A DNA stretch of 64,000 nt from Eledone cirrhosa. Its lineage: Eukaryota. The notes beneath the pieces were generated by a model. It was not told the DNA's origin, searched no databases, and saw nothing but the letters and a program-made list of their open reading frames with translations. The stretch spans positions 376,092,001 through 376,156,000 of the forward strand of contig OZ024740.1 of NCBI GenBank assembly GCA_964016885.1, written 5' to 3'. The translations under genes and the position numbers were made by a program. Shown one piece after another: positions 1 through 64,000 of this stretch (position 1 is the stretch's first letter; each line of letters opens with the position of its first letter).

Positions 1-1356
1 GTGTCCTTAAATAATTGAGCAACCATTTATTAGTACCTTTGTGCATATCTGTCATAATGTGGTATCTGTCATACTTTCGTCACTTTGGAAAGGCTTGTAT
101 TATATCAATTAATTTCTATGCAATGTAATTCTTAGGCTAACACAGTTCGGTAGCAGCCAGCTGAAACCTGATTAAAAATATATTAAATTTGGGCTTCATA
201 TAGAAACGTGTCAACACTTTTCATACTAAGGTGCGTCTTCAAATGGCACTCGGACACTTTGCAGTCGTTTTACTCATGCTCCTAATTAATTGAAGTCAAG
301 CAAATATTTGAAAAACATACCATTTAATATATATTGCATTTGCCTATATTAAAAATGAGGCTTTGAAGATTTAGTCTATATCAGAATTCTCACATATGAG
401 CAGTGGGAAATATAGTGATTAGATTTGGAAGTTTCTGAGGTATAATCTTTTAATCTGGTAACTATTTTAAACACACAAGCCAAGGCACCTGTTTCTGTTT
501 TATATTTTAAAATAACGATGTTCAGAGTTCAAGCATATTTGAGTTCTCGTACGGTATATGAAGACACTGCCACTATATTTCCGACTGAGCATTTTAATCC
601 CAACTGCTGATAGTATATGTGCAGAATAAATTAGCATGAGTGACTCGACCCTGTTGCAATTGAGAGAAAAAATATTGTTTCACCAAATTTTCTAGAGGCG
701 AAGAGTGAAAGATAAGTGACGCGGGGCAAAGAATTTCTGTGCCACATGTCACTGGAGGAATGACTGAGTGAGTGGGTGAAGGGGGAGGGAGAGAAAAGAA
801 AAAAGAAATGTATATACAGAGAGAGAGAGCTGATAAGCTTTTCCTATTAAAAGACCTAGCTATGTGATGCATTATCTTCGAGTAATGGAAGAGTCATTAT
901 CAGAGCCGAAGAACTCGTTTATTTCAATCGAACAGAAGTATGTTTATATTTGGCATGTAACATATTTGACTCCTTAGTCTCTCTCGTAAAAAAACTGTCA
1001 TTCTTGTGATGAAGTGGGATGAGCTGCAGCTAGGTAGCTAGCTTCAGATTTATGGTCGGATGAGGAGAGAGGCCCCAGTGATGTCACCTTTTTATAGATG
1101 TGAATTATGGACATACAGCATCAGATAGATTAGCCATCAGAAAATACTTATATACGAAATAATCAATATATGGTTATTAAGGTATTAAAATTGAAAAAAA
1201 ACATAATGGATATAATATGAATCACTGTTTATAGATGATTACATTCAGCCACTGATGTTCATATATATAAATGCGCATTCACCAGTTTATCAGCATGTAG
1301 TATTTATGCACACACAAATCACACACACTCATGTACATATATTATAAATATATATA

Positions 1357-2280
1357 CTAGCAGTGGTACCAGGCGTTGCACGGGATAAGGTAATTTGGAA
1401 CTCGGGCCGCCAACAGACATAATCGTAGAAAAACTGCATGCCTGGACAATAGGTAAAGAAAATAAACCGAATACTCTGATCGATGGATAATCTTTAAGAT
1501 TTTCCTCGATGAAACAGGAAAAATGCAGGTTTCCATCTAATACCACCTAGGGGATAGAGAAAATGAATATTTTTATGTGCATAATATGCTTTGAAATTTC
1601 AGGACAATCGGCTAGACGTAACGCCTCCAAAAAGCCCTAAAAGGCTGAAAAAAGAAGCTTTTCACCTAATACGGGCCCTAGGCCATAAACAAAGTTGGAT
1701 TTTCTTTGCTAACGGTATAAAGAAGAGACTGACTAATACAAACTTACAATTTCAAGGAAATTGTTCTGACGTAACGCCTAAAAAAAAAACCTAAAAAGCT
1801 TAAAATACTCAGTGTTTCACCTAATGCGGGCCCTAGGAGATAGATCGAAATGTTGAATTCTTAGGTGCATAATACTCCCTGAAACATAAGTAATACACAT
1901 GTAAAGTTTGAAAAAAGTCGATTGGGTATTTTTCGAGTTTTAGTGATTCAAGCTCACAGACACACACACACACACACACACACACAGATATCCTCAGGGA
2001 AGTGACGTAATGCGGACAATCAGACATACAGACATATTGTAAGGGCGAGACGTTATATGTATGTATCTATCTAAAAAGAGAAAGACTAAGAATGATAGAG
2101 AGAGATCGCTAAATCGCCAAATGCAGTCCCTATGGCATTGACAATTTGAAATTTTACTTGCTCAGAACACTCCCTAAAACATATGTATTACATGTGTAAA
2201 GTTGGGTGGTTCTCGAGCTTTAGGGATTTAAACTAACACACACACACAGACAGACATCCTCAGTTTTATATATGTATATA
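1357..2280 (-). mobile_element. Non-autonomous Helitron
   Basis: On the minus strand the 3' end reads CCCGTGCAACGCCTGG (hairpin)-TACCACTG-CTAG|T at 1357-1384. The 5' end reads TATACATATATAAAACTGAGGATGTCTGTCTG, matching the 5' end of the Helitron at 28842. Internal short repeats (GACGTAACGCCT; TTCACCTAATRCGGGCCCTAGG). The 5' TC is blurred by (TA)n. Confidence 0.7.
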
Positions 2281-2328
2281 TATATATATATATTGTCTGC
2301 CTCTCTGTTTTGTTCCCGTCCAAATTTG

Positions 2329-2374
<46 letters not shown>

Positions 2375-3270
2375 GTGTGTGTGTGTGTGTGTGTGTACGC
2401 GCATACATAAGTGCGCACATGTGTGTATATGTTCATGTATTTACGCACATATATATGTGTGTATGTATGTGTGTGTTTGTGTCTGTTTCTCTGTGTGGAA
2501 TAACGATAACATCATATGACTATTCATTTATTAAATTACTCCATTCTACTATGGTTTCAATGCGGAGACATTACTCAACCACTTTATGTAAGATTTACAA
2601 TTACATACATTGCAATTGTGACTTAAAGACAGCTCATCTCTTTAGAAAAACATAATAGTAATCAACGATAATGGCCAGGGACATAATCTCATAAGAGTAA
2701 CTAAAAGAAAAAAAGAAAAAAAGTAGATGAGAAGCAAAAGTGAGAAATAACAGAATAGCTAAAAGAAAAAAAAGAAAGAAATGGTATATATAAAATAGCC
2801 AAACAAGAAAGAGAGAAAAAAAAGAAAAAAATATAGAAAATAAGTAGTTGAATGCTCAATGAGATTGGCTGGTTAAAATGGTGCCAAGTTAGTACGTGTG
2901 GTTGGATATCATACCGGGTACTCCTATCACGTTCATTCAGTTATCCACAGAGCAACGATACTGTTAGTATACAGATCGTCTACACTTTATTAGAATCTTG
3001 CTATAATGAAAATTGTTTATCGAAGAAATCTTTGTAAGAAACTAATATCATAAAACCAAGACAAAAAAAAGATATACTCTGTACTTAACTACTAATTTAA
3101 CTACTAATTGCTAGATTCATCTAATTGGATACACGTAGATTAGTAACACTATTTAAGTATATTTACCCTTCGTTTCCTTTAGGGGATGGAGGAGTACACT
3201 GTCATTTCATTTCGATCAAGCGCAGGATTTACTCAATGTATTTGTCTATTTTTGTGAGTGAAGTTAAATA

Positions 3271-3311
<41 letters not shown>

Positions 3312-3476
3312 GGGGGGGGTCATTGTTTTTGTGCATGCGTATGTATGTTTAGGATAACCGTAAATAAAGTGTCAAGGAAATCAATGCTCAATATATTGCA
3401 AGAGAGCTTATTTAGTATAAAGGTACATACACTTAACATGAATGTGGGAACATTGGTTTCAATGTACAATTATAAC

Positions 3477-3638
3477 CACCACTGTATAGGAGAAGTGCTT
3501 CTTCTAACCTGGCCTTTCATCGGGGGCTCAGGCAAAACTACCCGAAAGAAACCCAAATAAAGTTGGCTAAAGGGAATCCCTTTTCATATTTTTGTCTGAG
3601 AGGCCAGTTTTGAAGAGGCACCTCCACTATACAGTGGT
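3477..3638. repeat. MITE-like element or hairpin with ~40-bp imperfect terminal inverted repeats
   Basis: ACCACTGTATAGGAGAAGTGCTTCTTCTAACCTGGCCT pairs with AGGCCAGTTTTGAAGAGGCACCTCCACTATACAGTGGT. Confidence 0.5.
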
Positions 3639-3788
3639 TACCATGTTAAACTTTATTTATACTATATATATATATATATATAAGTAAGGAAGTTTCCGTT
3701 GAAAATTGAAAAAGTCATAGGAGTGAAGAGTGCTCTATGTAAGTACCAGCGCAAAATTTAATGTATAATAAACAATACAATATAATTA

Positions 3789-3860
3789 TCTCATTACCAG
3801 AGGTTTTCCGAATAAGACGAATACGAAAAAAAAACGTTCTCATTCGTTTGTCAGACAAGG
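3789..3860 (-). ncRNA. Type I hammerhead ribozyme motif (decayed), 3' pLTR of Naiad-like A
   Basis: CCTTGT-CTGACAA-stem II (CGAATGAGAACG/CGTCTTATTCG)-GAAAACC-TCT-GG-TA-ATGAG; G8 changed to A. Confidence 0.7.
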
Positions 3861-4501
3861 CAATATAAAACATAGTGAAATAATTGGAAAGTCTCCTCAA
3901 GAAATGCAAAAATATATATAAATAAAAGTAATGCAAGAGATATATAAAATATATAAAAAATATAAGGAAATATAGTTAGATGTGTGTATATGTATGTATA
4001 TACACTCACAAATATACATGTGTATGTACAAATGCATGTGTATGGTGAAAATGTGTGCGTAAGTACATATATGAGGGCAAGTATATTTGTGTATATGTGA
4101 CCACAAATACGGATATAATATGAGTTGAAAGAGAAAATGATAATATAGTTGACACGCATCCAGATACAGGTGTTAGATACACTTACGAGTATGAAAGCAC
4201 GCGTATAAACACGCACACACGCGAGGTCACTTATATGCGGAAGATAAAGAGGGAAGGGAGTGTAATAGTTAAAAGAAAGTGTCATTCTCGATATATGTAT
4301 CAAAATGAAACAATATATAAGAATGAAAACATGTTTAAATGAAAGAGAAAATAGTCAAATAACACTAGAGAAAATAAAACAAACATAGGTACGCACGTAC
4401 ATACACATATATCTATAAAAAACATATAACTATAAAAAAAATATTTATACACGCAATACGTACAGACAAAAGCGCATGCATGCGTACATACATACACACG
4501 A

Positions 4502-4597
<96 letters not shown>

Positions 4598-5319
4598 TAT
4601 ATATCGCCCCATGTGTATCTAATCACACGTACGTACGCGACTATATATATATATATATACATATATACACATACACATACACGCCCATACATACATATAC
4701 ATATATACACACATACACACATACACATTCACGTACATTCACCCGCTTACACGTACACACATAAAAATAAGAGTGTCAAAAATATAGATGTAAAAAACAT
4801 AGTTATAAAAACACACATACACCCGCTTACACGTACACACATAAAATAAGGGTGTAAAAAACATAGATATAAAAACATACATACACACACATATATATAC
4901 ACGCACGCACGAGCACATTCCGAGGCGTTCGTGTACATATACAGAACTTATACACACGTAAAGACACTCAGACACATAGATACAGAGTATAAAGCAGCCT
5001 TATGAATAAATGATTACAAATATAAAATCGGCTGCGAAACAACAGAATATATCTGGGGTGGAAAACGCAAGTGACTAATGTAATTAGGTAGTAAAGAAAA
5101 TAGGGAAGTAAAATGTAGAATGTGAAGATATTAGGTACGTGAATCGAAGAGTAGGGGGAGGGGGGTTACTGGTGGATGTGAAGTAAAAAGGAAAATAAAA
5201 GTAAAATTGAAAATAAAGTTAAAAATGAAAGTTAATCAGAAGCAGAAGTCTGTAAAGCGAATAATTTAAGGAAAGTGAAGAATAAGAGCTTATGGAGGAT
5301 AAGTATCTGAAAGTGAGTT

Positions 5320-7278
5320 AAGTTTATATGAGCTGGAAAGCAACTGTGATTTCATGTGTGGGCAACTGGTGAAAATATCTGTTTTTTGTATTTAGGCAGG
5401 TTTTTGGTGATTTAAGGTTTTGAAAATCCAATATTTTTCACTTATGCAGAGTGTGCATCTTCTTGCTCCTCTTGCATATTCTTTAGATTGGTTCAAAATT
5501 GACCAATCCAATTTATATTGGATACCTTGGTCTTTCAAATCCCATATTCTGCTAGCCAGAGCTGTTGTGAATCTTTTATCTGGATGCCGGAAAGTTCCGA
5601 CATGTGAGTAATAACGCGTTTTGAATTTGTCTTGTGTCATACGCACATATCGTTTGCTGGTGGCTGGTTGGTTGTTGCTGATGGTTGTCACTTTAGCCGC
5701 ATATACAATGGCTTTGGTGTTGCATTTACCTTGTAATGGGCATTCACCTTTGACTCTACAGGAGCAATGTTGATGTTCTCTGGGTGATTTCTTATTGATG
5801 ATAACAGATTTAATAGGGGGACGGCAGGAGTAGCTAATTTTGACACAGTTTCTATTAAAGATCTTATAGTATACATGTGTTCTAGGGAAATGTTTATCTA
5901 AGAGCTCCAGGAATTGTTTGCCTACATTATTTTTAACTGCTAGAGAGTAGGGGTGTGAACCAGATTATTTTTCTTTTCCTATTTTTATGTTTAAGAGTTA
6001 GTATAGTTTGGTATGTACTTAATCGGTTCGCTAAATCCGCTATTTTGAAGGGCTTTATTATAGTAGGGGGATGCCTTATTGAAAATAGCTTCTGAGGAAG
6101 AGAGGGTGGAGATCCTACGGCTATTATTAGGGATAAGGTTTTTAAAAACTATAGGAGGATAGCAAGAGGCTTTATTTATATATTTTAAATTGTTATTAGG
6201 TTTATGGTATGGTTTATAAGAAGCAGTAGGCAAATCTAGGTTTATATCTAGAAAATTAATAATTGGAAAGGTTAGTGTCAATAGTAATTTTAAGATTAAA
6301 ACTAGCAAAGGTTTTTATTAACTCTTTCCTTAATCTATCTAAGTTATGGCCTATGGTTGTATGGGAAAGTATTAGACCATCGTCGCGATAAAGCCCCAAA
6401 ATATGGTTAGGGAATTTTTCTTTAAGTGTGTGTAGGAGGAATAAGCCGACTAAATCACAAACATCAGCACTGTCAAAAGAGCCCATTGAGACATCGAATG
6501 GGCTCTCTTGGTTAGATATGTTTACCCAAGTGTCATTATCAGTAAAGAGTAGAGTGTTTCTAGCGTGCAAGATGACATTCTCTTCAATATCAGAGATATT
6601 GGTAAACTTTCTAGCGAAATTTAAAGCTTTCGCTAAAAGAGTCTGAGTGATAGACGGGTAGAAATCTACAATGTCAAATTGGGTGAATCTAGAACTATTT
6701 TTATCTTTAATTTTATTAAACCAATGTACTACGGAAGAGCTATTTATCCATTGGAGTAATTTAGACTTATTTCTAATGTGTGTGTTTATATTATTTAACA
6801 TTTTTTTGCTTGCAAGACCAATATCAGTCTTAGCAGGGTTGATTAATCTACAACTAGGACGATTAATAAAGTCAGGTTTGTGATCTTTAAGGGTGATATA
6901 TGCATTACGTTTAGCAAGTTTTTGTGTCCTATTATCTATTTTTAAAGAACTAGCTAATTCTTTAGCTTCCTTATTTATATTATGATACGTGTTTATATTA
7001 GCTATTTGGTATTTAGAGGTGATGTTATCTATTAATAGTTGGTCGTGTAAATTATTATTAACTTCGTATAAGTTTTTAGTTTGTCGGAGAAAATGAACTT
7101 ATTTTTAGAAGATTTGAATATAGAAATATCATTAGATAGTTTAGATTGAAAAGGGTTAGAGTACTTACGAAAATTGATATTGTTGATTAGATTAACTAAG
7201 TCTAGATCAAAAGTGGTCATATCTTTTACTCTTTGCGGGTATTTATGAGTTTTTATGTCAAAATGTTCCGTAGAATAC
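5320..7278 (-). pseudogene. Frameshifted PLE RT-GIY-YIG polyprotein (Naiad-like A)
   Basis: QFDIVDFYPSI, FDVSMGSFDSADVCDLVG, GLYRDDGL, NFLDINLDL, YKPYHKPN, CSC-x-CPL-x-C knuckle, RCTLCISEK. Confidence 0.92.
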
Positions 7279-7650
7279 GAAAATGCTGATAGACAAAGTA
7301 GAGAAGGTTGTTAAAAGAATGAGATGGAAAGCTCTGATTCTCGATGGACAATTTAACACGGATTCTACGGAACATTTATCAACTCATATTATATCCGTAT
7401 TTGTGGTCACATATACACAAATATACTTGCCCTCATATATGTACTTACGCACACATTTTCACCATACACATGCATTTTTTCATACATACATATGTATATT
7501 TGTGAGTGTATATACATACATATACACACATCTAACTATATTTCCTTATATTTTTTATATATTTTATATATCTCTTGCATTACTTTTATTTATATATTTT
7601 TTTGCATTTCTTAAGGAGACTTTCCAAATATTTCACTATGTTTTATATTA

Positions 7651-7720
7651 CCTTGTCCGACGAACGAATGAGGACGTTTTTTTCGTATTCGTCTTATTCG
7701 GGAAACCTCTGGTAATGAGG
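7651..7720 (+). ncRNA. Type I hammerhead ribozyme motif (decayed), inverted pLTR of Naiad-like A
   Basis: Stem I CCTTGT/ATGAGG; core CCGACGA (U4C); stem II CGAATGAGGACG/CGTCTTATTCG; GAAA-CC-TCT-GG-TA. Confidence 0.72.
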
Positions 7721-7746
7721 TAATTATATTGTATTGTTTATTATAC

Positions 7747-7808
<62 letters not shown>

Positions 7809-7812
<4 letters not shown>

Positions 7813-8375
7813 TTGTAATATAATGAAACGAAATTTCATTTCTCACTCTTTTACGACACTTACTTAAATGTAAGTATGTATGTATACGTACATACATATA
7901 TGTATACAGACGTACAGTAGCATGCATATATATATATATATATACATACAGGTACACATATATATATGTACGTATCAGTTTAGCGGACGTTTATTATAAC
8001 GCCCGCTTTGTCCGTTTGTAAACAAACAGACAGCCTCATTTATGCCGTACGTGTTAAGGCAACCACGTCACCTTTTTGTAAAAAACTGACACTGGAACGA
8101 TGTACTAGTTTCCAGCTTCTTAGCTATCATCAGCACCGTATACCCTTCTGCCAGATAGTTGAACGTTCGAAAGTATATACTTTCCTTATGAAAATTAGCG
8201 GCTGAGAAGCCTAATTTTTAATAACGAGTGAGTTCAGTCGGCCAGGCGTACCGAAAACGATAAGTTGTAATATAATGAAACGAAAGTTCATTTCTCACTC
8301 TTAGTACGGCACTTACTTAAATGTAAGTATGTATGTATACGTACATACATATATGTATACAGACGTACAGTAGCA

Positions 8376-8466
<91 letters not shown>

Positions 8467-8614
8467 GCAGGTACACATATATATATGTACGTATCAGTTT
8501 AGCGGACGTTTATTATAACGCCCGCTTTGTATGTATATATATATATATATATATATATGCATGCTACTGTACGTCTGTATACATTTATGTATGTACGTAT
8601 ACATACATACTTAC

Positions 8615-8615
<1 letters not shown>
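7809..8615 (-). mobile_element. Non-coding 452-bp tandem unit (~1.5 copies plus short inverted piece) carrying an HHR; retrozyme-like or PLE pLTR-like
   Basis: TAAGTTGTAATATAATGAAACGAAA starts at 7809 and 8261. Inverted fragment at ~8557-8615. Bounded by (TA)n. Confidence 0.7.
8097..8139 (-). ncRNA. Intact minimal type I hammerhead ribozyme
   Basis: ACGGTG-CTGATGA-TAGCT-AAGA-AGCTG-GAAA-CTAG-TA-CATCGT: complete core, stems I and II, palindromic CTAG helix III, GUA cleavage site. Confidence 0.88.
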
Positions 8616-8665
<50 letters not shown>

Positions 8666-8681
8666 CTGTATATACATATAC

Positions 8682-8791
<110 letters not shown>

Positions 8792-8802
8792 CTGTATATG
8801 TG

Positions 8803-8884
<82 letters not shown>

Positions 8885-9922
8885 AGAGTAATAGGAACGA
8901 GTAGGACCCAGGTTAATACACTTAACATGAATGTGCGAACATTGGTTTCAATGTACAATTATAACCACCACGTTGCCATAATAAGGATTATATATATATA
9001 TAATCCTTATAATGGCGACGTGGTGAGGATATAGCACTGTATAGATATTTAATGCAGAAATGGCTTCTACAGGACTAGAAATTTTCATTCGGAGGAAATC
9101 ATCAGGAAGTGTATGGGGGAGGGGGTAGTGTGTATGATGTATGTGCGTATGCATGCATACATACATAGTTATACTCATGTTTAGTTACTAAATTAGTTGT
9201 TTCTTTTGATGGCCCGGTCGCAAGAACATTTGCCTTAGCAAATATATTACATTTTACTCTTGTGTTTCTACACATTTATATTACTCCTGTATACGCTGTT
9301 ACCGAGAAATATCGATATATCGCTTGTTGAGCCGTTATGTAAAACTATGTTAGGTTTGACAAGTTAGATTGTGTTACAACTTCGATAGGCGAAGTAGTAT
9401 GGGAAAGGGTGGTGCAAAATCGCAACTATTTCGCCTTGCTTTTATTTCTTGTCATAATGTTAAATCGGACATTTCACCAGATGTCTTGCCACAGTTCTAT
9501 AAACAACGTTGATTCAAACGAAGTGCAAGCAAAACTAGCAGTAGAAGAAACAAACATAATAATCTAGTAGATATATACAGTTTGACATACTCGTTTGTTT
9601 GTCAATTTAAATTCCATCATTTTGATGTAGACTTTTATATATTCCATTACAGTTATGACAGGAACCTTGAACATACTGCAGAATAGGACTTTTCAAATTA
9701 GGTTTTTTCACGTGTATGAACACAAACGTGCACTCAAGCTCATACACTCAGACACTCACAACGCGCACACACACACACAACATGTATATACTAGTAGAAT
9801 TGATGAATGTGAACATGAGTATTTGATACTATATTCCACATAAAATATTCTTTGTATGGCTAAGTTTCATCTGTCTACTCATAGATTCATCTGTCAGATC
9901 CTCCTGTAAGAAAACAGATTCA

Positions 9923-10020
9923 ATTCCAGAGAATGATCCTCACCACGTTGCCATAATAAGGATTATATATATATATATAATCCTTATTATGGCGACGTGG
10001 TGAGGATCATTCTCTGGAAT
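9923..10020. repeat. Near-perfect palindrome centred on (TA)n; shorter copy at ~8966-9030
   Basis: ATTCCAGAGAATGATCCTCACCACGTTGCCATAATAAGGAT-(TA)n-ATCCTTATTATGGCGACGTGGTGAGGATCATTCTCTGGAAT. Confidence 0.85.
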
Positions 10021-10201
10021 AGATATATATGTGTGTGGGGGGTGCGCGTGTGTGTGATGTGTATGTGGGGGGGGGGGGGGGGGTATGCGTCCGTGTGTGT
10101 GTGTGGGTGTGTATGTAAAAGGTTAACAGAAATAACAACACAATCGGTACAGTATATGGAAGGAATATATTAAGTTAACACCTGAAATAGCAGGAAGAGG
10201 G

Positions 10202-10237
10202 TCTTCACGTTTAGGACGCTATTCCTTCATCAGAAGA
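10202..10237 (-). ncRNA. Degenerate minimal hammerhead motif
   Basis: TCTT-CTGATGA-AGGA-ATAGCG-TCC-TAAA-CG-TG-AAGA; GAAA and cleavage site mutated. Confidence 0.5.
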
Positions 10238-10399
10238 AAGAATGAGAAATTAGATAGATTGAAGGGACGAGCGGGGTGGAATTGGAAAAAATGTATTTAG
10301 ATAATATATATATATATGAATAATATTAATAAATGGAAGCTATCTTTATAAAACCATATTTGTTTAATTATATATATTTAATAGATCGGACAAAAAATT

Positions 10400-10620
10400 C
10401 TCAACATCACTTTCACATTTAATTTGGTCCTTGAAAGACAATAATATTGACCAGACGATCTCTTGGAGAACGATTTCGAAAGCGCCTGTATACGAGAATA
10501 TGGCTCTCTCAAGAATTTGTCATCTCTGTATTGAAGACATTTTTCACATAATTACCAATCAAAAGAATGCTATTATCAAAAAGAAAGAATTATTTAACTC
10601 TTGTTCGACAGTTTAAGACT
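10400..10620 (+). pseudogene. PLE GIY-YIG endonuclease C-terminal fragment (Naiad-like)
   Basis: TSLSHLIWSLKDNNIDQTISWRTISKA...RICHLCIED, homologous to 25362-25600. Confidence 0.75.
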
Positions 10621-11576
10621 TTTAGAAGTATCTATAATCTGTAGAAAATATTATATATAGCCTAAATATCCTGCCCAATTAAATTTTATATGTCTTCGAT
10701 GTTCTTTATGGTGTGTTTTTTGTGATGTTTTTAATAATATTTTTGAAGGTATTTTTTATGTTTGTTGAATTTTCTTTTCTAATAGGCTTCATAGGTTTTT
10801 TTTGTTTCTAATAGGCTTTATATGTATTTTTTTTTCTAATAGGCTTTATGGGAATTTTAAATCCATACATACAAATACGTAATGTCATCAAATTTATGCA
10901 TAGGTATAAGTAATGTTATCGAAATATATACATAAAGTTTTGATATTAGAACATATGTAATATATGATACTCTAAAATCCTATATTAAAATAATTTTTAC
11001 ATATACTACAATTGGAATATAATTTGAAAGTAAATTTGACACTAAACGATAAATATAACTATAACTTAACGAAGTAAAATTAGAGTTATCTTTTCCTTTG
11101 TAAAGAAACAGGTTTACATCTAATATCTACATACATTTAAACTTTGCATGAATATTAACATTTCGTAAATTTATTTCTATCTTGATGCAAATATAGAATA
11201 TACAATATAATATATATATTCTATCTAAGATAGAACTACTTCCATATTCATAAGCCATATATTGAAAATGTAAACATATCTGCCCCCAACATATAAATAT
11301 TTCTTTTGAATTTACGAGATCTCATATAAAGTAACGTCGACGATCTTATTGCTTGAAACACGAACAACACATAGACCGTGTCTATATGACGTATGCAGTG
11401 ATCGGCTTGGAAACCTTCGGTAATAAACAACTGTGTTGGGAAACATTAATAAAGATATTTTAATGTTGTACATATCATAAAGTGGTATTTTTCCTTTGTC
11501 TATACTTAAGAAACCCTTAAGGCTATACGTATGTACACACACATAAACACATACGCACATAAGCACACACACACAC

Positions 11577-11628
<52 letters not shown>

Positions 11629-11634
11629 TTATAT

Positions 11635-12105
11635 GAAAAGATTCAGGAACCCCACGGCTGAGCTGCGGCCGTTTCAACAGCTAAATCCGAACTAAGACAC
11701 CAGTATTAGAACTCGTGAGCATCTGACCGGCTTGGCATTTTCAGGTCAGTTAGTCTTCTAACACCTTCTTCCTTGTATTTCGGCCTGTATAGACCACGGC
11801 CGCCAAAAAGATAATAAACTATATACATGACATTTAGCAGTACTAAACGTGCCATTTGATCTGGGAGACCCCCCCCCCCCATAAATCCCGGGTAAAAACA
11901 AGAATAACAACAAACTTTTAAGATTTCTTGCTTTTTGCTTTTACTGCGTGCCCATATATGGACTGTGCCCCTTCATAATTTCAGATAGATTTCAGCCGTT
12001 GGTGGCTTAGTTCGGATCTAGATGTCCACCCCACTGTACTACCACAAGTATCGAGTACTCTGGTGCGTTATAGTTCACCTGCTATTTCACCACACCCTCT
12101 CTGTT
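11635..12105 (+). mobile_element. Family X non-coding pLTR-like fragment with inverted piece
   Basis: Homologous to 28360-28830 and 20155-20385 (GCCCATATATGGACTG; GGCTTAGTTCGGATCTAG; AAGTATCGAGTACTCTGGTGCGTT). Confidence 0.7.
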
Positions 12106-12118
12106 TTATATATATATT

Positions 12119-12192
<74 letters not shown>

Positions 12193-12210
12193 AACACATA
12201 TATATAGTCT

Positions 12211-12252
12211 AACAAAGTTCTTTCGTTGCACATCTGCAACATCGTCAGTGGT
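12211..12252 (-). ncRNA. Type I hammerhead motif related to the 14890 motif
   Basis: CA-CTGACGA-T-GTTGCA-GATG-TGCAAC-GAAA-GAAC-TT-TG. Confidence 0.72.
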
Positions 12253-12384
12253 GCTATTATGTTTCCTCCTGTTGTATTGTATGTCTACGCCATATTTATT
12301 TAATCTGTGTGTTCTGTTATTAATTCTGGCAATATTATTACAACAATATGACCCTCCCCATGTATGACAATATATATATATATA

Positions 12385-14688
12385 ACAAATCGTTCGACCT
12401 GCGACGAGTCCACGCCACGACTTTACCATTTAGCAAACGCACGCAATTGCCGTCGCAGGTCGATGGACAAACAGAAGCACAATTTAGTATAGCTAGATCT
12501 GAACTTAGAAATATTATAGAACAGTATAGCAAGAAGCATAATAGAATGGAGGCCCAGCAACTGGGAGAAAAATCTGCAAATGGCTTGCGTAAGCTCATGC
12601 AGCGGTCGCGTAATGGAGAGATAGCATGCTTTCCAACAGACAAGTCTGGCAGAATGTCGGTTGACAGTCTGCCAAACTACATCCAGGCAATGCAACCCAC
12701 ATCACTAACACAAGAGAAATAACACCACAAGAGCATGAGGATAGAGAACAAGCCCTCATTGCCCACATGGTGATGTGGACGAATATAATGCAGCCCAACA
12801 AAAGGACAGCCAACAACTTCCAGGCCTGGAACAATGTCGTGCCAGCGTTGTATGGGCTTCGAAAAGACCATAACACGGGAAGTGACCCTATCACGGGACC
12901 ACCAACACGGCCAGTCTGTGGAGCTAACATTGCTAGTAACTACAGACTGTCCTACTTCCTCTCCCTGATCATACGCCCCATCATTGAAATGTCCCCAGAT
13001 GTATGTGACAGCACGGAGGACCTCCTCAGCAGAATCGGCGAGAGTAACCGATCTAGGGACCTAACAAACTGCATAATAGGTAGTATGGATGTTGTGTCCC
13101 TGTATCCATCTATTGGCGTGGATTTTGCTGTGGAGAAATGCGTAGAAATGATCAGTGAGAGCAATGTTGAGTTCCGTGGGATTGATACCAGTGAGCTGGG
13201 ACTTCTACTTAAACTTACCTATAGTAATAATTACCTAGACACATATGACCTTAGCAACCTGTGCCCTACAAGACCAGCAATAGGCAGACCACCTACCATT
13301 ACCTCAATGGCCAAGAAAACCCATACAGATAGATGGAACGGGTGGACCAGAGCCATACGGACACCCGAAAACCACGATGAACTAAAGAAAATGATTGCAC
13401 ATGCCGTTGGGGCCAGCATAAAACTAACCCTTAAGGAACATATGTTCAAATTTAATGGAAAAATATATGCCCAACAGGAAGGAGCAGCCACTGGTGTTAG
13501 CATTGCAGGCGACATAGCTAACTTATTCATGGTATGGTGGGACAGTAGACTTAAACTTAAACTTAAAGAACAATTAGAAGACCCCCGATAATGTACTCCC
13601 GCTACGTTGATAATATAAACATCGTAGTTAAAAGACCCCCACTAGAGAACAGTCAGGAACTAGAGAAAAACACAATGGGGTGCATCCAGCAAAAAGCTAA
13701 CTCCATCAACCAGAGTATTAGAGTTACTATAGTAAACACCCCAACCATCGATTACCTGTACTAGACACAGAGCTCTGGTTAGATACCATTAATAACAAAA
13801 AACAAATCCTCCATTCCCATTATGCCAAACCCATGACTTCCAAATATCTGATCCACCGAAATTCAGCTGTTTCGGACCATACCAAAATCAACATACTGAT
13901 TGCGGATTTGGTACGAGCGATGAGAAACGTGTCCCGCATGTGCAACCCCGAAGGACTAGAGAGACACATACAACACTTCATCCATCGTATGCTGTTCTCT
14001 GGTTACAATCAGAGAGATAAAATCAGAGTGTATAGAGGAGCCAGAACCAAATGGGAAAAAATGGTAAATAATGACACAAATGGGACCTGCCCCTTGTATA
14101 GGAACACATTTTGGAATAGAATAGAAAGAACTAGGAATAAGGCTAATAGAATAAACTCATGGTATGATAGCAATAAATACCAGACTGTAATGTTCATCGA
14201 TACAACCCCTAGAGGTGAATTAGCTTACAAATTTAGATGGGCCCTGGATAAACATAAACTCAATATTAAGATAGTAGAAAGACCAGCTACCTCCGTAAAA
14301 ACACTGCATAGATAAGAAATGTATAACCTGTAAATTAAGCCCCCATATTAACTGTAAAACTAGAAATGTAGTATATAGCATAAGATGTACTGAAGGACAA
14401 TGTAGAGACAAAAATATAGTGTACATAGGTGAGACAGCTCGTAGTGTAGGGGAACGGATAAATGAACACTGGCGAGACCTTCAAGATAATAAAGAATCAT
14501 CTGTACTCTACCAACATGCTAAAAGAGAACATAAGGGTAAATTAGAGAACATAGAAATAAAACTAGAATCTACACACAGAAAAGACGCAATGTTTAGACA
14601 AATCACAGAGGCAATAAACATAAAAGAATTACAACCAAAATTCAATAGAAAACATGAGTGGAACAGCAACATCACAACTTACAATTAA
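12385..14688 (+). pseudogene. Disrupted PLE RT-GIY-YIG polyprotein
   Basis: PTDKSGR, PTRPVCGAN, GSMDVVSLYPSI, QQEGAATG, SRYVDN, YAKPMTSK, CKTRNVVYSIRC, YIGETARSVGERINEH, RQITEAINI. Confidence 0.92.
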
Positions 14689-14889
14689 GGACAAAATGAA
14701 AACACACACGCACATTGAACAAACAACCAACCTGTAACATGTAAATAAACAAATAAATAAACGAATGTAAACACACAAAGACACCCGGATGTGGCGCATG
14801 CGCAGACGGAGAACACAACACACACACAGAAACAAAATGGCGTAGGACAGAACAAAGGAGAGGCACAAAAACAAAGAAAAGAATCCCCA

Positions 14890-14932
14890 GTCACTGAAGA
14901 GGTCACAGAATGTGTGACGAAAGAACATTGAC
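14890..14932 (+). ncRNA. Type I hammerhead motif in PLE 3' UTR
   Basis: GTCA-CTGAAGA-G-GTCACA-GAATG-TGTGAC-GAAA-GAAC-AT-TGAC (U16.1 mutated in this copy). Confidence 0.7.
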
Positions 14933-15077
14933 AATATATAAACAACCAACCGGTTGTGGAACCAACCAACCAACCGGAAATTTATAAATTCCTCAATTTA
15001 TAAATTTATTATAATAAATTGAAGTGAAAGCAACTGGTGCGTGTGTTTCTTATTGGCAACATGACCCTCCCAAAGTA

Positions 15078-15674
<597 letters not shown>

Positions 15675-15815
15675 TGTTATATATATATATATATTGTTAT
15701 ACTTGGGGAGGGTCATATTGTTGTAATAATATTGCCAGAATATATATAGAAAAAAGATGAAATCGAAAATGCAACTGGAGTCTTATTTTTTCTTAAATAT
15801 ATATATTCATTTGGT

Positions 15816-15855
15816 TACTTTACCGGTTTCGCAGTTCTTCTGCTTGTCAAAAGTA
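15816..15855 (-). ncRNA. Minimal hammerhead with U3:A8 core, in a Neptune-like 3'-end fragment (15745-15865)
   Basis: TACTT-TTGACAA-GCAG-AAGAA-CTGC-GAAA-CCGG-TA-AAGTA; flank homologous to 39890-40010. Confidence 0.82.
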
Positions 15856-15907
15856 GAGTTGAAATATATATATATATATATATAGTAATAATAATAAATT
15901 CGAAGAC

Positions 15908-15972
<65 letters not shown>

Positions 15973-15976
<4 letters not shown>

Positions 15977-17147
15977 ATAATAATAAATTTGAAGACTAAA
16001 ATCCAAAGAGGGCTCGATAAGAATAAATATATATCAAATATATAAGAACGGTAGAGTAAATATTTATTAAAATAACAGATTAAAGTTTGAGCAAAGAATC
16101 GCTGCTTTCACCCTTAACGGGATCTTCTGAAACTAACAAAGTCAATCTGTAAACGGAGAAGTGGATATTTAAAAAAACGTTGCAACCGGTGGAAGACAGG
16201 AAGACGATACTTTGGCGTATATGTTTATATATTCTGGTACATATGCTTTTGATGATGTGTATACGGGAGTTTTGCATCTGTGTGTGTATGCGTGTTAGTA
16301 CGTATGTTGGGTGTTTGTATAAGTGTACTTCATGTTTTGATTGACGTACGTCTCCGAACATTTGTGTATTTACATGTAGGTATGTGTGTACGATTGTTAT
16401 ATACGTATTTATTTATATACGTTTATTTGATTACATATTTATTCGTATATACGCACACACACACACACACATATTTATATGTGCGTGGTTTTGTATACTT
16501 ATGGCGAGTATTTTCGTGTATGCTTGTGTATGTACGTACTTGGATGATGTACGTATTTATTTAATATCAATTACCTCTGTATTGTATTTTATTTACTTAT
16601 TCTTAACTCTGAAGCGAAGAATCTTTCGGTTTCCAAGTCAGAATTTTAGTCGACGACTTCAGCTATACCATTTACGCGGTTTTGTTTTTGCGTGCAATTG
16701 TTCTCCACATATGACGTATTATCTTCGTTTTTTCGTTCATTGCCAGAGAACGTCTCTATGATCCACCTAAGAGAACATTAGTCTACGACTTCTTTTATAC
16801 CATATACGTGGTTCTGTCTTTGCGTGTAATTGTTTTTCACCGCTCCTATTAATGACGTATTATATTCGTTTTTTCCCGTTCTTTGCCAGCGAACGTTATC
16901 ACGAACCAAAGTATCGTCTTCCTGTCTTCCTCCGGTTGCAACGTTTTTTGAAATATCCAGTTCTGCGTTTACAGATTGACTTTGTTAGTTTCAGAAGATC
17001 CCGTTAAGGGTGAACGCAGCGATTCTTTGCTTAAACTTTAATCTGTTATTTTAATAAATATTTGCTCTACGGTTCTTATATATTTGATATATATTTTCCT
17101 TATCGAGCCCTCTTTGGATTTTAGTCTTCAATTTTATTATTATTACT
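15973..17147 (+). mobile_element. 5'-truncated Naiad-like B copy (3' UTR only) with 240-bp inverted pLTR
   Basis: 15973-16215 is the reverse complement of ~16905-17147; interior homologous to ~25768-26610; (TA)n on both sides. Confidence 0.88.
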
Positions 17148-17152
17148 ATATA

Positions 17153-17236
<84 letters not shown>

Positions 17237-17412
17237 CACATAGTCACAGACACATATATAAGTTTGGAAGATAGTCTGTATCAGTTGTCTATTATTTCTC
17301 TATAGACACATTTTAAACTTAGAGCCTCGTTTAAATGATTTTTTATGTGGTTGATTTATACGGACTAGGAAGAGGAAATACTGTATATATTCTATCTAAT
17401 AGTTCTTCAAAC

Positions 17413-17461
<49 letters not shown>

Positions 17462-18160
17462 GTTTATTTATTTATTAAAATAACAGATTAAAGTTGAAGC
17501 TAAGTATCGCTGCTTTCACCCATAACAGGATCTTCTGAAACTAAAATAATCAATCTGTGAACGCAGAAGTAAATCTTTCGAAAATTGTTGCAACCGAAGG
17601 AAGATAGGAAAACAATACTCTGGTTCGTGGCGCCCTTTCCTGGGAAAGAACAGAAAAAAACGAAGATAATACGTCATTATTTGGTGCGTAAGTACAATTA
17701 CACGCAAAGGCAAAACCACGTTTATCGTATAAATGAAGTCATAGACTAATATTCAGTGGTTTGTGGAGACGTTCCTTGCCAATGAATGGAAAAAACAAAG
17801 ATAATACGTCATTATGTGGAGTGATAAGAACAATTACAAAACCACGACAAAACCACGTTTATGGTATAACTGAAGTCGTAGACTAACATTCTATTTATGA
17901 AACCGAATGATTCTCGGCTTCAGAGTTAAAAATAATGTAAATAAATTATAGAGGTTATTGAAATCAACAATAATTAAATATAATATATACTTGTACACAT
18001 CCATATACATACATACACATGCATACGCGAAAACACCCACCATGGGTATGTAAATACAGACACGTACGCAAAAACACGCGCACACATACAAAAACCCACG
18101 CAACGCCTGTATCCGAACATACGAACGTATACACCAAATACACATAAAACATATATAGAT

Positions 18161-18229
<69 letters not shown>

Positions 18230-19370
18230 ACGTGTATACATATAATTATATAAACCTATATAAATATACACACATAAATACGTATATAACGCGTGCACAC
18301 ACATACCTACATGTAAAAACACATATGTTCGCTAAATTCACGTCAACCAAAACACAAGTACACATATACACTCACCCAACATACGTGGAAACCCGCATAC
18401 ACACACACACGCAAAACTCACGTATACACATAACCCATGTACCAGTATATATAATAAAATAAATACGCCTATAACAAATACAAGCAAATATACGTACGTG
18501 AAAGTATACGTACTTCACGAAACATACAGGTAATATATACTTACCTATACAAATAAGTAATGGTATAAACATAAAATATATTTAGCTAGCACATCAAGAC
18601 GTAAATTATCCGCGTATAGTTCGTACTTTCCGTTAGAGTATAATGTGGGGCTGTGCTAAAGGAGAGTTTTGTGCAATTTATGTTTACAAGCCGAAATTGC
18701 CTCAGATTTTTGTTTAAGATCTGGTCATTGGCGTAGAGTATTTCCAAGGCTTCAGTGGCGCAGAGGTCACATGGTCGTATATTTCCGTTATACGATCTAG
18801 CCTCAGCTAGGATCTCCCAGAGTAACCTATATTGGGTGTGGTTGCTTTTTAGACTCCAGATATAAGCTGAAAGTGACGTCCTATTCCTTCTTAAATGGTT
18901 AAGAAAAAAATTGGTATGCATGAAAAGACGCTGTTTGAATCTATTGGCGGTTAATCCTATCTAGGCCCTACGGGACTTGAGTGTTTCAACCTTACATTTA
19001 TAGACAATGTTACTTGAGAGGCATTTCCCGGAGAGGGGCAGTCAACCCGATTCCTACAATTACAGTCAGAACTAGCTTCAGGATTGCACGTGTTCCTACG
19101 GCTAGGGAATTTAGCTAAATTTGAAGCAGTGATGTTATGTGCAAGGTTAGGAGTCGTAGAGTAAGACATTTCAATGGTATTTCTATTAAAAATGTTATTA
19201 TATTTATGTGCTGGAGGAAATGCTTCATGATAAGGGAGAGAAAGATTTTAGCTAATGGCCACTTTCATATTATATGGTGGGTAATATTTGCTCTACGGTT
19301 CTTATATATTTGATATATATGTATCCTTATCGAGTCCACTTTGGATTTTAGTCTTCAAATTTATCATTAT

Positions 19371-19375
<5 letters not shown>
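17462..19375 (-). mobile_element. 5'-truncated Naiad-like B copy (EN domain plus 3' UTR) with inverted tail at 19282-19375
   Basis: SYSTTPNLAHNI, CNCRNRVDCP, TSLSAYIWSLK, CDLCATEALEI at 18586-19280; homologous to 24950-26610. Confidence 0.9.
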
Positions 19376-19461
<86 letters not shown>

Positions 19462-19472
19462 AATATATATAC

Positions 19473-19788
<316 letters not shown>

Positions 19789-19814
19789 TGGGGGGGGGGG
19801 GGTATATATATATA

Positions 19815-20005
19815 TAGGAAAATGTATGACCCCGACGGCAGAGCTCAAGCCGTTACGACGGCTATTTCTGGACTGAGTCCAGAAATAGCCGCCGAAACGG
19901 CTTCATCTCTGCCGTTGGGGTCATACTTTTTCCTATTTCCCACTCTACTACCCTAAGTATTGAGTACTCTGGTGCGTTATGGTCCATCTGGTTCCTTACC
20001 ACAAT
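19815..20005. mobile_element. Family X fold-back mini-element
   Basis: Inverted arms meeting at TTCTGGACTGAGTCCAGAA; 3' half of HHR (GAAACGGC...GCCGTTGGGGTC) plus tail. Confidence 0.75.
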
Positions 20006-20012
20006 TCCTTTG

Positions 20013-20120
<108 letters not shown>

Positions 20121-20154
20121 GTGTGTCTGTGTGTGGGTACACCCATATATATAT

Positions 20155-20385
20155 AACAAAGAAAGTGTGTTAAAAAACCGGGTGGACCACAACGCAACAG
20201 AGTACTCGATACTTAGGGTAGTAGAGTGGGTAATAGGAAAAGCGTCAGGACCTCGGCGCCGAGCTGCGGCCGCTTCGACAGCTAGATCCGAACGATAATT
20301 TCAGCTAGATTCCCGCCGTTGGTGGCTTAGTTCGGATCTAGCTGTCGAAACGGCTGGAGCTCAACCGTTGGGGTCCTGACTCTTT
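20155..20385. mobile_element. Family X fold-back mini-element
   Basis: Tail on the minus strand, then HHR stems II/III on the plus strand (CAGCTAGATTC...GGATCTAGCTGTC-GAAA-CGG...CCG-TT-GGGGTC); followed by (GATA)n at 20392-20441. Confidence 0.75.
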
Positions 20386-20391
20386 TTTTTC

Positions 20392-20442
<51 letters not shown>

Positions 20443-22552
20443 TATATAACTTCTACTATTTCTGACAGAAGATGTTATGGACTGGATCCCATTAGGTAGG
20501 AGAATTTAGCTCTTGAAGTTTATTTTAACTAGTTGTGCCGAATTTATCATTTGGCTAAAATAGTATCGAACGTCTGAATGTGTGCAGTTGTGTCTTCGTA
20601 ATGTTGTCCATTTAGTTATGTATACTATTTAGCAATATGTTTCGTACATTTTATGAATCTTTACATTAAAGGTTACATGAATATACTTTATTTTCGCGGC
20701 TGTGTTTTGTAGCATATATATAATAAACTATTTGTACGAGTTATTTTTCTTCTTAGCATGTTTGATTTAAAATAATTGATATTTTCGTAGAACTCAGAGA
20801 AAATTTCCAAACTTTCCTAATTATACCTTAAAACTCTATTCAATATATTTGATGTGCGTCTTATTTTTAAAATATTTGTAAAAATTTCTATTTAATTGCC
20901 TCATAATAATTTCTTAACACTTTTATGCTTTTAATATTTTACGTATGTTGATAGATTTCGCATAGGCCATAATTATTGAAGGTCTTGATTGATTAGTTCT
21001 TTACACAATTGTACATTGAGCAATGTCTGGAATTATGTTTACATCAAATTTATTCAATAACGATTTAAAACCGGAATGGGTGTAAAAAGATTAAAACGCA
21101 TAATATTCTGATCAGAATTTTAACATTTATTTGCAGTCGTTTCTATCAAATATGACTAAAAACATGTTTAATTCGTGGGTTATGGCCCCGATATTTGTAG
21201 ATATATATTGACATAAGCAATTCTATTATATCACTGAAATAAAGATTATAGGCTATACAAATTAATGATAGAAGGCTATAAACATAAAACCAACATACCA
21301 AGTCTAGTATTGATATCTAATACAGAAAACGATAGAATGTTGAGGTGTGTTTTCATTTGATACACCTGCTTCTGACTAGTAGATATTTTAACGAACCTGA
21401 AATAATGAAAGAGAAAATTAATGCGACGGAATTGCAATTGAAAAGGATAAGTGTATTGAGTACATATATCTACTGAAACTTTTCGACATTATAAACAACT
21501 AATGTATTCAGTGCAAATAGTAAACTACTTTACTTCTTTATGAATGATATTACGTATCAAGCATTTTTCATAAACGGCATCATGAATCAACTAAGATTCC
21601 ACATTGACATCAGTGAAAATATGTGCTAATGGCATGTAAAGCCATGCGATTGGTTGTAACAATTCTACGTGTATGCTACCTATCTTTGTCAGTAGATGCG
21701 CATGCCAGCTACTCGATCTGAAACCTTGTGCGACTGAAAGTATACACTTAAGCATATCCCTGATCATCCACCAATGTCGCAAGTGGTCCTAGTTGTTTCC
21801 TAAGAGCTGCGCTATATTAGATCAGGCCTGGAGAAAATCTTCATAAGTACAACGGATGTTGAATCGCACAGCACTGAAGCTCTCAAATTGCAATCGATCT
21901 TATTATTTCCTCCTGTTTCAAAAAGCCAGGATTCCACATCAACACTTCTTTCGCTGATATTAAACCCAAATTGTTGCAACTTACTTTCTTTGGGCAATGC
22001 CTGTGAACATCCTCAACAGCCACGCCAGCTACAACTATAATGGTTACTTTTATACTGTTGGGACAACAGTAGCAAATCAGTTTCCACAAGCATGCTGATA
22101 TTTCACAGTCAGCCATGGCCTACCATAAGGTCATTTTATCTGTCTCCAAATTTTCTCACTCCCTTCCTTCATACTTTCACACTTCCTAGAGCTCTATCTC
22201 AGGCTCTTTATCTCTCTGTTTGGTTCTCTACTTCTCTCCTTCTCTCTCTGTCTATCTGTCTCACACACACACTAAAACTCATTGAGCTAGGCTAACGAAG
22301 AATTCCATTCTGTGAAAGTAAGCTTATAATGTAAATATGTTATATTTAGAAATTAACCACCAAGATTGTGATACAAATATTCCCTGCAGATATATTATAA
22401 TTATAATTTTTTTGTCATAGAATAACAAATTGTTTCTCTACGTATAATAACTGCTCTCATTTAATCATATCTTCAGCGATACCTTATATTGTAATTAATG
22501 TTGTGTTAATGTAAATTTACAGTTTTAGTACTTTTACAGTATATTATATTAT

Positions 22553-22978
22553 TGTGGATTGGCGGTATCGGTAGAGGGTCGGACGCCATGCTTTGTGGAT
22601 TGGCAGTATCGGTAGAGGGTCGGACGCCATGCTTTGACACATAGAGTTACGGTCCTTGCCATTCTGAATTTAAATCCCGCCGAGGTTAATTTTGCCTTTC
22701 ATCCTTACTGGGTCGATAAAATAAAGTACCAGTAATGCACTGGGTAATTGCTGGCCTTGTGCCAACAGTAGAAACAATTATATTATTGTAGATTGGCAGT
22801 ATCGGTAGGGAGTCAGATGCCATGCTTTCCAGCATAGTTACGTCCCTTAACGATCTGAGTTCAAATCCCACTGAGGTTGACTTTGCCTTTCATCCTTACG
22901 GGGTCGATAAAATAAAGTACCAGTAATGCACTGGTATTTGCTGGCATTGTGCCAAAAAGTAGAAACAATTATATTATT
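22553..22978 (+). mobile_element. Two tandem tRNA-derived SINE copies (first with duplicated head)
   Basis: A-box-like TGGCAGTATCGG, B-box-like GAGTTCAAATCC, core TTTGCCTTTCATCCTTACGGGGTCGATAAAATAAAGTACCAG; third copy at 52201. Confidence 0.8.
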
Positions 22979-23064
22979 AAATAGTTTAACTATTACGTTA
23001 ATAGGGTGCGAATTTTAGATGGGATTGACGATTACTCGAGGATATGCCATGTACACTGTACTTT

Positions 23065-23135
<71 letters not shown>

Positions 23136-23324
23136 TGCCCCCTCATTATCGAGTATGGCCATTACACGATATACCATTATTAATGATTATTAATTAATTA
23201 TATCGTCCAATACCTCTGCGTGAAGATATTTTTTAAAGTGAGGATAGACTGTGCACTGAGCCAATCCCACTCTCTGAGCGACAGTAGCTATAACCCGAAA
23301 ATATATACATACATATATATGTAT

Positions 23325-23431
23325 TTAATCTGTTATTTTAATAAATATTTGCGCTAGGTTTCATATATATTTGATATATATTTATCCTTATCGAACCCTC
23401 TTCGGATTTTAGTCTTCACATTTATTATTAT

Positions 23432-23487
<56 letters not shown>

Positions 23488-26400
23488 ACATACCCGTATA
23501 TAGTAACATACCCGTATACAAAGAACATACCCGTACCAAGCAGGATAACATACCTTAAACTCCTGATACAGAAAACAGACGCGTTCATTAAAAGGTTGCG
23601 TTGGCGTGCCTTTTATTTCGATAATCCGCGAACAGCAGACAACAAATAGGATAAATTTGGATTTAAAACCTATAATAACCCCCGTGGAACCCAACATTGC
23701 TACCCTTCGAAAATGATGTCTTGGAACTCATTCGGAGTATCAAATTTCGGAATAGGAGCAATTCCTTCCATCTAGACCTGAAGAATAGAATTCGTTCTAT
23801 TAAGGATTCTAACGCCGTGCACGTCCATTCCGACAAAACAGGCAACATATATCAAGTGGAGCGCAGTACTTACCATCAACTACTACATAATGCTGTAACT
23901 AAGGATTACCGTAAAACTAATCGGTCCGTCATCAATGAAATCAACGATGCTGGGTTTAAAATCACATCTGATCTCAACATCCTGGACCGGACCGAACCTC
24001 TGGACCCTATTTCTCCCCACTTTACCCTGAAGGATCACAAATCCAATTTTCCGAACAACCCCTCTATTCGGCTTATTAACCCTACGAAGTCCGATTTAGG
24101 TAGACTTAGTAAAACGATTCTTGATAGAATTATACCTGAAATTAGAAGTTTGGCCCCTCTTGCACTGTGGGACAATTCTTTCGCGGTGATTGATTGGTTC
24201 AACGGCATATGTAACAAGGAACATTGCCGTTTTATCCAATTCGACATCAACAATTACTACTCCTCCATCACTTTACCACTTCTCCTTAGAGCTATCAATT
24301 TCGCTAAAACACTCACAGTGGTTAAGGATTTCGAAGTTGATGTCATCCTCAATGCCCGAAAGTCGGTGATTAATTTCGACGACTCTATTTGGATTAAAAA
24401 AATCCAATAGTACCCCATTCGACGTGAGTATGGGCGCCAGTGACTCTGCAGAGGTTACTGATCTTATCGGCCTTTTCCTTCTTTTCTCTATCAAGGACGA
24501 ATTCCCCAACGCGGGCGGTGGTTTTTACCGTGACGATGGTCTTTTGACCATGACTAAGTGCGGACCTCGTGCTTGCGACAGGTTCAGAAAAGAACTCACA
24601 GCCTTCTTTAAAGGCTTCAACCTCTCTATACAGGTTGAGGCCAATCTCTCGGTCGTTAATTACCTCGACGTTACCCTCAATTTATTGAATGGGTTGTATT
24701 ACCCGTATAGAAAGCCGAATGATACGCTTAATTACATAAGTAAGCATTCCAACCATCCTGCCAGCATAACCAAGAACCTGGTAAGAAACGTATTGTTGAG
24801 GCTTTCCCGTCTTTCCACCAACGAGCGTATTTTCAACGACCATTCCACTTATTACAATGAAGCTCTTGCTCGAAGTGGATTTGTCGATAAGGTAGCATAT
24901 ACAGAGTACGAAAATAGACCTAGAAGAAATAGATCCCGTCGCATTTGTTGGTATAACCCATCATATAATATGGAGGTGGCCACACCATAGCTAAGATATT
25001 TCTTTCCCTTATTACGAAGCATTTTCCCGCTTCACATAAATATAGTAAAATTTTTAATAGAAATACTATTAAAATTTCTTACTCTACGACTCCTAACCTT
25101 GCACATAACATCACAGCTTCAAATTTAGTTAAACTACCTAGCCGTAGGAACACGTGCAACCCTGTAATTAGTACTAACTGTAATTGTAGGAATCGGGCTG
25201 ATTGCCCCCTATCCGCGAAATGCCTCTCTAGTAACATTGTCTCCAAATGTAAGGTTGTAACACCCACGTCCCGTAGGGCCTACATAGGGTTAACCGCCAA
25301 TAGTTTCAAGCAGCGTCTTTACATGCATACCCATTCTTTTCGTTACCCTCTATGAAGGAATATGACGTCACTTTCAGCTTATATCTGGAGTCTAAAAGAC
25401 AACCACACCCAATATAAGTTACACTGGGAGATCCTAGCTAGGGCTAGATCGTATAACGGAAATAAAAGACCATGTGACCTCTGCGCCGCTGAGGCCCTGG
25501 AAATACTCTACGCCAAAGACAACATCTTAAACAAAAAATCTGAGGCAATTTCGGCTTGTAAACATAAATTGCACAAAACTTTCCTGTATTACAGCCCACG
25601 TTATACGCTAACGGATAGTACGATCTATACGTGGATATTTTACGTCTTGGTGTGGGAGCTAAGTATACGTTTTGTTTATTCCTTTACTTATTTGCATAGG
25701 TAAGTATATACTACCCGTATGTTTTGTGAAGGTACGTATACCTTCTCGTACGTATATTTGATTGATATGGCGTATAATTTTATATATTCTGGTACATAGG
25801 GTTTGGCTATGTGTATACGGGAGGTTTTGCGCCTGTGTGATTATGTAGGTTCGTACGTATGGTGGGTGTTAGTAAATGTGTACTTCTTGATTTAGTTGAC
25901 TTACGTCTCCGAACATTCGTGTATTTATATGTAGGTATGTGTGTGCGCTTGTTATATACGTATTTATTTATTTATATACGTTTATATAATTATTTATTTA
26001 TTTGTATACACGCATACACACACACACATATTTATATGTGCGTGGTTTTGTATACCTATGGTAAGGTTTTGCGTATGCTTGTGTATGTACGTTTTTGTTT
26101 GCTTGTATGTATTTATTTATTACTTCTGTATTGTATTTATTTACTTTGTTCTTAACTCTGTAGCGGAGATTCATTTGGTCTCCTAGTTAGAATTTTAGTC
26201 TACGACTTCTGCTATACCATTTACGTGGTTTTGTCTTTGTGTGCTATTGTTCTCCACGCCCCACATATGACGTATTATCTTCGTTTTTTCGTTCAATGCC
26301 AGAGAACGTCTCTATGCACCACCTAAGAGAACATTAGTCTACGACCTCTTTTATACCATAAACGTGGTTCTGGCTTTGCGCGTAAATGATTTTCACAGCT

Positions 26401-26610
26401 CCTATTAATGACGTATTATTTGTTTTTTCCCGTTCTTCGCCAGCGAACGTTTCCACGAACCAAAGTATCGTCTTCCTGTCTTCCTCCGGTTGCAACGTTT
26501 TTTGAAATATCCAGTTCTGCGGTTACAGATTGACTTTGTTAGAAGATCCCGTTAAGGGTGAAAGCACCGATTCGTTGCTTAAACTTTAATCTGTTATTTT
26601 AATAAATATA
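23325..26610 (+). mobile_element. Near full-length Penelope-like element, Naiad-like family B, with upstream direct pLTR tail (23325-23436)
   Basis: Complete domain order, ~1-kb 3' UTR with internal repeats (GACGTATTATCTTCG; AGTCTACGAC), (TA)n flanks. Confidence 0.93.
23518..25703 (+). pseudogene. PLE RT-GIY-YIG polyprotein with a few frameshifts/stops (Naiad-like B)
   Basis: KNIPVP, FIKRLRWRA, SDKTGNIY, TLKDHKSNF, RLINPTKSDLG, QFDINNYY, FYRDDGL, PYRKPN, CWYNP, CNC-x-CPL-x-C, YIGLT, CDLC. Confidence 0.95.
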
Positions 26611-26648
26611 TATATGTATATATATATATGTACATATATATATATGTG

Positions 26649-26741
<93 letters not shown>

Positions 26742-28359
26742 TATATGAATAAGGAACGATAATTCAGTTTTTCATCATAACATATTTAATAACATATTAC
26801 ATGGGTTTCACTATCGATCAGCTCGAGGCAAGACATGTTATATATCAAACCTGACTCTGGAATCGAAAGTTCGTCAGATATGCTTAGTATATGAATTCGT
26901 TTCCGATACTGTGTGTTATGATACAACACTGAAACCTTGTTCCTTATCCTTATAGTATTATATTCTGCTCTGTGCGAGCATCGTGTGCTCAACCGGCATA
27001 CCGCCTACGGACGCATTTTCATGCAACAATTCAACTATGTATGTGTGTGAAACAACTAAACTACATGTGTATGTGGGGGATGTGTATTAGACACAAATAT
27101 ACCTTTTAAAGTGTTTTGTACACTTTTTGTCCATTAACCTATTCCTGCTGAATATTTATCATCTGATATGTTTATAAATGAATATATATTATATAGCAAT
27201 TCTCCATTGACACGTAATATAAAATCATTATATGAATATTTTAAAAGAAAACTGATGCCGATTCAAAATAATATTAAATAATCATTATAAAATTTGAAAG
27301 CTTTTGAAGATACTTAATTTTATTAGTGTATTTATTCGAATATTCTTGTAGAGAGTGAAATATATTCTCATATATGAATGTTGATAGTAACTACTTAGCT
27401 ATTTTGCTATATTCCGGTGCAAACCAGAAAATAAAAATGCGAAGAAATGGTATCGAGTGACAAATATCTAATTATATTTTTAATAAAATGCTTCAATTTA
27501 TTTGAATATTAAAATTCTTCCATAAAATTAAATAAAAAGGTCTATCATTATTTGGTCATGAATATGAAAGTGAAGATGAGCTTCTTATTTTTGAATTTTG
27601 TACAATAATTAATTGCACTGTTTTATAATGTTTTCAGTCTGATATTTTATACGAAGGTGGAGATGAATTCGACAAAACAATGTTTAAATTTGTATGACAA
27701 GTTATATGTCTTGTGCATTTATGTTCCGAAATCGTGTGTATTCTCTGGAATTTAATTCCGATATTTGTTGAGAAGGAATTATAGAAGCTAGCTATATAAT
27801 TATACATATTGTGTGACATATATTCAAGATGTTCTCCATACATTATGAAATTATGAAATATGAATACAATGATGTAGAGTTACCACACTACATTTCAATA
27901 TATATGCAAGGTCTTTAATGGTGTATATGTTACTCCAAAAGTTAATATGCACATATATGCGTCGCAGGGTGGTGATGAGGTTTATACATGTATATGTTGT
28001 AACAGATGAAGAGGGTTAGTATCAAAGCCACCCAATCCGTGACTATCTTCTATATCCGCAACGAACAGGAATCCACATTATTCATGCTCTTTCCAAATAT
28101 GCCCTTTCCAAATATAAAGTGCTCCTATTATTCCTAGAATATTGAAATGACTACGTTTATGTTCATTCCTTTGTACACCAAAGAGTGTATGTATTGGTTG
28201 TGTTTATATCGTAGTGAATCAGGTCAAATATATATATATTTAACTTAAACAGTCTACGCTACCCTCTTTGATTCATACACGCCGAAAATATATTCTTTCT
28301 CTCGTTTGTTTTCTATCCCTTTGAATTGAAGTCTACTAACTCAACGAATTATAGATAGG

Positions 28360-28830
28360 TGTATAGGAAAAATGCCTGACTGGACTGGAATCCTCAGGTC
28401 AGTCTGACCCTACCTCTTATATTTCGGCCTGTTTAGCCCCCACAGTCAAAAAGGTAAGAAATTATATACAAGATATTAAGCAGGACTAAACGAGCCATTT
28501 GATTTGTACACGACTTCCCAGATCAACGACCACTCCCCATAACAGTTCTGACAGCATGCCCATATATGGACTGTACCCCTTGATAAGTTCAGCTAGATTC
28601 CCGCCGTTCTAATACTGGGGGCTTAGTTCGGATCTAGCTAGATCCGAAATAAATACATATATAAAGTGTCAGGACACCGACGGCTCGGCTTCGGCCGTTT
28701 CGACAGCTAGATCCGAACTATGCCACCAGTATTATAACGGCGGGAATCTAGCTGAACTTATCAAGGGGTACAGTCCATATATGGGCATGCAGTCAGAGCA
28801 AAATGGAAAAAATCTAAGCAAAAAATCCTA
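28360..28830. mobile_element. Family X pLTR-like element, head-to-head inverted copies
   Basis: 28554-28640 (+) is inverted at 28705-28790; upstream part homologous to 11720-11865. Confidence 0.75.
28674..28769 (-). ncRNA. Type I hammerhead with U3:A8 core (family X)
   Basis: ACCCC-TTGATAA-GTTCAGCTAGATTC...GGATCTAGCTGTC-GAAA-CGGC-(9 nt)-GCCG-TC-GGTGT (GGGGT in other copies). Confidence 0.8.
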
Positions 28831-28841
28831 AAACTTTGTCA

Positions 28842-30769
28842 TCTATATATATAAAACTGTGGTTGTCTGTCTGTCTATCGATTTTTGGCACACATCTCCT
28901 CTTAGAATCTCTCACGGAATTGCACCGAAATTGCTATACTTGTACATTGAGCCCTAGCGAAGACATCAGAAAAAAAATAATTTCAAATTGACCCGCCCTA
29001 TCTGACGAAATCGAATATAATGTATCGATTTTTGAGCGTAAGTGATCAGTTATTTCCCTTTGTTCTGTTTACATTGAGCGTCTGCGTGCAAAAATTAAAA
29101 AAATTACGCTGGCTTTCTCAGCGTTTAAAATGACATTAACACAATAATTTTTACTTGAAAACAAGTCTATTTAAAGACTACGTAAAACAAGCAAATATTC
29201 CGTAAAAAAAAGCAAAAATTATATAAGTTTATTTAAAATATATGTATCTGTAAATTTCGTTAGGCGTGCAGTCAGTTTTATATATATAGATGATACACAA
29301 TAATATCCTCTATGAGGTCACTAAACCTGCTAGAAACAGCAGCTAACTCTCCCTCATATCACACCACTCCCTACTGTCTTAAATTTAGAAAACACATATC
29401 CTCTATGAGGTTACTAAACCTGCTAGAAACAGCAGCTAACTCTCCCTCATATCACACCACTCCCTACTGTCTTAAATTTAGAAAACACATATCCTCTATG
29501 AGGTTACTAAACCTGCTAGAAACAGCAGCTAACTCTCCCCCATATCATACCCCTCCCTACTGTTTTAAATTTAGAAAACATATCTTCTATGAGGTCACTA
29601 AACCTGCTAGAAACAGCAGCTAACTCTCCCTCATATCACACCCCTCCCTACTGTCTTAAATTTAGAAAACATATCCTCTATGAGGTCACTAAACCTGCTA
29701 GAAACAGCAGCTAACTCTCCCCCATATCACACCCCTCTCTACTGTCTTAAATTTAGAAAACATATCTTCTATGAGGTCACTAAACCTGCTAGAAACAGCA
29801 GCTAACTCTCCCTCATATCACACCACTCCCTACTGTCTTAAATTTAGAAAACACATATCCTCTATGAGGTTACTAAACCTGCTAGAAACAGCAGCTAACT
29901 CTCCCTCATATCACACCAGTCCCTACTGTCTTAAATTTAGAAAACACATATCCTCTATGAGGTTACTAAACCTGCTAGAAACAGCAGCTAACTCTCCCCC
30001 ATATCATACCCCTCCCTACTGTCTTAAATTTAGAAAACATATCTTCTATGAGGTCACTAAACCTGCTAGAAACAGCAGCTAACTCTCCCTCATATCACAC
30101 CCCTCCCTACTGTCTTAAATTTAGAAAACATATCCTCTATGAGGTCACTAAACCTGCTAGAAACAGCAGCTAACTCTCCCCCATATCACACCCCTCTCTA
30201 CTGTCTTAAATTTAGAAAACATATCTTCTATGAGGTCACTAAACCTGCTAGAAACAGCAGCTAACTCTCCCTCATATCACACCACTCCCTACTGTCTTAA
30301 ATTTAGAAAACACATATCCTCTATGAGGTCACTAAACCTGCTAGAAACAGCAGCTAACTCTCCCTCATATCACACCACTCCCTACTGTCTTAAATTTAGA
30401 AAACACATATCCTCTATGAGGTCACTAAACCTGCTAGAAACAACAGCTAACTCTCCCTCATATCACAACCCTCCCTACTGTCTTAAATTTAGAAAACACA
30501 CAGACAACCATGCAGAACAACTCCATCGCAGCTCTGTTGTTCGGCTGGCATCGTCTACTCGCGTGTTGCGCAAGTACTGTGAAACAATAAATTTCAACAC
30601 TTTTTTGCACAGAGATAATATCCATAGGCGAAACTACAATTGTCACTGCTGGCGCAGCTCATGCTTCCAGGTCTGCAATTCATTCACCCAGTGCCTGGCA
30701 GACAAAAAAGTGCTGCAACCTAACTTTGGTAACTTAATGACCCCGAGCAACGCCGGGCTTTAATGCTAG
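28842..30769 (+). mobile_element. Non-autonomous Helitron containing a tandem array
   Basis: A|TCTATATATATAAAACTGTGGTTGTCTGTCTG 5' end; 3' CCCGAGCAACGCCGGG hairpin followed by CTAG|T; inserted between A and T with no TSD. Confidence 0.82.
29304..30500 (+). repeat. 93/91-bp minisatellite, ~13 units, 459-bp (5-unit) higher-order repeat
   Basis: ATGAGGTYACTAAACCTGCTAG recurs at 29312, 29405, 29498, 29589, 29680, 29771 ... 30416; the variant pattern recurs every 459 bp. Confidence 0.95.
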
Positions 30770-33352
30770 TATATAATATAGTCAACCTATACTCCAACAT
30801 CCCCCGCAACCTAGGAATAGAAGCTATCCAATTCTGGCTATGAACTCCCACAACGCATAAAAAAGAATTCGTGATAGAAGGACTCAAATTTATATTGGAG
30901 AATAATTAATTCGTTTTCAATAACAAATTCTACAGTCAGAAATCTGGCACCGCTATGGGAACGAAAACGGCCCCGACTTATGCCAACCTAGTCATGGGAT
31001 ACCTGGAAATCACCCTCTACACTAAAGTACTAAACAAATTTGGAAACACTCTCCACTTACACATAGAAAAAGACTGGAAGAGATATCTAGATGACTGCTC
31101 CACCCTTTGGCACGAAAACATCGAGAAACTTAAGAATTTCACACCCTTATAAATGGGCTCAACACGAATATTAATTTTACAATGGAATACAGCCATCAAC
31201 AACTCCCTTTCCTCGACATACTCATTAAGATTCATAACAAAAAATAGAAACAGACATGTACTACAAGCCCACAGACTCCAAGCAATATCTTCCTTTCATT
31301 TCATGCCATCCTAGACACGTTAAAATTAATATTCCCTACAACTTAGCCAAGAGAATCTGTACTATAGTTTCCAATAAAAACAACTGTTACTTACGTCTAC
31401 AAGAACTAAAGGAGACACTCATAAGCAGGGGCTGCCCTGCATCACTAATTGACAATGGAAACCAACGTGGCCTAAAACTCAGTACCCAGTACCTTATACA
31501 CCCTAAAGTTAATCAACCGAAACTAAAAGCTCTTCCATACATCTCCACACACAACCCCCTCAACAACAAGGCCTTTGAGACCATCCTCCAGAACATCCCT
31601 GTATTCAAAAAGGACCATAGAATGAACCAAATCCTGCGAACACACGATATCATAAAGAGAAAAAGACAATCTAAGTCAATGAAAAACATTCTAATATGCC
31701 AAAGTACTGCCAACCACAACATCGAAACCCACAGTAAAAAAATCCGATAGACCCAACTGTGGTATATGCATCAACCTAATAGAGGGTTCGGAATTCTATT
31801 TCAAAGAAAGACAACGTTTTATAGTAAAACACAATTTCACATGCGCATCAGAAAACCTAATATATGCATTAACTTGCTCAGGTTGTCGAGGACAATACAT
31901 AGCCCAGACTAAAAACAGCCTCCACCAACGCATTACTCTCCATAGATCGCAAATCAAAATACGGGAATACAGAAAAATAGCACTGAGTGAACACATTGAT
32001 TCCTGTGCCGCCCAAAATCATCCCAACTTTAGAATTTTTCCACTCTACAAATGTTAAGATAATGCCACTCTCACCCAGCGCGTTAGCAAGGAATCTCACT
32101 TTATTAACAAATACGGACCCCGTCTAAACATTTCTTCCTAAGACGAACCCACAACATACACACGTTCACATACATACCTACATAAGGATACATCCTATAT
32201 ACATTTCTATCCACATATAAACACAATGACATACGTAAACCCACATGTTCTATGGTGCAACACAAATATACACAAATGTGCATACCTTTTGATGTGTATA
32301 GATATACACGTGCCGACACGCACACGTATACATATGCACACATGTAATGCACATTGATGAGTGCATACATATTTGTACACAAGTATCCCATACGGCAGGG
32401 CCTAATGGATTCCCCTTGCAGCACGTAAAATCTGGACTCACACACGCTTTGTTGTTATGACAACACTATACATCATTTCACCTCTTTTGTTATTGATGTT
32501 ATTGATGTTCTTTTGAGAGAATCGTTTTTGCAAATGACTGAAAATATCGAATAATATACTCCATTTTCACCAGTACCACAAACATACTGGTCCATCCACA
32601 CACATACACACACACTCATGCACACGCGAACACTAACATACAGAGAGACATACACTCACACACACACTTCTCCGTATAAGACAAAAGCTGAAAGATATGT
32701 TTCAACATGTTAAAATACCCCCCCCCCCCACACACACACACACGTACACACAGATTCCTACTTACCGATTCATTTTCATTATCACAACAATGAACCACTT
32801 AGCTACAGACACATACACACACACACACACTCACACACACACACACACATTTGTCTTAACAAACACCTGAACTGTTGACCTCTCAATATGACTGCAACTC
32901 AATCAAGCGGAAGCGGACACTCTTAGACAAACCTACATTTCGCGCGAAACCAGTTCGCGATAAAATCAATTTAAACATTCACGTGACTTCTACCGACCAA
33001 TCAAAATTGATTTGACTACAAGAATTTTTGCAAACGAATTGGCGTGAAATTTATGGTGCTTATTCACGTGACATTCAACAACCAACCAAACTTTAATACC
33101 TTCCAAGCCACTTTTTTCACATAAAAAAGGAAGAATTTCCAAAAATGATCAGATTAGAGCAAAAATCACGAACTCTCTATCTCAAAATTATTTTTGAAAG
33201 GCATAAGAATTGCGCTACCGGTAAAAACTTAAAACTAAAACTGAATACTAACTAATACTAATTAAACTATTTTTCACTGGGAAAAATTTGTCAACATTTA
33301 CTTTTCCTTTTTACTAATATATCCCAACTCGTGTGTCATACCTCTATTTTTT

Positions 33353-33355
<3 letters not shown>
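30770..33355 (+). mobile_element. 5'-truncated Penelope-like element, Neptune-like copy 1
   Basis: RT/EN remnants 30775-32140, (CA)-rich 3' UTR, decayed HHR at 33191-33226 (TTGAAAG-GCA...TGC-GCTA-CCGG-TA), ends in (TA)n. Confidence 0.88.
30775..32140 (+). pseudogene. Disrupted Neptune-like RT-GIY-YIG ORF
   Basis: VNLYSNIP, GTAMGTKTAPTYANLVMG, WKRYLDD, LPFLDI, YYKPTDSKQYL, SCHPRH, CGIC linker, FTCASENLIYALTCSGC, YIAQT. Confidence 0.92.
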
Positions 33356-33394
<39 letters not shown>

Positions 33395-34186
33395 AACAAT
33401 TTTTCACTTTTTATTGTGTTTTTGTTTTGATATGCACACTTTTTCCTGCTACTAATTTTGTCTCTCACTCTTTTAAATTGTGAATTAGATTGTTTATCTA
33501 CGCACGTGGCTGCCACATTTCTGCTCGCTACTATATTGGTATATAATGGATGATCGCATTTAATGTCCGTTAATGGTTCTTGGCATTACCATTGTTACCA
33601 TCGCTCTCCTCTGGCCATGTGGCTTGGAGATATGAACCGAATGCTACCATTCTATTTTATATCAATGTGAACTGCTAATAGCCATCTTTTCACCCCTTGA
33701 TCATTTGTGTGTGAGACACGTTAGCTGAGATCTTCTGACAGGAACTAATAGATTGATTATTTTTAGTTCCCGTGCCCACGTAAAATTTATAAGTGGCTAG
33801 TTGAGAGATAGAGTCCTATCAGTTGTCAATTAATCGCTTTACCGTGTCAGTTGTCACAAACAGTCATGACCGGCGCGGGCCGGTGTTTGGATTATGTCGA
33901 TCGATTGGTTATTGAATAGGCGATACCGTGTCGGTTGTCACAAACATAAGCCGATTGTGCATTGTTGCATAAAGTATGCATACAGATGGTGCAGTGCACA
34001 TTACTGCTGCATTAGTGCTGTAGAATCTCGAGTCCGAGAACCTTATAGGCACCCGATTTACGTGTGTTGTGTTGAGGCAAATAACTATGAGTATACTCTG
34101 GTAATGTATCTTACATTGCCCATTGAGTGCGCTGAGATACAACCGGTACTGGCATTGATAAATGTGCTGGGCCGTCAACCCTTATT

Positions 34187-34271
<85 letters not shown>

Positions 34272-34313
34272 CGGAACATAAGACAATTGCATGAACTCAT
34301 AAGTCTTTATTTA

Positions 34314-34367
34314 CTGCTATATATATTTCGATGATAGCTATCGGATGCCTATGACCCCATCAGGCAG
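34314..34367 (-). ncRNA. Type I hammerhead motif (A9G) at the end of a non-coding repeat remnant (~34267-35320)
   Basis: CTGC-CTGATGG-GGTCATAG...CTATCATC-GAAA-TATATA-TA-GCAG. Confidence 0.65.
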
Positions 34368-35319
34368 GTAGTCAGTTCTTAGATATGCCAGTTCTGTGTT
34401 TATTGTGTTGATGGTTTTAGAGCCTTGGGACATATGAGCTTGTTAGGGGTAATTTAATGTAGTCAGCAGGAATAATCTTAATTCTCATTGGTCAGTTTGT
34501 AGATGCTAGTAGGGTTGATATTTGACTTCAAAGAGGCAGGTGGTGTTGTAAAGTTCAAACCCTCAGGCAAGGTGACAATAGGTCCATATGACTGATTTTC
34601 GCAAAAAGCATTCCTGGTCAGATATATATTCAATTGAGGTTTATACGAGTAGTATGAAATTCGATACTACAGATCATTCTTAAATTGAGGATTTATGTGG
34701 GGTGGTACTACTTAAAATTAGGTTTAGAGTCAAATACTAGAAAGTTTACATATAAAAAGACTTATGTTGGTTGACTTGCACATACACTCATACCGACCTC
34801 CACAGACACACACACAGATCCACACATACAAATTGAGGAATTTATGTGGGGTGGTAATACTGAAAAGTATGGTTAGAGTCAAATACTAAGAAAGTTTACA
34901 AATAAAAGACTTATGTTGGTTGACTTGTACGTACACTCACACCTATCCCTACAGACACACACAAACATCTACACTCACAAATCCAAACAGGTGTGTATAT
35001 ATATGTATGTACGCACAAGTGCATATATATATAGAACAGAGGCCCCCAAATCCAAGTATATGGCAGACATAAAACTAGGTGGGTGTTATTTCTAAAGAAA
35101 AGTAAAGTGGGTGTTTGGAAAAGTTATTGTTTAGACAAGACAAAAGTAGAGTGTGATATATATCTTCACAGCAACAGCTTAGGGGCTTTGGGACTTAGCC
35201 GAATACCTTCGTACATACATATATAGGTGCAAGCACCCACCCACACATGTATACCTCTGGATGCCTATGTATGTCTATATACACATATGCACTCACATAT
35301 GAGAGCATATATATATAGG

Positions 35320-35410
<91 letters not shown>

Positions 35411-35416
<6 letters not shown>

Positions 35417-36157
35417 TATGAAGAGAGAAGAAACATTTAGATATAATTAGTAATAAAATGTATCATACCTAAACTGCTCCTAGATTCCTCGACTACGTAG
35501 TTTCGTGGCATAAACAAAAACAATACATCATAAAGATATAGAGTCTTTGCGAGGTCTGCCGACTTATCAAGAGGATACCTCGTTTTACTAGCTTCAAGAA
35601 CGCGTCTACATGACGTGAGAAAGAATCCCAAAAGGCGGAGGGGGAGATAGTCACGCGATATAACGGTCGAGAAACAGAGCTAAGCCTCTTATAACCCCAA
35701 AGAAAATACCACGGAGGCGGAGGGGGTATTTATATCGAAGCCGTAGAAGAGGTGGTGAAGGAGGAGAGAAGTATGAGTAACAGTAGCTTTCCAGCAGTCA
35801 CCACACTTCAAAGATTACTCGACCAGAGGGAGTTATGAACAATATATTTAGAAACACACAGATACATGCGGGGTTATAAGAGGCTTAGCTCTGTTTCTCG
35901 ACCGTTATATCGCGTGACTATCTCCCCCTCCGCCTTTTGGGATTCTTTCTCACGTCATGTAGACGCGTTCTTGAAGCTAGTAAAACGAGGTATCCTCTTG
36001 ATAAGTCGGCAGACCTCGCAAAGACTCTATATCTTTATGATGTATTGTTTTTGTTTATGCCACGAAACTACGTAGTCGAGGAATCTAGGAGCAGTTTAGG
36101 TATGATACATTTTATTACTGATTATATCTAAATGTTTCTTCTCTCTTCATAATGTAT
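35411..36157. mobile_element. Fold-back element with 288-bp near-identical inverted arms (35411-35698 / 35870-36157)
   Basis: Direct reverse-complement match; the ORF track shows near-identical 64-aa ORFs on opposite strands. Confidence 0.9.
35993..36082 (+). ncRNA. Type I hammerhead with U3:A8 core (inverted copy at 35486-35575, minus strand)
   Basis: TCCTC-TTGATAA-GTCGGCA...TGCCAC-GAAA-CTACGTAG-TC-GAGGA; palindromic helix III, GUC site. Confidence 0.82.
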
Positions 36158-36317
36158 TTTTAACTCTGATACTGGTTCAGTCTCATTCAACCGGATTGGT
36201 CTGTCCCAGTCATTCATTGAGCAACATCGGTAAGGTTGGCACCATTAACTCACGGTTGGGTGTGGATGCATTCATGTATATGTGTGTGTCCGCATGTATC
36301 TGTGTGTTTCTAAATAT

Positions 36318-36376
<59 letters not shown>

Positions 36377-36599
36377 CAAACCATAGACCACTGCCCACAC
36401 AGAGCCTGTTTCAAAACTGTAGATCCCAACCCACACAAAGAACAAAATCTACAACCCGGATTATCAACAAACCGAAACCCAATACGTCCGAAACTTCTAT
36501 ACAAGACCACACAAAAACAGGGGAAATAACATTAGATATAATAATACCATTGAAAAAACATTCCAGAAAAATCATTTTTTACACCAAGGCTACAGGACC

Positions 36600-38845
36600 C
36601 ACGACACCCGGTGGCACAAACCGATGTTGAAAAACCGAAAATAATCAACCTTTCAAATACAAACCTCTCAGCCCAACAAGTAAAAATTCTCTCCAAAGGA
36701 CTGAAATTCACACCAACACCAGAATACTCTAACGTCAATGAGATAAATGACGATATCTCACACTTCTGTAGAAAATTACGTCTCACAGAGGAATTCTTTG
36801 ACAAGGAGAATAACGACGAATCAATTGTACGGAATAAAAGCAGCTACAACCCAACAAAAGGTAGAAACAGAGTTCTGGACAAATTTTGTGACCACATAGC
36901 TACTTTCCTATACCATGAACTACCGCAACCTAAACCCAAACCCTACACGAGTCGAAGGGAATGGGAGATTATCCATGAACTAGAAAAAATGCGGACATTA
37001 TAATTAAGGAAGCGGACAAGGGAAGTACTGTTGTCATTATGGATGCTGAAAAATATAACAATTCTATGTTCTCTCTCTCTTACAAAATACTAATTACTGT
37101 GAAAGAGTAAAACAACTACCAGCAATCAAAAACAATGACCAGATTAACTATACTGATTAATCGATACCAAGAAGACTTAATTAAAAAGGAACGCGATTAT
37201 TTAACACATGTTGAATACAAAACAAGCAACCTTTACGGACTTCCGAAGATCCACGAGTGTAAAATAATTAACGATGAATGTAAACAAACCACCTCGGCCT
37301 GCGTGAACACACAATACCCCACAGACCTTAAATTAAAACCAATTGTAGCGGGCCCACAATGTGAAACACACAGACTGAGCAACTTTATAGACTAAAACCA
37401 ATTCTCAAACGCATACCAAGCCTTGTAAGAGACGATCTGGACCTCTTAAACTACCTCCCCAAACATGTCACCAACGACACTATTATTGTGTATTTCGATG
37501 TAGTGAATCTCTACACAACGATCCCACACCAATACGGACTAGAAGAAATAGGATTCTGGTTAGAGAAATATCCCAATGAGATACCTGGCAGAATAGAAAA
37601 AAGCTTCATGAAAGAGGGATTAAAATTCATCTTACAGAACAACTTTTTTGATTTCGATGGCAGTACTTACAAGCAAATATCGGGAACTGCGATGGGTACA
37701 AAAGCCGCTCCAACTTATGCCAACTTAGTCATGGCATACTTAGAAGTCCAGATATATGAACAGTCCAAATCAAAATACGGATTGAACTTCCACAAATATT
37801 TATTTGGATGATTGTCTCATTCTTTGGAACCACACACTCGACCAACTGAAGGATTTCAAAAATTTAATTAACGGCATCAATAACCACATCCAATTCACAA
37901 TGGAATACAGTCAAGATCAACTCCCATTTCTGGACATCTTAATTTAAAAAAAAGACACAAATATCGAAACTGACATACACTACAAACCAGCAGATTCCAA
38001 ATGATACCTGCTATTCACCTCCAACCATCCAAAGCACACGAAGACGAACATTCCTTTTAACCTAGCAAGAAGAATTTTCACAATTGTCTCCAATTATGAA
38101 ACGCGTAATAAAAGACTTCAAGAACTAAAGGGAATTCTACTCGAAAGAGAGTACCCACCGTTACTAATAAATAATGGAATACAAAGGGCTAAAGCAATAG
38201 GCATTGATGAATTACGAAAACAGAAACAAATTCAAGGTACATCCAATATTCTATCATATATCTCAACACACAACCCAAGAAATGCGGAAGCTTACAACAC
38301 TATTCACAAGAACATCCCACTACTAAAACAAGACCCAAGAATGAAAAAAGCCCTTGGAACACACAAAATAATCAAAAGCAAAAGACAACCGAAATCACTG
38401 AAAACATTACTCACCAATGCAAATTACCTACCACAAACCCACAACCAACTGTCCAAAAATGTGGTCGCTCTAATTTTAAATCTGCACTCACCTCATTGAA
38501 GGCAACACGTATACATTTAAATCAGGACAAAATTTTGCTGTAAAAAATCACTTCACTTGCTCATCAAAAAATCTACTTCATGCCATTAAATGTAAAGGAT
38601 GCAATGAAGATTATATGGGACAAAGTAAACTCACACTCAGAAACAGAATGACAGTTCATCACCAACAATTACGAGATCCATCCACGAGACACATACCACT
38701 AAGCGCACACCTAGACATATGCGCAAGTAATAAGACACCCACATTCCAAGTCTTCCCATTTTACCTTTGCGCTAACAATACGAATACGAATAAATAAGGA
38801 AAATATGTTTATTCAAAAATATAGACCAGCATTAAATATGGTTTA
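36600..38845 (+). pseudogene. Disrupted Neptune-like RT-GIY-YIG ORF
   Basis: IINLSN, LSKGLKFTPTP, KEADKGSTVV, LYGLPKIH, KPIVAG, FDVVNLYTTIPH, GTAMGTKAAPTYANL, LPFLDI, CKGC-x-YMGQS, RMTVH. Confidence 0.93.
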
Positions 38846-39899
38846 CTATACATTATGTGAACACCATAACATGTTAACCATCCAAACAGACACATACACA
38901 CACACACATAACACCTGCTACTTTAGGAAATAAAAACCCGAACTAAATAAATCTTAACATACGTTTGCGCTGACAATACAACATAACAAATACGAATAAG
39001 CAAGGAAAATATGTTTATTCAAAAATATTCCTACTAAAGGAATCATTTTCCTACACACACACAAACACGCATACACAATATATATATATATTCTCTTCAT
39101 CTCAACATGCTAACCATACTCCCACACACACATAACACCCATACTCACACATAACAACCCCACCCCCACACACGCAAAACTCCCTCGCTCATTTCTACTA
39201 ATAGAGTCACTTTCCTACACATATATACACACACACAAAATATATATATTCTCTCCATCTTAACATACTCCCCCCCCCCACACACACACATAATACCTAA
39301 TTACACACACACACAACTCCCTCCCCCAGTTCTACTAATAGAATCATCTTCCAATACATACACACACACACAAGCACACAAATAAACATACATATCTTTA
39401 CTTTCTTTATTTCAATAGAAAATCTGAATTCTGACAACCCAGCGAACTAACCATATTCACTGAACCAAAACAATACTCCCATCCCATTTCTCTTGACCAT
39501 TATATTTTGCTTGTCATAAAATTCTCTGAAAAGGCTACAGAATAGATTTCCAAATAAGGGCGCAAAATTTAATGAAAACTTGTTCACGTGACATTAATTT
39601 CATTTATATCCAATCAAATTACGTTTATTAAAAAAAAAAAGACTTCGTTAGCGCCCTTTTTTTTAAGTAAAAAGAAACTCAAACACTCATATATGAAAAA
39701 ACAACCTGAGCCCCGCCCCCCTTGTTTGAAGAACTTTGTCAAGCGAACTGGCGCGAAATTTATTTTAATTATATTGACCATCCAATCAAATTACTTCTCT
39801 AAAAACCTGGCATATCGAGCCACATTGTTCCATATAAAACAAGTAACATTCGAAGACCAATCAGATGTGAGTAAAACCACAGAGACTCCGTCTCAACTC

Positions 39900-39939
39900 T
39901 ACTTCTGAAAAGCAGAAGAACTGCGAAACCGGTAAAGGA
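39900..39939 (+). ncRNA. Minimal hammerhead motif, Neptune-like 3' end (C3/A8 mismatch in this copy)
   Basis: CTT-CTGAAAA-GCAG-AAGAA-CTGC-GAAA-CCGG-TA-AAG. Confidence 0.7.
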
Positions 39940-40007
39940 ACCAAATAAATATATATATATTTTTTTAAATAATACTCCAGTTGCATTTTCGATTTCATCT
40001 TTTTTTC

Positions 40008-40039
<32 letters not shown>

Positions 40040-40208
40040 AGCAAAAGGGAAAAACTTGAACCGTTAAGTTCTTCTTCCCGGTTAATTCAATATTTATAAA
40101 ACAAAGTTTGTATTGTATGAGTGCGTACGAAAGTTTTGGTACCCTTGAAATATATATAATAGAATAAATATGTTTTTTTTTATTTAGTTTCCATTTATTT
40201 AATATCAT

Positions 40209-40244
<36 letters not shown>

Positions 40245-40247
<3 letters not shown>

Positions 40248-40438
40248 CGAAGGAGGTGTGGTAAGGAGCCAGATGGTCCACAACGCACAAGAGTACTCAA
40301 TACTTAGGTTAGTAGAATGGGTAATAGGAAAATGTTTGATCCCGGCGGCAGAGCTGAAGCCGTTTCGACCGCCATTTCAGAAATTGTCCAGAAATAGCCG
40401 TCGAAACGCATTGAGTTCTGCCGTCGTGGTCAAACATT
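40245..40438. mobile_element. Family X fold-back mini-element
   Basis: Tail plus inverted arms 40333-40380 / 40386-40438, in (TA)n. Confidence 0.7.
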
Positions 40439-40478
40439 CATATATATATATATATACATATGTATACATATATGTATG

Positions 40479-40517
<39 letters not shown>

Positions 40518-40519
40518 TT

Positions 40520-41486
40520 CGTTTCTGAGTTTGTTTAGCAAGATTCTTTATCTGAAAACGTGTGTTTAAACCGATATTGTTATACTTTGGGAGGGTCATG
40601 CTGCCAATAAGAAACACACGCACCAATGCTTCACTCCAATCTATTATAAATTAAATTTATAAATTTAGGAAATTTGTAAATTTCCGGTTGGTTGGTTGGT
40701 TCCACAACCGGACGGTTTTTCATATATTGTCAAAGTTCTTTCGTCACACATTATGTGATCTCTTCAGTGACTGGCGATTCTTTTCTTTGTTTTGTGCCTC
40801 TCCTCTGTTCTGTCCTACGCCATCTTGTTTTTGTGTGTGTTGTGTGCTTAGGTTGCGCATGAGCCACATCCGGGTGTCTGTGTGTGTTTTTATTTGTTTA
40901 TTTATTTGTTTATTTGCATGTTACTAGTTGGTTGTTTGTTCTATGTGTGCGTGTTTTCATTTTGTCCTTAATTGGAAGTTGTGATGTTGCTTTTCCATTC
41001 ATGTTTTCTATTTAATTTTGGTTGGCGTTCATTTATGTTTATTGCCTCTGTGATTTGTCTAAACATTGCGTCTTTTCTGTGTGTAGATTTTATTTTTATT
41101 TCTATGTTCTCTAATTTGCCCTTATGTTCTATTTTAGCTTTTTGCTGGAGTACTGATGATTATTTTCTATCTTGAAGCTCTCGCCAGTGTTCATTTAATC
41201 GTTCTCCTATACTACGAGCTTTCTCACCTATGTGCACTATATTCTTATCTTTACAATGTCCCTCAGTACATATTATGCTATATACTATGTTTCTAGCTTT
41301 GCAGTTAATATGGGGGCTTAGTTTACAGATTATGCATTTCTTATCTATAAAGGGGGGTCTTTGAAAAGGGTACGTATTGCTAAAAAGTGTGTTTATGGAG
41401 GTAACTGGTCTTTCCACTATCTTATTATTTATTTTAACTTTATCTAGGGCCCTTCTAAATGTGTAAGCTAGTTCACCTCTTGGGGT

Positions 41487-41490
<4 letters not shown>
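40520..41490 (-). mobile_element. 5'-truncated copy of the 12.4-15.1 kb PLE (EN plus 3' UTR; HHR at 40729-40771)
   Basis: TTPRGELAY, KIVERP, CIIC, CKARNIVYSIIC, HIGEKARSIGERLNEH; HHR GTCA-CTGAAGA-G-ATCACA-TAATG-TGTGAC-GAAA-GAAC-TT-TGAC. Confidence 0.9.
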
Positions 41491-41547
<57 letters not shown>

Positions 41548-44392
41548 TTACACATACATTAGGAAGAGTACTGACCTTTAAACAAAGCTGTAACTTAATA
41601 CATGTAAATTGATACATTTTATTCTGCTAAAACGGATAAAAGGAATCTTGAAGTCTTTCAATGATTATGAAAACCTTTGTAACGACAATGCAGCCACCAG
41701 TGTTGAAGACCAGAACTATTCCCCTCTGTCATACTGCTTGTTAAGTCATTGGTGCGAAATTTGAATTGGAAATAGACACATCAGGAAGAGATACTCCTAA
41801 GTATCTCGTCGCCCACTTTAGAAATTTGGCAAGTTTATAATTCTGGCCTTTTCTTATCGCAGCTGACTTAAAATAATAATATTGTCGAAAGGATAAAATG
41901 TAAAGAAGACCACAGGAGGTATTTCAAATCAGATCGCAGGAAGCGGAAATATTGCCGTAAATTATTCTATACAACGTTCTAACGCCGTTATCAATTTTGT
42001 TCGAACGTTACAAATAAGTAATAGATTTTTATAAACACAAAATATCGTGACTTAATTCAATCTGTTAGCCCGATCGCTCCTTTGTGCTTTCGCTAGTTGT
42101 GAAGTCGATTATGTAATTATTAATGTATTAGGTATAATTTACAATCAGTACAAACGTTTTACCATTGGTGTGATGTGTAAATTGAATACACTTTGTTATA
42201 CCTAAACGAATGTACTTTTTCATCTCTAGCCAATTGCGTAAACTCACAATATGATGTATTGGTTCTAACTTCTCTTCACCTATATCACATACCTGGGATA
42301 CAAATATATGGGCGGACTTTCTCTGAAAGAATAGCATATATGATTAAACATAGGTTAGCCAATGCTTATGTTTCTAACCCGGGAATCATGAAAAAGATCA
42401 TTTATATACATTTGTCCGTATAGATTCAGTTACACATCACCGTATTGAATATAAACTTGTGAGATGTATAAGGCATACATTAGTGTTCATTTCAATATAT
42501 CAATCAGATACTGATTATTATATCAATAAACAAATGTGTGTATGCGTTTCTGCGTTTCTAGGTGTATCCTGATGAAGTGTGTAGAATTTTGTTTGTACTG
42601 ATTTATAAGCGAAATCCATGCTGATTATCTTTAGATATTTAACAGGATTCAACCAAGAATGAATTGCTTGAATGTGTTTGCCCTCAGTGGCTCAATCTGC
42701 TTAGAACCTAAATGTATGTTCATTGGGTCAACGTATAGATGTTAGGCTTCAGCTGGACTTACATAGTTTTGGGACATTTTGCTCTAACATTTTTATCCGA
42801 GATAAAAATGTTAGAGCAAAATGCATTTATTCTCCATAATTTCAAAATGCTGCTTTATTTTAAAATAAAACAATCTCTAAATCTTAATCACTTAGAAATG
42901 CTGTTTTCTATCAAAATCAAACGATTCTGAATCATTTTAAAGATTTATCAACATTAAACAACATTAATTATAGGAAATTTTATTTAGTCGTTGTACTCAA
43001 TTAAACAATGCTTTGAAGTAACGTAACTTCTCGTGAATTTTCGTCTTAACATTTGCTGCTTTATAGCCCAATTTCTGAAATCTTTTCAACAGACAGACCA
43101 CTAAATTGATTTAATGAATGATTACTAGACAAAATTTGTCCACCTAAAATCATTATGGGATATCAGGTAATTGATAGGATGCATTAGTCCGTAACAGAAA
43201 CTTAACTATCCGAATGGATTATTTCATTAATGAAACCACGTCATACTATTTCAGATAATTTCAGATGAATACACGTGTATCGATATCAAAGTCATGATAC
43301 TTTGAAAGTAAAATTTGATTAGAAAATTATTAATATCCTGTTCAATATTTGCCATTCATCTTTTACAACACTTTGATTATAAGGATATAGGACATATTCT
43401 AAATATATTCCATGTTCATTTCCACTCGGCATATTAATTTATCATTCATACATTTCTCCTGTAGATATCTTTGATATTTTTCCTTTTGTTATAGTTGCAT
43501 CAATTCTAATAGTTACGCTACGTAGAATTATATACGAGTTGATGATATCTATAACTTAGAATGATTTGTATACCCTTATCTCTCTTTGAATTTTTTATTC
43601 TATTATAACTACCCTCCAATCTATCATATTTCTTTTTCTGGTCATGTGTGCACATAAATGCCTACATGTATATATGTATGTTGTGTATGTTTATAACGTT
43701 AGAAAATATATATTTCTTATAATTCATACTTCAAAGTTATCACATGCTTTTCAACAGAAAGCAAATGGAATGGTATATAGGCGGTGAACTGAGCTTTATT
43801 GTCCAGATATTGGGTTGGACGGGTTGGAAAACGCACGGACTGGTTTAATCATAATGGCTTCATGTAATTCCAGTTTTTTATTTCCTAATGGTGCTTTCTT
43901 TGATAAATATATTTACGTTAAAAGGATCGCATTTCCAAGAACGTATCCTATGAAGAATAAAATCGGTCTTAAAAGAGATTTTTTATAGTAATAAAACAGG
44001 TTTTATATGACAAACATTATATTTAATTTATCAAAATGCAAATACCAATGAAGCATATCGAAGACGTAATGGTAAATCTCTGAAAAAAATATGTAATTAT
44101 AAACCTTTAGTTTTGAGAAAAATATATGTAAATGAATGCCGAGAAAATGCATATGAATAAATGTGTATTGAAAGAGTGGGTGTAAATAAGCATTTTATTA
44201 AGGAGTACTTCCCTTCTTTAAATACGGTGATTTTTTTTGTGTGCAAACAGACCCAACGTTGATCACGTACATGATGAAATCCCCCCAAAATTCTTCATTC
44301 AGTCACGTATGATGAAGTTTGAGCTCGCAGACACACAAACACGTATGTATAAATTTATATATTCATATGTATGTATGTGTATATATATATAT

Positions 44393-44433
<41 letters not shown>

Positions 44434-44439
44434 TATATT

Positions 44440-44495
<56 letters not shown>

Positions 44496-44504
44496 TATAT
44501 ATAT

Positions 44505-45060
44505 AAGGTAAGTTATTCCGAGTTGAATCGGAGGTAACCACAGTAAATAAGGTACTCAATACATAGCAGAGTATAGAAGTGTTAATATAGAAGAGATTAT
44601 ACAGGACTAGAACTGTTTTATTCGTGAGAAATCATCAGGAATCTGACTTTCCAAGTAAATATGGTGGTATTTATAACTTTTCTGGTGCTAGGAGAGGGTG
44701 GGGAGTGGGATGGGTGGAGCTCATTGTTTGAAAGAAAAGAGAATTCATTAAAAGCTAATTCTTAAAGCTATAATTTTTATTTAGAGTTACAAAGGCAGAC
44801 AAAATTCTATAAACAAGTTCAAATTGGAGTGCCACACCTTATTTTTAAGTTTCTCTTAAGCTAACAATGCCTATATTTCAGGTGCCTATAAGATGTTTGG
44901 GAGTCAGTCATGGTTGATGTTTTTAAAGAAAGGGGAATTCTTTAAAAGCTAATTCTTTAAAGCTTTACTTAGAGTGACAATGGCAGAAAGAATTCTATAA
45001 ACAAGTTCAAATTTTGTGTGCCTCTCCTTATTGTTAAGTCTCTCTTAAGCTATATTTCAG
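44505..45060 (-). mobile_element. Non-coding pLTR-like remnant (also ~9030-9110) with CTGATGA motif and internal ~140-bp duplication
   Basis: ACAGGACTAGAA...AATCATCAGGAA shared between 9069-9108 and 44601-44641; 44735-44881 resembles 44925-45060. Confidence 0.55.
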
Positions 45061-45120
45061 TTGTCTACAAACACATTCACACACACGCAGATAAATATAT
45101 ATACATATATATATATATAT

Positions 45121-45330
45121 AAAGAAGGAAATGTGGTAAGGAACCAGGTGGATAATAACGCACCAAAGTACTCAATACTTAGGGTAGTAGAGTGGGTAAT
45201 AGGAACGAGTAGGACCCCGACGGCTGAGCTCAAGCCGTTTCGACGGCTAATTCTGGACTAACATGTTTTTGTCCAGAATTAGCTGTCGAAACGGCTTGAG
45301 CTCAGCCGTCGGGGTCCTACTCGTTCCTAT
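45121..45330. mobile_element. Family X fold-back mini-element
   Basis: Near-perfect ~60-bp arms 45199-45258 / 45271-45330 containing GAAA-CGGCTTGAGCTCAGCCG-TC-GGGGTC. Confidence 0.8.
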
Positions 45331-45367
45331 ATATATTTCTAGTCCTATAGAATCTCTTCTATATTGA

Positions 45368-45471
<104 letters not shown>

Positions 45472-45886
45472 AAATATATTAATTCTTTATAATTATCTCC
45501 AAATTATTTGTCGAGCAATATTGGCCATGACTGCTGCTATGGTAGTAGGCAGGCCGCTGTCTTATTAGCAAACCACTTTCCACTGATTGACCTCGATGAC
45601 ACGTGTTTGATTCTTTTTGAATTTGCCACAGACGCAGAGGCAGTGATTTTCTCAATGGCTAGGAATTCAGTCCACGCTTTGCTATTTCCTATCCACTGAA
45701 TAATTTTCTAATAAGTTTCCAGAGTCCTCGCTTTGCCTGGAAACTTAGATGAGAATAGACTTCCCTGACGACGGAATGTTTCTCTGTATATTCTTCGGAA
45801 ATATATATTTGCTCCATTCCAGAAACTAATTAGTTGGAAGTGATATTTTAGTAAGTAAGTTAATTTTATAATTTTCTTATTTTACG

Positions 45887-45936
<50 letters not shown>

Positions 45937-46236
45937 CAGACGAACCAGAGCTACACCATACGTTAAAGGCTAAATACACTGAGACGATGGTTAAACCGTC
46001 ACCCGCACAACCATAGAAACGACCAAGTAATTCGGGCCAAACAAATAAAAAAATATGTGATTGAAAAAATTTACCCGGACCCCTGGATGGTTGGTAAAAT
46101 CCAGCATTTGTGTTTCTGCGACTCCTAAATCAAGTACTGTCCGCTTAGACAAATAATATTAGGCTTCTGGTAAGATGATTGAACAAGGAAGTCACTTGCT
46201 CAACAGGTTTTAGTTCAAGTGCCAGGCAAATGAATG

Positions 46237-46320
<84 letters not shown>

Positions 46321-46370
46321 CATTGTCCACCTGGTATTTTACCACAGCCATCTGATATATATATATATAT

Positions 46371-48357
<1,987 letters not shown>

Positions 48358-48422
48358 GTATATGTTGATTTAACACTTCACTGCTCGCAAGTGTTTTTTA
48401 AGCTTCATATCATGTCTCCCTA

Positions 48423-48488
48423 TTTTATCTGATGAGAACGCAAATATCATCCCATGATGATATTTGTTTTTGAAATGCGCATAATTAA
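48423..48488 (+). ncRNA. Type I hammerhead motif
   Basis: TTTTAT-CTGATGA-GAACGCAAATATCATC-CCAT-GATGATATTTGTTTTT-GAAA-TGCGCA-TA-ATTAAG. Confidence 0.72.
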
Positions 48489-48878
48489 GTACATGGAACT
48501 CTTTTAACCAACTTTTGATCTTATATTATATATATATATATATATGTATCTATCTCTCTCTATATATATATATATAAAACAATCACTTCACTTGCAGTGT
48601 TAAAATATTTTATGATTTATTGTTATAATATAATATTATAACATTATGAGTTGCTAGATCCAGTAAGTTCTTTTTTAACTTCGATGGGAAGAATTTTAGA
48701 GATTCCTGGTTAACTTTGGTTGGAGAACTTTCTGGCATTCGTCTGTCTGTGGCGATTGTAAAACTGAAATCAGGTTGTGTTGAAATTTGTGACTATATAT
48801 GCGAGAGATTTGGATGTCTCTGGGGTGTGGCGTGTGGTGTTAATGAGTGTTGATGAAGATGAAGTTCCTGAGGAATTA

Positions 48879-48966
<88 letters not shown>

Positions 48967-49485
48967 TCACTCAGAAAATGGTGAGATTGTAAGATAAGGG
49001 TGTTTGAGAAGGTAGCCATAAACCTACTCTCCTGCTGGTTTTATTTCATTAGCTGACCTTTGCTGAATTTATAATGGCATAGCTGAATCAACTCTTCTCT
49101 TCCAAATCCACAAGGAATATATTCTACTGATTTCTATATCAAAGATGAATTTAGGTATTTGTCTGGGTTTTAATGAGGTGTAAGATACATGTCTTTTGAT
49201 AAGAATGTGATGACAGGAAGAAGAGAAAAGAAGGATAGTTTGGGAATATTTGTCAAAGAAGTGTTGTTGATATTAGTCTGGGAGAGCAAGTGTGGGGGGA
49301 CATGCTGGCTCACATATTCACTACCTTATATGTAAATGTTTCTACAGTCCATATATACTACATACAAACATATATCAACTCACATATACACACACACATA
49401 TATATATATATATATACACACACATACAAACGCATACACACCCATACACATATACATATACACATATATATATACACACACACAT

Positions 49486-49551
<66 letters not shown>

Positions 49552-49576
49552 ACACATATATCTATATATATTAAAA

Positions 49577-49862
49577 AAGTAAAGTCTAAAGTCTGTCTTA
49601 AGCCAGGAGGCTCATTTGGCCGGTGCTTATCCTGGTTTCATGGCGTGAAGCGACTGAGAGTACAAGACAGCCCCCTGGACAGGACGCCAGTCCATCGCAG
49701 GGTTAATTGCTGGTACTCATTGTCAGCTGAGTATAGTGGAGCAACGTGAAATGAAGTGTTTTGCTCAAGAACACAACACGCAACCCACGATTCGAACCCA
49801 CGATTCGAGCCCACGATATTATAATCGTAAGTCCAACACACTTACCAGTAGATGACGTGCCT
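49577..49862 (-). mobile_element. tRNA-derived SINE with V-domain-like segment
   Basis: B-box GGTTCGAATC (locally duplicated), GTGTTCTTGAGCAAAACACTT, CCTGCGATGGACTGGCGTCCTGTCCAGGGG, (ACTTT)-type tail. Confidence 0.75.
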
Positions 49863-50522
49863 ATATCATATATATATATACATATATATATATATACAGA
49901 CACATATATACACACACATATACGTACACATACCTGCACATATATACACACACACATACATATACACGCATATATAAACACACACAAATGTTATATATAT
50001 TTTATACACATATATATACATACACCAAACACATATATACATATTATGCAAACACACACATATATATATATATATTTATATATATAAACACGCATACACG
50101 CACACGCACATACCCACATATATATGTCTATATATACATACACAAACACACACACACACACACACACACACATACCACCACCCCACTCTCAAGAGCGTGA
50201 AACAAATAAACATTTGCTCGTACAGCATCTCTGTTTTGTTCCCGTTCAACTTTTCACTATATATATATATATATATATATATCTTATACATACATACACA
50301 TACATACTAAACATACATATATATTATACTATACATATCCTGTACATACACATATATATACACACACACACACATACACACACATATATATATATATATA
50401 TATATTTACATATAAATATCTAACATACGTTCAAATATTTATTTTTTACATACATACATATACATATATACTTACGTATATATATCTTGATATATACACA
50501 CATATATATATATATACACACT

Positions 50523-50599
<77 letters not shown>

Positions 50600-50740
50600 T
50601 ATACATCCCATACGTACACATACATATATTTCAAACACATACATATATACATACATATACATCACATATACACAGAAACATATATTTTTTTCCTACAAAC
50701 ATATACATACATATATATATACACATATCATATACAAACC

Positions 50741-50786
<46 letters not shown>

Positions 50787-51406
50787 CTCATATACCATAC
50801 ATATTTTTTATATACACACCATATATATCCTATACATATATCCCACACATTTATCATATACATCCTATATACACTATACATATCCTACAGACATATTATA
50901 TATATCTCCCACATATATACACACATACATACACACATATATATCTATCTATATATATATATATATATATTGGAAAATGTGTGTAATCCTTGGTACAGTT
51001 AGGTATATTAAGACAGGGGGGAAGAAAAAATGGCTTCACTTGTGCTTTCAACAAATTTATTTTCTTCACAAAATCCCAAAAGAATTTTTTTCAGGATTAG
51101 AAAGAAATTTTTTTTCTTTCTTAAAAAAAATTATTTTATAAATTAAGTTAGGTCTTAGGAGTTCTTGGTTAACGTAGGAGGTATTGTTTCGTTTTTAGAA
51201 CGACCTTTCACGCTGAGGTGCGCTTGTCAAACTGATGTGTATGTGGTGTGTTGTTATATATATAGGGATTTAGCATGTCTGTGGTGTGGTGGGGATTTTT
51301 TCTCCCCTTTTTAATAAGTGTATGGGTGTAGGTGTGTTGAAAAAGTGAAGAAAATAAATTTGTTGAAAGCACAAGTGAAGCCATTTTTTCTTAATATATA
51401 TGTTTT

Positions 51407-51439
<33 letters not shown>

Positions 51440-51635
51440 TTCCCATATACACACACACATATATTCTATACATACACACATACATATACACACACATATA
51501 TACATACACACACACACGCACATACATATACTTACACTCTCTCTCTCTCTCTATATATATATATATCTTCTATATACATATATATATATATATAAATACA
51601 TATATATATATATATAAATACATATATCCCTTCTG

Positions 51636-51714
<79 letters not shown>

Positions 51715-52200
51715 CTGCTTATATATGTATATATATATATCCCTTCTGCTTATATAGATATATATATATTCTCCACACATTTTATATACGCATACATACA
51801 CGTATATATATATTTTCCATACAAACACATTGTATACCTCCTACATATATATTTTTTTTTACATATACATATACATATAAATATATCATACACATATCCA
51901 TACATATATACACACACATATACACATACATATACATACATATTTATCTCACACATACGTACGTGCATACATACATACATACATAAATATACACACACAT
52001 ATATGCACACATACGCATAAACATGTACACATATATCTGTATACCTACAGGTACATATATAAAAAAAGTTAACCAGGAATCTCTAAAATTCTTCCCACCT
52101 AAGTTAACAAAGATCTTACTGGATCTACCAAATCATAATATATAATATTATATTATATTATAATATAACATGATATATTATATTATATTATAACATTAAA

Positions 52201-52385
52201 GGTTGGGTGAATTGACAGTATCGGTAGAGAGTCGGAGGCCTTACTTTTACGCAGAGTCATGGCCCTTGCCATTCTAAGTTCTATTCCCGCCGAGGTTAAC
52301 TTTGCCTTTCATCCTTATGATGTCGATAAAATAAAGTACCAGTAATATACTGATAATTGCTGGCCATGTGCCAAAAGTAGAAATA
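52201..52385 (+). mobile_element. SINE (same family as 22.5-23.0 kb) with ~19-bp target-site duplication
   Basis: Core TTTGCCTTTCATCCTT...GTCGATAAAATAAAGTACCAG; ATTATATTATAACATTAAA at 52182-52200 and 52386-52404. Confidence 0.85.
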
Positions 52386-52562
52386 ATTATATTATAACAT
52401 TAAATCATGAAAATGTTTAACACATTGAAGTCATTCTTTTCCTTTTCCTTCAAATATATATATGTGTGTGTGTGTATGTATATATATATATATGTATACA
52501 TAAAATATTAAAAGAATAATGAATAAAACAATGAAACAGTTCCTTATATTAAACAAAAAAAG

Positions 52563-52716
52563 TTCATTATTTAACGATCGTTTCTAGGATATATATGTGT
52601 TAGAATTGGCATGTATATTCAACAGATCTATGTACAAAATTATACAAAATTATACAAACTATCAAAATTAAATATACATACCAACACATATATATGCCGT
52701 CTTCAGAAATAATGAA
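52563..52716 (-). ncRNA. Type I hammerhead with long stem II (Naiad-like C)
   Basis: 10-bp stem I TTCATTATTT/AAATAATGAA; CTGAAGA; stem II CGGCATATATATGTGTTGG/CTAACACATATATATCCTA; GAAA-CGATCG-TT. Confidence 0.82.
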
Positions 52717-53275
52717 ATATATTTATTGATAATAACAACAATTCAAAATTACAGGTCTGTTTGGGAACAGAGTTCAAATTGACCAATGAAAACACAAAAA
52801 GTTTATACAGTTAGGTGTGTGTATATATGTAAGTAACTTCGTTCACAGATATGCATAAAAATATATGTTCACATGCATACGCATGCCGAAAAGATGTATG
52901 TAAATACAAAAATTCAGGGCTAATGTCTCTGTATGTTTATAATCTACAGATAAAATACATATACGCATATAAACATATAAATATAAAAATAAATATATAC
53001 ACATTCATATACTCACACATATACATACATTCACACACACACGCGCGTATACGCATAAACATGCACACAACCACGAACATACATACACACACACACCCCC
53101 ACACACATATATGTGTATATACTATTATCATAAGCATATGGACATTAATGCGCGCACATAAACACTGCCACACATATTTAGATCCAGATACAGAAAGTAG
53201 GTGGGGGGGAGAAGAGGTAAGTATTTACTGGTGTCAGCAAACTGCCTATTTATAAATGTATCTATAAATTTAGAA

Positions 53276-53415
53276 ATAAAAAGAAAAAGAAAAAGAAAAA
53301 GAAAAAGAAAAAGAAAAAGAAAAAGAAAAAGAAAAAAAGAAAAAGAAAAAGAAAAAGAAAAAGAAAAAGAAAAAGAAAAAGAAAAAGAAAAAGAAAAAGA
53401 AAAAGAAAAAGAAAA
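53276..53415. repeat. (GAAAAA)n hexanucleotide microsatellite
   Basis: Direct reading. Confidence 0.95.
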
Positions 53416-53465
53416 ATATATATATATATATAAACAAGTAAAATATAAAATATACATCGATATAC

Positions 53466-53532
<67 letters not shown>

Positions 53533-53723
53533 CATATACATACACATATACATAAACACATACATACACATACATATACATACACATACCATATATATAC
53601 ACATACACATACACACACGCATACATATAGAGACACATACATATACACATATAAATACATAGACATATACATATATACACACATATATATATATACACAC
53701 ATACATATATACATACATTCACA

Positions 53724-53780
<57 letters not shown>

Positions 53781-53943
53781 TCTATACACATATATAAACA
53801 CACTCATGTATATACACATATACACATACATACCCACACATATATATATATACACACATACACACACACATATACACATGCACATATACAAAGATATATA
53901 TATATATATACACACACATATATAATAAATATATATATATATA

Positions 53944-54006
53944 CAAGGGCGGTGCCCCAGCATGGCCTCAGCCGGATGGCTGAAACAGGTAAAAGAGTAA
54001 AAGAGT
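53944..54006 (+). mobile_element. SINE/LINE 3'-tail fragment (octopus-type)
   Basis: GGCGGTGCCCCAGCATGGCC...CTGAAACAGGTAAAAGAGTAAAAGAGTA with a short tandem tail, recalled as typical of Octopus retroposons; not verified by search. Confidence 0.6.
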
Positions 54007-54322
54007 ATATATATACATATATATACACATATACATATACATACATATATATACATACTCATACATAGACATACATATATACACACACACATACACACAT
54101 ACATATACGCATATATACACATACATACACATCCATGTATGCGTATACACATACAAACACAACCACACGTTCACACAACTCAGACATACATAAATAAAGG
54201 GATATACATACACATATATACATATATAAATAGAGATATATATACACATATAAATATATACACACATACACACACACACACATATACATACACACACATA
54301 CATACATACATATATATACACA

Positions 54323-54362
<40 letters not shown>

Positions 54363-54438
54363 TATAAAAATAAAGAAATAAAATAAATAAATAAATTAAT
54401 ACACACAGTCAGACAAATATGCACACACATACATATAC

Positions 54439-54509
<71 letters not shown>

Positions 54510-54558
54510 CATATACATACACATATATATACACATACACACATCAACTACAAATATG

Positions 54559-54589
<31 letters not shown>

Positions 54590-54703
54590 TCACATATACA
54601 TGCGCATATACGTACATATATACACATAGAGACATATACACATAGACGTATTTATGCGCATACATATACATACACACATATACCCACATAAATACATAGA
54701 TAC

Positions 54704-54772
<69 letters not shown>

Positions 54773-55422
54773 ATCATACACCCTTATTTACATGCGCACA
54801 TATGTATTTTTATACTCACATACAAACACCCAAACATACATACCTACCTACATATACATACATACATCCACGCTTACAAATACAAATAATAATAGGGGGA
54901 GAGGGGAGGGGATTATAGTAAATATAGGTTTCAAGAAACATAGAATATTAATCTGCATTTAGATCATAATATGTGTTTACATAGTAGTTTCAGTATTAGA
55001 AAATGTAAGAAAGAAGGCAAAATTATGCATTTTAATATAAGTAGACTATTAATTATATGTTAACTAAATTAAAGATAGTTAATATATTGATTTCTAAGGT
55101 GTATACTACTTAGGTTTATAATATTTGAAGCGGAATTTTGAAGTTAAATAGTAGTAGAATATTAATTATAGTATAACTAAATTAAAATTATTAACGTTAT
55201 GGTATCAATATTAGGAAATGAATTTAGTAATAGGGAAAAAAAAAACAAATAAAGTATTACATCGGTAGTAGAATATAAATTATAGGTTAACTAAATTAAA
55301 AATTATATATTAATTTCTATAGTATATGTTAATTAGGTTTATAATAATTAAAACAGATATTGTATTTTATCTATAGTAGAATATAATTATAGGTAAACAA
55401 AAATTAAAATTAATATATACAC

Positions 55423-55507
<85 letters not shown>

Positions 55508-55973
55508 CATATTTTTTCAAAAATTGCAAAGAATATATTAACTAGGTATACATCCAAAACCTATCTCAGTCTATGATTACATGACACTCTGCAATCCATC
55601 TGTATTAGGATTTTAATTTTAAGCCAATTAAATTAAATTTTTAGGTTAACCAAATTAAAACCAAATTATAAATATATTTCTAAATTGTACATTAATTAGG
55701 TCTATAATATTAAAAAATATTTCTCTGTCATTGAATACGCGATATTTTGTTATATTTTATCTGTAAAGGCATTTTAATAAAAGGTTAAATAAATTAAAAT
55801 TAATCTATAAATTAATTTACAAAGTATATATTAGTAATATTTAAAAGTTTTTTCACAATTTATGATTACACAATATTTTATAATCTCATCTGTAGTAGAA
55901 TTTTAATTAAATTAAATGTATAGGTTAACTAACATTTAAATTAAATTATATATTAATTTCTAAAATAATGTTA

Positions 55974-58016
55974 TTAATTAGGTTTATAATATTTAAATGT
56001 TTTTCTTAGTTTATGATTACACGATATAATTAATTCCTGTCGTTTATTTAATAGGATATCGTTAGATTTCATTATTTCAAATAGTTCTTGGGAACATAAT
56101 CTACATTCATTTCTATTATTTTGATAAGGGGTGGCTCTTTTGAGCACACTCCAGGTCATATCATATTCTATATTCTTATTTTTATAAATATTGATTTTTT
56201 CTGCTAGAGATGTTGTATTAGCCAGTGCGGCATTTTTAAAACTATGTTTGTGGGTATTAAACCTTACCTTAAAAATTGTTAGAAGTAGCTCCTATATATG
56301 AGCAAATAGAATCTTTAGTTTTAACATTACATTTATAAACTATGTTGTTAACAAGACAATTTCCTTTTAATGGGCAGTTTGCTTTGTTTCTACAGTTACA
56401 ACCTTTCGTTAATTCTGTATTTGAGGAGATATTATGGTTAGTTTGATGTATTGGTGGTATACTTATGGTATTCTTACATTTATATGCATTATAGGCACTT
56501 ATATTTTGTTTTATGTTATTGGTTGTTGAGTATGAGAATTTAACTGTAGACCTATTTAAGATTTGATGGTATTTGTGGTTTGGCGGGAAGTTTTTCTCTA
56601 GGATATAAAAAAATTTTTTAGCAATATTATCCTTAATTTATAAATTAAATGGAGCATTATACCAAGTAACTCGTCTATTACGGTTTCTATGTTGTTTATT
56701 ATTTGTATAGGTTGTATCGTGATGTTTACTAGGAGGATTAATGTTAATGATCTCACCACGCACATTTTTAGTTAGATTTATAGATTTAGGTGTTTTATCT
56801 TGTTTATTAGGAGTTTTATTATTAACATTTATTAGAGTTGTATGATGAGTAGTTTTTTGAGAGTTACTATACTTTATATTAGAAGAGTTGTTGGTATTTT
56901 GGGGTATAGTGTGGGTGGCATTTAGGTGTCTACTTTTCATTTGGTGTTTGTTGGTAATATTAGGTTGTATGTTTATAGTATTTTTAGTAGAAGGTATATA
57001 TTCTAATCAATTTTTGTGGCCACTTCTATCTAGAGCTTCGTTATAGAAGGTCGCATTTTTATCAAATACATCTTGGTTAGAAGAAAGGTTAGACATTCTA
57101 AGTGATATATTATATGCAAGGTTTTTAAGGATAGATTTAGGGTGATTAGATTGTGAGTGTATGTAGTGTAAGTTTTGGTTGGGTTTATGGTAAGGTTGGT
57201 AGATACCCGTAGCTAAGTTTAAAGTTATATCTAGGAAATTTACTACTTTACTTGTTTTTTCAAAAGTAATATGAAGACTATAATAGTCTTTAAGGAAAGT
57301 TCTAATATGCTTTTTGTTTTTTTCTATTTCTGAAAGGCTAAGGTTGTTGGAAAGAAGAAGACAGTCATCACGATATAAACCACCTTTAAGGTGGGGAAAG
57401 GAGGCATTTATGTTGAAAAGGAGAAAGAGGCCCACAAGATCAGTAATTTGGGCGGAATCGCTTGAACCCATAGTAATATCAAATAGATTACTATATGTGT
57501 TTCTGGTCCAGTATTCATTCTGAAATTCAATAAGTGTTAGTCTAGCATGTGTAATAATATTAATGTCATCCAAAGTTAAGTTAGATCTATTTTTAGCAAA
57601 TATCAATGCTTTGTTCAGGAGTATAGGTGATATAGAAGAATAGTAATTATCTATATCAAATTGTAGAAATGAAGCAGAAGATTTACATCTAATATTTTTA
57701 AACCAGTTAATTACCTGGGAAGTGTTTTCCCAGAGTGGTAAATTAACGTGTTTTCTTATTTGTGGGATGACTCTATCCAAAATTTTTTTGCTAATTATTC
57801 CAATATCAGATTTGGAGGGACATAAGTCTTATAGAAGGATTTGAGTTAAAGTTTGATTTATGATCCTTCAGGTTGAAGTGTGGTCTTTTCAATGCCAAAG
57901 GTTCAGTTCTATCTTCAATGTTTAGTTTTTTTAGTATGTTGTGTGTTTTGTTGTTGATGTTGGTGAGTGACGCATTATTAGATTTTTTATAATTTTTCCT
58001 GAGTTCTTTATATATG
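55974..58016 (-). pseudogene. Naiad-like C RT-GIY-YIG ORF, lightly disrupted
   Basis: NLKDHKSNF, QFDIDNYY, GGLYRDDC, NFLDITL, PYHKPN, TWYNAPF, CNC-x-CPL-x-C, YIGAT, CRLCSQE. Confidence 0.94.
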
Positions 58017-61838
<3,822 letters not shown>

Positions 61839-61839
61839 G

Positions 61840-63082
61840 ATAAATCTACCAAGAGTTTACGGTAGTGTCCAATCCGTATGAAGAACTCAATGTATTCCGG
61901 ATATCATGGAAAGAAGAAATGTAATGAAAAATCACTTTCGGTGAAAGATAAACGGTATACAGAGTCAAGATAAAATATTAAACAAATAATGAATAAACAA
62001 TTCCTTATATTAACCAAAAAAAGTTCATTATTTAACGATCGTTTCTAGGATATATATGTGTTAGAGTTGGCATGCATATTCAACAGATCTATGTACAAAA
62101 TTATACAAAATTATACAAACTATCAAGATTAAATATACATACCAACACATATATACGCCGTCTTCAGAAATAATGAAATATATTTATTGATAATAACAAC
62201 AATTCAAACTTTCAGGTCCGTTTGGGAACAAAATTGACCAATGAAAATACAAAAGGTTTAATGCCGTTCGGTGTGTGTATATACATGTAATAACCCATAC
62301 ACATATTTTACAAAAATGTATGCACAACCTGTATACTCATACAAAAAGGATGGATGCAAATACAAAATTTCAAGGTTAATGTCTCTGTAAGTTTATAATG
62401 CACAGATAAGATGCGTATAGATACATAAATATGAAATAAATGTATACACAAATTTTCATACTAACACATATCCGTACAATCACACATACACGCGCGTATA
62501 TGCATAAACATACACATAAACTACAAACATACAAACACACACACACACCACCACTCACATATATATATGTGGATATAAAATCCTAAGCACATGGATATTA
62601 ATTCACTCACATAAACACTGGCACACACATTTAGATAAAGATACAGAAATTAGGTGGGAGAGGGGGGAGAGGTCAGTATTCAACGGTTTGGGCTGCCTGC
62701 TTAATATAGATGTATCTATAAACTAAGAAAATAAAAAATAATAATAAATAATAAATAATAAATAAACATTAAAAAGGAAAGAAAAGAAAAAGAAAAAAGA
62801 AAAAAGAAAAAAGAAATATATCAAGAAAATATATATATATACATATATATATATATCTATATATATATATATTTATATATACATATACATACATATATAC
62901 ATACATACACATACATACTCACACACACACACACATATACATATACACATACACATATACAAACACATACATACGTATACACACATCCACACTTAGAACA
63001 TAACATACACACACATATATAAACATATACATATATACACATAGATACAAATACACACATACATATAAATACACATATATAT

Positions 63083-63149
<67 letters not shown>

Positions 63150-63440
63150 CATACACTCATACATACGCATATAATCACACATACTATATAGACACACATA
63201 TATATACACACATACATACACATATACCTATACTTACATACATATATACATACAGATATACACATACATACCTATATATACACACAAATACATACAGACA
63301 TATATACATACATACAGACAAATACTTACGCATCTATATATCGGTATATACATACAAACACCACTACACTCTCACACAACTCAGACATACAAAGAAAAAG
63401 GTATATACCCATACACATATACATATACAAATAGAGAAAC

Positions 63441-63504
<64 letters not shown>

Positions 63505-63724
63505 ATACATATACATATACACATACACACATACACATACAAACACATACATACATGTACACACACATAGATATATATACACACACATACACACATACAC
63601 ATACATATATAGTCATACACACACATACACCTACACGAACATACACATACACATATACAAAGATATATACACACACACACACACACATACACACACACAC
63701 ATATATATAAAAAAAAAATAAAGA

Positions 63725-63792
<68 letters not shown>

Positions 63793-64000
63793 CACATACA
63801 TACACACATACACAGACATACACGTACATACATACATATACATAGATACATACACATACATACATACCTATATATATACACTCATAGACATATACATACA
63901 TACACACACAACATACATACACACATATATACTCATACATAGAATTAGATATATAAACATACATACATACGCACTTACGTATACTCATATATACCAATAC
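61840..64000 (-). mobile_element. Diverged third copy of the Naiad-like C 3' region, running off the window
   Basis: 61970-62740 homologous to 52500-53275; CACAACTCAGACATACA landmark at 63374 vs 54173. Confidence 0.85.
62024..62177 (-). ncRNA. Type I hammerhead (second copy of the 52563 motif)
   Basis: Same stem I, CTGAAGA core and GAAA-CGATCG-TT; conserved more than the flanks. Confidence 0.82.

What the first reader, a model, noticed from the sequence alone, without database searches (positions are those of the whole stretch)
7809..8615. 452-bp structured non-coding tandem unit with a perfect minimal hammerhead: candidate cephalopod retrozyme
Seen: the unit starts at 7809 and again at 8261, with no coding remnant and an intact HHR at 8097-8139 (minus strand). 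Further hairpins: GCGGACGTT/AACGCCCGC, TGTCCGTTTGT/ACAAACAGACA, GAAAGTATATACTTTC, AAAATTAG-(C)-GGCT/AGCC-TAATTTT. It is inserted in (TA)n with a short inverted piece. Established: metazoan non-LTR retrozymes are tandem units of a few hundred bp with minimal type I HHRs that yield circular RNAs. Inference: a more-than-unit-length insertion copied from a circular RNA by a PLE RT.
Basis: partly seen in the sequence, partly recalled or inferred. Interest (0 to 1): 0.75.

Follow-up and report, generated by a model that had tools for sequence, protein, structure and literature searches.

The report
Octopus-type hammerhead retrozyme, Penelope-style insertions
This 452-base protein-free repeat carries a hammerhead-ribozyme motif present about 25,000 times in this animal genome, and its back-to-back copies in TA microsatellites were likely written from an RNA, probably a circle, by the enzyme of a Penelope-like jumping gene, a known kind of element whose self-cutting and RNA circle are untested here.

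Summary
The window has one full unit (7809-8260), a 5'-truncated second unit (8261-8530) and an inverted arm (8528-8616) between TA tracts, with a type I hammerhead at 8097-8139 (minus strand). The ribozyme core has 25,499 exact matches genome-wide, in several young subfamilies with compensatory base changes. None of 112 ten-kb loci has the unit as the terminal repeat of an ORF. The decayed Hydra-clade Penelope element next door has its own, different end. This is a new member of the metazoan non-LTR retrozymes. Arm 3' ends fall at three TA-like sites inside the unit, none at the ribozyme cut site, and all 14 two-orientation clusters are head-to-head. That fits two-primer, Penelope-type reverse transcription of a circular (or multimeric) RNA. 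Its closing helix II pair is a mutation private to this copy. This copy has only one ribozyme, so it cannot release a unit-length RNA alone. Cleavage, circles and the helper family are untested. This scan has noted the same kind of element before, on other DNA of this and other genomes.

The parts
7809..8260 (-). Full 452-bp unit; its RNA-sense 3' end (..ACAACTTA) abuts the TA tract at 7809
   Evidence: 94-95% identical copies elsewhere; 4.3% from the majority of 50 aligned copies over 300 nt
8261..8530 (-). Second, 5'-truncated unit (sense positions ~250-452); lacks the hammerhead
8528..8616 (+). Inverted second arm, head-to-head with the first; its 3' end is at the family's second preferred site (..CATACTTACAT|TA)
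8097..8139 (-). Type I hammerhead: helix I ACGGUG/CAUCGU, core CUGAUGA..GAAA, helix II AGCU/AGCU with tetraloop, palindromic helix III ACUAGU, predicted cut after GUA (8103)
   Evidence: family counts
8078..8164 (-). Bulged extension of helix I (8144-8164 pairing with 8078-8095 in the family consensus; this copy has private changes near 8078-8084)
7983..8032 (-). Two hairpins (7983-8006, 8009-8032) with compensatory changes between subfamilies
   Evidence: helix 8, 4 of 9 pairs changed on both sides; helix 7, 2 of 5
8169..8218 (-). Two further hairpins (8169-8184, 8191-8218); the first is partly deleted in the 422-bp subfamily
7927..7944 (.). Internal (TA)n at the tip of a long hairpin; length varies between units (8380-8463 in copy 2); a third 3'-end site and a target for nested insertions
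7749..7810 (.). Left target (TA)31 tract, shared with the end of the neighbouring Hydra element
8620..8659 (.). Right target TA tract
3683..7749 (-). Separate neighbour, not part of the element: decayed Hydra-clade Penelope-like element (RT + GIY-YIG at ~5270-7277, inverted 5' piece 7277-7749 on +) with its own terminal repeat
   Evidence: motifs as in PMC8557442 section 11
7647..7724 (+). The Hydra element's own hammerhead-like motif (CCGACGA core, long helix II), about 25 nt from its 3' end

Best explanation
This is one decayed, single-ribozyme copy of a protein-free tandem element with about 25,000 hammerhead motifs in this genome, likely transcribed from arrays, predicted to self-cut into unit-length RNA that would circularise, and likely copied back into TA microsatellites by the reverse transcriptase-endonuclease of a Penelope-like element, most likely of the Hydra clade. 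Shown: family size, absence of an ORF, tandem and head-to-head arms, TA targets, three preferred 3' ends away from the cut site, structure-preserving changes between subfamilies. Inferred: (1) arrays with two or more ribozymes are transcribed (promoter not found); (2) two hammerheads pair through the palindrome ACUAGU and cut; (3) a host ligase closes the monomer, as shown for coral, mussel and axolotl retrozymes; (4) the helper cuts both strands of a (TA)n tract, each free end anneals to a UA-rich site in the RNA, the enzyme runs for a fraction of a unit to several units, and the two cDNAs are joined head to head.
For: Counts: 25,499 and 12,086 pattern matches, controls 0. No ORF link: in 112 ten-kb loci, the 20 loci with a same-strand PLE ORF end within 2.6 kb upstream of a unit all have (TA)>=9 in between, most with that PLE's own ribozyme; 1 of 29 other copies of the neighbouring Hydra family has a 40-nt unit scrap nearby; 0 of 29 other unit loci (24 independent places) hold that family's DNA within 1.5 kb. 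Anatomy: first 100 of 12,086 hits form 60 clusters: 37 single, 9 tandem, 14 two-orientation, all 14 head-to-head. Of 205 arms, 3' ends lie at the unit junction (87), a second TTA site ~60 nt upstream (62), the internal TA tract (27), elsewhere (18), unresolved (11), none at the cut site; 157 arms span at least one cut site and 34 span two or more, so the template was not a cut linear monomer. One template per insertion: 6 of 17 two-orientation loci share a rare variant across arms against 52 of 2,211 between-locus pairs; 21 of 26 multi-unit loci have one subfamily haplotype; 8 of 8 units at C2:44.95 Mb are identical over 285 nt in both orientations. Structure: 7 of 48 pairs change on both sides, 36 such cells against 13.7+-3.3 shuffled, including G.U/U.G/A-U in helix I. 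Helper: CUGANGA-U[helix II]U-GAA matches 14 of 25 Hydra-clade families and 0 of 6 Chlamys/PLE-X families in File S2 of PMC8557442 (counted by eye); almost all Hydra families insert in (TA)n; Hydra copies with long open frames exist here.
Against: No cleavage, transcript or circle was observed. The double-hammerhead fold is 6.6 kcal/mol above the dimer's minimum and no better than two monomeric folds (-206.2 vs -206.6). Only 1 of 9 predicted Xenopus retrozyme dimers cleaved in vitro (bioRxiv 10.64898/2026.07.22.740005). 11 of 17 two-orientation loci share no rare variant across arms, and 16 of 26 multi-unit loci have none common to all units. A-to-G excess on the ribozyme strand is not significant (80 vs 61, p=0.18; shared within a locus 15 vs 6, p=0.08). 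The pair-type measure does not exceed shuffles (23 vs 23.6), the structure was derived from the same alignment, and related subfamilies inflate the counts. No DNA similarity to 9 PLE terminal regions (best E 0.008, 22 nt), so the helper is assigned by ribozyme style and target only; Neptune-like families here also sit in TA tracts and File S2 does not cover that clade.
Confidence: 0.6

Rival explanations
1. Same element and helper, but the template is an uncut multimeric transcript of a tandem array; the ribozyme is weak or only frees the RNA from flanking sequence, and no circle is needed.
For: Internal priming and multi-unit arms follow equally; long donor arrays exist (81 full units near C2:60.57-60.61 Mb); active fold not favoured by prediction; many loci lack variants shared by all units.
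Against: Identical units in both arms of young insertions and locus-wide rare variants in 10 of 26 loci suggest a one-unit bottleneck; the large array is heterogeneous; core retained across subfamilies up to 16-20% apart.
Confidence: 0.25
2. The copies are 5'-truncated ends (solo pLTRs) of a rare autonomous Penelope-like element not sampled here.
For: Anatomy matches PLE insertions (PMC8557442 passages); Xenopus retrozymes resemble pLTRs; only 112 ten-kb loci were examined out of many thousands.
Against: Units join directly end to start (100 tandem junctions outside the large array; 118 of 125 unit starts follow a unit end), which an ORF-bearing RNA would not give; 0 of 112 loci. Ancestry from a pLTR remains possible.
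Confidence: 0.07
3. A satellite spread at the DNA level (extrachromosomal circles, unequal crossing over), with the ribozyme a passenger.
For: The C2 array shows repeating unit variants at ~4-kb spacing, so local DNA expansion occurs; strand-specific editing signal not significant.
Against: Dispersed short insertions with fixed 3' ends at TA, scattered 5' ends and strict head-to-head polarity are strand-asymmetric and match autonomous PLE copies in the same genome; structure-preserving changes.
Confidence: 0.05

Closest known systems
Metazoan non-LTR retrozymes (Cervera and de la Pena 2020, PMC7229834; Li, Clavereau, Pollet 2026, bioRxiv 10.64898/2026.07.22.740005)
   Same: Non-coding tandem units with one canonical type I hammerhead each, low GC, thousands of copies, dimers to large multimers, highly self-paired predicted monomer (70% paired), coexisting with PLEs.
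   Different: Unit 422-540 nt against ~170-400 nt reported for invertebrate circles (within the 51-972 bp range of the 2026 survey); internal (TA)n; U.U at the base of helix II; two-armed insertions and TA-site 3' ends not described in the parts read; circles untested. The window copy fails the 2026 'active' criterion (two consecutive complete ribozymes).
Hydra clade of C-terminal EN+ Penelope-like elements, including Hydra-1_Obim (Craig et al. 2021, PMC8557442)
   Same: (TA)n targeting, partial tandems with inverted 5'-truncated arms, canonical hammerhead with U..U flanking helix II in 14 of 25 families.
   Different: No ORF; no detectable sequence similarity to local Hydra ends; ribozyme lies ~295 nt from the main 3' end against a few tens of nt in local Hydra families A, C and D; helix III shorter.
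[quoted passage not shown]
   Same: Type I topology, predicted to act as dimers.
   Different: Those lack helix III and have 7-8-bp helix II and 4-5-bp helix I; this one has 6-bp helix I, 4-bp helix II and palindromic helix III, the paper's canonical form.
Non-autonomous Chlamys PLEs such as MRC1 (passage in PMC8557442)
   Same: Non-coding PLE passengers with multicopy head-to-tail insertions.
   Different: Those generally share 3'-end sequence with autonomous families, and the paper reports canonical hammerheads in only two Chlamys subclades.

Membership tests
Metazoan non-LTR retrozyme | Short head-to-tail tandem units, dimers to multimers | tested here: met
   spacings 464-541 bp; 422 bp in another subfamily
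Metazoan non-LTR retrozyme | One canonical type I hammerhead per unit | tested here: met
   Sequence and pairing; Rfam models did not score it
Metazoan non-LTR retrozyme | No protein-coding capacity, not attached to an RT ORF | tested here: met
   sample of 112 ten-kb loci
Metazoan non-LTR retrozyme | At least two consecutive complete ribozymes (family level) | tested here: met
   34 of 205 arms span two or more cut sites; the window copy itself has one
Metazoan non-LTR retrozyme | Self-cleavage | not testable with these tools
   Fold prediction only
Metazoan non-LTR retrozyme | Expressed as monomeric circular RNA | not testable with these tools
   No RNA run was available to lay
pLTR of an autonomous PLE | Continuous with an RT-EN ORF on the same strand | tested here: not met
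   0 of 112 loci; neighbour has its own end
Minimal PLE hammerhead (min-HHR) | No helix III, long helix II, short helix I | tested here: not met
PLE-type insertion | Defined 3' ends, variable 5' truncation, partial tandems, inverted 5' arm, microsatellite target | tested here: met
Passenger of Hydra clade specifically | Shared terminal sequence or demonstrated trans-mobilisation | tested here: inconclusive
   Ribozyme style and target fit; no DNA similarity to 9 PLE termini
Hydra clade (neighbouring ORF) | RWK and DKT motifs, CxCX5C linker, C-terminal GIY-YIG, (TA)n target, ribozyme at the end | tested here: met
   RWK and CSCRVKGEC in window frames, DKT in sister copies; no tree built

The most novel reading that the evidence does not exclude
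The genome records rolling-circle reverse transcription of a ribozyme-made RNA circle by a Hydra-clade Penelope enzyme: both ends of a cut (TA)n tract prime inside the circle at any of three UA-rich sites, giving head-to-head arms copied from one molecule, and the circle carries its own (TA)n target. With thousands of young copies and nearly intact helpers in the same genome, this would be a ready substrate-enzyme pair for the unresolved Penelope and retrozyme mechanism.
Probability: 0.45. Interest if true: 0.68.

Novelty: new member of a known kind. Interest (0 to 1): 0.45.

Why it matters
How animal retrozymes get back into DNA, and how Penelope elements make tandem and inverted insertions, are stated as open in the papers read. 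A 450-nt protein-free substrate with defined priming sites and candidate helpers makes both testable in vitro. The family is also a sizeable genome component: 25,499 motifs at about 450 bp is roughly 11 Mb, about 0.4% of the assembly (my estimate). The window copy itself is an ordinary decayed insertion.

Tried and rejected
Neighbouring Hydra ORF as parent: rejected, it has its own terminal repeat and ribozyme. The ~4-kb spacing of exact hits on C2 looked like full-length elements but is a long tandem array with variant units. The unit/Hydra-B junction at the end of that array is a nested insertion: the rest of the unit follows the PLE's 3' end. A similar head-to-head junction with a Neptune-like ORF in L143 is unexplained. 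An apparent pile-up of seven 5' ends at position 156, beside the cut site, is an artefact of my 240-nt extension limit; no alignment starts there. The '78% old copies' are a separate young 422-bp subfamily. Rfam: nothing relevant. No RNA holder listed; three contig sets of unknown kind show only that the repeat is abundant. Metagenome scan: 0. A pattern for a relative with a different helix II gave 1 unrelated-looking hit. RNA-editing signature: inconclusive. tRNA-like promoter: the ARAGORN step on L001-L030 printed nothing; A/B-box-like words seen by eye are not kept across subfamilies (consensus recalled). Paper searches for retrozyme+cephalopod, hammerhead ribozyme+octopus, Penelope+octopus+genome+non-autonomous and retrozyme+hammerhead+Penelope listed no cephalopod retrozyme paper; the library lacks most subscription papers and Repbase, and the supplement of PMC7229834 and the preprint's tables could not be read. 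A last batch of 20 loci was not obtained, so the ORF-link sample stays at 112.

Full report
Observation. The unit, its partial second copy, the inverted piece, the four hairpins and the hammerhead are at the stated places. On the ribozyme (minus) strand the insertion reads: truncated unit 8530-8261, full unit 8260-7809, then (TA)31; a short arm on the plus strand, 8528-8616, ends at another TA tract. The motif has a 6-bp helix I, intact CUGAUGA and GAAA, a 4-bp helix II and the palindrome ACUAGU before the GUA cut site. In Cervera and de la Pena 2014 (PMC4209133, parts 1-2 of 4 read) this is the canonical metazoan type I form predicted to work as a dimer, not the minimal form. Rfam does not score it and the motif alone folds no better than shuffles. 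The case rests on the family.

Family. A DNA search gave 3,324 candidates, 40 scored, the 39 non-self full-length ones at 94-95%. Exact patterns give 413 copies of this subfamily's 40-mer, 12,086 with a free tetraloop and 25,499 with the variable core position and a few neighbours also free; controls 0. The window's own 40-mer is unique: it has a private change that turns the family's U.U at the base of helix II into U-G, and the copy is 4.3% from the majority of 50 aligned segments whose median is 1% (these were best hits, so biased to young). Clustering 266 distinct sequences gave subfamilies 4-20% apart, including a young 422-bp one. Across 20 representatives 95.8% of cells pair and 7 of 48 pairs change on both sides, one in helix I and six in two downstream hairpins. 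The structure came from the same alignment, many representatives came from loci picked by a ribozyme pattern, and relatedness inflates counts, so this is supportive, not proof.

Is it a pLTR? The DNA to the left is a decayed RT plus GIY-YIG ORF on the same strand with the RWK, DKT and CxCX5C marks of the Hydra clade (PMC8557442 section 11). It has thousands of relatives (3,779 candidates) and its own terminal repeat with a different ribozyme-like motif. Only 1 of 29 other copies has a unit scrap nearby, and 0 of 29 other unit loci carry its DNA. In 112 ten-kb loci centred on unit copies, 55 have some PLE protein hit. In the 20 where an ORF end lies upstream on the same strand within 2.6 kb, a (TA)>=9 tract always intervenes. 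Units join end to start: 118 of 125 unit starts outside the large array follow a unit end. Co-location is explained by a shared TA target. A rare parent cannot be excluded from this sample.

Insertion anatomy. Among the first 100 of 12,086 hits, 60 clusters: 37 single, 9 tandem, 14 with both orientations, all head-to-head. I mapped 205 arms from 116 segments, leaving out the large C2 array, arms at segment edges and arms under about 90% identity. 3' ends: 87 at the junction, 62 at a second TTA site about 60 nt upstream, 27 at the internal TA tract, 18 elsewhere, 11 unresolved, none at the cut site; 126 of the 149 at the first two sites are followed by TA. The window shows both main sites, one per arm. 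5' ends are scattered; an apparent cluster at 156 is an artefact. 157 arms run through a cut site and 34 through two or more, so the template was circular or an uncut multimer. Rare variants are shared across opposite arms in 6 of 17 loci (one duplicated locus counted twice) against 52 of 2,211 between-locus pairs, and eight units at one locus are identical over 285 nt. An A-to-G strand bias suggested by earlier scan notes is only a trend here. One array spans about 43 kb with 81 full units scored and nested PLE insertions.

Mechanism. Shown: the DNA footprint. From established work: coral, mussel and axolotl retrozymes self-cleave and accumulate as circles, and PLEs are proposed as helpers (PMC7229834 passages and sections 14, 17); Xenopus retrozymes resemble pLTRs, but 1 of 9 cleaved in vitro (bioRxiv 10.64898/2026.07.22.740005, parts 1-3 of 5). 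Inferred: dimer cleavage, ligation to a circle, a cut in palindromic (TA)n, two priming events at UA-rich sites, joining of the cDNAs. The active dimer fold is reachable but not favoured by prediction. The window copy has one ribozyme and could not release a monomer alone.

Helper. The U-flanked short helix II matches 14 of 25 Hydra-clade families in File S2 of Craig et al. 2021 (supplement part 2 and search hits; main-text passages) and one local Hydra family. Local Neptune-like elements (label recalled from motifs, no tree) have ribozymes without helix III but also sit in TA. No sequence similarity links the unit to nine PLE termini. Hydra is the better bet, not shown.

Novelty. A new member of a known kind. 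Four searches listed no cephalopod retrozyme paper; PMC10886601 (passages) was irrelevant; the supplement of PMC7229834 and the preprint's tables were not visible and may list such elements. The host was not identified; 'octopus-type' rests on repeat content and a by-eye likeness of the neighbour to Hydra-1_Obim. Earlier notes of this scan describe what look like the same family and similar anatomy on other DNA; I saw them after my mapping was done, they are unchecked, and they are not counted as support. Interest 0.45.

Noticed in passing
window 7647-7724 (+); sister copies L032-L060: The Hydra neighbour's terminal ribozyme-like motif usually has CCGACGA in place of CUGANGA and an unusually long helix II (24 hits in fetched loci, against 4 with CTGACGA).
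   Followed up: partly
G000:C2 ~60,568,700-60,612,100 (L092-L096): About 43-kb head-to-tail array of this family with variants recurring at ~4-kb spacing, a nested Poseidon-like piece, and a Hydra copy with a 768-codon open frame inserted at a unit's TA tract.
   Followed up: partly
L063 1950-2900 (-): A second, unrelated 310-bp tandem hammerhead family with identical units, U.U at helix II and palindrome ACGCGU, inserted in this unit's internal TA tract.
   Followed up: partly
window 9060-9113 (-) and 8960-9030: Degenerate hammerhead-like core and a TA-centred palindrome repeated at 9937-10007.
   Followed up: no
window 12256 (-), 14886 (+), 40775 (-): Minimal hammerheads matching the ends of two Neptune-like PLE families.
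   Followed up: partly
L225, L226, L227, L230: A young Hydra family whose ribozyme core reads CAGAAGA, with U.U flanking helix II.
   Followed up: no
L143 ~5340; L217 ~4790; L235 ~5270: Units joined directly to 5'-truncated or broken PLE ORF sequence without a pure TA tract; could be nested insertions with deletion or template-switch chimeras.
   Followed up: partly
window 29303-30500; 22552-22978; 52135-55512 vs 60227-62119: 93-bp tandem array (13 copies), a 191-bp SINE-like dimer, and what looks like a long inverted duplication.
   Followed up: no
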